From a virus (taxonomy: Duplodnaviria > Heunggongvirae > Uroviricota > Caudoviricetes): a stretch of DNA of 8,702 nt. The translations under genes and the position numbers were made by a program. The stretch is taken from the IMG/VR virus record IMGVR_UViG_2648501318_000014. One strand, 5' to 3'. Of the stretch, positions 1 to 8,702 are shown piece after piece. Each line of letters begins with the position of its first letter. Within the stretch, counting starts at the first letter, position 1. The notes beneath the pieces are model-generated. The model did no database searches. It had not been told where the DNA came from and saw only the letters and a list, made by a program, of their open reading frames with translations.

Positions 1-150
1 CTCAACGGCATCGTCAAAATTATCAAAGCGCAGAGCTTCTGCGTCTTCTTCGTCAAAGAAGTCATCGTCGTGAAGCTTCACGACATAGCGGGGAAGTTTG
101 CTTCTTTGAGGGGCAGGTTTTCGTTTACGGGGTTTAGCTGAACGGGCCAT
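1..150 (-). CDS. Hypothetical protein, N-terminal 50 codons only (gene runs off the window's left edge); divergent from the tail operon
   Basis: ATG at 150-148 on the minus strand with an SD-like AGGT about 6 nt upstream; frame stays open to position 1. Translation MARSAKPRKRKPAPQRSKLPRYVVKLHDDDFFDEEDAEALRFDNFDDAVE has a basic then acidic composition typical of a real protein. The complementary + frame is also open to 138, so strand choice is uncertain. Confidence 0.4.
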   Translation of the reverse strand, partial: MARSAKPRKRKPAPQRSKLPRYVVKLHDDDFFDEEDAEALRFDNFDDAVE

Positions 151-168
151 ATAACTACCTGAAAGACA

Positions 169-1041
169 ATGACATTATCTTTTTTTATAACGGTAATTCC
201 AGACCATGACAAGCCGCAGCCGCCAGGCTGCCTACTCGGTGTTAAACCGCGCATTCTCGGCGTGCCGGGGCACGATAATAAAGCCGTTGCTACTGAGTTG
301 CTGGGCGTGGCGCAAAGCCTGCGTGGGTTTGCTTACCTGTCAGCGTATGGCTGCAAGACGGTGCAGGAGGCGATCACTTACCGTGAAAACTTCAGTCAGC
401 GTGAAGGGATGCTGATCTGGCCTGACTTTACTGGCTGGGACACGGTGCTGAATGCCGACGCAACGGCATATGCCACCGCCCGTGCGCTTGGTCTGCGTGC
501 CAAAATTGATGAGCAGACAGGGTGGCACAAAAGCCTGTCCAACGTGGGCGTGAACGGTGTCACCGGAATTTCTGCTGATGTGTTCTGGGATCTGCAGGAC
601 CCGGCAACTGATGCGGGACTGCTTAACCAGAACGATGTTACCACACTTATCCGCAAAGACGGCTTTCGCTTCTGGGGTTCCCGCTGCCTGAGTGATGACC
701 CACTCTTTGCCTTCGAAAACTACACCCGCACGGCGCAGGTGCTGATGGACACGATGGCAGAAGCGCCAATGTGGGCGGTCGACAAACCGCTGAATCCGTC
801 GCTGGCCCGCGACATTATCGAAGGTATCCGCGCCAAAATGCGCAGCCTGATCAGTCAGGGCTATCTCATTGGTGGCGATTGCTGGCTGGATGAGTCGGTG
901 AACGACAAAGACACTCTGAAAGCTGGAAAACTCACCATCGACTACGACTACACACCAGTGCCGCCACTTGAAAACCTGATGCTGCGTCAGCGCATCACCG
1001 ATCAGTACCTGGTGAATTTCTCCAGCCAGGTCAGCGCGTAA
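169..1041 (+). CDS. FI: Phage contractile tail sheath protein (P2 FI family), apparently 5'-truncated: only the C-terminal ~268 residues are FI-like
   Basis: From [11 protein letters not shown] (about nt 232) to the stop, the translation follows my recollection of P2 FI closely ([70 protein letters not shown]). The in-frame stop TGA at 160-162 and a non-FI leader ([23 protein letters not shown]) show the first ~128 residues of a 396-aa FI are not encoded here. Confidence 0.8.
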
Positions 1042-1050
1042 GGGGACAAC

Positions 1051-1566
1051 ATGGCTTTACCACGCAAATTAAAACACCTGAACCTGTTTAACGACGGGAA
1101 CAACTGGCAGGGGATCGTTGAGTCGCTGACGCTGCCGAAATTCACCCGCAAATATGAGAAGTATCGCGGTGGCGGAATGCCGGGTGCAGTGGATGTGGAT
1201 CTGGGGCTGGATGATAGTGCGCTGGACACAGAATTTTCCATTGGTGGTACTGAACTGCTGCTGTTTAAGCAGATGGGCAAAGCCACGGTGGATGGTATCC
1301 AGTTGCGCTTTACCGGCTCTATTCAGCGTGACGATACCGGGGAAGTGCAGGCCGTGGAGCTTGTGGTGCGTGGACGTCACAAAGAAGTGGATTCCGGCGA
1401 GTGGAAGACGGGCGAAAGCAACACCACCAAAGTGACCAGTACCAACAGCTACGCGAAGCTGACTATCAATGGTGAGGTGCTCTATGAAGTGGACCTTATC
1501 AACATGGTGGAAATTGTGGACGGCGTGGACCTGATGGAAGCGCACCGCAACGCCCTCGGCCTCTGA
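1051..1566 (+). CDS. FII: Phage tail tube protein (P2 FII family)
   Basis: 171-aa ORF starting 10 nt after the FI stop; N-terminus MALPRKLKHLNLFNDGNNWQGIVESLTLPK and length match P2 FII as I recall it; order FI-FII-E-T-U-D is conserved. Confidence 0.9.
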   Translation: MALPRKLKHLNLFNDGNNWQGIVESLTLPKFTRKYEKYRGGGMPGAVDVDLGLDDSALDTEFSIGGTELLLFKQMGKATVDGIQLRFTGSIQRDDTGEVQAVELVVRGRHKEVDSGEWKTGESNTTKVTSTNSYAKLTINGEVLYEVDLINMVEIVDGVDLMEAHRNALGL

Positions 1567-1577
1567 TGTATCTGAAC

Positions 1578-1595
1578 GGCGCGGGATTCCGCGCC
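1578..1595 (+). other. GC-rich stem-loop in the FII-E intergenic region (7-bp stem ggcgcgg/ccgcgcc, 4-nt loop), no U-tract; possible attenuator or RNA-stability element
   Basis: Perfect inverted repeat read directly in the sequence; not followed by a T-run, so not a classic intrinsic terminator. Confidence 0.25.
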
Positions 1596-1620
1596 AGAAC
1601 CCAATTTACAGGACAGAAAA

Positions 1621-1923
1621 ATGAGCGATAAGCAGACTGAAAAGACCATTCAACTGGATACCCCTATCAAGCGCGGTAAAACGGAAATCACCGAAATTGT
1701 GCTGCGTAAACCGCAGTCCGGTGCACTGCGCGGTACACGCCTGCAGGCTATTATGGATATGGATGTGAACGCGATGATGACCGTGATCCCCCGCATCTCC
1801 AGCCCGGCACTGACTGCACAGGAAATTGCAGAGATGGACCCGGCAGATCTCACCGCTATGTCGGTTGAGGTTGTCACTTTTTTGTTGAAGAAGTCGGTAC
1901 TTGCCGGTTTACCGACAGCCTGA
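1621..1923 (+). CDS. E: Tail assembly chaperone E (P2 gpE family)
   Basis: 100-aa ORF immediately upstream of the tape measure gene; contains the canonical slippery heptamer near its 3' end; position and size fit gpE. Confidence 0.85.
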   Translation: MSDKQTEKTIQLDTPIKRGKTEITEIVLRKPQSGALRGTRLQAIMDMDVNAMMTVIPRISSPALTAQEIAEMDPADLTAMSVEVVTFLLKKSVLAGLPTA

Positions 1924-2057
1924 CGGTTGACGATCTGGTGGCTGATATCGCCACCATCTTTCACTGGCCGCCATCCGTTACTGACGTTATGCCGCTGACC
2001 GAAGTGCTGGAATGGCGGTATAAAGCGATTCAGAGAAGCGGGGCCAACGATGAGTGA
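1621..2057 (+). CDS. E+E': Tail assembly chaperone E+E', made by programmed -1 ribosomal frameshift at 1878-1884 (join 1621..1884, 1884..2057; about 145 aa)
   Basis: T TTT TTG sits in the X XXY YYZ register of the E frame; the -1 frame is open from 1884 to TGA at 2055-2057 and overlaps the T start, as in the P2 E/E' and lambda G/GT paradigm. Predicted extension: VEEVGTCRFTDSLTVDDLVADIATIFHWPPSVTDVMPLTEVLEWRYKAIQRSGANDE. Confidence 0.7.
1878..1884 (+). promoter_or_regulatory. -1 programmed frameshift slippery heptamer TTTTTTG
   Basis: Heptamer is in the correct register relative to E codons act|ttt|ttg. Confidence 0.7.
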
Positions 2058-5000
2058 TAATAACCTGCGCCTGCAGGTCATTCTTAATGCGGTTGACAAA
2101 CTCACCCGCCCATTCCGTGCTGCACAGGCCAGTTCGAAAGAGCTGGCTGGCGCAATTCAGAATACCCGAAACAGCCTCAAAGAACTGAATAAGCAGGCTG
2201 GCAGAATTGATGAATTTCGCAAGACGCGCTCGCAACTAGCCATAACAGCCAACAACCTGAACGCAGCCCGCGAAGAGGCGGCAAAACTCGCCACACAATT
2301 TGCTGCCACTAACAGGCCAACCGCCGCGCAGGCAAAGTTATTCAGTCAGGCCAAAACACGAGTACAGGAACTTCAGCAGACCTATAACGGCTTGTTGGGG
2401 GCGGTCCAGAGACAACGTCAGGCACTTAAAGAATCAGGGATTGATACCAGACAACTCAGTAGTGCCCAGCGAGAACTTAAGAAAAATGCTGAAGAAACAA
2501 GGCAGGCACTGGAGGGCCAGCAAAAAGCACTTAAACGTCTGGGTGAACAACAGGCACGGATGAACGCTGCCAGAGAACAATACTCAAGACGGCTTGAAGT
2601 GCGCGATCGCATCGCAGGAGCCGGAGCCACTACCACGGCTGCAGGGCTGGCAATGGGGGCGCCAGTGATGGCGGCAGTAAAAAGCTATACCAGCATGGAA
2701 GATGCCATGAAAGGTGTGGCAAAGCAGGTCAATGGTCTGCGTGACGATAATGGCAACCGCACTGCACGTTTTTATGAAATGCAGGATGCCATCAAGGCTG
2801 CCAGCGAACAGTTGCCGATGGAAAACGGTGCGGTGGACTTCGCTGCACTGGTTGAAGGTGGTGCGCGCATGAACGTCGCAAACCCTGACGACAGCTGGGA
2901 AGACCAGAAACGTGACCTGCTGGCCTTCGCCAGTACGGCAGCAAAGGCGGCAACAGCCTTTGAGCTGCCAGCGGATGAACTGTCAGAAAGTCTGGGGAAA
3001 ATCGCCCAGCTCTACAAAATACCAACCCGCAATATTGAACAGCTCGGCGATGCGCTGAACTATCTGGATGATAACGCCATGTCGAAAGGGGCGGACATCA
3101 TTGATGTGATGCAACGTCTGGGCGGTGTGGCTGACCGTCTGGATTATCGTAAAGCGGCGGTGCTGGGTTCCACCTTCCTGACACTGGGCGCTGCGCCGGA
3201 GGTTGCAGCCAGTGCAGCAAACGCGATGGTGCGTGAATTGTCCATTGCCACCATGCAGAGCAAGAGTTTCTTTGAAGGGATGAATCTGCTGAAACTCAAT
3301 CCTGAAGTGATTGAAAAGCAGATGACGAAGGATGCGATGGGAACTATCCAGCGTGTGCTGGAGAAGGTGAACGCACTGCCGCAGGACAAGCGTCTGTCTG
3401 CCATGACCATGTTGTTTGGTAAAGAGTTTGGCGATGACGCGGCGAAACTGGCAAACAACCTGCCGGAACTGCAGCGTCAGTTAAAACTGACAGCGGGCAA
3501 TGATGCGCTCGGCTCCATGCAGAAAGAATCCGACATCAATAAGGACTCACTTTCTGCTCAGTGGTTACTGGTCAAAACCGGAGCGCAGAACACCTTCAGC
3601 AGCCTGGGCGAAACGCTGCGCCAGCCGCTGATGGATATTCTGTACACGGTGAAAAGCATCACGGGGGCGTTGCGCCGCTGGGTGGAAGCTAACCCGGAAC
3701 TGACAGGCACACTGATGAAAGTAGCGGCTGTTGTGGCTGCGGTTACCGTAGGCCTCGGCACCTTAGTGGTGGCGCTGGCTGCAGTGCTGGGGCCGCTGGC
3801 AGTCATCCGTCTGGGATTCTCTGTGCTGGGTATCAAAACGTTACCTTCCGTTACGGCAGCAGTAACACGAACCAGCAGCGCGTTGTCCTGGTTAGCTGGC
3901 GCTCCACTGGCACTGCTGCGACGCGGGCTTGCTTCATCGGGCAACGCAGCGGGTTTACTTACTGCGCCGTTGTCGTCTTTGCGCCGCACGGCATCACTGA
4001 CGGGGAATGTCCTGAAAACTGTAGTAGGTGTGCCGGTTGCACTGTTGCGGTCTGGATTATCCGGTTTACGTGCTGTTGCTGTGATGTTTATGAATCCACT
4101 GGCAGCACTACGCGGTGGACTGGCTGCCGCAGGCGCGGTGCTGCGAGTACTGGCATCCGGTCCGCTGGCGATGCTGCGCGTTGCCCTGTATGCCATATCG
4201 GGTCTGTTAGGTGCTCTGCTCAGTCCGATAGGTCTTGTGGTTACTGCACTGGCGGGCGTGGCGCTGGTTGTCTGGAAATACTGGCAACCCATCACCGCAT
4301 TTCTCGCTGGTGTGGTGGAAGGATTCAAAGCGGCGGCAGGTCCCATCAGTGCAGCATTCGAACCACTTAAGCCTGTGTTTCAGTGGATTGGCGACAAAGT
4401 GCAGGCGTTGTGGGGCTGGTTTACTGATCTGCTGACGCCCGTTAAGTCGACCTCTGCCGAACTGCAGAGCGCAGCGGCAATGGGGCGACGATTCGGGGAG
4501 GCACTGGCGGAAGGGCTGAATATGGTCATGCATCCGCTGGACTCCCTGAAATCCGGCGTTTCCTGGTTGCTGGAGAAACTCGGCATTGTCAGTAAAGAGG
4601 CTGCAAAGGCGAAATTGCCGGAAAGAGTGACGCGTCAGCAACCTGCGACGGTGAATGCAGACGGTAAAGTGATGATGCCATCGGGTGGTTTTCCGTCATG
4701 GGGATATGGCTTTGCGGGGATGTATGACAGCGGCGGCTATATCCCGCGCGGGCAGTTTGGCATCGTCGGTGAAAACGGGCCGGAAATTGTTAACGGCCCG
4801 GCAAATGTGACCAGCCGGAGAAATACAGCTGCACTGGCTGCCGTTGTTGCCGGAATGATGGGCGTTGCTGCCGCGCCTGCAGAGCTTCCACCGTTGCATC
4901 CTTTGGCACTTCCCGCGAAAGGCGGCGAAGCGATGGTGAGTCGTGCAGCCACTGTGCCGCCCGTTCACCGGATTGAGGCACCGACGCAGATCATCATTCA

Positions 5001-5127
5001 GACGCAGCCAGGACAAAGTGCGCAGGATATTGCGCGGGAGGTGGCACGCCAGCTTGATGAACGTGAACGCAGGCTGAAGGCAAAAGCCAGGAGTAACTAC
5101 AGCGATCAGGGGGGATACGACGCATGA
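2050..5127 (+). CDS. T: Tail tape measure protein (P2 gpT family), 1025 aa
   Basis: Long ORF after E/E'; coiled-coil-like Q/A/K/R-rich N-terminal half, long Ala/Leu/Gly-rich hydrophobic central region, Gly-rich C-terminal part (GENGPEIVNGP); position matches tape measure. Confidence 0.9.
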   Translation: MSDNNLRLQVILNAVDKLTRPFRAAQASSKELAGAIQNTRNSLKELNKQAGRIDEFRKTRSQLAITANNLNAAREEAAKLATQFAATNRPTAAQAKLFSQAKTRVQELQQTYNGLLGAVQRQRQALKESGIDTRQLSSAQRELKKNAEETRQALEGQQKALKRLGEQQARMNAAREQYSRRLEVRDRIAGAGATTTAAGLAMGAPVMAAVKSYTSMEDAMKGVAKQVNGLRDDNGNRTARFYEMQDAIKAASEQLPMENGAVDFAALVEGGARMNVANPDDSWEDQKRDLLAFASTAAKAATAFELPADELSESLGKIAQLYKIPTRNIEQLGDALNYLDDNAMSKGADIIDVMQRLGGVADRLDYRKAAVLGSTFLTLGAAPEVAASAANAMVRELSIATMQSKSFFEGMNLLKLNPEVIEKQMTKDAMGTIQRVLEKVNALPQDKRLSAMTMLFGKEFGDDAAKLANNLPELQRQLKLTAGNDALGSMQKESDINKDSLSAQWLLVKTGAQNTFSSLGETLRQPLMDILYTVKSITGALRRWVEANPELTGTLMKVAAVVAAVTVGLGTLVVALAAVLGPLAVIRLGFSVLGIKTLPSVTAAVTRTSSALSWLAGAPLALLRRGLASSGNAAGLLTAPLSSLRRTASLTGNVLKTVVGVPVALLRSGLSGLRAVAVMFMNPLAALRGGLAAAGAVLRVLASGPLAMLRVALYAISGLLGALLSPIGLVVTALAGVALVVWKYWQPITAFLAGVVEGFKAAAGPISAAFEPLKPVFQWIGDKVQALWGWFTDLLTPVKSTSAELQSAAAMGRRFGEALAEGLNMVMHPLDSLKSGVSWLLEKLGIVSKEAAKAKLPERVTRQQPATVNADGKVMMPSGGFPSWGYGFAGMYDSGGYIPRGQFGIVGENGPEIVNGPANVTSRRNTAALAAVVAGMMGVAAAPAELPPLHPLALPAKGGEAMVSRAATVPPVHRIEAPTQIIIQTQPGQSAQDIAREVARQLDERERRLKAKARSNYSDQGGYDA
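3901..4221 (+). repeat. Five degenerate in-frame tandem repeats (period 63-66 nt) inside the tape measure gene, consensus about P-L-A-x-L-R-x-G-L
   Basis: Repeats APLALLRRGL / APLSSLRRTASL / VPVALLRSGL / NPLAALRGGL / GPLAMLRVAL; the proline codons fall at 3904, 3967, 4033, 4096 and 4162. Confidence 0.5.
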
Positions 5128-5609
5128 TGATGGTGCTGGGATTGTACGTGTTTATGCTGCGCACCGTTCCGTATCAGGAACTGCAGTATCAACGCAGCTG
5201 GCGACATGCGGCAAACAGCCGGGTAAACCGTCGTCCGTCCACGCAGTTTCTGGGACCGGACAACGACATGCTGACGCTTTCTGGTGTTCTTATGCCGGAG
5301 ATAACGGGCGGCAGGCTGTCGTTGCTGGCTCTGGAGCAGATGGCAGAACAGGGAAAAGCATGGCCCCTGATTGAAGGCAGCGGCACGATTTACGGCATGT
5401 ATGTGATTGAGGGACTGAATCTGACTAAAACGGAGTTTTTCCGCGACGGTATGCCGCGCCGGATTGAGTTCACCCTGTCGCTCAAACGGGTGGATGAATC
5501 CCTGTCCGATATGTTCGGTGATCTCAGTACGCAGCTGAATAATCTGCAGGACACGGCAACATCTGCCTTAAGTGATATCAGTAAAACGGTGGGAGGGCTG
5601 CTGTCGTGA
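5124..5609 (+). CDS. U: Tail protein U (P2 gpU family)
   Basis: 161-aa ORF whose ATG overlaps the T stop (ATGA at 5124-5127); size and position match gpU. Confidence 0.85.
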   Translation: MMMVLGLYVFMLRTVPYQELQYQRSWRHAANSRVNRRPSTQFLGPDNDMLTLSGVLMPEITGGRLSLLALEQMAEQGKAWPLIEGSGTIYGMYVIEGLNLTKTEFFRDGMPRRIEFTLSLKRVDESLSDMFGDLSTQLNNLQDTATSALSDISKTVGGLLS

Positions 5610-6706
5610 ATTTCAGCTCTGAACTGCTTAACAAAGGCAACAAAACTCCCGCATTCAGCATCAGTATTGAGGGCAGGGATATCAACACTGTGCTGGATAA
5701 CCGCCTGATGAGTTTGACTCTGACGGACAATCGGGGCTTTGAAGCGGACCAGCTTGATCTGGAGCTGGACGACGCCGACGGAAAAATCGTGCTGCCGCGC
5801 CGTGGTGCGGTCATTACGCTGGCGCTGGGCTGGAAGGGGCAGCCGCTTTTCCCTAAAGGGGCATTCACGGTGGACGAGATTGAACACACTGGCGCACCGG
5901 ACCGCCTGACTATCCGGGCGCGAAGTGCTGATTTTCGTGAAACGCTGAATACCCGCCGTGAAAAGTCGTGGCACAAGACCACCGTTGGGGAAGTGGTGAA
6001 GGAAATAGCCTCGCGGCATAAGCTGAAGATGGCACTGGGTAAAGACCTGTCGGATAAGCCCGTGGAACATATAGACCAGACCAATGAGAGTGACGGCAGT
6101 TTTCTGATGCGGCTGGCGCGCCAGTACGGTGCTATTGCGTCGGTGAAAAATGGCAATCTGTTATTCATCCGGCAGGGACAGGGTAAAAGCGCCAGCGGTA
6201 AACCACTGCCGGTGATCACTATCACACGCAAGGACGGCGACAGTCACCGCTTTACCCTGGCAGATCGCGGAGCCTACACGGGCGTAATTGCCAGCTGGTT
6301 GCATACCCGCGAACCCGCGAAGAAAGAAAGCACTACGGTGAAGCGTAAGCGCAGAACGAAGAATCAGAAGAAAGAGCCGGAAGCGAAGCAGGGCGATTAC
6401 CTGGTGGGTACGGATGAAAACGTGCTGGTACTCAATCGCACCTATGCCAATCGGAGTAACGCCGAACGGGCAGCGAAAATGCAGTGGGAACGCCTGCAAC
6501 GCGGCGTTGCGTCATTCTCGCTACAACTGGCGGAAGGGCGGGCAGATCTCTACACGGAAATGCCAGTGAAAGTCAGTGGCTTTAAACAGCCGATAGATGA
6601 TGCGGAATGGACCATTACGACTCTGACACATACCGTCAGCCCGGATAATGGTTTTACGACCAGTCTTGAGCTTGAAGTGAAGGTTGATGATCTCGAAATG
6701 GAATGA
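5606..6706 (+). CDS. D: Tail protein D (P2 gpD, late control D family)
   Basis: 366-aa ORF with GTG start overlapping the U stop (GTGA at 5606-5609); position immediately upstream of ogr as in P2. Confidence 0.85.
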   Translation: MNFSSELLNKGNKTPAFSISIEGRDINTVLDNRLMSLTLTDNRGFEADQLDLELDDADGKIVLPRRGAVITLALGWKGQPLFPKGAFTVDEIEHTGAPDRLTIRARSADFRETLNTRREKSWHKTTVGEVVKEIASRHKLKMALGKDLSDKPVEHIDQTNESDGSFLMRLARQYGAIASVKNGNLLFIRQGQGKSASGKPLPVITITRKDGDSHRFTLADRGAYTGVIASWLHTREPAKKESTTVKRKRRTKNQKKEPEAKQGDYLVGTDENVLVLNRTYANRSNAERAAKMQWERLQRGVASFSLQLAEGRADLYTEMPVKVSGFKQPIDDAEWTITTLTHTVSPDNGFTTSLELEVKVDDLEME

Positions 6707-6743
6707 TTCTTTACAATGGAGAACTTTTAAGTTTGAAAAATGG

Positions 6744-6763
6744 AATAATGCGATATCATTATT
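6744..6763. promoter_or_regulatory. Dyad-symmetric element aataatgcgatatcattatt upstream of ogr; possible operator or promoter-associated site
   Basis: 7-nt arms aataatg / cattatt around a GATATC core, about 35-50 nt upstream of the ogr start; function not established. Confidence 0.2.
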
Positions 6764-6796
6764 GTGAATTTAGCAAAAATGGGGAGAACTCGAAAA

Positions 6797-7015
6797 ATGA
6801 TGATTTGCCCACTGTGTGGAAGTGCCGCCCATACTCGCAGCAGTTTTCAGGTATCTTCATTGACCAAAGAGCGTTACAACCAGTGCCAGAACATTAACTG
6901 CAGCCATACTTTTGTTACCCATGAAACTTTTGTTCGTTCGATTGCAACGCCAAAAGAGTCAAATCCGGTTCAGCCGCATCCTCATAAATTTAAACAGGTG
7001 GGTTTGCCGATTTAA
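6797..7015 (+). CDS. ogr: Ogr/Delta-type C4 zinc-finger late transcription activator, 72 aa
   Basis: MMICPLCGSAAHTRSS...KERYNQCQNINCSHTF matches the CxxC...CxxxxC Ogr zinc finger; SD GGGGAG about 10 nt upstream of the ATG at 6797; 72 aa as in P2 Ogr. The ORF-track start at 6764 adds a non-homologous extension and is less likely. Confidence 0.85.
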   Translation: MMICPLCGSAAHTRSSFQVSSLTKERYNQCQNINCSHTFVTHETFVRSIATPKESNPVQPHPHKFKQVGLPI

Positions 7016-7078
7016 ATGGCGACATAACTACATGATTTAAAACTATACTTTTCTATAAGTTGAGGTTAAATTAACAAT

Positions 7079-7256
7079 GCCTGACGTTAGCGGGGATTTA
7101 TCCCCACTCCGTAGATATGTAGTTTGTCGCTTTGCGACTGCGGACCGATTACCTGATTGCCATGTAATCGGACGCCGACTTGTTAAGCTTTCTGGGCTAA
7201 CTGGTTGTTATTTTTTATTTAGTTAGGGCCATGCGCTTGCGCTAAGAGACGTCAGG
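7079..7256 (+). ncRNA. Candidate structured noncoding RNA upstream of the RT operon (retron msr/msd-like), bounded by an imperfect inverted repeat
   Basis: Left arm gcctgacgttagcg (7079-7092) pairs with right arm cgctaa-gaga-cgtcagg (7240-7256): 13 bp with a 4-nt bulge. TTAGCG followed by a G-run sits just inside the left arm. Internal hairpins at 7092-7105, 7126-7138 and 7145-7171. No ORF. An AT-rich promoter-like stretch lies upstream and an SD follows the right arm. Confidence 0.3.
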
Positions 7257-7276
7257 TATCTATGGAGGAACAAGTT

Positions 7277-7450
7277 ATGGATACAAACGAACTTGGCTTA
7301 GTTAAGGCGCGTGTTGAACTGATCACCGCTATGCTCAAATGCGCAACCGCGTTTGTTGGCTTAGTTGGTGCGGTTTACGCCGTTCTTAACATGGCCTTCA
7401 ACTACAGCAATTTAACTCATGACAATAGAAGTTCAAAGGTGGGAAGATAA
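7277..7450 (+). CDS. Small hypothetical membrane protein (57 aa, one predicted TM helix); candidate effector or partner of the RT
   Basis: SD GGAGG at 7264-7268, 8 nt before the ATG at 7277; product MDTNELGLVKARVELITAMLKCATAFVGLVGAVYAVLNMAFNYSNLTHDNRSSKVGR has a ~25-residue hydrophobic core; its 3' end overlaps the RT start by 32 nt. Confidence 0.4.
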   Translation: MDTNELGLVKARVELITAMLKCATAFVGLVGAVYAVLNMAFNYSNLTHDNRSSKVGR

Positions 7451-8192
7451 ATTTGAGATTAAGCCCGGGGTTTGGGTTTATGTCCCAAGCGTTGAGGCAC
7501 GTAAAGTCGGAGGGAAGATACTTCAGGCTGTCAGAAACAAGTGGATTCCGCCACTCTATTTTTACCATCTAAGAACTGGTGGGCATCTTAAAGCTGCCAG
7601 ATTACACTTAAAAAGTGATTTTTTTGCCGTTGTTGATATTAAACAATTTTTTCAGTCAACGAGCCGTAGTCGTATCACCCGTGATCTAAAGAGCTACTTC
7701 ACCTATTCTCAAGCGCGGGAAATCTCAACATTTTCAACTGTAAGAAACTTGTCCCATAGTCCACATAAGCATGTCCTCCCTTTTGGTTTTGTTCAATCTC
7801 CAATACTTGCAACCCTCTGCTTAGATAAAAGTTATTTTGGTAGCTTACTACGCCGATTGAACAAACATCATGATCTCAAGCTAAGTGTGTTTATGGATGA
7901 TGTGATCATCTCGTCAAACGATTTGGCCCAATTACAAGCGGCTTACGACGAAGCACTAGTGGCAATGCGCAAATCTGGTTATCAAGCCAACATGAGTAAA
8001 ACTCAGGCACCATCGTCAAAGATTAGCGTGTTTAATTTAACTTTGAGTAAGGGAGTTATGAAAGTCACATCTCAGAAAATGAGTGACTTCCTGATTGATT
8101 TCTATTCAAGCAATTATGAGCCGCACAGAATAGGGGTCAAAAACTACGTCGAAGCTGTTAATCCAGGGCAAGCGAAACTCTTTAAGTTGTAA
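7419..8192 (+). CDS. Compact reverse transcriptase (257 aa) with retron-type motifs
   Basis: Motif 1/2-like YVPSVEARKVGGKIL; NAxxH-like AARLH; motif A FAVVDIKQFFQS (Asp codon 7635-7637); motif B LPFGFVQSPILATL; motif C VFMDDVII (Asp-Asp codons 7896-7901); KVTS in the position of the retron VTG motif. Frame is closed by TAA at 7413-7415 just upstream, so no longer N-terminus is possible. Confidence 0.85.
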   Translation: MTIEVQRWEDKFEIKPGVWVYVPSVEARKVGGKILQAVRNKWIPPLYFYHLRTGGHLKAARLHLKSDFFAVVDIKQFFQSTSRSRITRDLKSYFTYSQAREISTFSTVRNLSHSPHKHVLPFGFVQSPILATLCLDKSYFGSLLRRLNKHHDLKLSVFMDDVIISSNDLAQLQAAYDEALVAMRKSGYQANMSKTQAPSSKISVFNLTLSKGVMKVTSQKMSDFLIDFYSSNYEPHRIGVKNYVEAVNPGQAKLFKL

Positions 8193-8261
8193 TTGCGATC
8201 GCATGTAGTAGCAACTGGGCTTGACTGAATGCCTGCCGCCATTTTGCCGCCACTACCAAAG

Positions 8262-8289
8262 AAAAAAGGGCTACGCTTTCACGTAACCC
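8262..8289 (-). terminator. Intrinsic terminator of ssrA (minus strand); may also terminate the convergent RT operon
   Basis: On the minus strand: 8-bp stem GGGUUACG/CGUAGCCC (one G-U pair), 6-nt loop, then U6 (plus-strand aaaaaa 8262-8267), starting 12 nt after the ssrA 3' end. On the plus strand the same hairpin is followed by a T-rich stretch. Confidence 0.45.
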
Positions 8290-8300
8290 ATTGATTTATT

Positions 8301-8663
8301 TGGTGGAGCTGGCGGGAGTTGAACCCGCGTCCGAAATTCCTACATCCTCGGTACTACATGCTTAGTCAGTCTTTACATTCGCTTGCCAGCTGCGGACGGA
8401 CACGCCACTAACAAACTAGCCTGATTAAGTTTTAACGCTTCAACCCCAGGCAGGGCTTCCACGCGATCTCTTTTGGGTTTGACCTCTCTTGATCCCCGTC
8501 CTAAGAGCGGAGGCTAGGGAGAGAGGGCTCTAAGCAGGTTATTAAGCTGCTAAAGCGTAGTTTTCGTCGTTTGCGACTATTTTTTGCGGCTTTTTACGAG
8601 GCCAACCGCCCCTCGGCATGCACCTTGGGTTTCGCAAATCCCGTCGAATCCAGAATCAGCCCC
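8301..8663 (-). ncRNA. ssrA: tmRNA (transfer-messenger RNA, SsrA), complete 363-nt gene
   Basis: Reverse complement begins GGGGCTGATTCTGGATTCGACGGG and ends GGTTCAACTCCCGCCAGCTCCACCA; the tag reading frame GCAAACGACGAAAACTACGCTTTAGCAGCTTAA (ANDENYALAA-stop) is at 8542-8574. Matches enterobacterial ssrA as I recall it. Confidence 0.95.
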
Positions 8664-8677
8664 AATGTGTAAAGGTA

Positions 8678-8683
8678 AGTATA
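8678..8683 (-). promoter_or_regulatory. Putative -10 hexamer (TATACT on the minus strand) of the ssrA promoter
   Basis: TATACT lies 14 nt upstream of the mature tmRNA 5' end, consistent with a short processed leader; the -35 region would be at or beyond the window edge. Confidence 0.3.
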
Positions 8684-8702
8684 CCAGATTTATGAGCGCC
8701 AT

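Follow-up and report, generated by a model that had tools for sequence, protein, structure and literature searches.

The window analysed here, a stretch of 8,702 nucleotides (nt) taken at its full length, begins inside an insertion sequence (IS) of the IS91 family and passes at nt 235-238 into FI, the tail sheath gene of a P2-like prophage, where FI codon 123 directly adjoins the terIS end of the element. Very probably this arrangement arose by transposition of an element of the IS91/ISEc84 group into FI of the prophage integrated at ssrA in Escherichia coli SvETEC. An earlier note drawn from the sequence had supposed FI to be truncated or interrupted near 165-235, possibly by an insertion, and this is what we find; its further suggestion, that the inserted DNA might be cargo of the fibre/FI variable region, does not hold, because what was inserted is an IS and the tfa-FI spacer of relatives measures 107 nt without any cargo. 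The two partners come from well-described families, and the join obeys the published rules for IS91 with a known minor target.

Source contig and the IS91-family partner

The first nucleotide of the window is nt 3 of draft contig JPPP01000044.1 (32,878 bp; GCA_000835045.1) of E. coli O157 SvETEC, and the exact look-up of the 290-aa chimeric protein encoded across the join returned this single contig. JPPP00000000 is the record of E. coli O157 SvETEC, a pig ETEC from Australia, assembled from MiSeq reads by A5-miseq with retention of only those scaffolds that exceed 1 kb (PMC4384309). The contig begins 240 nt inside the IS91-family element, and the record therefore contains no upstream sequence of the kind that the earlier note had proposed to inspect. 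Repeats are the usual cause of breaks in short-read assemblies, and the stop at the left edge is an assembly break inside a multicopy repeat.

Positions 1-238 represent, on the minus strand, the terIS-proximal end of the element (IS91/ISEc84 isoform group), its left limit being set by the contig end. They are 100% identical to complete 1829-bp copies found in E. coli UMNF18 (locus L001) and on plasmid pSvP1_F of SvETEC itself (L004). Taken alone, nt 1-240 occur at 2,482 places in complete E. coli genomes (2,239 of them on plasmids, with a maximum of 22 per genome), and such abundance, mostly plasmid-borne, is the signature of an insertion sequence. The complete copies compared form at least two groups with 95-97% identity between them, and the name given to the element therefore goes no further than the IS91/ISEc84 isoform group. 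On the P1-like plasmid pSvP1 of SvETEC (NZ_MN510446.1) the 238 nt are matched six times, once at 100%; five copies of ISEc84 (IS91 family) as well as IS91 have been described on it together with the rearrangements that they drove, and activity of the IS is documented for this very strain (PMC6906374).

The gene that the earlier note had seen starting at 150 on the minus strand and reading out of the window does begin there, with an ATG appearing as CAT on the plus strand (148-150), and its reading frame runs off the left edge because the draft contig stops within the multicopy IS. The homology search recommended at that time identifies it as orf121, the small regulatory gene ahead of tnpA in IS91, whose first 50 codons occupy positions 1-150 (minus strand) and whose product begins MARSAKPRKRKP. 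In the L001 copy, identical over the 238 nt, the same ORF consists of 121 codons and its TGA overlaps the ATG of tnpA by one base (TGATG) in a part of the element lying outside the window; orf121 preceding tnpA with a one-base overlap is a feature of IS91 (PMC13181058). The identical 238 nt thus form in UMNF18 the end of a 1,829-bp element, in which the small ORF is followed by a gene annotated as "IS91 family transposase", and it is the succession of a 121-codon ORF and an IS91 transposase in this full copy that allows the divergent gene to be called orf121. The transposase of L001 contains the Pfam domains Y2_Tnp and Zn_Tnp_IS91 and reaches 291 bits with the NCBIfam model transpos_IS91 (cutoff 125). 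For the element in the window, tnpA lies beyond the contig end, and PF04986, PF14319 and NF033538 are matched by tnpA of the copies sharing its 238 nt.

The promoter region of orf121 likewise falls within the IS segment. At the opposite extremity of this segment a subterminal palindrome GCAGCC-GCCA-GGCTGC (216-231, plus strand) can form a 6-bp hairpin of -7.1 kcal/mol. Its folding energy is unremarkable alone (z -1.1), and it is placed 7 nt before the cleavage site, as published for terIS (PMC13181058). The succession of a palindrome and 5'-CTCG, by which terIS is recognized, is therefore present, and the ends are identical in six complete copies.

The FI remnant and its prophage

Over nt 235-8702 the window shares 100% identity with the chromosomes of porcine ETEC strains CV839-06, ETEC1731 and ETEC1747; with identity of 100% over 238 nt on one side of the join and over 8.4 kb on the other, chance is ruled out for the assignment of both partners. 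In CV839-06 the corresponding stretch makes up the right arm of a P2-like prophage that looks complete, lies at ssrA and is annotated from portal and terminase to ogr. Alignment with intact P2-like prophages, another check proposed by the earlier note, gave an FI of 390 aa with an identical 3' part: the chimeric ORF and residues 123-390 of the intact CV839-06 protein coincide at 268 of 268 positions. The window hence retains the 3' two-thirds of FI at 239-1041 on the plus strand (FI nt 371-1173, encoding residues 124-390; with the shared CTCG included, the range is 123-390), while 122 codons (31%) are missing from the contig. The remnant carries the gpFI domains Phage_sheath_1 (PF04984, 9.5e-30) and Phage_sheath_1C (PF17482, 8.7e-22); it falls short of a full-length gpFI, since only residues 123-390 are encoded and the region corresponding to PF22671, which N-terminal FI fragments of relatives carry, is absent.

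The TGA closing the FI frame at 160-162, pointed out earlier, is present in the sequence. Downstream of it a fortuitous chimeric ORF of 290 aa (169-1041, plus strand), recognized from the ORF list and protein alignment, places 22 IS-derived codons in frame with FI residues 123-390; a sigma-70-like promoter was sought in nt 1-1100 and none was found. Beyond FI the P2-type tail and late genes FII, E, E', T, U, D and ogr (1051-7015, plus strand) are intact, as judged from their Pfam families and 100% identity to the CV839-06 prophage. The ssrA gene for tmRNA (8301-8663, minus strand; ARAGORN, and Rfam tmRNA with 295.8 bits) marks the chromosomal attachment side, and the contig continues rightward into smpB, ratA and bamE in the gene order of CV839-06. 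Since ssrA and the order of these three genes match CV839-06, the right side lies in its native chromosomal position.

A retron-like module occupies 7077-8192 on the plus strand, between ogr and ssrA. Its first 183 nt (7077-7259) are closed by a 12-bp stem and fold with a minimum free energy of -67.7 kcal/mol versus -52.0 kcal/mol for shuffled sequences (z -3.7, a value reached by 0 of 200 shuffles); none of the Rfam families matched the retron-like region at gathering score. This segment is followed by a hydrophobic ORF of 57 aa (7277-7450) and then by a reverse transcriptase ORF of 257 aa (7419-8192) matching Pfam RVT_1 at 2e-21, with PADLOC RT_VI as the best match (6.6e-18) and only 49.5 bits with NCBIfam retron_St85_RT, for which the cutoff is 235. 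The top-ranked E. coli genomes covering most of the window at 97-100% identity have a reverse-transcriptase-domain protein annotated at the position of 7077-8192.

Many other truncations of FI are on record. Among truncated or fused FI proteins from public assemblies, five (P0037-P0040 and P0045) share a left breakpoint after FI residue 117 (...GMKALL), whose codon lies upstream of the window; their right partners vary, being the C-terminus of gpD, the C-terminus of FI, an alternative frame inside D, or an unrelated tail. The residue-117 breakpoint may be a recurrent deletion endpoint or may reflect a few inherited remnants.

The join at nt 235-238 and its probable origin

A megablast search with nt 1-1100 against 5,426 complete E. 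coli genomes and the phage collection returned hundreds of matches annotated as "phage tail sheath protein", all of them starting at query nt 235, and no record spanned the whole query. The onset of FI homology, formerly placed at about nt 232, is thereby sharpened. The ends of the IS were defined from six complete copies extracted from five loci: at oriIS the element begins with ATCGATAGG, the preceding four nucleotides being CTTG in three cases, GTTC in one and CTCG in two, while at terIS all six copies end with ...GCCTACTCG (CTACTCG), after which unrelated sequence follows. By this measure the IS in the window ends at nt 238 and FI resumes at nt 239 (GTGTTAAACC). As prophage matches start at nt 235 and the IS ends at nt 238, the tetranucleotide CTCG at 235-238 (plus strand) is common to both partners, representing the last four nucleotides of the IS, at which terIS is cleaved, and simultaneously FI nt 367-370; because it is identical in the IS end and in FI, the exact join is ambiguous over 4 nt. 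The intact gene reads CACAGCTCG followed directly by GTGTT, so that CTCG stands immediately ahead of the join on the strand that the orientation of the IS requires.

According to published data, IS91 was cleaved at terIS after CTCG in 111 of 111 events, its oriIS is inserted beside CTTG or GTTC, with CTCG accounting for about 1-4% of in vivo insertions and being the third commonest target in silico, and target duplication is not made (PMC13181058). The join described above looks like the outcome of normal IS91 transposition, because FI possesses a CTCG target just before it on the strand fitting the orientation of the element. On that strand of FI 9 of 1173 positions are preceded by CTTG, GTTC or CTCG, and a random breakpoint would therefore fit about 0.8% of the time.

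Three further observations concern the flanks of related copies. On plasmid NZ_CP122939.1 (locus L005, 2296-4667) a partial copy is followed head to tail by a complete IS91-family copy, inserted in tandem immediately behind its terIS CTCG, which shows that the element's own end is usable as a CTCG target. Plasmid pSvP1_F (L007) carries ISEc84.1 and ISEc84.2 (22924-24752 and 43285-45112; PMC6906374) in opposite orientations, with GTTC and CTCG flanking their oriIS, which provides a second natural CTCG flank in SvETEC. Around the copy residing in espL4 of UMNF18 (L001) the near-identical 13-mers agtttaattcttg and ggtttaattcttg are seen at 10395-10409 and 12270-12282, one just outside the oriIS end and the other about 30 nt past the terIS end; they probably belong to an internal repeat of the target gene espL4.

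Based on these data, the following sequence of events may be proposed. The donor would probably be one of the many copies residing on SvETEC's own plasmids. During rolling-circle transposition the transposase is expected to link oriIS to the target tetranucleotide, for which CTTG and GTTC are the usual choices and CTCG a less frequent one, whereas the terIS end, cut after CTCG, would be linked to the base that had followed the tetranucleotide, leaving the target without duplication. With CTCG at FI nt 367-370 serving as the presumed target, the window would represent the terIS side of the event (...GCCTACTCG continued by GTGTTAAACC...), the IS lying in the orientation opposite to FI, with orf121 and tnpA directed away from what is left of FI. 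Assembly of the draft broke inside the multicopy IS, and the contig for this reason starts there. On the oriIS side a simple insertion is predicted to give ...TCACAGCTCG continued by ATCGATAGG..., with a protein product composed of FI residues 1-122 plus LDR (125 aa); the DNA at the FI/oriIS join would read ...CCCAGTCACAGCTCG continued by ATCGATAGGAATTT..., with the tail fibre genes located upstream. The terIS/FI' junction is known from one assembly only among the E. coli genomes, phages and proteins looked up, and the flanking prophage is identical to its intact relatives; from the sequence comparison the event thus looks recent and strain-specific.

The oriIS side of this model found no counterpart in the searches performed. 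The predicted 125-aa product was absent from a collection of 15 billion proteins, including the gene calls of the SvETEC assembly, as judged by exact look-up; homology search with the FI N-terminus brought up only unrelated truncations and frameshifts; the predicted FI/oriIS junction was not found in IMG/VR by exact search, and in the same way the terIS/FI junction was found neither in species-representative genomes (one per species) nor in IMG/VR. Among the 15 matches listed for the FI 5' part in the plasmid collection there was no SvETEC record, and coverage of the query stayed below 80% in every record. Relocation of this part to a dropped scaffold of less than 1 kb by way of a tail-fibre-assembly gene repeat on pSvP1 was considered and set aside as weak, identity being only 87%. 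The published PHAST table assigns to SvETEC the region S5 (scaffolds 44, 70 and 14; 28.1 kb) with P1 as the best match and the grade "incomplete", a Fels-2/P2-like region being absent from the entries for this strain; an "intact" Fels-2-like region of the sister strain appears at the equivalent position, as estimated from the difference in coordinates of a prophage that the table lists for both strains.

The missing oriIS-side matches suggest that subsequent recombination between IS copies may have removed this flank or carried it elsewhere. It is accordingly conceivable, and we take it as a serious if somewhat doubtful option, that insertion at CTCG was followed by recombination between IS91-family copies, which deleted, inverted or relocated the oriIS-side flank, so that FI nt 1-370 and possibly the whole left part of the prophage (about 26 kb) are no longer adjacent or are lost. 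Such a course is compatible with transposition as the first step and departs from the model above only in how the locus is arranged today. In favour of it speak the failure to find the FI(1-122)+LDR product, the fact that beyond a tail fragment in a locus graded "incomplete" PHAST lists no P2/Fels-2-like region for SvETEC, the multiplicity of IS91-family copies in this strain, and the precedent of pSvP1, where the halves of pmgB adjoin two different IS copies through IS-IS recombination (PMC6906374). This support is, however, wholly negative or indirect: scaffolds of less than 1 kb were dropped from the deposited SvETEC assembly, PHAST was run on reference-tiled scaffolds, from which those containing prophage only may have been filed as accessory, and the exact look-up demands a perfect match, whereas the FI 5' part of SvETEC could differ by one residue from the CV839-06 query.

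Considerably less probable is an origin without any transposition into FI, in which the IS resided elsewhere upstream and an illegitimate deletion guided by CTCG microhomology fused the tip of terIS to FI nt 371. The 4-nt identity at the join is also expected from microhomology-mediated deletion, and the FI 5' part was not found; but such a deletion would have to end at precisely the point where the IS is cut enzymatically, and the shared tetranucleotide happens to be a documented transposition target in the right orientation, both of which transposition into FI explains without coincidence. Still poorer are the chances that assembly produced a chimera by fusing IS91 read-through sequence to an FI that is whole in the real genome. 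The draft was built from short reads and its contig has an end 240 nt from the join, yet an overlap of 4 nt is far under the k-mer length of any assembler, the architecture of the join is exactly that of a real IS91 terIS junction, and an intact FI from the SvETEC assembly was not seen. A naturally short functional sheath starting near residue 123, which the earlier note had named as a possible refutation, is refuted by comparison with close relatives and has practically nothing in its favour apart from the in-frame ORF at 169-1041, as all relatives with the identical 3' part encode the full-length protein of 390 aa, the first 22 codons of the ORF stem from the IS, and FI aligns end to end with the pyocin sheath PA0622.

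Consequences for the prophage and comparison with known systems

The sheath gene is broken whether or not FI nt 1-370 persists beyond the IS. Working from the sequence, we expect that the prophage should not make functional tails and is probably defective, since a contractile tail would be precluded by the loss of the 122 N-terminal residues of the sheath combined with the probable polarity of the 1.8-kb insert on FII-E-T-U-D. In the structure deposited as 3J9Q, the paper of Ge and colleagues of 2015 reportedly describes the N-terminal arm of each PA0622 subunit as part of an inter-subunit mesh holding the sheath, and by analogy a sheath protein without residues 1-122 should not assemble. In P2, FI and the downstream tail genes are co-transcribed; an insert of 1.8 kb in the opposite orientation within FI is therefore likely to be polar on FII-E-T-U-D.

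It may be imagined, with very little likelihood, that the arrangement has acquired some function, either because the IS91 copy mobilises FI'-FII-E-T-U-D-ogr together with the retron-like RT module to a plasmid or because the IS::FI' fusion poisons tail assembly of superinfecting P2-like phages. The first would proceed by one-ended rolling-circle transposition from oriIS past an inefficient terIS beside FI', and the second would depend on expression of the in-frame IS::FI' fusion as an N-terminally truncated sheath.

From the practical point of view, the P2-like prophage of SvETEC is best scored as probably defective with disruption of an essential tail gene, in agreement with the "incomplete" PHAST call in the genome paper. 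The case would add a further natural instance of IS91-family insertion at the minor target CTCG, in a strain where this IS already reshaped a P1-like plasmid, and it recalls that where a gene runs off the edge near a breakpoint in a draft contig, the cause is usually a repeat-induced assembly break. Beyond annotation its significance is small, the event being ordinary damage of a prophage by a mobile element.

Compared with known systems, the left partner resembles the IS91 prototype (X17114) and its isoforms, including ISEc84 of pSvP1, in the terIS tip consisting of a subterminal palindrome and CTACTCG. Like IS91, the group is characterized by the 121-codon orf121, the TGATG overlap, a Y2 HUH transposase with a zinc-binding N-terminal domain and a length of 1829 bp, as well as by oriIS flanked with CTTG, GTTC or CTCG in the absence of target duplication (PMC13181058; PMC6906374). 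In contrast to complete IS91 copies the window holds only 238 nt of the element, and the likeness to IS91/ISEc84 is drawn through complete genome copies and published descriptions, leaving the isoform name at group level. The right partner conforms to gpFI of P2-like phages (Peduoviridae), with residues 123-390 identical to FI of intact prophages, Phage_sheath_1 and Phage_sheath_1C present, and DNA 94-95% identical to that of sequenced P2-like Klebsiella and Escherichia phages; the alignment of intact FI with the R2 pyocin sheath PA0622 runs from end to end (PDB 3J9Q; E 1.9e-68, 5-383 on 3-381). Unlike intact gpFI, the product encoded in the contig lacks the N-terminal 122 residues and has 22 codons read from the IS instead. 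IS-inactivated or remnant P2-like prophages of E. coli likewise have a mobile element in a late structural gene with intact neighbours, and the present one differs from other remnants in that its junction occurs in a single contig and its flank is still 100% identical to intact relatives.

What the first reader, a model, noticed from the sequence alone, without database searches (positions are those of the whole stretch)
3901..4221. Tape measure is about 200 aa longer than I recall for P2 gpT and carries five tandem 21-22-residue hydrophobic repeats
Tape measure length sets tail length, and internal repeat arrays are a route for length change. The repeat period is 63-66 nt with consensus P-L-A-x-L-R-x-G-L. 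Repeat expansion may explain the 1025-aa size versus about 815 aa for P2 gpT (the P2 figure is from memory).
Basis: partly seen in the sequence, partly recalled or inferred. Interest (0 to 1): 0.4.

Follow-up and report, generated by a model that had tools for sequence, protein, structure and literature searches.

The report
Variable-copy helix repeats in tape measure
The tail-length ruler protein of this P2-like E. coli prophage carries five old, diverged copies of a 21-22-residue positively charged helix; they explain about half of its extra length over phage P2's ruler, and related prophages carry 2, 4 or 6 copies, a clear but unsurprising example of how such rulers change length.

Summary
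Gene T (2050-5127, 1025 aa) contains five tandem units of 21/22/21/22/21 residues at nt 3904-4224 (aa 619-725). Their consensus is P-L-A-x-L-R-x-G-L. The periodicity and motif count were never reached in composition-preserving shuffles. P2 gpT is indeed 815 aa.

Of the 210 extra residues:
- 108 lie exactly where the five units (107 aa) sit, between two family-conserved hydrophobic helices (144 aa here, 36 aa in P2).
- 81 lie in the C-terminal tail.
- About 21 lie upstream.

The units are old (24-48% aa identity; no DNA-level tandem repeat), so this is not a recent expansion.

The array still changes copy number. Near-identical prophage alleles carry 6 units (a 66-nt tandem duplication), 4 units, 2 units (a 192-nt deletion at a 10-nt microhomology in the P-L-A codons) or a +11-aa partial duplication. 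All are in frame, and the two checked at DNA level sit in intact tail operons.

Across the wider family, this hydrophobic block and the C-tail are the main length-variable regions.

The effect on tail length (about one sheath ring per unit) is inferred, not measured. This is a new example of a known phenomenon, of modest interest.

The parts
2050..5127 (+). Gene T, tail tape measure protein, 1025 aa
   Evidence: ORF. TIGR01760 E=2.3e-92 and PF10145 E=5.4e-18. 98.9% aa identity to the phage Cartapus tape measure protein.
2050..2583 (+). N-terminal coiled-coil region, aa 1-178; colinear with P2 T aa 3-177 at 47% identity
   Evidence: BLASTP. AF2 models long helices here with pLDDT 76-92.
2647..3750 (+). 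TP901-type tape-measure core domain (TIGR01760), aa 200-567
   Evidence: P2 T has the same domain at aa 199-549.
3718..3792 (+). First strongly hydrophobic helix (TM1-like), aa 557-581, KVAAVVAAVTVGLGTLVVALAAVLG
   Evidence: Mean Kyte-Doolittle hydropathy 2.2. Present in all family representatives examined.
3793..3843 (+). Unit 0, aa 582-598, PLAVIRLGFSVLGIKTL: the family-conserved single copy of the P-phi-A-x-phi-R motif. P582 is invariant.
   Evidence: 27 of 39 family representatives have exactly one motif copy, at this position. P582 is invariant in alignment A2.
3904..3966 (+). Repeat unit 1, aa 619-639, PLALLRRGLASSGNAAGLLTA
3967..4032 (+). Repeat unit 2, aa 640-661, PLSSLRRTASLTGNVLKTVVGV
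4033..4095 (+). Repeat unit 3, aa 662-682, PVALLRSGLSGLRAVAVMFMN
4096..4161 (+). Repeat unit 4, aa 683-704, PLAALRGGLAAAGAVLRVLASG. This unit is duplicated in 6-unit alleles, deleted in 4-unit alleles and partly duplicated (+11 aa) in P0026.
4162..4224 (+). Repeat unit 5, aa 705-725, PLAMLRVALYAISGLLGALLS. It is also present in the sister lineage (P0121, P0130, P0132).
4225..4287 (+). Last hydrophobic helix, aa 726-746, PIGLVVTALAGVALVVWKYWQ. It is homologous to P2 T aa 597-617. P726 and W745 are invariant.
4288..4602 (+). Conserved C-terminal block, aa 747-851. Together with the last helix it is 46% identical to P2 T aa 586-722.
   Evidence: It is the most conserved region among close homologues.
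4603..4989 (+). Variable C-terminal tail, aa 852-980. It holds the other 81 extra residues relative to P2 T. It includes the motif GGYIPRGQFGIVGENGPEIVNGPANV (aa ~885-926, nt 4702-4827).
   Evidence: The motif is shared with siphophage tape measure proteins (H50-H60). It is duplicated in the 1139-aa alleles. AF2 pLDDT is about 30.
1621..1923 (+). Gene E (tail assembly chaperone, Phage_TAC_7), 100 aa. Its length is unchanged in the 2-unit and 6-unit alleles.

Best explanation
The feature is a lineage-specific array of five paralogous alpha-helical units of 21-22 aa. Each unit begins with a Pro kink followed by L-A-x-L-R, and each is amphipathic and cationic. The array sits between the two conserved hydrophobic helices of a P2-family tail tape measure protein.

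**Origin.** The units are copies of a motif present once in most family members, immediately after the first hydrophobic helix. The array is old and normally stable at five units.

**How copy number changes.** The conserved codons at each unit start (CCACTGGC, encoding P-L-A) still act as microhomology for replication slippage or unequal recombination. This generates in-frame alleles with 2, 4, 5.5 or 6 units.

**Contribution to length.** The array adds 107-108 aa relative to P2 gpT, about half of the 210-aa difference. The rest lies mainly in a second variable region, the C-terminal tail.

**Inferred effect on the tail.** By the ruler mechanism, scaled on P2 itself (815 aa for 32 sheath rings of 39.5 A, about 25.5 aa per ring), each unit should change the tail by about 0.85 ring (~3.3 nm). 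The array should add about 4 rings. The whole 1025-aa protein should give about 40 rings (~158 nm), against 32 (~126 nm) in P2.

**Possible second role.** The array lies in the segment proposed to form the inner-membrane DNA conduit after ejection, so it probably also enlarges or modifies that membrane-active module.

**Shown versus inferred.** Shown: the existence, statistics, position, age and copy-number polymorphism of the array, and the junction sequences. Inferred: the effect on tail length and any membrane or chaperone role.
For: - **Periodicity and motif statistics:**
- **Unit coordinates and divergence:**
- **Mapping against P2 T:**. This gives +108 aa in the block, +81 aa in the C-tail and +21 aa upstream.
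- **Natural alleles:**. These are P0038 (1047 aa, +22), P0027 and P0028 (1003 aa, -22, with two different crossover points), P0031 (961 aa, -64) and P0026 (+11).
- **Block lengths among the 120 closest clusters:**. 184 aa in 110, 206 in 6, 162 in 2, 120 in 1, 195 in 1.
- **DNA junctions:**. A 66-nt tandem duplication that is 65/66 identical, and a 192-nt deletion at the microhomology TCCACTGGCA.
- **Intact context:** the variants lie in intact tail operons with unchanged sheath, tube, E, U and D lengths, on 24 and 13 contigs.
- **Family-wide pattern:** the block spans 64-261 aa and accounts for 44% of length covariance, the C-tail for 28%. Other lineages carry their own independent repeats in the same block (P0237, P0146).
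- **Constraint within units:** positions P1, L5, R6 and G13 are nearly invariant across 82 homologue clusters, although the array is overall one of the least conserved regions.
- **P2 geometry and conduit proposal:** 192 gpFI subunits with 39.5 A rise, and the proposal that released tape measure protein forms the inner-membrane conduit (bioRxiv 10.64898/2026.09.14.750843).
- **Length-to-tail proportionality:** deletions in the hydrophobic region also shorten tails in TP901-1 (PMC5099701).
Against: - No tail-length measurement exists for any phage carrying this tape measure protein. Cartapus virions were never imaged (PMC9928086). The MLG42 figures (tail 234 nm, head 128 nm for a 31-kb genome) look mis-scaled (PMC11126057).
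- Not every tape-measure residue need count toward length.
- Prophage alleles with 2 or 6 units have not been shown to make infectious particles.
- The AF2 model of the block has pLDDT 31-44, so the helix assignment rests on sequence periodicity and low-confidence secondary structure.
- The comparison with P2 is between mosaic, deeply diverged genes. 'Expansion' is relative to the family's usual single-copy state, not to a P2-like ancestor.
Confidence: 0.7

Rival explanations
1. The repeats are primarily functional modules rather than a length spacer. Each cationic amphipathic helix would be either a membrane-inserting or pore-lining element of the conduit that the ejected tape measure protein forms across the periplasm and inner membrane, or a repeated docking site for the tail assembly chaperone gpE/E+E'. 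Length change would then be a by-product.
For: - The array lies between the two TM-like helices, in the region proposed for P2 to form the inner-membrane conduit.
- The block has 15 R/K and no D/E, with hydrophobic moments of 0.24-0.41 per unit.
- Motif positions P1, L5, R6 and G13 are nearly invariant, although the rest of each unit drifts.
- Unit length of 21-22 aa is about one bilayer-spanning helix.
- Hydrophobic tape-measure regions have been linked to chaperone binding, and one such region is essential in TP901-1 (PMC5099701).
- Lambda gpH* forms the trans-envelope channel (PMC12617516).
Against: - P2 T and most family members manage with one copy of the motif or none.
- Alleles with 2 units persist in intact operons, so five copies are not required for basic function.
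- Gene E is unchanged in the 2- and 6-unit alleles.
- Units 1-3 are too polar (mean Kyte-Doolittle 0.5-1.1) for classical TM helices.
- This reading is not mutually exclusive with the ruler reading.
Confidence: 0.2
2. The apparent repeat is not a true duplication array. It would be convergent periodicity of an Ala/Leu/Gly-rich amphipathic helix with low-complexity composition, and the length difference from P2 would simply reflect replacement of a module by recombination.
For: - Units are only 24-48% identical, and no DNA-level repeat is detected.
- A 3.6-residue helical periodicity runs through the region.
- The central part of T is not BLASTP-alignable to P2 T, and N-terminal modules are visibly swapped among close relatives.
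Against: - Composition-preserving shuffles never reproduce the lag-21/22/43 signal or the six motif copies.
- Pro spacing is strictly 21/22/21/22/21/21.
- Natural alleles differ by exactly one or three whole units, with junctions inside the shared P-L-A codons.
- The same motif is the family-conserved element after the first hydrophobic helix.
Confidence: 0.05
3. The periodic signal belongs to a gene on the opposite strand, the 262-aa ORF at 3558-4346 (-), rather than to T.
For: A 262-aa antisense ORF spans the region.
Against: - The + frame is continuous with a 1025-aa protein that matches curated tape-measure models and thousands of homologues.
- The antisense ORF lies in the frame whose third codon positions coincide with those of T. 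This is the usual stop-free shadow frame of G+C-rich Ala/Leu/Gly coding sequence.
- Copy-number variants are in frame for T.
Confidence: 0.02

Closest known systems
Bacteriophage P2 gpT (tail length tape measure protein, NP_046782, 815 aa)
   Same: - Same operon position (FI-FII-E/E'-T-U-D-ogr).
- Same TIGR01760/PF10145 core.
- N-terminal 175 aa are 47% identical, and the last hydrophobic helix plus C-block (137 aa) are 46% identical.
- Homologous extreme C-terminus.
   Different: - 210 aa shorter.
- Its inter-helix block is 36 aa, uncharged and Ile/Ala/Gly-rich, with no P-L-A-x-L-R motif.
- It lacks the GIVGENGPE C-tail module.
- The central region is not BLASTP-alignable.
TP901-1 and staphylococcal/mycobacteriophage tape measure proteins with 11- or 18-aa Trp/Phe-marked repeats (Belcaid et al. 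2011, PMC3271669; Mahony et al. 2016, PMC5099701)
   Same: - Tandem helical units inside a tape measure protein.
- Copy number varies between relatives and provides a natural substrate for duplication and deletion.
- Deletions shorten tails proportionally.
- Hydrophobic regions are present.
   Different: - The unit here is 21-22 aa, not 11 or 18.
- It is marked by Pro and Arg rather than Trp/Phe. Neither of Belcaid's two patterns matches.
- The array lies inside the hydrophobic, putatively membrane-active block rather than in a separate repeat domain.
- The host virus is a contractile-tailed P2-like phage.
Escherichia phage Cartapus (Elveevirus) and Fels-2-like tape measure proteins
   Same: 98.9% aa identity over the full length, with the same five units. 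The Klebsiella, Salmonella, Citrobacter and Yersinia relatives at 84-89% identity keep all five units.
   Different: Nothing material. These records annotate the protein only as 'tail tape measure protein'. I found no description of the repeat array in the papers searched.
Lambda gpH / gpH*
   Same: A ruler protein that is ejected and forms the trans-envelope channel, with hydrophobic segments proposed as membrane-spanning (PMC12617516).
   Different: No detectable sequence similarity was found here, and no equivalent repeat array is known. Lambda is a siphophage.

Membership tests
Phage tail tape measure protein, TP901-type core (TIGR01760 / PF10145 PhageMin_Tail) | Match to the curated HMMs above their cut-offs | tested here: met
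   TIGR01760 309.7 bits (cut-off 28.8), aa 200-567. PF10145 66 bits (cut-off 33.2).
P2 gpT orthologue (Peduoviridae tape measure) | Position in the tail operon between E/E' and U-D, downstream of sheath and tube genes | tested here: met
   ORF order in the window, compared with P2 and Cartapus annotation and with Pfam-labelled neighbours.
P2 gpT orthologue (Peduoviridae tape measure) | Colinear sequence similarity over the whole protein, and similar length | tested here: not met
   Only aa 4-178 and 715-851 align by BLASTP. The protein is 1025 aa against 815 aa. It is the same family but a different, mosaic subtype (Elveevirus/Fels-2-like).
Tape measure function (ruler) | Tail length proportional to protein length | not testable with these tools
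   No usable EM data for this lineage. The proportionality is established for lambda and TP901-1, and the P2 geometry is known.
Protein tandem-repeat array | Periodicity and motif recurrence beyond what composition gives | tested here: met
   0 of 5000 and 0 of 20000 shuffles reached the observed values.
Protein tandem-repeat array | Copy-number polymorphism in whole units among close relatives | tested here: met
   Changes of +22, -22 (twice, independently), -64 and +11 aa, all inside the array.
DNA-level tandem repeat | Detectable head-to-tail nucleotide copies | tested here: not met
   TRF finds nothing in 3900-4225. Units are 33-56% identical in nucleotides. The repeat finder reports only short 2-copy matches.
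Belcaid/TP901-1-type aromatic-marked 11- or 18-aa tape-measure repeats | [FW]-x10-[FW] x6, or the 11-11-18 pattern | tested here: not met
   Zero matches to either pattern.
Transmembrane / pore-forming segment of a tape measure protein | Hydrophobic helices long enough to span a bilayer; membrane insertion after ejection | tested here: inconclusive
   Hydropathy is TM-like for aa 557-581 (Kyte-Doolittle 2.2), unit 5 (1.65) and aa 726-746 (1.37). Units 1-3 score only 0.5-1.1. Insertion itself cannot be tested here.

The most novel reading that the evidence does not exclude
The 21-22-residue cationic amphipathic helix may be a functional quantum of the tape measure protein rather than inert ruler. 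Each unit is exactly six helical turns, so its conserved Arg lies on the same face in every unit. Each unit corresponds to slightly less than one 39.5-A tube ring. Under this reading, copy number (2-6) would jointly tune the tail ring count and the length or stoichiometry of the conduit that the ejected protein builds across the periplasm and inner membrane. That would give widespread E. coli prophages a slippage-driven way to adapt injection to different envelopes.
Probability: 0.12. Interest if true: 0.55.

Novelty: new member of a known kind. Interest (0 to 1): 0.3.

Why it matters
Tape measure repeats as a substrate for tail-length evolution are established for siphophages. This finding adds a well-documented case in a contractile-tailed P2-like phage, with a different unit.

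The natural allelic series (2, 4, 5, 5.5 and 6 units) occurs in otherwise near-identical tail operons. This tape-measure type is present in about 19% of complete E. coli genomes (1044 of 5426).

That series is a ready-made experiment for two questions:
- How many tape-measure residues equal one sheath or tube ring in a myophage?
- Does the hydrophobic, putatively conduit-forming block count toward the ruler?

It does not change current understanding of how tape measures work.

Tried and rejected
1. **Tandem Repeats Finder and the repeat finder on the DNA.** No array was found because the units are too diverged. The repeat is visible only at protein level.
2. **Junction-specific megablast queries.** The aim was to count 6-, 2- and 4-unit alleles in complete E. 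coli genomes. The result was uninformative: the tool joins nearby pieces, so ordinary 5-unit alleles also score 100% coverage. Allele frequencies therefore rest on protein-cluster and contig counts and on one -66-nt hit in the spread sample (H116).
3. **AlphaFold2 of the full protein with a 25-sequence alignment.** The N-terminal coil and TIGR01760 core are confident. The repeat block has pLDDT 31-44 and the C-tail about 30. Only helix breaks at the unit-initial prolines (640, 683, 705, 726) could be read off, so no fold search was run.
4. **PDB sequence search.** The only hit was a marginal one to FtbJ (9j1k, E=0.005). It was not pursued.
5. **Literature search for tail lengths.** None exists for Cartapus. 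The MLG42 values are internally implausible.
6. **A 43-aa double unit, suggested by the lag-43 peak.** Rejected. The peak follows from the alternating 21/22 lengths, and the unit-to-unit identities (u1-u4 and u4-u5 are highest) do not support pairwise duplication.
7. **Belcaid's aromatic 11-aa patterns.** Absent.
8. **The antisense 262-aa ORF.** Judged a shadow frame of the G+C-rich coding sequence.
Full report
**What the window is.** The 8.7-kb window is the right end of the late tail operon of a P2-like (Peduoviridae) prophage.
- Gene order: sheath C-terminus (169-1041), tube (1051-1566), E chaperone (1621-1923), T (2050-5127, 1025 aa), U (5124-5609), D (5606-6706) and ogr (6764-7015).
- T matches TIGR01760 (E=2e-92, aa 200-567) and PF10145.
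- T is 98.9% identical to the tape measure of Escherichia phage Cartapus (genus Elveevirus). It is 84-89% identical to those of Klebsiella and Yersinia phages.
- The 801-nt stretch around the finding is 100% identical to E. coli CV839-06. Related copies occur in 1044 of 5426 complete E. coli genomes.

**Checking the observation.** The five units are real.
- They start with Pro at aa 619, 640, 662, 683 and 705. The lengths are 21/22/21/22/21 aa, at nt 3904-4224.
- The consensus is P(5/5)-L(4/5)-A(4/5)-x-L(5/5)-R(5/5)-x-G(3/5)-L(4/5).
- BLOSUM62 autocorrelation peaks at lags 21, 22 and 43 (z = 4.2, 3.4, 7.1). None of 5000 composition-preserving shuffles reached the maximum.
- The lag-43 peak arises because alternating 21/22 lengths put every second unit in exact register.
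- The motif P-phi-x-x-phi-[RK] occurs six times in aa 557-741, against 0.14 expected (0 of 20000 shuffles).
- A 3.6-residue periodicity runs through the region. Low-confidence AF2 secondary structure breaks helices at the unit-initial prolines.
- The units are old: 24-48% aa identity and 33-56% nt identity. This is why TRF finds no DNA repeat.
- They are cationic and amphipathic rather than simply hydrophobic. Units 1-5 carry +10 net charge. The block 557-746 has 15 R/K and no D/E, whereas the equivalent P2 segment is almost uncharged.

**Where the extra length lies.** P2 T is 815 aa.
- BLASTP aligns window aa 4-178 with P2 aa 3-177 (47% identity), and window aa 715-851 with P2 aa 586-722 (46% identity). 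The centre does not align, although both proteins have the TIGR01760 core (window 200-567, P2 199-549).
- Conserved landmarks fix the offsets at three points. At the first Pro after the first hydrophobic helix it is +21 (P582 versus P561). At the Pro that starts the last hydrophobic helix it is +129 (P726 versus P597). At the C-terminus it is +210.
- The inter-helix block is therefore 144 aa here and 36 aa in P2. The difference is +108 aa, against 107 aa for the five units.
- A further 81 aa lie in the C-terminal tail (aa 852-980 versus P2 723-772). This tail contains a GGYIPRGQFGIVGENGPE module absent from P2 T.
- About 21 aa lie upstream of the block.
About half the extra length does map to the repeats, and the short P2 protein has none of them. 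The other half maps elsewhere.

**Evolutionary context.**
- A whole-library search gave 5788 relatives.
- In 39 representatives carrying both flanking anchors, the block between the end of the core domain and the last hydrophobic helix ranges from 60 to 261 aa.
- Among 32 full-length representatives (812-1194 aa), the block accounts for 44% of the covariance with total length. The C-tail accounts for 28% and the N-terminal part for 26%.
- 27 of 39 representatives have exactly one copy of the motif, directly after the first hydrophobic helix. P582 and P726 are invariant in the family alignment.
- The sister lineage (P0121, P0130, P0132; 57-77% identity) has 2-3 copies, including the equivalent of unit 5, plus an acidic insert. 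Only the group at 84% identity or above has the five-unit array.
- Other lineages evolved unrelated tandem repeats in the same block. P0237 has about 3.5 copies of a 50-aa unit. P0146 has units of about 19 aa of the form SGGFxG.
- The block is therefore a general hotspot for length change in this family.

**Direct evidence that the array changes copy number.** Among the 120 closest cluster representatives, the block is 184 aa in 110, 206 in 6, 162 in 2, 120 in 1 and 195 in 1. The sequences show the following.
- 1047-aa alleles carry an exact duplication of unit 4.
- Two 1003-aa alleles lack one unit. They have different crossover points (PLAMLRVAL versus PLAVLRVAL), so they are independent events.
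- A 961-aa allele lacks units 1-3.
- A 1036-aa allele has an 11-aa partial duplication inside unit 4.
- At DNA level, the 6-unit allele is a 66-nt tandem duplication that is 65/66 identical. The 2-unit allele is a 192-nt deletion whose junction lies in the 10-nt microhomology TCCACTGGCA, the x-P-L-A codons shared by units 1 and 4.
- The 6-unit allele lies on 24 contigs and the 2-unit allele on 13 contigs, in tail operons whose sheath (390 aa), tube (171), E (100), U (161) and D (366) are unchanged.
- Other length variants map outside the array. These are a +114-aa duplication of the C-tail module (1139 aa), a +125-aa C-tail insertion (1149 aa) and a +45-aa duplication in the conserved block. 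There are also small deletions and several frameshift or fusion artefacts.

**Constraint.** Across 82 homologue clusters of 1023-1025 aa, the array is one of the least conserved regions. Its mean identity to the window is 75%, against 89-95% for the TIGR01760 core (89%), the conserved C block (93%) and the last helix (95%). Even so, positions P1, L5, R6 and G13 of the units are nearly invariant. The units are thus not free spacer, although what constrains them is unknown.

**How it most likely works.**
- *Shown:* the array is a diverged, mostly stable expansion of a family-conserved helical motif. It is still capable of slippage or unequal recombination at its conserved start codons.
- *Inferred:* by the ruler principle, tail length follows tape-measure length. 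In TP901-1 this holds for deletions in repeat and hydrophobic regions alike (PMC5099701).
- P2 itself has 192 sheath subunits, that is 32 rings of 39.5 A, for 815 aa (bioRxiv 10.64898/2026.09.14.750843). This gives about 25.5 aa per ring.
- On that scale one unit is about 0.85 ring and the array about 4 rings. The 1025-aa protein would give about 40 rings (~158 nm, against ~126 nm).
- The same preprint proposes that released P2 tape measure protein forms the inner-membrane conduit through its candidate TM helices. Lambda gpH* has been shown to form the trans-envelope channel (PMC12617516).
- The array sits exactly in that segment, so a role in membrane interaction or chaperone binding is plausible but untested.

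**Comparison with the known, and verdict.**
- Repeat-bearing tape measures and their role in length evolution are established (PMC3271669, PMC5099701, PMC13585406).
- This array differs in three respects. Its unit is 21-22 aa, marked by Pro and Arg, and neither of Belcaid's patterns matches. It lies inside the hydrophobic block. Its host is a myophage.
- I found no description of it in the papers searched.
- It is a new member of a known kind.

Noticed in passing
window 7419-8192 (+), with the small ORF 7262-7450 (+): Downstream of ogr lies a 257-aa reverse transcriptase. Its best PADLOC match is the retron type VI RT (E=6.6e-18), with weaker matches to other retron and defence RT classes. A 62-aa hydrophobic ORF precedes it and overlaps its start. 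In phage Cartapus the same slot holds an exonuclease and a RES-domain gene instead, so this looks like a variable defence/moron hotspot between ogr and the prophage end.
   Followed up: partly
window 4702-4827 (T aa ~885-926): The C-tail motif GGYIPRGQFGIVGENGPEIVNGPANV is shared at about 60% identity with tape measures of unrelated siphophages (Pseudomonas PaMx28/PaMx74, Xanthomonas Xoo-sp2, Acinetobacter JeffCo). It is absent from P2 T. The surrounding ~114-aa module is tandemly duplicated in the 1139-aa alleles (P0001, P0030).
   Followed up: partly
homologues P0030, P0037, P0038 (aa ~25-180 of T): Otherwise near-identical T proteins carry a completely different N-terminal coiled-coil segment of the same length. 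This indicates a module swap by recombination within the gene.
   Followed up: no
homologues P0114, P0118 (1149 aa): A 125-aa insertion follows the NGPANVT motif in the C-tail. It appears itself to consist of repeats of about 40 aa (NGPAN...R..EL...AA). This is a second, independent repeat-driven length change.
   Followed up: no
family representatives P0237 and P0146, hydrophobic block: Unrelated tandem repeats occupy the same inter-helix block in distant relatives. P0237 has about 3.5 nearly identical 50-aa units. P0146 has units of about 19 aa of the form SGGFxG.
   Followed up: no
window 3558-4346 (-): A 262-aa antisense ORF overlaps the repeat region. Its third codon positions coincide with those of T. 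It is most likely a stop-free shadow frame of G+C-rich Ala/Leu/Gly coding sequence, not a gene.
   Followed up: partly
literature: PMC11126057, Table 1: Yersinia phage MLG42 (T 84% identical to this one) is reported with a 234-nm tail but also a 128-nm head for a 31-kb genome. Its 186-type neighbours have ~67-nm heads and ~146-nm tails. The scale looks inconsistent, so the figures cannot be used as tail-length evidence.
   Followed up: partly
homologues P0014, P0035, P0037: Several 'long' T entries in the databases (1107, 1117 and 1186 aa) are frameshift read-throughs or fusions, for example a T-U fusion. They are not genuine long tape measures.
   Followed up: yes

Follow-up and report, generated by a model that had tools for sequence, protein, structure and literature searches.

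The right end of the P2-like prophage in the window (the whole 8,702 nt stretch of DNA that was analysed) carries a three-part module, which in our judgement is probably an unclassified, minimal retron-like anti-phage (abortive-infection) system held there as variable cargo. The module has a retron-like anatomy: its structured RNA, small protein (SP) and reverse transcriptase (RT) are conserved together, its RNA helices covary, its RT shows affinity to retron RTs, and no third gene is conserved with it.

The module is rare cargo between ogr and the ssrA attachment site

An earlier, sequence-only reading of the window had estimated that ~1.3 kb separate the ogr stop from the 3' end of ssrA; the measured gap is 1285 nt (ogr stop at 7015, ssrA end at 8301). 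The features of this interval are collected in Table 1. The same reading had regarded the interval as cargo at a prophage end, and comparative genomics bears this out. On the left, homology with more than 1000 other E. coli prophages stops at ~6981 (query position 218); on the right, the RT gene is followed by an att-proximal segment common to other prophages and by the att site. The unit occurs at the ogr-att junction in 21–28 of 5426 E. coli genomes, while the ogr allele occurs in 1285. A copy with 99.5% identity is present in Klebsiella prophages, the records of which end at window position 8298.

The RNA may have a promoter of its own. A TAnnnT hexamer, often of the extended TGn type, lies at a fixed −13/−14 offset from a1 in 27 of 38 loci within the interval tested (most gamma and beta loci), although a strict sigma-70 scan did not call the corresponding TAAATT of the window at 7067–7072.

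Table 1. Features of the module and its surroundings (window positions).
Feature	Position	Strand	Basis
ogr (P2 late-gene activator), context	6797..7015	+	Pfam Ogr_Delta 6.7e-22; PGAP 6797-7015
−10-like hexamer TAAATT, putative promoter, 7 nt 5' of a1	7067..7072	+	hexamer at fixed offset across loci
5' structured domain of hybrid RNA (msr-msd-like ncRNA up to sequestered Shine-Dalgarno, SD)	7077..7267	+	fold; CM R1
a1 arm ATGCCTGACGT of closing helix	7077..7087	+	inverted repeat with a2; covariation
Conserved A-G directly 3' of a1; G7090 candidate branching (priming) G	7089..7090	+	38 loci
Stem-loop SL1, AGCGGGGA / TCCCCACT	7089..7108	+	fold; helix 2, 4/6 pairs with both sides changed
anti-SD arm CTCCGTAGATA	7107..7117	+	inverted repeat I3; duplex test
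Hairpin HP2 GTCGC-TTT-GCGAC, conserved form GTCAC-NNN-GTGAC	7126..7138	+	helix 3, 98% paired
Hypervariable msd-like region, two hairpins, candidate reverse-transcription template	7139..7219	+	fold z; template role inferred
IR5 arm GTTAGGGCCATG; in other clades a GTTGGTGAC-type element	7222..7233	+	duplex with IR3
Hairpin HP3 GCG-CTTG-CGC	7233..7242	+	helix 4, 97% paired
a2 arm ACGTCAGGTAT of closing helix	7249..7259	+	inverted repeat with a1; covariation
SD arm TATCTATGGAG, overlaps SP Shine-Dalgarno GGAGGA	7257..7269	+	inverted repeat; duplex test
SP, 57 aa, hydrophobic helix and invariant Asn-Tyr, putative toxic effector	7277..7450	+	conserved ORF; PGAP
IR3 arm CATGGCCTTCAAC within SP CDS (codons M-A-F-N), pairs with IR5	7390..7402	+	duplex test
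Compact retron-like RT, 257 aa, FMDD at 7890-7901	7419..8192	+	Pfam RVT_1 2e-21; PADLOC; PDB profile search
Right junction: att-proximal segment common to other prophages	8233..8300	.	homology comparison
ssrA terminator, inside right junction	8268..8289	-	
ssrA (tmRNA), integration target, context	8301..8663	-	ARAGORN; Rfam RF00023, 295.8 bits

The RNA contains three mutually crossing, covarying helices

The noncoding region is flanked on both sides by the inverted repeat ATGCCTGACGT / ACGTCAGGTAT, as had been noticed from the sequence, and it folds better than 200 of 200 shuffles (z = −3.9). A covariance model built from betaproteobacterial loci only returned window positions 7077–7279 as its top match (CM R1, 18.7 bits, E 2.9e-4). 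Rfam, searched over 7016–7280 with both gathering and E-value thresholds, yielded no family; the sole match was a chance RsmY-like one (E 7.8). Directly after a1, A13 (window A7089) is invariant and G14 (window G7090) is at least 90% conserved (n = 38 loci); by analogy with retron biology (PMC7736814), G7090 may serve as the priming G. The msd-like region varies between loci in sequence and in length (29–96 nt) and still forms hairpins (window z = −4.0, mean z = −1.6). The most conserved sequence in the RNA is the HP3 block, CATGCGC..GCGCTAG, which in other clades carries GNRA/UUCG loops. A 49-aa ORF at 7077–7226 was rejected as a gene: it lies wholly inside covarying RNA helices and has no family match.

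Column-wise pair counting on MAFFT alignments was dropped because the helix arms shift by 1–2 columns between clades. Instead, nested helices were assessed on a covariance-model alignment, and crossing helices by an alignment-free duplex test that compares cognate with swapped partners, using within-clade permutations. On the covariance-model alignment, which is fitted to the model so that its pair counts favour the structure, six of the seven pairs of the a1/a2 helix have changed on both sides, with 96.7% of cells paired; for the nested helices overall the figure is 95.5%, versus at most 38% when partners are slid, and none of 500 shuffles matches the observed covariation. In the duplex test, cognate partners beat those swapped within clades for each of a1:a2, anti-SD:SD and IR5:IR3 (0 of 20000 permutations each), while in four control pairs the cognate partners did no better than swapped ones. 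The anti-SD:SD duplex spans the SP Shine-Dalgarno in all 34 distinct loci, and the IR5:IR3 duplex, which reaches the SP codons ahead of the invariant Asn-Tyr, terminates at the Asn codon in 27 of 33.

The three helices cross one another, and therefore cannot all be nested; they may coexist as a pseudoknot or form in alternation. The noncoding region and the small ORF are best regarded as a single 'hybrid RNA' and not as two distinct components; this hybrid RNA is likely to be a single contiguous transcript.

SP is a conserved small protein overlapping the RT gene

The sequence-only reading had described a 57-aa transmembrane ORF. Its length and position stand, and a transmembrane helix fits the SP of the window (maximum Kyte-Doolittle 1.9–2.1), but the description does not extend to the whole family: in some clades the helix is amphipathic (down to ~0.7–1.0), and some alpha-clade SPs are not clearly hydrophobic. 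The longest reading of the ORF is 7262–7450 (62 aa). A start at 7277 is more probable because of (i) the Shine-Dalgarno GGAGGA at 7264–7269, (ii) the use of the same start in relatives, and (iii) the PGAP call of 57 aa, which is labelled 'hypothetical protein'. The ORF is kept in nearly all loci, with a median of 57 aa and the Asn-Tyr (NY) motif invariant. No match to SP was obtained in Pfam, PADLOC, NCBIfam or PHROGs. By analogy with the SPs of Retron-Vpa2 and Retron-Sen3, it may be toxic.

The RT had been read as lying in an operon-like arrangement with the small ORF, and indeed the two overlap by 32 nt in the window, leaving no space for a helix-turn-helix (HTH) gene between them. An overlap between the SP ORF and the start of the RT is seen in essentially all loci that include upstream sequence; the SP clusters follow the RT clades. 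No Shine-Dalgarno precedes the window RT; likewise, 34 of 38 RT start codons lack one and lie inside the SP ORF.

The RT is closest to retron RTs

Profile-HMM classification puts retron RT profiles on top. The best PADLOC profile for the window RT is the retron profile RT_VI, at only ~63 bits, and for all 39 family members tested the top PADLOC matches are retron RT profiles. The best RT_VI value in the family, 1.9e-24, is practically tied with that of RT_I-B (4.6e-24); because of this tie and the low score, placement of the RT inside Type VI is unproven. A PDB search with the single RT sequence gave no match and a family profile was needed: its best matches are the retron RTs Ec86, Eco8, Kva2, Ec78, Ec67 and Ec83 (4e-12 to 5e-8), with group II intron RTs behind them at 3e-5. 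Profile positions 12–250 align to residues 58–295 of the Ec86 RT, nearly its full length (4e-12). On sequence grounds, the RT is thus assigned to the retron RT lineage. A single-sequence 3D model was of low confidence (pLDDT 32).

Of two retron signatures, one is replaced and the other is kept in part. Firstly, retron region Y contains a VTG triplet in RT7, the G being the most conserved residue (PMC7736814); at the position of the Ec86 VTG the present family has V-F-N, with F205 and N206 invariant (n = 39). Secondly, in region X (NAXXH), the H of Ec86 NATPH has its counterpart in the invariant H63, but the N and A are not kept (consensus GGHVAAxxxH).

Other RT classes fit less well. Among UG/Abi/DRT profiles, the best, UG17 (3.3e-15) and UG33 (5.7e-9), fall short of the retron profiles; Drt3a reaches 17.6 bits, its cut-off being 200. 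The group II intron RT/maturase model TIGR04416 reaches 23.3 bits against a cut-off of 300, Pfam finds no extra domain (endonuclease, integrase or maturase) in the 257 aa, and an Rfam search gives no intron RNA.

The family is large and uniform. Its members are ~250–265 aa long throughout, in 72 word-indexed homologues and in 158–320 clusters at 50% identity (158 at E ≤ 1e-30), and their alignment has 24 invariant columns, including the catalytic D160/D161. Hundreds of 50%-identity clusters from Proteobacteria sit on prophages and islands, and their annotation goes no further than 'RT domain-containing protein' and 'hypothetical protein'. If the module is functional, current retron definitions (VTG, type-specific profiles) therefore probably undercount retron-like defence. 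Minus-strand 'conserved ORF clusters' within the RT were rejected as antisense artefacts.

The RNA–SP–RT order recurs without a third gene

Related loci were gathered with a degenerate DNA pattern derived from the window RT motif PFGFVQSPxLA; a search of genome contigs with the window protein alone found none. The order RNA–SP–RT recurs in 83 related loci of Alpha-, Beta- and Gammaproteobacteria. This recurrence, together with the finding of the window by the beta-only covariance model, indicates that the arrangement is more than chance. The retron-like order of ncRNA, small effector and RT that had been suggested for the window is upheld by its parts: an RT nearest to retron RTs, a covarying a1/a2 anatomy and a conserved SP gene.

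Across 64 non-identical loci only RNA, SP and RT are conserved. Among 123 flanking ORFs, neither an HTH protein nor any other partner recurs; the neighbours include integrases, resolvases, type I restriction-modification genes and SocA.

Comparison with known systems

The sequence-only reading could name no matching system. [quoted passage not shown] The module shares with them (i) the gene order of ncRNA, small helical/hydrophobic SP and RT, (ii) an msr-msd-like domain and SP CDS on one structured RNA, with the SP RBS sequestered by pairing, (iii) a long-range inverted repeat joining the ncRNA to the SP coding region, and a hypervariable internal stem, and (iv) a small RT (the RT_VI profile has 279 positions) with RT_VI as its top PADLOC profile.

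There are also differences. The HTH of Type VI systems is of the Cro/C1 type (cluster 2_1), is encoded upstream of or overlapping the RT, and is essential for viability in Retron-Vpa2 and Retron-Sen3 (2025–26 preprints); here, such a gene is found in 0 of 64 loci. Type VI has been placed in RT clade 3, with ~22% of its entries lacking an HTH (Mestre 2020). The SP has the position, size class and hydrophobic helix expected of a small helical Type VI SP with a hydrophobic C-terminal core, but differs in length: Type VI SPs fall into clusters cl2075, cl2760, cl3272 and cl3897, and those of the cl2075 type have 75–79 aa, whereas the median here is 57 aa, with an NY motif of its own. The blocks CATGCGC..GCGCTAG, GTCAC-NNN-GTGAC and GTTGGT were not seen in four published Type VI ncRNAs, a comparison without statistical power. 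Type VI retrons are the named analogue of an RT family that lacks the HTH, carries VFN in place of VTG, and is not captured by type-specific profiles.

Canonical retrons (Retron-Eco1/Ec86, Sen2/St85) resemble the module in their a1/a2 closing helix with a conserved G behind it in AG(C) context, in their msr-like stem-loops and variable msd-like hairpin, and in the near full-length alignment to the Ec86 RT; in Sen2, the effector also lies between ncRNA and RT. The module differs from them in an RT ~60 aa shorter at its termini, in the loss of VTG and of the N and A of NA(xx)H, and in an effector that is a 57-aa peptide inside a structured RNA rather than an enzyme. Type IV retrons (Retron-Eco6/Ec48) likewise combine a membrane-type effector with a clade-3-like retron RT on prophages or islands, but their effector has two transmembrane helices and lies downstream of, or overlaps, the 3' end of the RT, while the present peptide is single-helix and upstream; RT_IV is not among the top profiles.

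Outside the retrons, type I toxin-antitoxin systems (TisB/IstR, Hok/Sok) also have a small hydrophobic peptide that a structured leader in its own mRNA keeps from being translated; here, by contrast, no antisense RNA gene is evident, and the leader has retron anatomy and is always linked to an RT. The Abi-P2 and UG-DRT RTs are also RT-based putative defence genes in the variable cargo of P2-like prophages, but they come from another RT lineage, have roughly double the size, are protein-primed or use other ncRNAs, and occupy other P2 hotspots.

Proposed mechanism

For the retron-like defence system that we favour, cDNA synthesis, trigger and defence phenotype can be sketched by analogy with Retron-Vpa2 and Retron-Sen3. 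A single transcript, probably starting at a1 (about 7077–7080), would run from the msr-msd-like domain through the SP CDS into the overlapping RT gene. In the resting state, the SP Shine-Dalgarno would be masked by the anti-SD segment that precedes it, and an element within the msd region would hold the 3' portion of the SP CDS in a second duplex; given both pairings, little SP should be made. Reverse transcription would be primed by the 2'-OH of the conserved G next to a1, with the msd region as template for the cDNA. Infection might raise or stabilise this cDNA, for instance by way of phage proteins that act in recombination or inhibit RecBCD, upon which the RNA would be remodelled, the Shine-Dalgarno freed and SP translated. 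SP could then harm the membrane or stop growth.

Two points sit uneasily with this scheme. Firstly, the HTH that is essential in Vpa2 and Sen3 is absent, and so the Type VI analogy may fail exactly at the control step. Secondly, RT starts that lie inside the SP ORF and lack a Shine-Dalgarno fit the model awkwardly: SP translation would be off, yet the RT is needed. The replacement of VTG, the low and tied profile scores, the crossing of the helices and the alpha-clade SPs that are not clearly hydrophobic also weigh against the favoured reading.

If functional, the module would represent retron-type immunity built from just an RNA, a ~57-aa peptide and a ~255-aa RT, with no HTH antitoxin; the HTH, essential in both Type VI retrons studied so far, would here be dispensable. 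The step from cDNA synthesis to toxin activation would then be directly testable in a simpler system, by compensatory mutations in the three helices. For retron-based DNA production and editing, so compact an RT paired with a defined cognate RNA could also be attractive in practice.

Alternative explanations

It is possible, though we would not call it probable, that the module is more than a variant of known designs: a separate, previously unrecognised retron type. It would be a two-gene 'minimal retron' whose toxin is restrained by RNA alone, with no protein antitoxin, through the three mutually crossing, covarying helices. The RT-made cDNA would be the switch, annealing to or consuming the IR5/anti-SD side and thereby exposing the toxin RBS, and RT synthesis would be translationally coupled to the toxin ORF. 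Since the VTG signature is lost, retron censuses and defence-finders would miss such a family.

We consider it rather unlikely that the module follows the inverse, canonical logic, in which low-level SP production is constitutive and an RT–msDNA–RNA complex acts as antitoxin in place of the missing HTH. Phage-induced modification or loss of msDNA would then free SP, and the SD-occluding helix would merely tune expression. In most characterised retrons the msDNA–RT complex is indeed the antitoxin, and Retron-Sen3, a Type VI system, makes ssDNA and SP constitutively and is controlled post-translationally. The SP/RT overlap and the missing Shine-Dalgarno before the RT also suggest coupled co-production, as for a toxin-antitoxin pair. 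However, the Sen3 antitoxin is the HTH, which works without RT or ncRNA, and the module has no such protein. In every clade, moreover, the SD-sequestering helix has been preserved through compensatory changes; this speaks for translational repression as a central feature and not an incidental one.

Less likely again, and in our view improbable, is that SP belongs among membrane peptides of the type I toxin-antitoxin-like or prophage 'moron' kind (with a role in, for example, superinfection exclusion, lysis modulation or prophage maintenance) and is controlled by its own 5' RNA structure, the RT being separate or accessory. The type I toxins TisB and Hok are small hydrophobic peptides with a Shine-Dalgarno buried in upstream structure, as is SP; moreover, SP has no detectable homology to known defence proteins, and the module sits at a prophage end. 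Yet in 64 loci SP never occurs without the RT, which it overlaps; these loci were collected via the RT, so that RT-less SP loci would have been missed. Some features of the RNA, moreover, are specific to retrons and have nothing to do with translation control (a1/a2 helix, invariant AG, hypervariable hairpin), and one helix ties the msd region to the SP CDS.

That the RT and RNA form a selfish or mobile retroelement inserting at prophage ends and islands, with SP as an addiction factor, is very unlikely. The unrelated contexts (P2-like prophages, integrase/resolvase islands, sites beside restriction-modification genes) and the near-identity of the E. coli and Klebsiella copies would suit such an element. 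Against it, there are no target-site duplications, the RT has none of the endonuclease, integrase or maturase domains, and it falls far below the cut-off of the group II intron RT model. In addition, the points where homology stops at either edge of the cargo resemble the outcome of recombination within prophage backbones, and the module occupies a median of one place per genome, with no multi-copy occurrence seen.

Finally, an RT ~60 residues shorter than that of Ec86 and without the VTG signature could be read as what remains of a longer retron or group II intron RT (a decayed fragment or a pseudogene), in inactive debris at the attachment site, but this is effectively refuted by the uniform length, invariant columns (catalytic DD included) and wide conservation of its family: the RT is complete, matching the ~255 aa of its large family, and RNA and SP are conserved with it across three proteobacterial classes.

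Variable cargo at the prophage end

A P2-like prophage has integrated at ssrA, and the window covers its right end, where ogr comes after ORFs for the tail sheath and tube, the tape measure, U and D. The sequence-only reading placed three features between ogr and ssrA—an inverted-repeat-bounded noncoding region, a small ORF (SP) and a reverse transcriptase (RT) ORF—and all three are confirmed, at 7077–7259, 7277–7450 and 7419–8192, within a gap of 1285 nt (see table). PGAP labels the cargo ORFs "hypothetical protein" and "reverse transcriptase domain-containing protein", and annotates no RNA in the cargo.

Features of the ogr–ssrA junction (window coordinates; strand where reported)
Feature	Position	Strand	Remarks
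ogr	6797–7015		Pfam Ogr_Delta 6.7e-22; PGAP
a1 : a2 (inverted repeat)	7077–7087 : 7249–7259		ATGCCTGACGT / ACGTCAGGTAT; bounds the structured region
Invariant A-G	7089–7090		directly follows a1 in element order
anti-SD : SD arm	7107–7117 : 7257–7267
IR5 : IR3	7222–7233 : 7390–7402		C7399 bulged
SP Shine-Dalgarno (SD)	7264–7269		GGAGGA
SP ORF	7277–7450		57 aa; likely start ATG 7277, equal start in relatives; PGAP
RT ORF	7419–8192		257 aa; overlaps SP ORF by 32 nt; FMDD at 7890–7901
ssrA intrinsic terminator	8268–8289	minus	prophage side of tmRNA 3' end, in prophage-shared segment
ssrA (tmRNA gene), complete	8301–8663	minus

Comparison of ogr-att junctions distinguishes the cargo from its surroundings. 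The ogr allele is matched in 1285 genomes of the E. coli set (query extended to ogr); of the 5426 complete E. coli genomes, 28 contain the entire 1285 nt with ≥99% identity. In a prophage remnant elsewhere that carries the identical ogr allele, ogr and the host gene are just ~235 nt apart. Homology to the ogr of >1000 other E. coli prophages is lost at ~6981 and regained only in the final 68 nt (8233–8300), the region with the ssrA terminator, so the cargo spans ~6982–8232. Since the ogr stop codon lies ~35 nt beyond the point of loss, the final ~11 ogr codons belong to the variable segment, with a recombination junction within ogr (6981–7015). By sequence comparison, the module behaves as variable cargo at the prophage end; no description of cargo at the ogr-att junction was found in the literature searched.

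The entire module (window 7016–8298) is also present, at 99.5% identity, in 13 Klebsiella pneumoniae prophage records (OK490395 etc.), which implies that P2-like prophages of E. coli and Klebsiella have recently exchanged it. These records stop at window position 8298. A copy on a human gut metagenome contig (L083, 2373–3655) shares 99.7% identity with the window module, but two single-base indels break its SP reading frame and the N-terminus of its RT. This copy is either inactivated or the product of an assembly error.

Because the ssrA terminator sits on the prophage side, in a segment common to prophages, the phage appears to supply it after integration, and probably supplies the ssrA 3' end too. 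Sub-threshold Rfam "tmRNA_permuted" matches (8123–8361 and 8542–8702, minus strand) coincide in part with the att region and the standard tmRNA, and are a by-product of the genuine tmRNA match.

An RNA and two genes

Related loci were retrieved from genome, viral and metagenome collections with a degenerate DNA pattern derived from the PFGFVQSPxLA motif of the window RT. Of the 85 loci obtained, 82 encode relatives (31–100% identity), giving 83 with the window, distributed over Alpha-, Beta- and Gammaproteobacteria. At essentially all loci with upstream sequence, the RT start is overlapped or abutted by an ORF of 46–74 aa (median 57). Its product contains a helix of hydrophobic or amphipathic character, after which comes an Asn-Tyr that is invariant apart from an Asn-Trp at one locus. 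The literature searched has no account of this SP-RT family.

All ORFs within ±3 kb of 64 non-identical loci were clustered. Family-wide conservation is confined to the RT and SP clusters, with no third gene; in the 11 P2-like loci from enterobacteria, and nowhere else, ogr, D and U recur as well. The other loci contributed 123 flanking ORFs; Pfam families that recur among these are integrases, resolvases, type I restriction subunits and SocA/Panacea, with no recurrent HTH partner. Given the conservation of RT and SP only, together with the lack of a recurrent HTH gene, the system consists of one RNA plus two genes. Its contexts are mobile or defence-island ones. In one viral/metagenome locus (L047, 7790–10777, minus strand; RT identity 49%), a type I restriction enzyme R subunit lies directly upstream of the module, a position that fits a defence-island setting beyond the P2-like prophages.

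The RT start codon lacks a Shine-Dalgarno-like motif in 34 of 38 loci (window 7404–7421 and equivalents), and these starts sit inside the SP ORF, a few nucleotides past the Asn-Tyr codons. The arrangement points to coupling between leaky SP translation and RT synthesis, and any model of the mechanism must accommodate it.

A full-length, retron-like reverse transcriptase

A word-indexed search returned 72 RT homologues, and an exhaustive search 158 clusters (50% identity) at E≤1e-30 and 320 at E≤1e-10. Almost all homologues in both searches are 250–265 aa long, and a 39-member alignment contains 24 invariant columns, catalytic D160/D161 among them. The explanation that the RT is a decayed fragment of a longer gene is effectively refuted by this uniform length; its sequence instead marks it as full-length and as belonging to a distinct family related to retron RTs.

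The proposal of a retron-like RT system proved essentially right. The best PADLOC profile for the window RT is retron RT_VI (6.6e-18, 63 bits); family-wide, RT_VI (1.9e-24) and RT_I-B (4.6e-24), both types within Mestre's RT clade 3, are practically tied, followed by many further retron profiles. NCBIfam retron, group II intron and Drt3a models all score far below cut-off. Against solved structures, the family profile matches retron RTs best (Ec86, Eco8, Kva2, Ec78, Ec67 and Ec83; for Ec86, 4.2e-12, profile 12–250 against residues 58–295 of 320), with group II intron RTs behind (3e-5). H63 is invariant, as are F205 and N206; the family has V-F-N in place of VTG. On these sequence features the RT is retron-like with one hallmark, VTG, missing, a loss that may be the reason that censuses and defence-finders omit the family.

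Three crossing helices in the module RNA

The proposed inverted-repeat boundary holds: folding of the region bounded by a1 and a2 beats all 200 shuffles (z = −3.9). Read by eye and from alignments, the elements upstream of the RT occur in fixed order: (i) a −10-like TAnnnT hexamer, at −13/−14 from a1 in 27 of 38 loci and often extended (TGn); (ii) a1; (iii) the invariant A-G; (iv) stem-loop SL1; (v) the anti-SD segment; (vi) hairpin HP2 (GTCAC-NNN-GTGAC); (vii) a hypervariable stretch of 29–96 nt with one or two hairpins (mean z = −1.6; window z = −4.0); (viii) IR5, of GTTGGT type; (ix) hairpin HP3, in the most conserved block (CATGCGC..GCGCTAG); (x) a2; (xi) the SD and SP coding sequence, whose IR3 codons, just before Asn-Tyr, pair with IR5; and (xii) the RT start, a few nucleotides past IR3/Asn-Tyr. 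A 49-aa ORF (7077–7226) that begins at an ATG in a1 and crosses the structured RNA, with a partly similar ORF in related locus L004, is most likely not a gene: it has no family matches and lies within covarying helices.

A covariance model (a1:a2, SL1, HP2 and HP3) built from 13 betaproteobacterial loci gave 30 full-length matches at E≤0.01, some of them in gamma-clade loci from outside the seed; it matches the window at 7077–7279 (18.7 bits, E 2.9e-4 over the window). Alpha-clade matches are marginal (E 0.015–0.5), at exactly the predicted coordinates. In the resulting alignment—fitted to the model, and hence biased to the structure in both pairing and change counts—95.5% of cells are paired, versus ≤38% with partners slid; 13 pairs show double-sided changes, versus 5.8±1.2 in shuffles (0/500), including 6 of the 7 a1:a2 pairs.

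Since the model cannot keep two crossing helices in register, an alignment-free duplex test was used for these. When the TAG-to-HP2 segment is paired with the 22 nt that precede the SP AUG, the best duplex spans the SD in 34 of 34 distinct loci, and the IR5:IR3 duplex terminates on the Asn codon in 27 of 33, with arm sequences strongly divergent from clade to clade. Each locus's own arms were then compared with arms exchanged inside the same clade (20000 permutations). Own arms pair more stably for a1:a2 (−15.9 versus −13.1 kcal/mol), anti-SD:SD (−16.8 versus −14.1) and IR5:IR3 (−14.3 versus −12.9), and in each case exchanged arms were as good in 0 of 20000; none of four control window pairs was significant (1108 to 14113 of 20000). 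Because the three helices mutually cross, they form either pseudoknots or alternative states.

Proposed mechanism and relation to Type VI retrons

Overall, the module is best described, on this analysis, as a minimal, unclassified retron-like system with a Type VI-like working and a putative function. A single transcript would begin at a1; in its resting fold, the SD would be occluded and the 3' SP coding sequence bound to the msd region. The RT would prime on G7090 and copy from 7248 leftwards, via HP3, IR5 and the variable hairpins. Upon infection, cDNA would build up and remove or compete with IR5, possibly extending to the anti-SD beside HP2 and thereby freeing the SD; SP would then be translated, and the cell killed or arrested. 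The most plausible rival follows canonical retron logic, with msDNA-RT as the antitoxin; next comes a type I toxin-like moron to which the RT is accessory, and third a selfish retroelement.

Type VI retrons are arranged as ncRNA-SP-HTH-RT, according to two recent preprints; their HTH protein represses reverse transcription and is required for viability (recent preprints), and Retron-Sen3 produces ssDNA and SP constitutively, with the HTH as antitoxin (recent preprint). The anatomy of our module closely matches this logic. However, it lacks two membership features, namely a VTG signature and an HTH partner; its RT_VI scores are only moderate, its SP is shorter with an NY motif of its own, and its RNA sequence blocks are its own when set beside four published Type VI ncRNAs, a comparison lacking statistical power. 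Compared via profile scores and published descriptions, the module may be an HTH-less Type VI subgroup, conceivable because an HTH is likewise missing from ~22% of the 158 Type VI entries in Mestre et al.

Retron-Vpa2 has conserved direct repeats between msd and riboregulator, proposed to matter. Direct repeats in the window (7219–7228, 7295–7307, 7358–7366) comprise TTAGTTAGGG in the IR5 region and TTAGTTAAGG within the SP coding sequence, where an exact 9-nt GGCTTAGTT is present twice; apparently these repeats are confined to the gamma clade. The msd-like variable region carries 9-nt tandem repeats of CTGGGCTTA in close relatives, with a copy number that varies by locus (two copies in L004, 7330–7360; three in L057 and L033), and window 7193–7206 (CTGGGCTAACTGG) holds about one and a half copies of this repeat type.

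Follow-up and report, generated by a model that had tools for sequence, protein, structure and literature searches.

The end of a P2-like Escherichia coli prophage holds an AT-rich stretch with a reverse transcriptase (RT) gene, which raises the questions of whether the stretch was added to the phage, where its limits lie and what it encodes. The window, the whole stretch of DNA analysed, is 8,702 nucleotides of IMG/VR virus record IMGVR_UViG_2648501318_000014. The AT-rich stretch proves to be an accessory cassette of 1.25 kb, carried at the end of a P2-like (Peduoviridae) E. coli prophage integrated at ssrA. We give a probability of about 0.6 that the cassette is an unclassified retron variant that has no HTH gene and keeps a small toxin silent at the level of translation, a function that we infer. 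The cassette and its surroundings are listed by window position.

5606..6706, plus strand: tail gene D, ancestral phage sequence (Pfam Phage_GPD, 1.3e-27)
6707..6796, unstranded: D-ogr intergenic spacer, ancestral, outside the insertion and kept in empty-site prophages
6797..7015, plus strand: ogr late-gene activator, zinc finger (Pfam Ogr_Delta, 6.7e-22; RefSeq coordinates)
6982..8232, plus strand: accessory segment, 1,251 bp, from comparison of filled and empty sites
8233..8300, unstranded: phage att-arm sequence, common to phages without the cassette
8268-8289, minus strand: terminator serving ssrA, within the att arm
8301..8663, minus strand: host ssrA (tmRNA), the integration site (Rfam tmRNA, 295.8 bits; ARAGORN)

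GC content is 0.551 at positions 1–6706 and 0.415 at 6707–8232. The two-segment likelihood gain is 49.7, compared with a maximum of ≤12.7 in 200 block shuffles, and the discontinuity far exceeds chance. The preliminary description had placed this shift at 7016 and read it as the mark of a laterally acquired RT module. The shift is real, but the maximum-likelihood change point is 6644 (support interval 6538–6686; z = 7.0 there), and no GC step was found in tests at 6982 and 7016 (z = −0.3 and −0.7). The drop starts within the final ~60 bp of tail gene D, and GC content is 0.29 in the D-ogr spacer, 0.44 in ogr and 0.41 in the RT gene. The right edge of the low-GC block is at ~8232–8250, and ~0.5 GC is regained in the phage att arm and ssrA. 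Earlier estimates were roughly right for the RT region (0.40–0.45 in 300-nt windows) and too high, at ~60%, for the tail genes, which average 0.55; 0.60 is reached only by part of gene T. The different codon flavour reported for the RT holds for GC3 (0.39 vs 0.57–0.66 in tail genes), CTG (3.9 vs 69 per 1,000 codons) and TTT (50 vs 16 per 1,000), but the RT is not AAT-rich (11.6 vs 17.0 per 1,000). Composition does not mark the insertion because the ancestral D-ogr spacer and ogr are equally AT-rich; the shift sets in ~340 bp before the true left junction and takes in ancestral ogr. With the change point at 6644 and no step at 6982 or 7016, GC content was rejected as a boundary marker.

Limits were instead taken from alignment to prophages without the insert. 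Homology to the empty-site prophages L085–L088 stops at 6981 and restarts at TGCCGCCATTTTGCCGCC (window position 8233). Near-identical P2-like prophages (98% identity up to window position 6981) have 36 bp in place of the 1,251 bp. The insertion extends from 6982 to 8232 and not, as first described, from 7016 to 8260. Its left junction lies inside ogr, with the last 11 codons (from 6982) part of the exchanged segment. The D-ogr segment is present in 960 of 5,426 complete E. coli genomes and the cassette in 33 of the 5,426. The cassette is missing from ~930 of the 960 genomes with the same D-ogr, which excludes a segment universal in related phages. That otherwise near-identical phages differ in its presence, with junctions fixed at 6981/6982 and 8232/8233, identifies the cassette as a moron. 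The proposal that the RT module is cargo added at the prophage end is borne out by the comparison of filled and empty sites and not by composition. It is very improbable that the AT-rich block is the native regulatory end of the phage, with a composition that needs no horizontal acquisition. That account is true of 6644–6981, where the 3′ end of D, the spacer and ogr combine a high AT content with conservation in 960 genomes; it stands for these 340 bp but is refuted for the cassette by the direct polymorphism of 6982–8232.

The ogr-att junction is documented as an exchange slot in P2-like phages with two different host integration sites. An unrelated gene occupies the slot in phage 500465-1, which shares the ssrA integration site, and the slot is empty in Klebsiella phage 4LV2017. 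An 82.8%-identical cassette copy lies at the same junction in a prophage integrated at ybjL, and identical cargo is present in Klebsiella prophages. Some natural copies are disrupted, by IS421 in 7 genomes and by an RT frameshift in the ybjL variant, so selection in E. coli is not uniformly strong. P2-type morons and defence hotspots (old, tin, Z/fun and P2-EC30 Orf570) are likewise AT-rich, variably present accessory genes in a conserved P2-like genome, and on the P2 map the old, tin and Z/fun loci differ from the ogr-to-att slot of the cassette. RT cargo in P2-like coliphages has a precedent in P2-EC30 Orf570 (PMC3091744); unlike the 570-aa Orf570, the cassette RT is of a different kind. The tmRNA_permuted matches arose from the genuine ssrA. 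Inverted 10-mers shared by the RT 3′ end and ssrA were judged coincidental; the first falls in the coding sequence for the conserved RT C terminus, and the 82.8% variant does not retain it.

The cassette encodes a structured RNA, a small peptide (SP) and the RT, in that order.

7066..7071, plus strand: candidate promoter, −10-like hexamer TAAATT (TAnnnT), 8 nt upstream of a1
7078..7268, plus strand: structured non-coding RNA of retron msr-msd-like architecture, continuous with the SP mRNA (hybrid RNA)
7080..7087, plus strand: a1 arm of the closing inverted repeat, CCTGACGT, pairs with 7249-7256
7088..7090, plus strand: UAG directly 3′ of a1, with A7089 and G7090 invariant
7092..7105, plus strand: hairpin H1, GGGG ATTTAT CCCC, with the equivalent UAGGC...GCCUA elsewhere
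7107..7117, plus strand: anti-Shine-Dalgarno (anti-SD) strand, CTCCGTAGATA, 11 bp pairing with 7257-7267
7126..7138, plus strand: conserved hairpin H2, GTCGC TTT GCGAC, family consensus GUCAC NNN GUGAU
7139..7218, plus strand: variable long-hairpin region, at the position of a retron msd stem
7219..7224, plus strand: conserved TTRGTT motif (TTAGTT here), columns ≥90% conserved
7233..7242, plus strand: conserved hairpin H4, GCGC TT GCGC, nearly invariant across loci
7249..7256, plus strand: a2 arm, ACGTCAGG, pairs with a1
7257..7267, plus strand: SD strand, TATCTATGGAG, includes GGAG (7264-7267), the SP ribosome-binding site, and directly follows a2
7277..7450, plus strand: SP, 57-aa peptide (WP_001384722), predicted effector
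7419..8192, plus strand: RT, 257 aa (WP_000151541), catalytic FMDD (Pfam RVT_1, 2e-21)

The RNA at 7078–7268 has a minimum free energy of −68.6 kcal/mol (z = −2.83) and no family matches in Rfam. Covariance model R1 matched 71 of 86 sources searched, at one site per locus, on the plus strand and just upstream of the RT. It matched 46/47 held-out viral loci, 86/86 sources of a further selection and none of four control loci. The a1 and a2 arms close the RNA upstream of the RT on the same strand, as in retrons. Across 86 sequences, 98.3% of a1:a2 cells are paired, with double changes in 6 of 7 pairs, and the whole 13-pair structure holds 157 compensatory cells, compared with 45 ± 7 in shuffles. 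For the anti-SD:SD helix, per-locus duplex energies with cross-locus controls replaced column-wise counts because MAFFT and covariance-model alignments shift register by 1–2 columns between loci. The a1:a2 duplex is stronger within its own locus (−15.6 kcal/mol) than across loci (−9.95 kcal/mol). A7089 and G7090 (columns A18 and G19 of alignment A2) do not vary among 46 diverse loci. G7090 is the conserved guanosine just 3′ of a1 that is expected of a retron, and by analogy we take it to be the candidate branching (priming) guanosine. H2 is 98–99.6% paired, with G-C to A-U double changes. The long hairpin at 7139–7218 differs in length and sequence between loci and contains inverted repeat I5, CCGATTAC...GTAATCGG (7145–7171). 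A hypothetical cDNA of 7139–7248 folds with z = −3.08, and by analogy this variable hairpin region is a candidate template for RT-made single-stranded DNA. TAnnnT is found upstream of a1 in 57/72 loci, 21 of which have a TGn extension. A generic promoter scan made no call at 7066–7071, and the scan for plus-strand terminators after the RT gave no clear one. A possible third helix (CUAAG 7242–7246/CUUAG 7297–7301) has compensatory changes by eye, with weak statistics (−10.6 vs −9.8 kcal/mol) and mis-registered columns. Direct repeats between the template and SP coding regions, a feature proposed for Vpa2, were unsupported beyond the enterobacterial subclade; the longest common substring averages 5.53 nt within a locus and 5.29 nt across loci, which gives such repeats no statistical support.

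The SP ribosome-binding site is sequestered within this hybrid RNA. The anti-SD:SD duplex is stronger within its own locus than across loci (−13.0 vs −8.8 kcal/mol), with 0/30 permutations as low. It covers the SD in 44/45 loci, and the helix covaries. The a1:a2 and anti-SD:SD helices cross one another. SP has a hydrophobic or amphipathic helix followed by a conserved NMAFNY motif, and no matches to it were found in Pfam, PADLOC, NCBIfam or PHROG. In ~72/79 loci, the RT start is overlapped by a small ORF homologous to SP; retron effector genes co-occur with the RT in this way, and SP is the presumed effector. The dN/dS of SP is 0.31, with an unusually low dS of 0.35.

The RT start lies within the SP ORF, and the RT has no SD of its own. 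An SD-like motif is missing at most RT starts in the family and present at ~9/57 by hand count. By sequence, the RT is nearest to retron RTs. Its closest solved structures are retron RTs, with Ec86 the best (8.7e-13, aligned over RT positions 10–248), and retron RT profiles are the best match for 32/32 family members tested. The best PADLOC profile is nominally RT_VI at 63 bits, with other types at 52–59 bits. The score against NCBIfam retron_St85_RT is 49.5 bits with a cut-off of 235, and the RT falls beneath every curated retron cut-off. The RT family is discrete and uniformly 250–260 aa. The dN/dS of the RT is 0.09, its catalytic box is intact, and both RT and SP are under purifying selection. 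In RefSeq, SP is named "hypothetical protein" and the RT "reverse transcriptase domain-containing protein". PADLOC and NCBIfam gave only generic sub-threshold RT matches, and current defence-annotation models give the cassette no name.

RNA, SP and RT occur together in ~70/79 genome loci and 46/47 viral loci across Proteobacteria. The family spans Gamma-, Beta- and Alphaproteobacteria, and most members are located outside prophages. The enterobacterial subclade, where found in viral contigs, always adjoins D-ogr. No HTH gene was found in ~130 loci across Proteobacteria, and no further conserved neighbour gene in 79 loci.

Several known systems could account for these features. The cassette might be a regular type VI retron (ncRNA-SP-HTH-RT) from which the HTH gene has been lost, or what is left of one after decay, and might even be the previously tested Retron-Eco12, which stems from E. 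coli. The top nominal PADLOC profile, the ncRNA-SP-RT order and the sequestered SP ribosome-binding site all fit type VI logic. We consider this reading improbable from comparison with a type VI positive control, gp44 (RT) and gp45 (HTH) of phage KS5. RT_VI scores 63 bits here and 260 bits for KS5 gp44, for which the next-best profile scores 115; gp45 scores 117 bits on HTH_VI, which no window protein matches. The cassette RT and KS5 RT share 24% identity by BLASTP (E = 8e-7), and tblastn of the phage collection with each RT (E limit, 1e-8) returned non-overlapping sets of records. The RNA motifs were not found in the KS5 locus, and SP has no evident similarity to the SP ORF of KS5. By these scores and searches the RT does not belong to the type VI clade, no Cro/C1-type HTH gene (cluster 2_1) adjoins it, and no ORF lies between SP and RT, which overlap. 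The HTH gene is missing throughout the family and not just here, and purifying selection on RT and SP argues against decay. KS5-type relatives are present in an E. coli O157 phage record and are therefore the likelier source of Eco12.

Type I toxins such as hok and tisB are likewise small hydrophobic peptides with an occluded ribosome-binding site. The cassette could be a toxin-antitoxin-like stabilisation or addiction module, in which SP is a type I-like toxin kept silent by the RNA leader that precedes it and the RT is used for RNA processing or maintenance. The small hydrophobic SP, the upstream complementary segment that occludes its ribosome-binding site, and a location at the prophage end adjoining the att site suit such a module. 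We hold it to be unlikely, as the RT is always present with its catalytic box kept under strong purifying selection, the RNA has specific retron priming features (a1/a2 and the invariant UAG), and the majority of the family is outside prophages. All characterised retrons tested to date act in phage defence, according to the literature. Another retroelement class was considered on the grounds that the RT adjoins phage tail genes and that other RTs are known in P2-like phages, for example P2-EC30 Orf570 (PMC3091744). Such an element would be a diversity-generating retroelement (DGR) acting on the tail genes, a group II intron fragment or an Abi/DRT-type RT. The window has no template/variable repeat pairs, its longest direct repeats being 19–31 nt at 70–95% identity. 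There is no Rfam intron match, and group_II_RT_mat scores 23 bits with a cut-off of 300. Drt3a scores 17.6 bits with a cut-off of 200, the best DRT profile (UG33, 33 bits) is well under the retron profiles, and 257 aa is too short for extra Abi or UG RT domains. These readings, ruled out by the repeat search, Rfam and profile scores, are scarcely credible.

The HTH-less retron variant is the preferred reading, and its likenesses differ between retron types. Among the closest known systems are the type VI retrons Retron-Vpa2, Retron-Sen3 and Retron-Eco12, and also gp44/gp45 of Burkholderia phage KS5. Type VI retrons share with the cassette the order of RNA, small-protein gene and short RT on one transcript, a small protein with a hydrophobic C-terminal helix, a ribosome-binding site buried in RNA structure and inverted repeats that close the template domain. 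They are often phage-borne, and KS5 is also P2-like. Unlike them, the cassette family is without the Cro/C1 HTH gene throughout, its RT is ~20–80 aa shorter and starts in direct overlap with SP, and its SP is shorter (40–60 aa) with its own NMAFNY motif. The a2 arm is upstream of the SP gene, whereas in Vpa2 it is described as following that gene. Retron-Eco1 (Ec86, type II-A) has the closest solved RT and likewise has a1/a2 inverted repeats, msr hairpins followed by a long template hairpin, and RNA upstream of the RT. In Ec86, a conserved G lies just 3′ of a1 in an AG context, as in the cassette. The cassette RT is without ~50 N-terminal and ~25 C-terminal residues of Ec86. Its effector is a 57-aa peptide encoded between RNA and RT rather than a separate enzyme, and is apparently controlled at translation by RNA rather than by binding of an RT-msDNA complex. 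Type IV (Retron-Eco6/Ec48, an RT with a two-transmembrane-helix protein) belongs with types V and VI in a single RT clade (PMC7736814). It resembles the cassette in combining a retron RT and a small effector of membrane type; the Ec48 effector, however, is a larger two-helix protein downstream of the RT. The 25 best profile matches of the cassette RT include none of type IV. In hok/sok and tisB/istR, translation of a small hydrophobic peptide is blocked by ribosome-binding-site pairing within the same RNA. The likeness of these type I toxin-antitoxin loci to the cassette is a functional analogy only; unlike them, the cassette has no evident antisense RNA gene, and an RT and priming elements of the retron type are built into it.

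The SP of type VI retrons is a small toxin encoded on a hybrid RNA; its ribosome-binding site is sequestered there, and msDNA derepresses translation (bioRxiv 10.1101/2025.10.22.683967). Retron-Sen3 is a further type VI precedent (10.64898/2026.04.27.721009). In the proposed working of the cassette, the conserved −10-like promoter would drive an RNA beginning at the a1 repeat and continuing, as one transcript, into the SP and RT mRNA. The RNA would fold into the a1:a2 stem, UAG, two conserved hairpins, the variable long hairpin (candidate template) and another conserved hairpin. The SP ribosome-binding site would pair with the single-stranded linker between the two 5′ hairpins, in a predicted pseudoknot topology with a1:a2. 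This pairing would keep SP, and probably also the translationally coupled RT, at a low level. With its start overlapping SP and no SD, little RT would be made while SP is silenced, a poor fit to an RT-dependent system. By analogy with type VI retrons, the RT would copy the variable hairpin into single-stranded DNA. Phage infection may alter that DNA or RNA in amount or state, free the ribosome-binding site and allow SP to be made. Membrane damage or growth arrest would follow, and the aborted infection would protect the lysogen population and hence the prophage. The cassette is most likely an anti-phage system. Reverse transcription with msDNA formation, the toxicity of SP, the trigger and a defence phenotype are all inferred by analogy, and the RT or SP may do something other than what is proposed.

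It is routine for a P2-like prophage to carry an AT-rich moron; the contents of this one are less so. The cassette combines retron hallmarks with a conserved RNA switch that covers the ribosome-binding site of its tiny hydrophobic peptide. Tentatively, and with somewhat less than even confidence, it belongs to an unclassified retron lineage with the smallest complete architecture so far: ~1.15 kb, one RNA, a 40–60-aa peptide, an RT of ~255 aa and no protein regulator. In such a lineage, reverse transcription would be coupled directly to translation of the toxin by a conserved long-range helix of pseudoknot type, formed by the msr region and the peptide ribosome-binding site. The lineage would span Gamma-, Beta- and Alphaproteobacteria, with repeated uptake by P2-like phages into the ogr-att slot. 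That type VI retrons control such a peptide at or after translation was shown only in 2025–2026, and the HTH protein is central there. A natural HTH-free family doing the same job would be a minimal test case for the coupling of reverse transcription to toxin release, and a cassette of <1.2 kb could be a compact chassis for retron-based DNA production.

The window matched one end, the right, of an Escherichia coli prophage of the P2-like group (Peduoviridae), with 100% identity to strain CV839-06; a prophage end with 98.6% identity is present in Klebsiella pneumoniae. Features are encoded in the following order.

Gene order in the window
FI (partial), FII, E, T, U, D and ogr
7277–7450, 57-aa ORF (SP)
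7419–8192, 257-aa reverse transcriptase (RT)
8301–8663, minus strand, ssrA (host tmRNA gene)

The limits of the cassette (6982–8232) were defined by alignment to P2-like prophages that lack it. Same-type prophages at ybjL (L085–L088) are 98% identical to the window through 6981, carry 36 bp in place of its 1,251 bp, and regain homology at 8233 with TGCCGCCATTTTGCCGCC, which places the junctions at 6981/6982 and 8232/8233. The left junction falls within ogr and exchanges its last 11 codons. Among 5,426 complete E. coli genomes, 960 contain the D-ogr segment and 33 the module. At ssrA, the same slot holds an unrelated minus-strand 160-aa gene in phage 500465-1 (L001:2121–2603) and a related record (L002:2121–2604), and is empty in Klebsiella phage 4LV2017. 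The 160-aa product matches phrog_2561 (2.9e-77; "DNA ligase" is the PHROG library's name only), and its gene is frameshifted in CP019275. These filled-site, empty-site, slot-swap and genome-count comparisons agree with the preliminary description, which regarded the RT module as a laterally acquired moron; the cassette is almost certainly lateral cargo.

The support is comparative, however, and not compositional as had been proposed. A compositional shift is real: GC content is 0.551 in 1–6706 and 0.415 in 6707–8232, returning to about 0.5 in ssrA, and a two-segment GC model gains 49.7 in likelihood versus at most 12.7 in block shuffles (n = 200). The best change point is 6644 (support interval 6538–6686), about 370 bp from the position of 7016 first suggested, and within the AT-rich block neither 6982 nor 7016 shows a GC step (z = −0.3 and −0.7). 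The D-ogr spacer (GC 0.29), ogr (0.44) and RT (0.41) are alike AT-rich, so the shift does not single out the RT module. Codon usage does differ in RT, with GC3 of 0.39 versus 0.57–0.66 in the tail genes and 3.9 versus 69 CTG per 1,000 codons; the reported AAT enrichment is absent from the codon counts. The D-ogr spacer (6707–6796) is kept in hundreds of prophages and presumably contains the ogr promoter. A 64-aa ORF overlapping it (6703–6897) is probably spurious.

A module copy with 82.8% identity is found at the same ogr-att junction in a ybjL-integrated P2-like prophage of E. coli strain G3 (L084:2555–3670). Its RT is frameshifted, with the N-terminus in one frame and the remainder in another. 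Three more genomes (H120–H122) match at the same identity in the sequence search. Right of the cassette, the intrinsic terminator 3′ of ssrA (8268–8289, minus strand) comes from prophage DNA. The segment that holds it (8233–8300) is common to phage 500465-1 by BLAST; for ybjL-integrating phages, the match was seen for the segment start (TGCCGCCATTTTGCCGCC) only. The RT 3′ end has two 10-mers (8167–8176 and 8201–8210) that recur perfectly, collinearly and inverted within ssrA (8378–8387 and 8352–8361), probably by chance. The first is part of the conserved coding sequence for the RT C-terminus and is not retained in the 82.8% variant.

The RT matches Pfam RVT_1 (2e-21) and has the catalytic box FMDD, which is YMDD or YVDD among relatives. 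Its relatives form a discrete family of uniformly short proteins: nearly all of 72 word-indexed homologues are 250–260 aa, and among 1.84 billion representative proteins 158 matched at E ≤ 1e-30, rising to only 519 at a limit of 1e-3. A retron RT was the best profile for all 32 members tested, at generic match levels (best E-value 1.9e-24, for RT_VI; 1e-20 to 1e-22 for types I-B, IX and II-A), and the RT scored far under the cut-offs of the NCBIfam retron models. The nearest solved structures are the retron RTs Ec86, Kva2, Eco8, Ec78 and Ec67 (from 8.7e-13). The ratio dN/dS is 0.09 against the Klebsiella michiganensis orthologue. An association with P2-like D-ogr is found only in the enterobacterial RT subclade (at least 80% identity), at 14 of 53 viral (L090–L142) and 2 of 79 genome loci (L005–L083). 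Other subclades have unrelated contexts, some adjoining integrases.

The RNA architecture 5′ of SP is conserved across loci.

Elements of the structured RNA, 5′ to 3′
5′ of a1, −10-like element TAnnnT, 57 of 72 loci, often with a TGn extension
7080–7087, closing repeat a1
directly after a1, UAG, with A7089 and G7090 invariant
after UAG, hairpin H1, then a short linker
after the linker, hairpin H2, GUCRC NNN GYGAY
between H2 and TTRGTT, variable long hairpin
between the variable long hairpin and H4, TTRGTT motif
after TTRGTT, hairpin H4, GCGC NNN GCGC
7249–7256, after H4, closing repeat a2
after a2, SP ribosome-binding site

Over 86 sequences, a1 and a2 pair at 98.3%, with double changes in 6 of 7 pairs. 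Over all 13 pairs of the structure, compensatory cells number 157 versus 45 ± 7 in shuffles; covariation was counted also on an alignment that had not been fitted to this fold. Sliding the pairing partners reduces pairing to 20–48%. A covariance model trained on 46 loci hit 46 of the 47 viral loci held out, each exactly once, on the same strand as RT and just 5′ of it, and gave no hits in KS5 (a Burkholderia phage with a type VI retron), 500465-1, 4LV2017 or the empty site. No Rfam family matched the cassette RNA. For the window RNA, the folding energy is −68.6 kcal/mol (z = −2.83). Judged by sequence, these are the defining features of a retron msr-msd RNA, and G7090 is a candidate for the priming residue, a role we assume from retrons such as Ec86. 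We put the probability that RT and RNA form a retron-type pair at about 0.85. In seven complete E. coli genomes (H112–H118), an IS421 (IS4-like) element lies inside H1 at about 7093, 3 nt past the candidate priming G. With SP-RT cut off from the promoter and a1, these copies look like natural knock-outs.

An ORF of 40–60 aa ending at or inside the RT start is found at about 72 of 79 genome loci from Gamma-, Beta- and Alphaproteobacteria and some other bins; no other conserved neighbor or HTH gene was found near RT at these loci. The SP N-terminus is basic (consensus MKKFNYRLV), and the peptide also contains an amphipathic or hydrophobic helix and the conserved motif [LS]NMAFNY; it had no matches in Pfam, PADLOC, NCBIfam or PHROGs. 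RT mostly starts within SP and without a Shine-Dalgarno (SD)-like motif, which was present at about 9 of 57 candidate starts (hand count of the listing), suggesting translational coupling. Against the same K. michiganensis orthologue, SP has dN/dS of 0.31 and dS of 0.35 versus a dS of 1.15 for RT. The low synonymous divergence is located to 7277–7418, at a third of the RT value, and suggests that the SP coding sequence is constrained at the RNA level. SP codons 7–9 contain a conserved GCCUAGUU-like motif that may pair with CUAGG directly 3′ of H4, a candidate partner with weak helix statistics.

The H1-H2 linker (7107–7117, CTCCGTAGATA) is complementary to 7257–7267 (TATCTATGGAG), which holds the SP GGAG and abuts a2 with no spacer. 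Anti-SD and SD sequences diverge widely between loci while complementarity is kept: the duplex energy is −13.0 kcal/mol own-locus versus −8.8 cross-locus, none of 30 permutations was as low as the own-locus value, and the control pairings a1:SD and anti-SD:a2 had no own- versus cross-locus difference. The duplex spans the SD in 44 of 45 loci (median 10 bp). With a1, anti-SD, a2 and SD in that order, the topology is that of a pseudoknot, and the two helices would either alternate or stack on each other by way of the unbroken a2-SD strand. The RNA probably silences SP. In the proposed mechanism, the basal fold would keep SP silent and would also prevent most translation of RT. Infection would change reverse transcription, or the fate of cDNA or RNA, and open the SP ribosome-binding site. 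Candidate routes are template stripping by RNase H with an altered fold, cDNA synthesis running on into 7107–7117, or accumulated msDNA annealing in trans. Released SP would kill or arrest the cell; the chances that SP is an abortive-infection toxin are about even.

By analogy, type VI retrons are the nearest precedent for this mechanism. In Retron-Vpa2, a hybrid RNA combines msr-msd with a translationally repressed toxic SP, and phage recombination proteins raise msDNA and derepress SP (bioRxiv 10.1101/2025.10.22.683967). In Retron-Sen3, SP is held by an HTH antitoxin and RecBCD inhibition is the trigger (10.64898/2026.04.27.721009). The hybrid-RNA logic is common to the window family, but its RT, SP and RNA differ, a2 precedes the SP gene, its RT falls outside the type VI clade by profile score and it lacks the type VI HTH. 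The window RT scores 63 bits to RT_VI versus 260 for the KS5 RT, the positive control, to which it has 24% BLASTP identity (E = 8e-7), and the two retrieve disjoint sets of phage records (E-value limit 1e-8).

P2-like phages with RT cargo (PMC3091744) and retrons with small toxic peptides were already known. The family has no name in any profile library searched, and the literature searched mentions neither the accession in a retron context nor a further retron type. It may sit among the unclassified RTs of published data sets. Retron-Eco12 may itself be the window locus; relatives of the KS5 type are present in a phage record of E. coli O157 and make a canonical type VI origin for Eco12 likelier. 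The content of the cassette is retron-like: an SP-RT system that lacks an HTH gene and has a conserved RNA switch. KS5, also a P2-like phage, has a genuine type VI retron (L089:645–2200; HTH_VI 117 bits) after portal gene Q, with a 67-aa ORF upstream that ends in a hydrophobic tail. P2-like phages thus carry two different SP-type RT systems in two slots, one after Q and one at ogr-att.

Follow-up and report, generated by a model that had tools for sequence, protein, structure and literature searches.

A structured leader RNA upstream of a small-protein gene and a retron-like reverse transcriptase in a P2-like prophage

Results

The 8,702-nt window analysed here (the whole stretch of IMG/VR record IMGVR_UViG_2648501318_000014 to which all coordinates refer) carries a structured RNA element on the + strand at positions 7073–7282, the extent matched by a family covariance model (R2), and downstream of it the genes of a 57-aa small protein (SP) and a 257-aa reverse transcriptase (RT). 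We consider it fairly probable that one transcript spans ncRNA, SP and RT, with this leader as its non-coding 5′ portion, and that it is the product of a minimal, retron-like cassette for defence against phages, carried by a P2-like prophage of E. coli. The case is built on the architecture of the RNA, which shows covariation, on its strict linkage to SP and RT, and on the affinity of the RT to retron enzymes. A preliminary description had read the region as a retron ncRNA or, alternatively, as a 5′-UTR regulatory structure. The first reading gains from a retron-type RT downstream, covarying terminal arms (a1/a2), an invariant TAG after a1 and a conserved −10-like box; the second is also borne out, by a covarying helix between positions 7107–7118 and the Shine–Dalgarno (SD) sequence of SP, and the two readings are compatible.

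Locus and encoded proteins

The cassette lies between the ogr gene of the P2-like prophage and ssrA. It is carried by ~0.5% of complete E. coli genomes, and Klebsiella prophage records hold a 99.5% identical copy; in E. coli genomes without it, the shared sequence comprises only the last ~68 bp beside ssrA. Across 23 loci in unrelated genomic contexts, SP and RT are the only conserved neighbours of the RNA. Among these loci, no third conserved gene was found within ~2 kb of SP–RT, no HTH gene was found between SP and RT or nearby, and Ogr is a neighbour in only 5. Literature searches on the RefSeq accession, on a "type XIV" retron and on other hyRNA-type systems returned no description of this family, at a coverage that is incomplete and compatible with an earlier one. 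In our reading, the family, apparently an undescribed small retron-like defence cassette, represents a new and minimal variant among retrons.

The RT gene (7419–8192, +; catalytic FMDD at residues 158–161) begins 160 nt downstream of the leader and inside the SP gene, which it overlaps. No SD sequence of its own was found at the RT start, which suggests that both proteins are made together. The preliminary description had missed this gene, the strongest support for its retron idea. The protein matches Pfam RVT_1 with 77 bits (2e-21). Its best PADLOC model is RT_VI (63 bits, E = 6.6e-18), and the other models are mostly retron RTs; RT_VI heads the list for all 33 family members, with a best E of 1.9e-24, close to RT_I-B and RT_IX. 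The only DRT/UG model among the top ones is RT_UG33 (33 bits), and RT_IV is absent among the matches listed for the window RT. All 13 best PDB profile hits are retron RTs. The alignment with the Ec86 RT extends over most of the latter (residues 59–295, thumb region included), to nearly full length, and begins only at Ec86 residue 59. At E ≤ 1e-30, the RT family comprises 158 clusters (50% identity), all of about 250–260 aa.

Two motifs of this RT are atypical. The sequence VFN (residues 204–206) is aligned to VTG of Ec86, the G of which is the most conserved residue described for retron RTs (Mestre et al. 2020, PMC7736814); the family shows no variation at F205 or N206. Where retrons have NAxxH, the window RT has AARLH (residues 59–63), with H63 invariant and A59 nearly so. 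The curated NCBIfam cut-offs for retron_St85_RT, retron_Ec67_fus and Drt3a were not reached, the best score being 49.5 bits against 235 for retron_St85_RT. That the cassette works like a retron is well supported, with msDNA synthesis as a prediction. Its assignment to one of the named types lacks such support: the RT has no VTG triplet, and the system matches no curated retron type.

The SP gene (7277–7450, +; start as called by RefSeq) has its counterpart in every homologue in the form of a 45–65 aa ORF that overlaps the RT start and encodes a conserved helix with an NY motif. AlphaFold2 predicts one long, mostly hydrophobic helix spanning residues 3–54 (pLDDT 78). Searches of Pfam, PADLOC and NCBIfam with SP gave no match, and by analogy with the SPs of Type VI retrons it is presumed to be a toxic effector.

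Architecture and conservation of the leader RNA

The RNA was compared across 22 distinct loci, with RT homologues that are 35–83% identical. Model R2 matches the window with 118.6 bits (E about 2e-31), a score that is partly high by construction because the window was in the seed alignment. It gives exactly one hit per locus with enough upstream sequence, always 5′ of SP–RT, and no other match in 219 kb on both strands. A model made of distant relatives only (R1) matches the window partially, with 16 bits. All 22 loci share one plan, which runs through a1, TAG, a hairpin, an anti-SD segment, a GTCAC hairpin and a variable region in the first half, and through a GCGC hairpin, TAG, a2, the SD arm and ATG in the second. 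The length of the leader in the family is 145–210 nt.

The folding and covariance comparison across homologues that the preliminary description had proposed yielded both a stable fold and compensatory changes. The + strand leader of the window folds at −67.7 kcal/mol (z = −3.7), and 0 of 200 shuffled sequences were equally stable. In a structure-blind MAFFT alignment, a1/a2 and two hairpins are 85% paired, compared with 28–43% when slid, and their covariation score is 0.32 versus about 0.08, a value reached by none of 500 shuffles. RNAalifold, run de novo, recovered a1/a2 together with hairpins 1, 2 and 5. The minus-strand RNA also has a good fold (z = −4.6), yet the G-U pairs of the covarying helices are compatible with the + strand only, and a minus-strand RNA was rejected. 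A search of Rfam with the leader returned nothing at the gathering threshold or at E ≤ 10, save two chance-level matches on the opposite strand.

Conservation also indicates where transcription may begin. A TAnnnT hexamer, often with a TGn extension, stands 12–13 nt 5′ of the a1 core in 16 of the 22 homologues; in the window it is the predicted −10 box TAAATT (7067–7072, +) of the cassette promoter. One locus (L029) has a perfect TTGACA-17-TATAAT upstream. A consensus sigma-70 scan upstream of the window leader found no strong + strand promoter, and the promoter call is based on conservation only, which would place the transcript start at about 7077–7080, the 5′ end of a1.

Terminal stem and hairpins

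An imperfect inverted repeat of 13 bp had been described at the borders of the region. Its arms, gcctgacgttagcg (7079–7092, +) and cgctaagagacgtcagg (7240–7256, +), are where they had been placed, and the repeat is real; its length is what has to be corrected, the core supported by covariation being only 8 bp (7080–7087/7249–7256). A repeat search delimited an 11-nt core at 7077–7087/7249–7259 with 91% complementarity. As a terminal stem of the RNA, the 5′ arm a1 (7077–7088, +; core CCTGACGT at 7080–7087) pairs with the 3′ arm a2 (7248–7259, +; core ACGTCAGG at 7249–7256). In an alignment whose model left out the a1/a2 helix, the core is 100% paired family-wide, with both-side changes in 4 of 6 core pairs. 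The stem could be prolonged by pairing of TTAGCG (7088–7092) with CGCTA (7240–7244) over a 4-nt bulge, a pairing that competes with the family-conserved hairpin formed by GCGC 7233–7236 and GCGC 7239–7242. The left arm also contains an ATG, which opens a 49-codon ORF (7077–7226, +). The region had been called free of ORFs; strictly it is not. The ATG is absent from homologues, and the ORF was rejected as spurious.

Just inside a1 lies TAG (7088–7090, +), the A and G of which are invariant in the 22-sequence alignment and also in group B. The invariant G, 7090 in the window, is found 3–5 nt past a1 in 22 of 22 sequences. At this conserved-G point, the Ec86 ncRNA also reads ...CCCTTAGCG... Comparison with retrons (Mestre et al. 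2020, PMC7736814) makes G7090 a candidate branching or priming G.

The three hairpins named in the preliminary description were all located. Hairpin 1, GGGGA-TTTA-TCCCC (7092–7105, +), is msr-like and is present with differing sequence in most homologues (88% paired, both-side changes in 3 pairs); the three loci at the greatest distance (L005, L041 and L050) lack it. Hairpin 2, GTCGC-TTT-GCGAC (7126–7138, +), is 92% paired, with both-side changes in 4 of 5 pairs, and keeps the sequence GTCAC N3-4 GTGAC over most of the family; because of this sequence conservation it is likely to be a recognition element for the RT. The third hairpin, CCGATTAC-N11-GTAATCGG (7145–7171, +), is situated within a larger one at 7140–7175, which, like the hairpin at 7176–7207, forms part of a variable, msd-like region (7139–7217, +).

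In this region, both length (about 55–110 nt) and sequence differ among homologues, and hairpins persist. The DNA complementary to it folds at −16.4 kcal/mol (z = −3.1). In many homologues, its stability is little above that of shuffled sequences (z from −0.2 to −2.7), and a long, very stable msd stem is not evident in the cassette family. We regard it as a candidate template for reverse transcription. It is followed by a conserved 3′ block (7218–7246, +), composed of TTTAGTTA, hairpin 5 and TAAG, which holds the most conserved nucleotides of the RNA; in distant relatives, TGTTGGTT takes the place of TTTAGTTA. Hairpin 5, the GCGC/GCGC hairpin mentioned above, is 96–99% paired, and compensatory changes in it are rare. 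A 7-nt direct repeat, TTAGTTA (7219–7225 and 7298–7304), is reminiscent of the repeats of Vpa2; it was set aside, being present only in close relatives of the window.

Pairing of the leader with the Shine–Dalgarno sequence

The right arm had been noted to end 7 nt before an SD sequence, and GGAGG is indeed present at 7264–7268. It belongs to an SD arm (7256–7268, +) whose sequence GTATCTATGGAG (7256–7267) pairs with the anti-SD segment CTCCGTAGATAT (7107–7118, +). An equivalent helix was picked in 21 of the 22 homologues, with at least 8 different sequences, and in these its 3′ arm covers a purine-rich, SD-like run 5–13 nt 5′ of the SP ATG. At the remaining locus (L007), the automatic pick was wrong and the helix is readable by eye (CTCCTCCG/CGGAAGGAG). 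The helix is 85% paired with both-side changes in 4 of 11 pairs in the MAFFT alignment of the window's clade, and has both-side changes in 6 of 6 pairs in the covariance-model alignment. The duplex energies of single sequences compared with shuffles give a weak signal (p from 0.002 to 0.46; combined 4e-7); because the sequences are related, the case for the helix rests on covariation and not on the combined p. As predicted from these pairings, the helix buries the SP SD sequence, and the leader sequesters the SP ribosome-binding site.

The a1/a2 and anti-SD/SD helices cross and therefore imply a pseudoknot or a two-state switch. Nested alternative folds are at most 3.1 kcal/mol apart in 13 of 14 loci. 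One further long-range pairing was considered and rejected, in which the leader would bind the end of SP or the start of RT in the manner of Type VI: the repeat that could form it in the window (7096–7115/7433–7452) is not conserved, and duplex energies were no better than those of shuffles in any homologue.

Discussion

Measured against the general definition of retrons (Mestre et al. 2020, PMC7736814), the cassette has an RT with an adjacent ncRNA on the same strand (leader 7077–7268, RT 7419–8192, both +), and paired terminal repeats (7080–7087/7249–7256) enclosing msr- and msd-like structures. A retron msr has one to three hairpins and the msd a long, stable stem-loop; here two 5′ hairpins are conserved, one of them absent from three loci, and the variable 3′ region forms hairpins that are often no more stable than shuffles. 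VFN stands in place of the VTG triplet.

The closest known systems are the Type VI retrons (Vpa2, Sen3), whose ncRNA hides the SP ribosome-binding site and whose SP depends on msDNA for its translation (bioRxiv 10.1101/2025.10.22.683967; bioRxiv 10.64898/2026.04.27.721009). Type VI retrons are reported to invert the retron logic, msDNA turning the toxin on and not off, and to have no detectable msDNA without a trigger. With Retron-Vpa2, Retron-Eco12 and Retron-Sen3, the cassette shares the gene order ncRNA, SP, RT, a ribosome-binding site of SP hidden by structured ncRNA, a small helical SP with a hydrophobic core, a short RT and, likely, an anti-phage role; RT_VI is also the top PADLOC model here, with only 63 bits for the window. 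About 78% of Type VI entries have a Cro/C1-type HTH gene between SP and RT, whereas in all 23 loci of the present family there is no HTH gene and SP and RT overlap. The SPs of Type VI (clusters cl2075, cl2760, cl3272 and cl3897) have 75–79 aa, against 45–65 aa and no family match here; the ncRNA measures about 280 nt and the hyRNA about 470 nt, against a leader of 145–210 nt. The Type VI leader pairs with the region after SP, in contrast to the present family, in which such pairing is not conserved; and the SD helix, which is the basal stem of a1/a2 in Type VI, crosses a1/a2 here. Since there is no HTH here, while the HTH of Vpa2 represses reverse transcription and that of Sen3 is an antitoxin, the logic of Type VI does not carry over to this family as it stands.

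Other systems share single traits. As in Retron-Eco1 (Ec86), RT and msr/msd-style ncRNA share a transcript, the ncRNA preceding the RT and having terminal inverted repeats and then a conserved G; unlike in Ec86, an ncRNA-controlled effector gene is inserted between ncRNA and RT, and the RT is about 60 residues shorter, with VFN for VTG and AAxxH for NAxxH. Type IV (Retron-Eco6/Ec48), which together with Type VI belongs to retron RT clade 3, also combines an RT with a small membrane-type effector. In Type IV, the gene of this effector, a protein with two TM helices, is found 3′ of the RT gene or overlapping its end, whereas the SP here has one helix and lies upstream; an SD-sequestering leader has not been described for Type IV. 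The mRNAs of type I toxins (hok, tisB class) encode small hydrophobic toxins and hide the SD sequence through long-range pairing with an upstream segment. Burial of the SD by an upstream segment of the same mRNA is what the leader has in common with them; in contrast to type I toxin–antitoxin systems, no antisense RNA is evident here, and the leader is RT-linked and carries retron-type elements.

On this basis, we propose the following model. The transcript would start at a1, and the ends of the leader would pair (a1/a2) beside the invariant TAG, in the layout of a retron. With the 2′-OH of G7090 as primer, the RT would synthesise single-stranded DNA on the 3′ half of the leader, from around 7247 in the direction of 7140. 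The segment 7107–7118, between hairpins 1 and 2, would pair with the SP SD sequence and keep SP off, and the translationally coupled RT would probably be held off as well. Crossing each other and being nearly equal in energy, a1/a2 and anti-SD/SD would act as a pseudoknot or a two-state switch. The model follows Vpa2 (Type VI) in supposing that, upon phage infection, cDNA would be made or stabilised and would disrupt the anti-SD pairing; SP would then be translated and the infected cell arrested or killed. It should be noted that the RT start, located within the SP gene, has no SD; should RT synthesis require translation of SP, a strict order of RT first and SP later is problematic. A more far-reaching version, which we advance only tentatively, is that of a new, two-gene retron type whose leader is a switch operated by reverse transcription: cDNA synthesis, or the build-up of cDNA in phage-infected cells, would reshape the mRNA that encodes the RT and free the SD of the one-helix toxin. 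With the RT start inside the toxin gene, the switch would also raise RT synthesis, and abortive infection would be self-amplifying and free of a protein antitoxin.

The main alternative to this model is the classic toxin–antitoxin logic of retrons. As in Retron-Sen3 and most retrons, msDNA could be made constitutively, with RT–msDNA neutralising SP after translation, and the anti-SD helix would then only set a low SP:RT ratio. Such toxin–antitoxin logic has a precedent within Type VI, where the ssDNA of Sen3 is constitutive and its SP is controlled post-translationally; the position of the RT start within SP and the lack of an SD there suggest that both proteins are made together, and the a1/a2 stem with invariant TAG fits ordinary retron priming. 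We nevertheless regard it as unlikely, since an HTH antitoxin gene occurs at 0 of 23 loci and a conserved, covarying SD helix argues for strong translational control beyond tuning. If, conversely, the helix were all that mattered, the leader would serve only as a cis-acting control of translation and stability of a small toxin, in the way of type I toxin leaders, and not as a template, and the RT would use some other substrate or work template-free. The helix is clear, the msd-like region is not unusually stable, and the RT has no VTG, the triplet said to direct retron RTs to the msr. We think this improbable, because it leaves a1/a2 with TAG, the GTCAC hairpin and the GCGC block unexplained, none of which touches the SD, and because the RNA is strictly linked to an RT family whose nearest relatives all use an adjacent ncRNA.

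The RT could also copy the leader by a non-retron route, protein-primed, 3′-OH-primed or repetitive as in DRT systems, and its product would not be 2′–5′ branched msDNA. The atypical motifs (VFN, AAxxH), the short N-terminus, the Ec86 alignment from residue 59 only and the failure to reach any curated retron family speak for such a route. We nonetheless regard it as highly improbable: the DRT/UG models score far below the retron models, and a conserved G next to a terminal inverted repeat is the hallmark of retrons. A reading of the repeats as phage attachment, IHF or integrase arm sites at the prophage end deserves hardly any credence; the preliminary description had named integrase or IHF arm sites as a refutation of its reading. 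The attP arms of P2-type phages are indeed found where this region lies, from ogr to the ssrA junction; yet the element accompanies SP–RT at loci without Ogr or P2 context (Ogr in 5 of 23), cassette-less E. coli genomes share just the ~68 bp next to ssrA, and compensatory changes with tolerated G-U pairs are the behaviour of an RNA and not of a protein-binding site. We have rejected it on these grounds.

In Type VI retrons, the HTH complicates the question of how DNA synthesis frees the toxin ribosome-binding site, and the present family appears to be a stripped-down relative. Since the anti-SD segment occupies a defined place between conserved hairpins and beside the priming stem, the coupling between reverse transcription and translation is directly testable by a few point mutations. 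The small RT and compact template RNA could be of interest for retron-based genome engineering. The cassette would also extend the defence cargo known from P2-like prophages; its site is the ogr–att end of the prophage and not the described hotspot.

A conserved structured leader upstream of the SP and RT genes

The region at 7079–7256 is a conserved structured leader with a helix that masks the Shine–Dalgarno sequence (SD) of the small protein gene (SP), a retron-like terminal stem and an invariant G, and it is strictly linked to a retron-related reverse transcriptase (RT) and a small helical protein. The repeat arms and three hairpins of the preliminary description lie exactly at the positions it gave, and a repeat search places the core inverted repeat at 7077–7087 and 7249–7259. 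Of the 13 bp assigned to this repeat, the inner five pairs compete with a family-conserved GCGC hairpin (7233–7236 with 7239–7242). The plus strand folds with −67.7 kcal/mol, closed by the stem of arms a1 and a2 (z = −3.7 against dinucleotide shuffles). The region had also been described as lacking an ORF; a 49-codon ORF is in fact present (7077–7226, plus strand), but its ATG, the outer end of a1, is missing in the homologues, and it is probably no gene.

Loci encoding RT relatives were gathered by searching with the window protein and with a degenerate version of the motif LPFGFVQSPILA. The 22 distinct upstream regions obtained belong to RTs that share 35–100% identity with that of the window. 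The loci come from Enterobacterales, Oxalobacteraceae, other Proteobacteria and metagenomes, and in every one an ORF of 45–65 aa overlaps the RT start; no other conserved gene was found near the SP–RT pair. The same ordered RNA plan, 143–211 nt long, is seen in every locus, with exceptions for hairpins 1 and 2 in L005, L041 and L050. It runs from a1 through an invariant TAG, hairpin 1, a pyrimidine-rich segment, hairpin 2 (GTCAC-N3–4-GTGAC), a variable hairpin-forming region of ~55–110 nt, a conserved TGTTGGTT/TTTAGTT block and hairpin 5 (GCGC...GCGC) to TAG or TAA, then 3–5 nt, a2, an SD-containing arm and the SP start codon. The three exceptional loci, which encode the most distant RT relatives, are without hairpin 1 and the GTCAC hairpin and retain a1/a2 and a long anti-SD/SD helix; the RT reading frame of L005 appears to be split into two pieces. 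Scanned with a covariance model of the whole family, the window reaches 118.6 bits over 7073–7282; the model finds one match per locus, always upstream of SP–RT, and nothing else in 219 kb.

Two long-range helices, a1/a2 and anti-SD/SD, are supported by the sequence comparison. In a structure-blind MAFFT alignment of the 22 sequences, a1/a2 together with hairpins 2 and 5 is 85% paired, compared with 28–43% for slid controls, and its covariation score of 0.32 (against ~0.08) is reached by no shuffle; a1/a2 and hairpins 1, 2 and 5 also emerge from an unguided RNAalifold prediction. When the alignment is made with a covariance model from which a1/a2 was left out, the six core pairs of this stem (7080–7087 with 7249–7256) are 100% paired and four of the six are changed on both sides. 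Compensatory C-G/U-A and G-C/A-U changes distinguish, for example, the CCTGACG and CCCGGC forms, with GTCTGACG and GTCCAGC as intermediates.

The second helix pairs 7107–7118 (CTCCGTAGATAT) with 7256–7267 (GTATCTATGGAG) on the plus strand, and its 3' arm takes in most of the SD. Its counterpart was picked in 21 of the 22 loci with many different sequences, always covering an SD-like purine run; the variants include TCCGTAGAA/TTCTACGGA, CCTCCATAG/CTATGGAGG, CCTCATC/GATGAGG, CCTTATCC/GGATAAGG and GGTTCTTCAC/GTGGAGAACC. A MAFFT alignment of the clade to which the window belongs shows this helix 85% paired, four of its pairs being compensatory, and in the model-based alignment all six of its six pairs are changed on both sides. 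The frequent G-U pairs in both helices indicate that the RNA is read from the plus strand.

A −10-like TAnnnT, often TGn-extended, lies 12–13 nt upstream of a1 in 16 of the 22 loci (TAAATT at 7067–7072, plus strand, in the window), which makes a1 the probable transcript start, as it is in retrons. Just upstream of a1 there is also a promoter-like site directed at ogr (TTAACC-16-TATAGT, 7042–7069, minus strand, 9 of 12 matches); the region is not enriched in such sites relative to shuffles.

The small protein and the reverse transcriptase

SP is a 57-aa ORF (7277–7450, plus strand) with GGAGG at 7264–7268, 8 nt ahead of its ATG, and AlphaFold2 predicts a helix over residues 3–54 (pLDDT 78). The 257-aa RT ORF (7419–8192, plus strand; Pfam RVT_1, 77 bits) overlaps it by 32 nt. 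The RT start codon of all homologues is located within the SP gene and lacks an SD, which suggests that the two proteins are made together and that RT is translationally coupled to SP. The RT ATG often overlaps the conserved NY codons of SP in homologues (AAC TAT G), and this overlap may underlie the NY conservation.

In PADLOC the window RT scores best against the Type VI retron RT model (63 bits); most of the models next in rank are likewise for retron RTs, and 33 family members give the same ranking. Searched against all PDB sequences, the family profile has retron RTs as its 13 best matches, Ec86 first (aligned residues 59–295). The RT nevertheless falls below every curated cut-off (NCBIfam retron_St85_RT, 49.5 bits, where 235 are needed). 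The VTG triplet that defines region Y of retron RTs (Mestre 2020, PMC7736814) is VFN in the window RT, its F and N being invariant within the family, and the NAxxH motif is replaced by AAxxH. The family is small and discrete: among 1.84 billion representatives it comprises 158 clusters at 50% identity (E ≤ 1e-30), with members nearly all of 250–260 aa.

Genomic setting and distribution

The window corresponds to the right end of an Escherichia coli P2-like prophage. It contains genes for tail sheath, tube, tape measure, gpU and gpD, an Ogr/Delta zinc-finger late-gene activator (6764–7015, plus strand; Pfam 77.6 bits; RefSeq start 6797) and, after the cassette of leader, SP and RT, a full-length bacterial tmRNA gene, ssrA (8301–8663, minus strand; Rfam 295.8 bits). 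The 3' end of ssrA faces the prophage, which indicates integration of a P2-like prophage at this gene, and the cassette is the final cargo ahead of the junction. At 8289–8268 (minus strand), a hairpin with a T-run after it resembles the ssrA terminator.

Positions 7016–8300 are identical (100%) to E. coli CV839-06, where RefSeq annotates only a 'hypothetical protein', which is SP, and a 'reverse transcriptase domain-containing protein'; the leader falls inside the 260-nt gap between ogr and the former. Among 5,426 complete E. coli genomes, 28 carry the cassette and one more a diverged copy, the common sequence in genomes without it being only the last ~68 bp adjoining ssrA. The whole cassette is also found at 99.5% identity (compared region 7016–8298) at the end of 13 records of Klebsiella P2-like phages (K. 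pneumoniae prophages, including OK490395), and in 12 of them its end is the exact record end. This distribution marks it as mobile prophage cargo, and the near-identity of the sequences implies that phages of E. coli and Klebsiella have exchanged it recently. An Ogr-like gene precedes the cassette in four further loci (L017, L031, L057 and L040), which makes P2-like phages repeated carriers of it.

Relation to retrons and possible mode of action

The preliminary description proposed a retron msr/msd, or alternatively a 5'-UTR regulatory structure, and both proposals gain support: a retron-related RT gene lies downstream of the region, a1/a2 is conserved and covaries, and an invariant G lies near a1, while the covarying anti-SD/SD helix masks the SD of SP. 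The best explanation is a retron-type system, in which the leader would be RT template RNA and translational repressor of an effector at once. Among known systems, Type VI retrons come closest. For one of them, Retron-Vpa2, it is reported that the SP ribosome-binding site is buried within a 'hybrid RNA', that msDNA can be detected only once phage triggers are present, and that SP translation depends on this msDNA (bioRxiv 10.1101/2025.10.22.683967). The cassette shares the masking of this site by leader RNA, but the differences are substantial: the HTH gene of Type VI is in none of the loci examined, SP and the leader are shorter, pairing of the leader with the region after SP is not detectable, the RT is only a distant match to the Type VI model, and the VTG triplet of retron RTs is lost. 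No curated protein or RNA family covers the cassette components, and no description of the family was found in the literature searched. We rate the cassette as working like a retron, most like Type VI, and assign it to no named type.

On the Vpa2 precedent, we propose that cDNA synthesis releases the SD of SP. The cDNA would be primed at G7090, the G of the TAG next to a1, and copied from ~7247 in the direction of hairpin 2 and the anti-SD segment, which would free the SD. Ordinary retron logic as in Sen3, with constitutive msDNA and post-translational control, is a serious rival to this release by cDNA synthesis. Because the order along the RNA is a1, anti-SD, a2, SD arm, the two helices cross, and their 3' strands are only 0–6 nt apart; they may either coexist in a pseudoknot that stacks at the 5' end of the transcript or alternate. 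With each helix enforced in a nested fold, the calculated energy gap for the window is 0.3 kcal/mol, and for 13 of 14 homologues it is at most 3.1 kcal/mol. Such near-equal energies are the pattern expected of a switch but are also compatible with a pseudoknot.

Two further repeats involve the leader. A 20-nt imperfect inverted repeat (7096–7115 with 7433–7452) joins hairpin 1 and the anti-SD segment with the first RT codons; no significant comparable pairing was found in homologues. One copy of the direct repeat TTAGTTA is in the leader's conserved 3' block (7219–7225) and the other in SP codons 8–10 (7298–7304). The repeat is not family-wide, being present only in some closer relatives of the window (loci L057 and L035), and it recalls the 7-nt repeats of Vpa2 that are proposed to mediate pairing between msDNA and the riboregulator.

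Follow-up and report, generated by a model that had tools for sequence, protein, structure and literature searches.

Type VI retrons (Retron-Vpa2, Retron-Eco12, Retron-Sen3), described recently as anti-phage systems, are organized in the order ncRNA-SP-HTH-RT, and a gene for a Cro/C1-type HTH separates the SP gene from the RT gene in 78% of type VI retron entries. The SP of Retron-Vpa2 has 55 aa with a hydrophobic C-terminal helix; its RBS is hidden in the hybrid RNA until msDNA relieves the repression of translation, which also works in trans (bioRxiv 10.1101/2025.10.22.683967). As triggers of type VI retrons, a block of RecBCD and ssDNA-binding recombinases have been reported. In type IV retrons (Retron-Eco6/Ec48) the effector is a two-TM membrane protein. 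Small hydrophobic peptides are also encoded by type I toxin-antitoxin mRNAs (hok, tisB, zorO class), where remodelling of the RNA exposes a Shine-Dalgarno sequence (SD) that is otherwise masked by long-range pairing in the 5' UTR.

Here we report a conserved, linked three-part cassette of a leader ncRNA, a small peptide and a reverse transcriptase (RT) in an 8,702-nt stretch of viral DNA, hereafter the window. The 1.15-kb cassette (7077-8192) is cargo of a P2-like prophage, in which it lies between ogr and the attachment site at ssrA (Table 1). The left border is formed by ogr as the last P2-type phage gene and the right border by ssrA on the attachment-site side of the prophage; within the window only ogr lies upstream and only ssrA downstream of the cassette. 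No further linked effector or HTH was found among the flanking ORFs of at least 70 aa in the loci of relatives, and with no other linked gene the cassette is self-contained. It is present in 21 out of 5426 complete E. coli genomes, and 13 Klebsiella P2-like prophage records carry an identical cassette at their right end; the identity across these 21 genomes and 13 records is 99.6-100%.

Table 1. Features of the cassette and of its borders; positions refer to the window.
Feature	Position	Strand	Evidence and remarks
ogr/delta zinc-finger late activator	6797-7015	+	Pfam Ogr_Delta 6.7e-22; PGAP
Candidate -10 element TTAAAT	7066-7071	+	weak candidate, located 5 nt before a1
Retron-like ncRNA (msr-msd-like leader), 183 nt	7077-7259	+	closed by a1/a2 stem
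a1, 5' arm of closing stem, ATGCCTGACGTT	7077-7088	+	pairs with 7248-7259; inverted repeat I5
H1, variable hairpin, GGGGATTTATCCCC	7092-7105	+	inverted repeat I14; folds
Anti-SD element, CTCCGTAGATAT	7107-7118	+	complementary to peptide SD region; inverted repeat I6
H2, conserved hairpin GTCGC-TTT-GCGAC	7126-7138	+	family consensus GTCAC...GTGAT
H3, long stem-loop region	7140-7207	+	folds; sequence and length vary among relatives
H4, near-invariant hairpin and TAGG-type box, CATGCGCTTGCGCTAAG	7230-7246	+	
a2, 3' arm of closing stem, GACGTCAGGTAT	7248-7259	+	pairs with a1; inverted repeat I5
SD arm, GTATCTATGGAGG	7256-7268	+	includes SD GGAGG 7264-7268; pairs with anti-SD
Small ORF, 57 aa	7277-7450	+	alternative upstream ATG at 7262
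Reverse transcriptase, 257 aa	7419-8192	+	32-nt overlap with small peptide ORF; no own SD
ssrA (tmRNA)	8301-8663	-	ARAGORN; Rfam RF00023 296 bits; PGAP

The start of the RT is bounded by an in-frame stop just 5' of its ORF, and the protein matches Pfam RVT_1 with 77 bits (E 2e-21, cut-off 29.6 bits). The polymerase motif set described in the first-pass annotation of this DNA is real: DIKQFF is found at residues 73-78, FGFVQSP at 122-128 and FMDD at 158-161, and the residues D73, Q126-S127-P128, D160 and D161 are invariant in 36 diverse relatives. Two further segments had been taken as counterparts of retron signature motifs. AARLH (59-63) does align with NATPH of Ec86 and with NAEAH of a type VI RT (KS5 gp44) in profile alignments, so that the position of the retron NAxxH was correctly recognized; the N, however, is replaced by an invariant A. 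With A59 and H63 invariant among the relatives the motif reads A-x3-H, and its second position, the retron A column, is A, L, I or V in the family. KVTS (215-218) was wrongly equated with VTG: in both profile alignments (Ec86, type VI RT) VTG aligns with V204-F205-N206, where F205 and N206 do not vary within the family and no G is present; the columns of KVTS do vary. The G of VTG has been reported as the most conserved residue of retron RTs (PMC7736814). As both signature motifs are altered, priming and msr recognition may differ from those of retrons. A single-sequence AlphaFold model of the RT (pLDDT 32) gave no usable structure.

The small size of the RT is a property of the whole family. 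Relatives in about 70 clusters measure 252-270 aa. In 104 genome loci, with stops shortly before the RT, the range is 242-287 aa, and the 150 best representatives have about 245-270 aa. The family comprises at least 158 clusters (50% identity, E <= 1e-30), with hundreds of relatives in Alpha-, Beta- and Gammaproteobacteria. Because the size is shared by hundreds of relatives, this copy is neither truncated nor degenerate. Of the two options offered earlier, a minimal retron-type or a degenerate RT, the first is borne out by this conserved length and by retron models and structures as the best matches, and the second is refuted by the length and the invariant catalytic residues. The earlier remark that the RT is unusually small is correct, but 257 aa is less extreme than claimed, since the PADLOC models of the type VI and type X retron RTs have only 279 and 272 positions.

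Regarding the classification, retron RT models are the top PADLOC matches in 36 out of 36 members, and the Cas-associated RT model ranks among these. The best-scoring model for the RT itself is RT_VI, but with 63 bits only; for calibration, the genuine type VI RT KS5 gp44, which has an HTH_VI partner (117 bits), reaches 260 bits with the next model at 115. The best family member on RT_VI (E 1.9e-24) scores close to I-B, IX and II-A, and hhalign of the RT with KS5 gp44 gives 20% identity (E 4e-11). Among the matches listed for the RT there is no type IV retron RT model. The RT profile compared with solved structures finds Ec86 best (E 1.5e-12 over RT residues 13-250), followed by 12 further retron entries, so that the top 13 are all retron RTs; the CRISPR-associated RT domain 8bgj matches the family profile with E 8e-7. 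All NCBIfam cut-offs are missed by the RT.

The HMM comparison of RT clades that had been suggested at first pass thus places retron models ahead, with UG/DRT and group II models far lower. The scores of RT_UG33 (33 bits) and Drt3a (17.6 bits, cut-off 200), the lack of extra domains in the RT and the 23 bits for the group II intron RT-maturase TIGR04416 (cut-off 300) lead us to reject a group II intron, Abi or DRT/UG identity; Rfam finds no intron RNA in 6500-8702. A diversity-generating retroelement is likewise ruled out, as there is no accessory gene and no template/variable repeat pair, that is, no direct repeat of at least 25 nt involving 7000-8300. Judged by its sequence, the RT belongs to the retron/retron-like group and fits none of the defined retron types; the RT_VI score and the alignment place it outside type VI. 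The miniature RT family is apparently an unnamed, separate clade. Two recent retron-diversity surveys gave no keyword match to it, and neither the P2 hotspot paper nor the articles on the E. coli W genome and on Burkholderia KS5 describe it.

In the first-pass annotation the RT had been taken in isolation; it is the last gene of the three-part cassette. The preceding small ORF is listed by PGAP as hypothetical protein WP_001384722, and its 57-aa product has no matches in Pfam, PADLOC, NCBIfam or PHROG. In 76 out of 81 loci a homologous small ORF touches or overlaps the start of the RT. It has a strong SD in 58 out of 64 loci, and its start codon is nearly always ATG. The conserved core of the peptide ends with LNMAFNY and has a median of 37 aa up to the NY, which is invariant. 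The codon of the invariant Tyr is TAC (21) or TAT (34), with third positions variable, and the alignment indicates that the peptide is conserved under protein-level selection. AlphaFold predicts a single helix of residues 3-55 (pLDDT >90 for residues 11-40), and charged residues occur within this hydrophobic helix. In position, size and hydrophobic helix the peptide resembles the type VI SP.

The RT lacks an SD in 60 out of 64 loci, and the peptide and RT ORFs overlap in 60 of the 64; the RT seems to rely on the peptide ORF for its translation. At least four lineages (P0019, P0036, P0203, L016) have the peptide fused in frame to the N-terminus of the RT, and these fusions show a functional coupling of the two. 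The peptide may in part supply the "missing" N-terminal extension of the RT.

The third part of the cassette is the leader ncRNA, with fold z-scores of -3.7 and -3.0. No Rfam family matches it. The order of its elements is kept in an alignment of 28 relatives; 94% of the cells in the stems are paired compared to 28-41% if the partners are slid, and 0 out of 500 shuffles reach the observed value. Most relatives in the alignment have a TGnTAnnnT-like extended -10 at 7-20 nt upstream of a1. As a simple sigma-70 scan found no + strand promoter upstream of a1, we only infer the -10 element given in Table 1.

The closing stem is supported by changes on both sides in 5 out of 6 aligned a1/a2 pairs, and by a duplex energy of -10.5 kcal/mol for cognate compared to -7.2 kcal/mol for non-cognate arms (0 out of 2000 permutations reach the cognate value). 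An upstream partner for the a2 arm is found at p<=0.05 in 47% of 64 loci. The family consensus of the a1 region is CCYGGCGaTAGGC. TAGC (7088-7091) follows a1 and TAAG (7243-7246) is located two nt before a2; the consensus has TAGG at both places. The leader thus shows what is expected of a retron ncRNA, namely a1/a2 inverted repeats, a structured interior and, where the stem ends on its inner side, opposing G residues. G7090 is a candidate for the branching G after a1, by analogy to "UUAG*C" in Ec86; a1 is followed by the same UUAGC context in the Ec86 msr.

Of the inner hairpins H2 is paired in 98% of cells with double-sided changes in 2 pairs, and the GCGC/GCGC stem of H4 is paired in 99% and almost invariant (n=28 sequences), preceded on its 5' side by a GTTGGTT-like motif at about 7219-7226. 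H3 is a candidate for the cDNA template (msd), as its variability is what would be expected of msd stems. An ORF of 49 aa at 7077-7226 is considered spurious; it coincides with the ncRNA, and the conserved TAG boxes are stops in relatives.

The leader also contains an element (7107-7118) complementary to the SD region of the peptide, which pairs with 7256-7267 of the SD arm. In relatives this anti-SD lies directly 5' of H2, and the sequences differ yet stay complementary: the cognate anti-SD:SD pairing has -13.4 kcal/mol compared to -8.3 kcal/mol for non-cognate pairs (0 out of 2000 permutations), and pairing of the SD arm is significant against shuffles (p<=0.05) in 42% of 64 loci. An alternative local hairpin at 7257-7282 buries the AUG of the peptide. 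The anti-SD:SD pairing is conserved in position and covarying in the gamma/beta subgroup. In the alpha-proteobacterial subgroup of the 64 loci sequestration is absent, and it is therefore not a universal mechanism of the family; the sequestration of the SP RBS in the ncRNA that characterizes type VI accordingly has its counterpart in gamma/beta, not in alpha.

With type VI retrons the locus has in common a small RT preceded by the ORF of a small, hydrophobic, helical protein with the ncRNA directly upstream of this ORF, a sequestered RBS for a protein of similar length (57 aa here, 55 aa in Vpa2) and the occurrence on prophages and mobile elements. It differs by the absence of the Cro/C1 HTH gene, for which there is no room because the peptide ORF overlaps the RT ORF. 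It further differs by the RT (63 bits on RT_VI compared to 260; A-x3-H and VFN in place of NAxxH and VTG), by the shorter peptide core with its own invariant NY and by the coupling of RT translation to the peptide ORF. With Retron-Eco1 (Ec86) it shares an RT that is homologous over nearly the full length (Ec86 59-295, RT 13-250), a1/a2 inverted repeats enclosing a structured RNA immediately upstream, and the location as cargo of a P2-like prophage. Compared with Ec86, the RT is about 60 aa shorter, with neither N-terminal extension nor C-terminal tail, an NDT-type effector is missing, ncRNA and RT are separated by a small ORF, an SD-sequestering element is present, and the signature residues are altered. 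As in type IV retrons, a small hydrophobic membrane-type candidate effector is paired with a retron, but here it is a single helix encoded upstream of the RT. The cassette differs from type I toxin-antitoxin mRNAs by the lack of an evident antisense RNA, by the retron architecture of its leader and the link to an RT, and by cDNA as the proposed remodelling agent.

On balance we favour, with moderate confidence, that the RT is the enzymatic part of a compact retron-type cassette which works like a type VI retron without the HTH. For this cassette we infer msDNA synthesis and a defence function. A single transcript probably starts at about 7077 and would contain the ncRNA followed by the overlapping peptide and RT ORFs. 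In the resting state the SD would be sequestered, so that little peptide or RT is made. The RT would prime on the G after a1 (candidate 7090) and copy the msd-like region from H4 to H3 and onward. A build-up of cDNA could be triggered, e.g. by a phage that blocks RecBCD or supplies ssDNA-binding recombinases, and the accumulated cDNA might titrate the anti-SD or lead to its destruction via RNase H. The SD would then open, leading to translation of the peptide and, by translational coupling, to more RT. The hydrophobic peptide could arrest the infected cell (abortive infection), and the lysogen and its prophage would be protected from competing phages. A point against this model is that no HTH is present, so that nothing obvious restrains reverse transcription in the cassette.

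A more far-reaching interpretation, which we put forward tentatively, is that of a new retron type, in effect a "type XIV". It would represent the smallest natural retron and a self-amplifying, riboswitch-like circuit in which an ncRNA is combined with only a micro-peptide (about 40 aa) and an RT (about 255 aa). Here the anti-SD would lie at the msr/msd boundary, and the SD would be opened by cDNA synthesis up to this point or by an msDNA 3' end that remains hybridised there. A single SD would gate both the toxic peptide and the RT, and stabilisation of the cDNA by a phage would flip the cell irreversibly without the HTH repressor of type VI. In a more exotic variant the invariant Tyr of the peptide could act as a protein primer.

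The competing view we consider unlikely, and nevertheless the strongest of the alternatives, is that the peptide is not an effector. It could serve the RT as a cofactor or as an N-terminal subunit that has become detached, or its ORF could chiefly be a leader bringing ribosomes to an RT without its own SD; the output would be an msDNA-RT complex with an unlinked host or phage partner, or would have a role other than defence. The RT is short by about 45 N-terminal residues, with alignments beginning at residue 59 of Ec86 and residue 47 of gp44, and the peptide core has 37 aa. The invariant NY and the charged residues of the helix suggest a specific interaction and not a generic membrane damage, and together with the recurrent fusion this charged helix is no less compatible with an RT subunit than with a membrane toxin. 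In favour of this view, stand-alone msr-msd-RT cassettes are known in other retron clades (PMC7736814). The fusions by themselves do not discriminate between subunit and effector, because fusions of retron RTs with effector domains are likewise common (types I-C, VII-A1, XI and XII). In a pure leader ORF, on the other hand, one would not expect the NY to stay invariant in three proteobacterial classes while its codons vary synonymously, and toxic small proteins, among them the type VI SP, are known to have their SD sequestered by a long-range anti-SD.

We regard it as improbable that the cassette is a non-retron, DRT-like system, in which the leader would template concatemeric cDNA of a toxic ORF (DRT2/Neo-like), a homopolymer, or DNA that is protein-primed on the peptide Tyr. 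The altered retron signature residues (VFN for VTG, A for the N of NAxxH) and a peptide with an invariant Tyr immediately beside the RT could be read in this way, as could the match of the family profile to 8bgj; the paper that cites this entry (PMC10415136) reports that CRISPR-associated RTs prime DNA synthesis directly. The UG/DRT models nevertheless score far below the retron models, and the layout of the leader, an a1/a2 stem whose inner end has TAGG boxes opposite each other, is that of classical retrons. A never-ending ORF of the Neo kind was also rejected, as a stop-free frame across the a1-a2 span is found in 34 out of 56 loci, which is about chance, and the span lengths show no multiple-of-three bias.

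That the RT ORF is a truncated or decaying remnant, or together with the peptide a frameshifted RT, for which the combined length of about 310 aa (a typical retron RT size) and the 32-nt overlap of two ORFs in different frames might speak, is effectively refuted by family-wide conservation: the two-ORF layout with separate frames, peptide SD and ATG and stops upstream of the RT is kept in 76 out of 81 loci of three classes, the catalytic residues are invariant, and the cassette is nearly identical in the E. coli and Klebsiella copies.

If the reading as a compact retron-type cassette is true, a widespread family has been missed by the 13-type retron classification and by current defence-finder models, likely because the partner gene of 40-57 aa is rarely annotated. 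The cassette would provide an independent, HTH-free natural test of whether retron cDNA switches on toxin translation. It would also show how small a retron RT can become, and a 257-aa RT with a 183-nt ncRNA would be attractive for retron-based genome editing. The ogr-attR junction of P2-like prophages would be an added cargo site for anti-phage systems.

The sampled neighbouring genes of the cassettes include mobile-element genes but show no enrichment of known defence genes, which speaks against the defence reading. The mobile and patchy distribution is typical of defence cargo: cassettes are also located on plasmids and beside integrases and relaxases. In the prophage described here the GC content falls from about 55% to 42% across the cargo.

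The open reading frame at 7419-8192 encodes, judged from its sequence, a bona fide reverse transcriptase (RT): it matches Pfam RVT_1 (E 2e-21) and contains the motifs DIKQFF, FGFVQSP and FMDD. D73, Q126, S127, P128, D160 and D161 are invariant in an alignment with 36 relatives down to 30% identity, which bears out the polymerase motif set claimed by the first-pass annotation. A profile of the RT family aligned with the solved retron RT Ec86 (Retron-Eco1) over residues 13-250 (E 1.5e-12), and the next matches were retron RTs as well. In this alignment AARLH falls on NATPH of Ec86, as expected if it is the counterpart of the retron NAxxH, and the VTG of Ec86 falls on VFN (204-206) and not on KVTS, to which it had been assigned. 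A second profile alignment, independent of the first and made to a type VI retron RT, repeated both correspondences. As A59, H63, F205 and N206 are invariant in the family and the KVTS columns are variable, the two alignments and the column conservation together leave the annotation right except for VTG.

The small size of the enzyme is shared by its homologues. Among 5.8 billion proteins 72 clusters were recovered, with few exceptions 252-270 aa long. An exhaustive HMMER search of 1.84 billion representatives yielded 519, 320 and 158 matches at E <= 1e-3, <= 1e-10 and <= 1e-30, respectively, approximately 245-270 aa in length. Scanning one genome per species for the degenerate motif LPFGFVQSPILA returned 104 loci compared to about one expected by chance; nearly all encode relatives, from Alpha-, Beta- and Gammaproteobacteria, with RT ORFs of 242-287 aa and in-frame stops just upstream. 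The small size is one of the defining features of this large RT family. A truncated or degenerate RT, one of two options considered earlier, is ruled out by the conserved length and the upstream stops, and the catalytic residues are invariant. The other option, a minimal retron-type RT, holds in so far as the enzyme is intact and small by family trait, but the RT is part of a cassette with a non-coding RNA (ncRNA) leader and a peptide, and falls into no defined type.

Features of the window and their positions
Feature	Position	Strand	Remarks
Tail sheath and tube genes	left of tape-measure gene, within 1-7015		
gpE region	1621-1923		
Tape-measure gene	2050-5127		
gpU	5124-5609		
gpD	5606-6706		Pfam Phage_GPD
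ogr/delta zinc-finger activator	6797-7015		
a1 (closing stem)	7077-7088		followed by TAGC; family consensus CCYGGCGaTAGGC
H1	7092-7105		hairpin, variable
anti-SD	7107-7118		variable, complementary to SD arm
H2	7126-7138		family consensus GTCAC...GTGAT
H3	7140-7207		long variable hairpin
GTTGGTT motif	about 7219-7226		
H4	7230-7246		family consensus CATGCGC...GCGCTAGG
a2 (closing stem)	7248-7259		pairs with a1
SD GGAGG	7264-7268		followed by AUG at 7277
Peptide ORF, 57 aa	7277-7450	plus	PGAP: hypothetical protein
RT ORF, 257 aa	7419-8192	plus	in-frame stop just upstream
ssrA tmRNA gene, bacterial	8301-8663	minus	

A small ORF on the same strand reaches up to or into the RT start in 76 of the 81 loci with enough upstream DNA. 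The encoded peptides, whose starts were picked by SD and ATG, possess a basic N-terminus, a single hydrophobic or amphipathic helix (one long helix in the AlphaFold model of the window peptide) and a conserved end (N/S)(M/K)(A/V)xNY with invariant N-Y. Their core comprises 31-54 aa (median 37), and the tail after NY, overlapping the RT start in the other frame, is without conservation. Since the Tyr codon is TAC in 21 and TAT in 34 distinct sequences, and third codon positions vary most while second positions are fixed, selection acts on the protein and not on the RNA. Of 64 loci, 60 have no SD before the RT, the duplex energy there being that of random positions; in 58 a strong SD precedes the small ORF, and in 60 both ORFs overlap, an arrangement which makes coupling of RT translation to the small ORF probable. 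An in-frame fusion of the peptide to the N-terminus of the RT occurs at one Kistimonas MAG locus (L016) and in the protein clusters P0019, P0036 and P0203. With the Klebsiella form P0036 representing 173 sequences and being present on 1000 contigs or more, fusion must be regarded as common and is presumably functional. No further linked gene family was found, the largest cluster of flanking ORFs besides the peptide covering 6 loci.

Upstream of the peptide ORF the inverted repeat a1/a2 encloses a region of 183 nt that folds well (z -3.7 and -3.0) and for which Rfam holds no family. The order of its elements is conserved in an alignment of 28 gamma- and betaproteobacterial leaders, where 94% of cells pair compared to 28-41% with partners slid. 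Double-sided changes occur in 5 of 6 a1/a2 pairs, and the observed covariation was reached by 0 of 500 shuffles. TAGG-type boxes lie opposite each other where the stem ends on its inner side. After a1 the sequence context is UUAGC, as in Ec86, where the G is the branch point, and G7090 is by analogy a candidate counterpart.

The anti-SD and the SD arm (7256-7267) form a further long-range pairing. In relatives, too, the anti-SD is located directly 5' of H2, with different yet complementary sequences. With arms delimited solely by neighbouring conserved motifs, cognate duplexes were more stable than non-cognate ones for anti-SD:SD (-13.4 vs -8.3 kcal/mol) and for a1:a2 (-10.5 vs -7.2 kcal/mol), 0 of 2000 permutations reaching the observed mean in either case. 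Compared to dinucleotide shuffles (5% expected), a partner at p <= 0.05 was found in 42% of 64 loci for the SD arm and in 47% for the a2 arm. In the window both stems cross, which makes them either a pseudoknot or alternative folds. We further report a local hairpin at 7257-7282 (UAUCUAUG...GUUAUGGAUA) with the peptide AUG in its stem and the SD in its loop; as an alternative to the long-range pairing it suggests at least two repressed conformations.

SD sequestration occurs mostly in the gamma/beta subgroup; in the alpha subgroup only a1/a2 is present. Eleven alphaproteobacterial loci (L072, L028, L091, L012, L100, L052, L054, L065, L040, L092, L005) encode peptides ending in SKVVNY. They have a strong covarying a1/a2 stem, e.g. 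TAGGCTGCGGCTC / GGGTTGCAGTTTG, and as SD sequestration was not detected among them this branch must be regulated differently. In most relatives of the leader alignment a conserved extended -10 element (TGnTAnnnT-like) precedes a1 by 7-20 nt, which implies that transcription begins at a1; the window version TTAAAT (within 7060-7071) is weak and was missed by a consensus promoter scan. A 49-aa ORF (7077-7226) starting from an ATG in a1 coincides with the ncRNA, has no family matches and is probably spurious, a possible miscall by annotation pipelines.

The architecture ncRNA-peptide-RT is absent from all 13 types into which Mestre et al. 2020 (PMC7736814) divide retrons. The nearest system is the type VI retron (ncRNA-SP-HTH-RT, SP being a small protein), covered in two recent preprints including 10.1101/2025.10.22.683967. 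There, the hybrid RNA of Retron-Vpa2 combines msr-msd with a translationally repressed, toxic SP of 55 aa, whose RBS and AUG lie inside stem-loops; msDNA is undetectable at rest, builds up on the phage triggers lambda Red and Gam and derepresses SP translation, in trans as well, and HTH represses reverse transcription.

The window cassette resembles type VI in the order ncRNA, small peptide, small RT, in its hydrophobic, helical peptide of SP size and in the sequestered SD. Unlike type VI it lacks an HTH gene, for which there would be no space either, and its RT scores 63 bits on the PADLOC model RT_VI. For calibration, RT_VI gives 260 bits with the RT of Burkholderia phage KS5 (next model 115), and HTH_VI gives 117 bits with its partner gene; the family RT shares only 20% identity with the KS5 RT. 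Type VI membership is rejected on these grounds. The best RT_VI E-value of the family (1.9e-24) is hardly better than for I-B, IX and II-A. A comparison with RT clades, proposed earlier, places retron models ahead of UG/DRT models, but no type model fits well, and the NCBIfam retron, group II, TIR-RT and Drt3a models stay far under their cut-offs. KS5 is another P2-like phage, and its gp44/gp45 (545-1844, minus strand) are a textbook type VI RT and HTH pair, which in 2010 were given no more than the description 'RT and transcriptional regulator'.

The sequence comparisons show a catalytically intact, miniature RT with a co-evolving, retron-like leader. By analogy the cassette is best filed as a retron-type system working like type VI, and as new in its apparently distinct RT clade, the lack of HTH and its own micro-peptide. 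The leader would hold peptide translation low, and that of the RT via coupling; cDNA from the H4-H3(-H2) region could lift this block upon accumulation, and the helical peptide might be the effector. Owing to the position of the anti-SD between msr-like and msd-like parts, the SD would be exposed once cDNA synthesis extends that far, or by the RNA-DNA hybrid usually retained at the msDNA 3' end. Since this one SD would also gate translation of the RT, a positive-feedback switch that does not need HTH could result. The main alternative sees the peptide not as a toxin but as a detached N-terminal subunit of the enzyme; the peptide-RT fusions, the invariant NY and the approximately 45 N-terminal residues missing from the RT agree with it at least as well. 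Protein-primed or concatemer-type products find little support, the leader containing no Neo-like ORF. The RT finding is real and more interesting than the first-pass annotation suggested, VTS not being the reason. No description of an ncRNA-peptide-miniature-RT family was found in the open-access papers and preprints searched, while one must keep in mind that it may be described elsewhere.

Of 5426 complete E. coli genomes, 21 carry the exact cassette, each time arranged as D - ogr - hypothetical - RT and, in one genome examined, adjoining ssrA. In 13 P2-like prophage records of Klebsiella pneumoniae it is found, at 99.6% protein identity, at the very right end. Distant members reside on plasmids of Rhizobium, Agrobacterium, Pantoea and others, or beside integrases, MobA/MobL relaxases and IS66. 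Accessory or defence cargo would be expected to show such a patchy, mobile spread; among the neighbours sampled, known defence genes were not seen to be enriched.

The window itself contains the right end of a P2-like prophage, with a complete P2-type tail and late-gene block at 1-7015. A gpE/E' frameshift site is usual in P2-type phages, and its expected place here is approximately 1900-2050. GC content is close to 55% over the tail genes and drops to about 42% at roughly 6700 and beyond, and an insert of 1.2 kb holding leader, peptide and RT separates ogr from ssrA, which is followed by smpB in complete genomes. Only about 108 nt separate the RT stop from the ssrA 3' end, and the prophage attR core should be found within this interval (8193-8300). 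The only terminator-like element downstream of the RT is the ssrA terminator hairpin (minus strand, 8289-8268), which may work in both directions. Sub-threshold Rfam matches to 'tmRNA_permuted' (8123-8361 and 8542-8702, minus strand) overlap the genuine tmRNA and extend into the RT 3' end; most likely they are an artefact of ssrA similarity, or possibly the trace of a duplicated att sequence.

Follow-up and report, generated by a model that had tools for sequence, protein, structure and literature searches.

Type VI retrons, represented by Vpa2, Eco12 and Sen3, are organized in the order ncRNA, small protein (SP) toxin, HTH and reverse transcriptase (RT), and their toxin, whose gene sits between those of the ncRNA and the RT, is a small, helical and hydrophobic protein (10.1101/2025.10.22.683967; 10.64898/2026.04.27.721009). 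In Retron-Vpa2, the ncRNA and the SP make up one abundant 'hybrid RNA', SP toxicity needs the hydrophobic C-terminal helix, and SP translation is repressed until cDNA accumulates (10.1101/2025.10.22.683967). In Retron-Sen3 the SP is produced constitutively, and the HTH neutralises it. The Type IV retron Eco6 (Ec48), whose RT belongs to the broad clade of Type VI, also has a small predicted membrane protein as its effector (PMC7736814).

The locus described here lies in the window, by which we mean the whole 8,702-nt stretch of DNA that was analysed. The window corresponds to the right end of a P2-like prophage integrated at ssrA; its phage genes include ogr along with gpU, gpD and that of the tape measure. 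Of these, ogr, encoding the P2 late-gene activator (6797-7015, plus strand; Pfam Ogr_Delta, 6.7e-22; PGAP), is the final one ahead of the cargo, whose right-hand limit is the tmRNA gene ssrA (8301-8663, minus strand; Rfam RF00023, 295.8 bits; PGAP), the prophage integration site. The cargo itself measures 1.1 kb and is composed of an ncRNA, an SP gene and an RT gene on one strand, head to tail. Among 5,426 complete E. coli genomes, 33-34 contain the same cargo, as do 13 Klebsiella phage records, and several enterobacteria carry the module in P2-like prophages. The module has no other consistently linked gene, and the flanking genes differ in every lineage, which leaves the SP as the only candidate effector. 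A plus-strand scan between ogr and the ncRNA detected no sigma-70 promoter.

The locus shares with Type VI retrons a gene for a small, hydrophobic, helical protein that directly follows a structured ncRNA and precedes the RT on the same strand. [quoted passage not shown] The RT is a compact retron-type enzyme, and carriage as P2-like phage cargo is likewise known for Type VI (KS5 gp44/gp45). Several features set the locus apart from that type. Its RT matches the Type VI profile only weakly, lacks about 47 N-terminal residues and carries VFN instead of VTG, as detailed below, and the SP overlaps the RT or is fused with it. Furthermore, there is no HTH of the Cro/C1 type (cl2_1 / HTH_VI), which is found in about 78% of Type VI members: the search revealed no such ORF between SP and RT or in the flanks, and none was linked to the module in distant loci. 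Burkholderia phage KS5 gp45 scores 117 bits on HTH_VI, and the window SP gives no PADLOC match. Type VI SPs (clusters cl2075, cl2760, cl3272 and cl3897) form bundles of two to three helices, whereas the window SP is one long helix by AlphaFold2. Comparison of the SP with the inferred SP candidate of KS5, the sole Type VI comparator, was negative by both BLASTP and hhalign, which have low power on such short helices. With respect to Type IV, the Eco6 effector has two TM helices and is encoded downstream of the RT or overlapping its 3' end; the SP here has one helix, lies upstream of the RT and shows TM character that is not conserved. The module is best described as Type VI-like in layout, but its RT lineage is a distinct one, it lacks the HTH, and its partner peptide overlaps the RT or is fused to it. 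A literature search by accession and keywords returned no paper on this RT or peptide lineage.

The SP gene occupies positions 7277-7450 on the plus strand, from an ATG at 7277-7279 to a TAA stop at 7448-7450, and its 57 codons encode MDTNELGLVKARVELITAMLKCATAFVGLVGAVYAVLNMAFNYSNLTHDNRSSKVGR. The same 57-residue ORF is already annotated in RefSeq/PGAP as a hypothetical protein (WP_001384722.1). The window contains as many as 57 ORFs reaching 40 aa or more, so the size of the SP ORF alone is not significant; it is conservation that lifts it above chance. An alternative ATG at 7262 is ACG in two of the related loci (L017 and L018), and this lack of conservation places the real start at 7277. The SP peptide and 15 diverse family members gave nothing significant in PADLOC, Pfam, NCBIfam or PHROGs, the single PHROGs match of the family being insignificant (E = 0.077).

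To follow the ORF across genomes, we compared 26 related loci. L002 is a variant, 77% identical, in a P2-like prophage integrated elsewhere, and L003 is a more remotely related locus of E. coli; the six loci L004-L009 come from Pandoraea, Paraburkholderia, Herbaspirillum and a Rhodanobacteraceae MAG and have RTs 39-43% identical, and L010-L027 are 18 viral contigs. The sequence-only reading had named conservation of the ORF with the RT in other genomes as a check, and an equivalent small ORF is present in all 26 loci, down to 39% RT identity. It spans 47-64 codons, its frame differs from that of the RT in every one of them, and its end falls 19-43 nt into the RT gene, the overlap measuring 20-44 nt in the 14 distinct loci. 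The module arrangement is kept from Enterobacterales to Burkholderiales and Rhodanobacteraceae. dN/dS of the SP ORF is 0.16-0.56 in eight pairs, with third-position changes in excess, and exceeds 1 in two pairs of the L003/L023/L024 clade that rest on just 2.5-3.5 synonymous differences; judged by these substitution patterns, the ORF is under purifying selection in most pairs. An exhaustive HMMER search of 1.84 billion representatives with a profile of the close SP family returned only five matches, three of which are new free-standing SP relatives of 60-85 aa. The SP ORF is a genuine conserved gene, annotated yet uncharacterised.

In three lineages, the SP is fused in-frame to the RT with no stop between them. 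The stop and the frame difference are lost there, making the peptide the N-terminus of the RT. One fusion, of 302 aa, comes from Klebsiella and is found in 7,802 assembly-index blocks, mostly Klebsiella; another, of 309 aa, comes from Serratia and shares its 90% cluster with an unfused 252-aa member; the third is a metagenomic protein of 306 aa. Where the fused lineages were checked in DNA, the in-frame junction was confirmed and the upstream RNA blocks were the same. L002 is a mosaic in which a window-type ncRNA and SP 5' half are joined to an RT that is only 67% identical.

Translation signals differ sharply between the two genes. The SP is preceded by a GGAGG SD sequence (7264-7268, plus strand), located about 8 nt past the 3' arm of the ncRNA, which ends at 7256, and 8 nt before the ATG; the predicted duplex with the anti-SD has an energy of -9.3 kcal/mol, against a window background mean of -2.5. 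A strong SD precedes the small ORF in 14 of 14 distinct loci (mean -7.4 kcal/mol, background -2.5), and the spacing of 3' arm, SD and ATG is fixed in every clade. The RT begins at an ATG at 7419, and an in-frame TAA at 7413-7415 rules out an earlier start. The 20 nt upstream of this ATG contain no SD (+1.2 kcal/mol, background mean -2.5), and an SD is absent at the RT start in all 14 distinct loci, where the mean of -0.4 kcal/mol lies below background. SP and RT overlap by 32 nt (7419-7450, plus strand), with the RT in the +1 frame, as in 13 of the 14 distinct loci; it is in the +2 frame in L024. The SP tail encoded by the overlap is poorly conserved and has a pLDDT of about 49-62. The sequence-only reading had described a good SD on the small ORF, an RT with no recognisable SD of its own and an RT start codon 32 nt inside that ORF, and all three descriptions hold. 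Bacterial ribosomes that have just terminated are known to start again at an AUG a short way upstream, even where no SD precedes it. Given an RT that has no SD and that starts inside the SP ORF in every lineage, translational coupling, which had also been suggested earlier, is the natural and simplest reading of the sequence, and the overlap is the proposed coupling site through which SP translation would feed the RT downstream. RNAalifold analysis of 13 loci from -56 to +60 predicted zero pairs for an RBS-masking hairpin over the SP SD/AUG, of the kind reported for Vpa2 and Sen3, so the local hairpin seen in the MFE structure of the window is not general.

Upstream of the SP, a structured, retron-like ncRNA extends over positions 7077-7259 on the plus strand. 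It comprises a 5' arm, CCTGACGTTAG (7080-7090), hairpins at 7092-7105, 7126-7138 and 7145-7171, then a variable core and a U-rich tract, followed by a conserved 3' block, CATGCGCTTGCGCTAAG (7230-7246), and the 3' arm CGTCAGG (7250-7256). The MFE of the ncRNA is -67.7 kcal/mol (z = -4.7 versus shuffles), and its closing stem has 12 bp in the MFE structure. Neither the 5' block (CCTGACGTTAG) nor the 3' block (CATGCGCTTGCGCTAAG...GTCAGG) varies among enterobacterial clades that share only 45-50% RT identity. At the core of the closing stem, all six pairs are formed in 100% of sequences, compared with 25-40% in slid controls, and two fully compensatory switches distinguish CCTGACG/CGTCAGG in Enterobacterales from CCCGGC/GCCGGG in Burkholderiales, a covariation that rests essentially on one phylogenetic split. 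A hairpin of differing sequence is found 3' of the 5' arm in every clade. Directly after the 5' arm stands an invariant TAG, compatible with 2'-OH priming from a conserved G; its position after the closing-stem arm resembles the branching-G context of Ec86. A permissive Rfam scan of positions 6700-8702 returned the tmRNA only and no ncRNA family. Further downstream, a candidate intrinsic terminator at 7540-7563, which would end a transcript of about 490 nt containing ncRNA and SP, was rejected, as it is absent in GC-rich Burkholderiales loci; this hairpin is made of Trp (TGG) and Pro (CCA) codons and U-rich Tyr/Phe codons and is probably a by-product of them.

The RT gene (7419-8192, plus strand) encodes a retron-like protein of 257 aa with a catalytic FMDD motif (7890-7901) and a Pfam RVT_1 match at 2e-21. 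Its best PADLOC match is RT_VI, at 63 bits over profile positions 49-242 of 279, nearly tied with other retron clades (next matches 59, 54.5 and 52.5 bits); KS5 gp44, in contrast, scores 260 bits on RT_VI over positions 1-275, with the runner-up profile at 115 bits. On the NCBIfam model retron_St85_RT, the window RT reaches 49.5 bits, where the cut-off is 235. Every one of its top 13 PDB matches by sequence is a retron RT, with Ec86 at 2e-13. Structural comparison agrees: Foldseek with the model of a natural-fusion homologue gave retron RTs as its best 18 matches (TM 0.59-0.69), ranked the RTs of DRT9, group II introns, DGRs and DRT2 below them, and did not place AbiK among its best 50. UG/Abi profiles match the window RT only marginally, the best being UG33 at 33 bits. 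The RT is therefore retron-type by sequence and fold, yet it falls below all curated family cut-offs and belongs to no named family.

Relative to retron RTs, the window RT lacks about 47 N-terminal residues, its residue 6 aligning with residue 48 of KS5 gp44 and its alignment to Ec86 starting at residue 60. Retron RTs carry region X, NAXXH, between RT2 and RT3, in which the H is most conserved, and region Y, VTG, in RT7, in which the G is most conserved and which directs the RT to its msr (PMC7736814). In the present family, region X reads A59-A-x-x-H63, with A59 and H63 invariant, and aligns with N-A-T-P-H of Ec86; the H is kept and the N is not. Region Y reads K-V-F-N, with F205 and N206 invariant, versus K-V-T-G in Ec86 and KVTG in KS5 gp44. 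In the AlphaFold2 model of a natural SP-RT fusion, the RT body is predicted with a pLDDT of 87-99 and is joined by a disordered linker to the helix, which has a pLDDT of 41-70 from an alignment only three sequences deep over that region.

For the SP itself, AlphaFold2 with 17 homologues predicted one continuous helix over residues 3-54, with a pLDDT of 89-95 for residues 11-40. Its hydrophobic core, L15-F41 (7319-7399, plus strand), is a candidate membrane-spanning or oligomerising segment in the clade of the window. By simple scales, on which all our hydropathy calls rest in place of a dedicated TM predictor, the window SP has a Kyte-Doolittle-type (KD) 19-residue maximum of 1.94 with one Lys, its uncharged segment A23-F41 has a mean KD of 1.82 (hand calculation), and the summed biological-scale dG of its helix is about +1.9 kcal/mol, which is borderline. 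The single-TM helix of the sequence-only reading stands for this subfamily, whose members carry an uncharged stretch of about 19-23 residues before an NY motif (KD 1.8-2.2, or 1.8-2.35 for a segment of at least 19 residues with at most one charge; 19-residue maximum 1.9-2.2; summed dG +0.7 to +1.9 kcal/mol, borderline TM), and the remote relatives P0209, P0211 and P0212 show similar TM-like hydropathy. It does not extend to most other clades: the L003, L021, Klebsiella and Paraburkholderia types have an amphipathic helix at the equivalent place, with 3-4 charged residues, a dG between +5 and +9 kcal/mol and hydrophobic moments from 0.45 to 0.61. At aligned positions, E, K, S and H of L003 correspond to G, A, A and N in the window SP, which makes the TM-like character a lineage-specific hydrophobic version of a shared amphipathic helix. 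Charges at the helix ends follow no consistent positive-inside pattern across the SP family. Type I toxins such as Hok and TisB and holin-like peptides resemble the SP in having about 50-60 aa and a single hydrophobic helix; they are controlled by antisense RNAs or lysis timing and are not RT-linked, and none of the libraries searched showed sequence similarity between them and the SP. By analogy with Hok/TisB-type peptides, it is plausible that the SP acts as a membrane-depolarising killer.

The helix core is followed by Asn42-Tyr43 (AAC TAC, 7400-7405, plus strand), the NY motif of the SP. In the SP family alignment (A8), Met1, Asn42 and Tyr43 are the invariant positions; one further lineage has His-Tyr, leaving the Tyr as the sole invariant residue besides Met1. 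Across about 21 distinct sequences, neither F nor W ever takes the place of Tyr43, which is also present in 17 close homologues. The Asn-Tyr codons vary (AAC/AAT, TAC/TAT), which indicates conservation at the protein level, and the extended motif [LF]NYD[YC] is found in many SPs.

Taken together, these data lead us to propose that the SP is an obligate, translationally coupled partner of the retron-like RT in a compact three-part prophage cargo, and that it may be the toxic effector of an HTH-less retron-like module, ncRNA-SP-RT; this toxic role, drawn by analogy with Type VI retrons, is the leading reading, to which we give slightly less than an even chance. The ncRNA, SP and RT would be carried on a single transcript, onto which ribosomes would load solely at the SP SD, with the RT made by termination-reinitiation within the overlap, so that no RT would be produced unless the SP is translated. 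The RT would bind the closing stem and the conserved 3' block and copy part of the ncRNA into cDNA, like retron RTs. As in Type VI, the SP would be the toxic output and would be held back in uninfected cells by the RT-ncRNA(-cDNA) complex, which may act where it adjoins the SP ribosome-binding site or by binding the SP directly; a phage that perturbs the complex would then release the SP. In the clade of the window, residues 15-41 appear hydrophobic enough for insertion into the inner membrane, which would point to killing via membrane damage, while the amphipathic helix of other clades might instead act on a protein or at the surface of the membrane.

A toxic role, already raised as a possibility in the sequence-only reading, is favoured by the conserved ORF under purifying selection, the SD asymmetry, the fixed spacing, and the z-score of -4.7 and covariation of the ncRNA. 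It is also favoured by the Type VI precedent, the retron-like RT, the TM-like hydropathy in the subfamily of the window, the position of the SP as the only candidate effector, the single long helix predicted by AlphaFold2 and an RT body that folds confidently without that helix. Several observations weaken it. The TM character is not conserved, the charge topology is not consistent and there is no HTH antitoxin; a toxin made from a strong upstream SD, in excess over its sole possible neutraliser, would need a restraint, and no conserved RBS hairpin is predicted. Besides Met1, only a Tyr is invariant, with no obvious need for it in a membrane toxin, and the SP has no sequence similarity to the single Type VI SP candidate compared. 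In addition, the three SP-RT fusions, one of them in thousands of Klebsiella assemblies, fit a subunit of the RT at least equally well. As such a subunit, the SP would be a non-toxic accessory that acts as a separable N-terminal helix, helping the RT-ncRNA complex to oligomerise or making it more stable, and the antiviral output would come from the RT product, as in DRT2 and DRT9, which consist of RT plus ncRNA only. We consider this unlikely, albeit the strongest of the alternatives. The fusions arose independently, and a single 90% cluster contains both a fused and an unfused form; about 47 N-terminal residues of retron RTs are missing from this RT, and the non-overlapping part of the SP is 47 codons long. 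Translational coupling would favour co-assembly, the A/G small-residue spacing in the SP helix suits helix-helix packing, and the N-terminal part of the Vpa2 SP is reported to mediate oligomerisation or colocalisation (10.1101/2025.10.22.683967). However, the fusion model leaves the helix outside the confident RT fold, which is weak evidence against a subunit given the shallow helix alignment, and hhalign of the SP family against the N-terminus of a retron RT (KS5 gp44 residues 1-80) was negative, with low power for short helices. The L002 mosaic likewise makes tight SP-RT co-adaptation not obvious.

The invariant Tyr raises a further alternative, in which the SP is a terminal-protein-like primer: the hydroxyl of Tyr43 would prime reverse transcription, in trans or, in the fusions, in cis, yielding cDNA covalently linked to the SP. 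The module would then parallel, in a split form derived from retrons, both the self-priming of AbiK/DRT9 and the TP-spacer-RT(YMDD) arrangement of hepadnaviruses, with the helix serving for oligomerisation or as a membrane tether. We see only a slim chance of this. The Tyr lies between the helix and a low-confidence tail or linker, and a conserved Tyr on an apparently flexible segment beside the RT domain resembles that of AbiK, Abi-P2 and DRT9, of which Abi-P2 is also P2-prophage cargo and DRT9 combines an RT and an ncRNA with an NYDY priming peptide (PMC9508834, PMC12483538). AbiK primes from Tyr44 in an unstructured N-terminal loop (PMC9508834), and the priming tyrosines of DRT9, in ...SLNYDYE (PMC12483538), resemble the [LF]NYD[YC] of the SPs. 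The RT also has VFN where retron RTs carry the msr-directing VTG, and this loss, together with the invariant Tyr, raises the possibility of a different priming chemistry. On the other hand, the RTs of AbiK, Abi-P2 and DRT9 are of the UG/Abi class and about 500 aa long; their Tyr is part of the RT polypeptide itself, and no small ORF accompanies them. The present RT is nearest by sequence and fold to retron RTs, which prime from the 2'-OH of an RNA guanosine; DRT9 ranks below 18 retron matches in Foldseek, AbiK is outside the best 50, and UG/Abi profiles barely match. The ncRNA has a retron-style closing stem followed by the invariant TAG, residues at a membrane interface also typically include a Tyr that ends a hydrophobic helix, and priming would leave the long hydrophobic helix unexplained. 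Two further accounts appear very unlikely. If the SP were a leader ORF, only its translation would matter, delivering ribosomes to the SD-less RT start, and the peptide would be functionless; this fits an RT that lacks an SD in 14 of 14 loci and always starts inside the small ORF, as well as the poorly conserved SP tail. It does not fit a dN/dS well below 1 in most pairs, nor the retention of length, helix and [N/H]Y motif to 39% RT identity despite varying codons, and 57 codons far exceed what coupling needs, while the fusions retain the peptide. We attach similarly little credence to a programmed +1 frameshift within the 32-nt overlap that would yield an SP-RT fusion here too, like those of Klebsiella and Serratia. 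The +1 frame of the RT in 13 of 14 loci, the existence of natural in-frame fusions and the rare Arg codons AGA within the overlap would suit it, but no conserved slippery or stimulatory motif is present, the length and sequence of the overlap vary, L024 would need the opposite shift (+2/-1), and, owing to the stop in the RT frame at 7413-7415, any shift would have to take place within a short segment that is not conserved.

If the module works as proposed, with the SP as a toxic effector, it would be among the most compact retron-type modules known to us, at about 1.1 kb with no separate antitoxin or regulator. The absence of the HTH layer would make it a stripped-down system for the control of, and killing by, Type VI-like small proteins. 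The module escapes current tools, as its PADLOC and NCBIfam matches are all weak and the NCBIfam ones fall below curated cut-offs, yet it is common. Fused and unfused forms interconvert naturally, providing ready-made genetic variants, with the unfused form found in about 117 of 120 homologue clusters.

The mosaic structure of L002, a 77%-identical variant of the locus, places an exchange point within the module itself. From the phage late genes through ogr and the ncRNA into the first half of the small ORF, L002 matches the window at 98-100% identity, whereas the remaining small ORF and the RT share only 55-80% identity. L002 is thus a mosaic relative to the window, and because identity falls from 98-100% to 55-80% within the small ORF, the recombination breakpoint is located in its interior, at about window position 7330. 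The same type of cargo is also found in a P2-like prophage at another integration site, adjoining ybjL.

The 5' part of the small ORF contains TTGGCTTAG at 7296-7304 (codons 7-9), which is invariant among the enterobacterial clades, synonymous sites included. L021, one of the comparison loci, retains CTTAG at these codons despite encoding different amino acids. In the RNA, this CUUAG could base-pair with CUAAG, an invariant element of the conserved 3' block of the ncRNA (7242-7246) to which it is complementary, and in Burkholderiales GUCUAG is matched with CUAGAC at the equivalent places. This complementarity at matching places hints that the small ORF and the ncRNA may pair at the RNA level; RNAalifold returned no consensus structure.

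The variable core of the ncRNA carries short tandem repeats that differ in copy number among loci. A more distant E. coli locus, L003, has 7.3 copies of TGGGTATCCT at 2577-2648; in L023, TGGGACTCC is repeated 7.6 times at 2231-2298. TTACTGGGY is repeated at about 2230-2270 in L017 and L018, with L018 corresponding to L017 plus one unit. The window retains only a degenerate remnant at 7189-7205, where TRF detected no tandem repeat. If the repeat region is the template for reverse transcription, the cDNA would be repetitive.

A terminator-like hairpin followed by a U-run lies at 7540-7563, approximately 120 nt inside the RT gene. A transcript ending there would be an ncRNA-SP RNA of ~490 nt, similar in size to the hybrid RNA of the Type VI retron Vpa2. 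Weak counterparts of the hairpin occur in AT-rich relatives, and none was found in the Burkholderiales relatives. The hairpin is probably incidental, since it is formed by Trp/Pro and Tyr/Phe codons.

The RT itself shows two motif peculiarities. It encodes FMDD at 7890-7901, where at least 90% of the aligned homologues have Y instead (YMDD/YVDD), and V-F-N at residues 204-206, present throughout this RT family at the position of the VTG triplet of retron RTs.

For comparison with Type VI SPs, we used a candidate SP ORF of Burkholderia phage KS5 (L028). This unannotated minus-strand ORF (2482-2736, within region 2445-2740) lies upstream of the Type VI HTH gene gp45; translated from an internal Met, it would yield a protein of 67 aa whose C-terminus is hydrophobic (ending in FHWLVVKIPEWADKLFGMFFS) and which is probably the KS5 SP.

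A 59-aa peptide homologue labelled Bacillus thuringiensis (P0080) is probably contamination rather than a genuine Firmicutes occurrence, as its source contig is only 249 bp long. In Klebsiella (L029 and L030, region 1-1830), a chromosomal fused SP-RT gene lies directly 3' of umuD-umuC homologues. Upstream of these homologues, L029 contains the 3' end of another RT gene (494 aa, RVT_1). This arrangement suggests an island related to defence or linked to the SOS response.

Follow-up and report, generated by a model that had tools for sequence, protein, structure and literature searches.

Introduction

Integration in ssrA, the tmRNA gene, has been reported for SopEΦ and Fels-2 (PMC3448106; PMC10107115, Table 1), and these sources cite Pelludat et al. 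2003 and Williams 2003 for the use of this site by the two phages in Salmonella. The genomes of SopEΦ and Fels-2 (Felsduovirus) have the P2/186-type gene order, with ogr as the last core gene before attR, and their attachment arms carry 186-type repeats; the arm-binding consensus of 186-type integrases is given as tgccGCCActt (PMC3448106). CP4-57 of K-12, an element with a P4-type integrase, also uses and regenerates the ssrA 3' end, leaves a defective pseudo-3' end (psaA) beside ypjA, and on excision inactivates tmRNA (PMC10107115). Table 1 of the same paper lists the allele CGCCAGC-----CA for other ssrA elements and has the displaced ssrA fragment intact in Salmonella P2-integrase elements.

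Defence genes of P2-like phages are described as lying in fixed variable slots (Rousset et al. 2022, PMC9122126; PMC13586616). In PMC13586616 the int-att slot is explicit, as a minor P2 defence hotspot with ~3% of P2 systems; the ogr-attP slot is not singled out in the section of that paper covered here.

Type VI retrons (Retron-Vpa2, -Eco12 and -Sen3) are operons in the order ncRNA, SP, HTH, RT, with a structured ncRNA, a hydrophobic protein of ~55 aa and a short reverse transcriptase (RT) of the clade 3 lineage. The HTH gene, of the Cro/CI type, is present in ~78% of them.

The DNA analysed here, called the window throughout, is a stretch of 8,702 nt that runs from the end of an IS91-family element through P2-type tail genes to ssrA. 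With a probability of roughly 0.93, judged from sequence comparison, positions 8233-8345 are the ogr-side junction (attR, B-O-P') of a Fels-2/SopEΦ-type, 186-like Peduoviridae prophage that was integrated at the ssrA 3' end by tyrosine-integrase recombination. The site type is already well known, and the locus is another instance of it. Gene order, core, arms and 186-type repeats are those of SopEΦ and Fels-2, including ogr as the final core gene ahead of attR. The present host is E. coli, with this type of phage also found in Klebsiella, whereas SopEΦ and Fels-2 are phages of Salmonella. The ogr-attP interval holds a 1.2-kb RT cassette, in place of the ~160 bp of SopEΦ; the attP-int slot of matching genomes holds a dCTP deaminase gene where SopEΦ has orfY; and the displaced ssrA fragment of three genomes has a 5-nt deletion, unlike its intact counterpart in Salmonella. 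Escherichia phage Cartapus (NC_070909, Elveevirus) shares the layout ogr-[cargo]-attP-[cargo]-int, and has a contiguous attP with 86% identity over 234 bp, but its cargo differs: a 160-aa 'exonuclease'/BRCT-like gene on the ogr side and a 401-aa 'RES' protein on the int side. CP4-57 differs in its integrase family, in the sequence that it places downstream of ssrA, in the length of its core (~14-15 nt, against 46 here), and in the position of int, which adjoins ssrA in CP4-57 and lies at the far end of the element here.

Results

The tmRNA gene and its surroundings

A single tmRNA gene was found in the window by ARAGORN (minus strand, tag peptide ANDENYALAA). Rfam RF00023 matched the same interval, 8301-8663, over model positions 1-374 of 374 without truncation (295.8 bits, E = 1.8e-121). 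Over its 363 nt the gene does not differ from that of K-12 or of a strain whose site is empty. The CCA of the 3' end lies at 8301-8303 (+ strand) and faces the P2-type tail/ogr block; smpB lies just outside the window, on the opposite side of ssrA from the prophage, in the annotation of E. coli CV839-06. A preliminary description of this DNA had placed an intact minus-strand ssrA against the prophage, with its 3' end toward it, in the range 8262-8702 (ssrA plus 39 nt on either side). Both programs agree on the complete gene and the orientation was confirmed: an intact tmRNA gene stands at one junction with its 3' end facing the element, as at an ssrA-type site. Coordinates of all features are collected in Table 1.

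Window positions 235-8702 are 99.99% identical to CV839-06, and 6700-8702 are 100% identical. The RefSeq order of genes in that genome is tail sheath, tube, gpE/E', tape measure, gpU, gpD, ogr, 57-aa hypothetical, reverse transcriptase, ssrA, smpB. Phage homology begins at 235, and only 235-8702 matches complete E. coli genomes. The segment at 1-238 is multi-copy on plasmids, beside an IS91-family transposase, and its junction with the tail sheath gene, which is without its first ~122 codons (5' third), was absent from all complete E. coli genomes searched. Since the IS91-family end replaces the 5' part of the sheath gene, the prophage of the source strain is disrupted. A CAAG target at this junction was considered and dropped, the junction lying at ~235-238 and not at CAAG. 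The far end of the prophage was read in complete genomes of other strains (CV839-06, ETEC1731 and KK19-02). For the CV839-06 locus (L001), the window coordinate equals the L001 coordinate minus 34159.

Table 1. Features of the window, by position.
Feature	Position	Strand	Basis or remark
End of IS91-family element	1-238	-	Abuts tail sheath gene
ogr, late-gene activator, last core gene of the P2-like prophage	6797-7015	+	RefSeq annotation of identical sequence; Pfam Ogr_Delta
Cargo cassette in the ogr-attP slot	~7016-8232	+	ncRNA region, small protein gene and RT
Conserved non-coding region, predicted to be structured	~7040-7260	+	Fold z-score, conservation
Small hydrophobic protein gene, 57 aa	7277-7450	+	ORF
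Compact reverse transcriptase, 257 aa	7419-8192	+	Pfam RVT_1, 2e-21
P' arm of the junction (the junction is attR on the P2 map), phage-derived	~8233-8299		attP match begins at query 84 = window 8233
Two direct repeats, GCCGCCA-TTTT-GCCGCCA, predicted 186-type Int arm sites	8235-8252	+	Consensus match
Predicted intrinsic terminator for ssrA, phage-supplied	8258-8289	-	Terminator scan
att core, 46 bp common to attP and attB	8300-8345		Four-way alignment; attP contiguous in free phages
Stretch of the core matched exactly by the distal copy, as a 38-bp direct repeat (CV839-06, ETEC1731)	8308-8345		
ssrA (tmRNA), complete, 363 nt	8301-8663	-	ARAGORN and Rfam
Chromosomal DNA upstream of ssrA (B arm)	8664-8702	-	smpB beyond the window edge

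The att core, attP and the empty site

An empty attB (W2-5), attP (phage Cartapus) and both CV839-06 junctions were placed in a four-way alignment. attP and attB are identical over 46 bp and diverge completely outside this block; as aligned, the four sequences are the textbook Campbell picture. The block consists of the final 45 nt of ssrA plus one A, reads ATGTAGGAATTTCGGACGCGGGTTCAACTCCCGCCAGCTCCACCAA in the ssrA sense, and contains the T-arm inverted repeat GCGGG/CCCGC. The chromosomal share of ssrA is its 5' 318 nt, the last 45 nt being the recombination core held in common with the phage. The preliminary description had expected attR at 8193-8320. Its placement of the junction at the ssrA 3' end stood, and its limits did not, for the core lies inside ssrA at 8300-8345 and the P' arm at 8233-8299.

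For attP, the two prophage ends were joined in silico (402 nt) and used as a query. Query positions 84-317, which cross the join, were contiguous in Escherichia phage Cartapus, Salmonella phage SEN8 and Yersinia phage MLG42; further matches fell at the termini of the RE2010, SopEΦ and Fels-2 records, and in Fels-2 the attP is annotated. The conserved attP of ~234 bp is made up of the P' arm (8233-8299), the core (8300-8345) and the P arm (L001 7905-8025).

For attB, a synthetic empty site of 470 nt was assembled from ssrA and the flank of the distal copy (ATCATGATTGG...). It was present as a single 470-nt piece, at 99.8% identity, in 1434 of 5426 complete E. coli genomes. The comparison with prophage-free strains that had been proposed beforehand thus has ssrA directly joined to the distal-repeat flank. 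The accompanying proposal, that the ssrA 3' end serves as attB and is regenerated, agrees with the observations that attP copies the last 45 nt, that ssrA is unchanged and that empty sites break at the block.

The phage-derived arm downstream of ssrA

The P' arm has conserved counterparts in attP of the free phages Cartapus, SEN8, MLG42, RE2010 and SopEΦ, and stands in place of the native DNA downstream of ssrA. An identical ssrA is found with three different downstream sequences: native, CP4-57 and P2-type. The repeat pair of the arm, GCCGCCATTTTGCCGCCA at 8235-8252, occurs once in the window (0 expected by chance). In most of the related loci scanned, including a prophage with a non-ssrA core, this pattern is confined to the att arms; it is present on both arms in Cartapus and Kp4845-2, and the P arm of CV839-06 carries a one-mismatch variant. 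Int would be expected to bind the GCCGCCA repeats, given their match to the published consensus.

Between these repeats and ssrA lies a predicted hairpin, GGGTTACG-TGAAAG-CGTAGCCC (22 nt, 8289-8268), followed by a T-run to 8258, which is probably used as terminator by ssrA.

The cassette between ogr and attP

The RT of the cassette has the catalytic motif FMDD. Its best PADLOC match was retron RT_VI (6.6e-18, weak at 63 bits), and NCBIfam retron_St85_RT scored 49.5 bits against a cut-off of 235. A profile of the RT family, compared with solved structures (PDB), matched retron RTs exclusively (~1e-11). No relatives of the RT were found by a single-protein scan of species-representative genomes; by profile scan the family is widespread in Proteobacteria, all members being ~245-260 aa long. 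PADLOC did not recognise the cassette as a complete system.

The small protein and RT genes overlap in the window. Among ~50 related loci inspected, most have a small ORF (40-65 aa) that precedes the RT gene and ends at or overlaps its start, and in most of their products a hydrophobic helix precedes a motif of the NMAFNY or KVVNY kind. The 57-aa protein of the window had no match in PADLOC, Pfam or NCBIfam. Upstream of the small ORF, a stretch of 220 nt folds more stably than shuffled controls (z = -3.45); it is highly conserved in relatives with proteins of ~81% identity (4 compensatory pairs among 3 sequences), and Rfam gave no match for it. No HTH gene lies between the small protein and RT genes in the window or in the ~50 relatives inspected, and the cassette had no HTH match in Pfam or PADLOC. 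In its order of putative structured ncRNA, hydrophobic protein of ~55 aa and short RT the cassette resembles type VI retrons, from whose operon it differs in having no HTH gene; on these comparisons it is described as type-VI-like and is not filed as a member of type VI.

By its position the cassette is cargo of the phage and not a separate islet. The preliminary description had called the RT module the terminal cargo of the element, unless an attachment core between ogr and the module were to make it an element of its own. No such core was found by BLAST or by 19-mer search, and the interval from ogr to the P' arm, in which the module is situated, belongs to the phage. Because no core separates ogr from the RT module, the module is terminal cargo and not a tandem islet; with the P' arm interposed between it and ssrA, it falls on the phage side of attP.

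That the cassette is instead an integrative islet of its own, a small element that entered ssrA in tandem and separates the tmRNA gene from the P2-like prophage, is highly improbable. Tandem arrays at ssrA are real: FDN-24 has a P4-type island between prophage and ssrA, and CV839-06 keeps a relic of an array at L001 3631-3706. The cassette also varies between otherwise similar phages. An islet reading is, however, opposed by the content of the interval itself, where neither BLAST nor a 19-nt search tolerating ≤3 mismatches gave an ssrA core from ogr to the RT gene, the cassette is without an integrase (no integrase ORF between ogr and ssrA), and the P' arm and Int arm repeats stand between cassette and ssrA. 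In the whole window a second ssrA core was likewise absent (BLAST; 19-mer search, ≤3 mismatches). Other prophages also speak against it. Thirteen Klebsiella prophage records with a D-ogr-RT module 99.3% identical to that of the window are delimited exactly between the repeats and enclose the cassette. A related cassette (87% identity, first part) fills the same slot, bounded by ogr and a 186-type arm repeat, in another P2-like prophage, which lies beside ybjL and near which no tmRNA or tRNA gene was found. In FDN-24 the later P4/CP4-57-type island (SIR2, ankyrin, AlpA) lies in the regenerated ssrA, outside the RT cassette; homology to the window ends at 8314, and the cassette stays with the P2 remnant.

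The distal repeat and the second cargo slot

The 38-mer GCTGGCGGGAGTTGAACCCGCGTCCGAAATTCCTACAT is the sole long repeat joining both sides of the prophage in CV839-06, where its copies lie at L001 42467-42504 (window 8308-8345) and L001 7867-7904, 34.6 kb apart, the distal copy adjoining ypjA. ETEC1731 has the same arrangement. In KK19-02 all 45 nt of the ssrA 3' end are present in the distal copy, which reads TGGTGGAGCTGG...CCTACAT. A distal junction of this phage type was present in 94 of 5426 complete E. coli genomes. The direct repeat of the ssrA 3' end that was to be sought at the other boundary is therefore present, as 38 exact bp in CV839-06 and ETEC1731 and as 45 nt in KK19-02. The expectation of a plain repeat at the other prophage end needs one amendment: in the matching complete genomes the repeat is not beside int, and lies 2.3 kb from it with a second cargo gene, for a dCTP deaminase, between them.

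This attP-int slot holds an anti-phage dCTP deaminase in CV839-06, ETEC1731 and KK19-02 (PADLOC 4e-145; NCBIfam 424 bits, above the cut-off of 400) and unrelated genes in Cartapus, SopEΦ, Kp4845-2 and EcPNK004. The int-side cargo proteins of Cartapus, SopEΦ and Kp4845-2 had no PADLOC or Pfam match. The ogr-attP slot is empty in SopEΦ (~160 bp from the ogr stop to the end of the record); Cartapus and KK19-02 have a 160-aa gene there. This slot may belong to the interval 'downstream of GpL' of PMC13586616.

The position of the repeat could also be read as that of a separate deaminase islet, with the true phage end between the deaminase gene and int and the whole a two-element array. The 2.3-kb distance to int, the defence gene within it and the usual adjacency of integrases to att would agree with such an array, which we nevertheless consider very unlikely. 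A repeat scan of the 380-bp interval between the deaminase gene and int gave no ssrA-like core, and the 120 bp beside the distal core, which include an arm-type repeat, show homology to the P arm of attP in free phages. Moreover, another cargo gene occupies the attP-int position in Cartapus, SopEΦ and the Klebsiella prophage, and the position is the minor P2 defence hotspot already described (PMC13586616).

Integrase and overall reading of the junction

Int carries the Pfam domains Int_N and Phage_integrase. It is 91% identical to Int of SopEΦ, 93% to Int of Cartapus and 95% to Int of Kp4845-2, a Klebsiella prophage with the same RT module. Mere coincidence, in which the prophage used another, non-ssrA target and came to lie beside ssrA by chance, would have adjacency alone and the many different integration sites of P2-family phages (PMC3448106) in its favour, and can be set aside, for attP and the ssrA 3' end are identical over 46 bp, empty sites break exactly at this block, and the integrase belongs to an ssrA-specific group.

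The reading preferred here is integration of a Fels-2/SopEΦ-type prophage at the ssrA 3' end. attB, attP, both junctions, the identity of the integrase and the position of the cargo, each read by sequence comparison, fit the following course. Recombination between attP and the ssrA 3' end by the tyrosine integrase most probably placed the prophage in the chromosome. attP carries the last 45 nt of ssrA and one further base as an exact copy; because attP copies these 45 nt, mature tmRNA is unaltered by integration. Downstream of ssrA all is now phage DNA, with a new predicted intrinsic terminator followed by the pair of putative 186-type Int arm sites, and the displaced native 3' fragment lies at the far end of the element, beside ypjA. 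The RT cassette, between ogr and the P' arm, is part of the phage genome and would be packaged and mobilised together with it; the interval from the P arm to int is a second cargo slot, occupied by the anti-phage dCTP deaminase in the matching complete genomes. The crossover presumably lies within the core, and the junction may still be active in the IS-disrupted source prophage.

The deleted distal fragment and the history of the locus

In CV839-06 the 38-mer of the distal copy is followed by CAATCAT, not TCCACCA. This was weighed as evidence against a simple Campbell junction and rejected, since alignment with K-12 psaA, the empty site and KK19-02 resolves it as a 5-nt deletion. The displaced ssrA fragment of CV839-06, ETEC1731 and ETEC1747 is without TCCAC and reads CGCCAGC-----CA. 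Among complete genomes the deletion occurs in these three only, and the same three are the only ones 100% identical to the window over 6700-8702; the deletion leaves them a distal copy of only 38 bp, and their two sites are an imperfect pair. KK19-02 has the same integrase and dCTP-deaminase proteins and an undeleted distal copy.

It is conceivable, though we hold it for doubtful, that the deletion penalises loss of the prophage, because excision would either rebuild an ssrA without its acceptor end or be blocked, and the defence cargos would be held in place. If the crossover lies 5' of the deletion, excision would yield an ssrA lacking the acceptor end (CGCCAGC-----CAATCATG) and trans-translation would be switched off, as with CP4-57; if the deletion damages a core-binding site, excision would be blocked. 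On either course, were the idea true, the two cargos that flank att, the dCTP deaminase and the type-VI-like SP-RT cassette without an HTH gene, would be retained.

The relic at L001 3631-3706 of CV839-06 combines a P' arm of the Fels-2 type, a 14-nt piece of the ssrA end and an arm like that of CP4-57, and by this composition is the signature of an older tandem array. ssrA of E. coli is a palimpsest of successive integrations.

Implications

The view of ssrA as an integration hotspot is unchanged by these results. The boundaries of the element are now fixed to the base, and prophages of this kind can be delimited by the ssrA core followed by the 186-type arm repeat. The results also explain spurious second 'tmRNA' annotations at distal junctions. 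The terminator predicted for the tmRNA gene would now be supplied by the phage and not by the chromosome. Both flanks of attP act as slots for exchangeable cargo, and the RT cassette, like the dCTP deaminase of relatives, travels inside a phage of the P2 family that has passed between E. coli and Klebsiella.

RT cassette and IS421 insertions

The RT cassette comprised a structured, conserved leader, a 57-aa hydrophobic protein and a 257-aa RT. It resembled type VI retrons in overall make-up but lacked an HTH, and it looks like an HTH-less relative of these systems. The RT family to which it belongs was widespread in Proteobacteria, and in most RT-family loci inspected a small ORF was present at the equivalent position, usually with a NMAFNY/KVVNY-type motif. 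At least seven complete genomes (e.g., 5735, NMBU-W12E19, GPEC1201 and FDN-24) carried an IS421 insertion in the interval from ogr to the RT module. At the two loci checked (GPEC1201 and FDN-24), the insertion lay exactly at window 7093-7104, with a 12-bp target duplication; the putative ncRNA, upstream of the small-protein gene, has this site within its first hairpin (GCGGGGATTTATCCCCAC). The RT cassette may be disabled or deregulated by IS421 insertion.

Cargo genes and the IS91-family end

Outside the window, at the far end of the same prophage, the interval from the distal att copy to int contained an anti-phage dCTP deaminase gene, and defence cargo was thus present on both flanks of attP. 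The contents of the two attP-flanking slots assorted independently among related phages. Three unannotated genes in the classical P2 hotspot may constitute a further defence system. At the start of the window, the tail sheath gene was adjoined by an IS91-family end ~122 codons into the gene. This IS91-family segment was present in multiple copies on E. coli plasmids. The junction itself was found in none of the complete E. coli genomes, indicating that the source prophage was disrupted or truncated.

Coordinates of features in the window and in compared E. coli loci (L001, CV839-06; L007, FDN-24; L098, EcPNK004)
Feature	Coordinates	Description
IS91-family element end	window 1-238	start of 121-aa ORF and terminal ~90 nt
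RT cassette	window 7040-8192
IS421 insertion site	window 7093-7104
57-aa hydrophobic protein gene	window 7277-7450	overlaps RT start
Relic	L001 3631-3706	Fels-2-type P' arm, 14 nt of ssrA 3' end and CP4-57-like right arm
Distal att copy	L001 7862-7904	displaced ssrA 3' fragment missing 5 nt (CGCCAGC-----CA)
Anti-phage dCTP deaminase gene	L001 8100-9833
Three unannotated genes	L001 17480-20156	231, 215 and 173 aa; between replication gene and portal gene
P4/CP4-57-type island	L007 8963 onward	SIR2, ankyrin-repeat and AlpA genes
RefSeq 'tmRNA'	L098 3066-3242	177 nt

Displaced ssrA fragments and layered integrations

The 5-nt deletion in the distal att copy of CV839-06 was shared by ETEC1731 and ETEC1747; in KK19-02, which carries the same phage, the distal ssrA copy was intact. 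The deletion allele has been reported for other elements at ssrA, whose excision inactivates tmRNA (PMC10107115). The RefSeq 'tmRNA' at the distal prophage junction of EcPNK004 consisted of the ssrA core fragment and phage arm, and is therefore an annotation artefact.

In FDN-24, the P4/CP4-57-type island had integrated into the ssrA previously regenerated by the P2-like prophage. Only a remnant of that prophage was present, beginning inside the tape-measure gene, and homology to the window stopped at 8314, 14 nt into the ssrA end. The CV839-06 relic, placed between ypjCB and a pinH fragment, points to an older tandem array; it also suggests that ancient island DNA encompasses the ypjA region itself.
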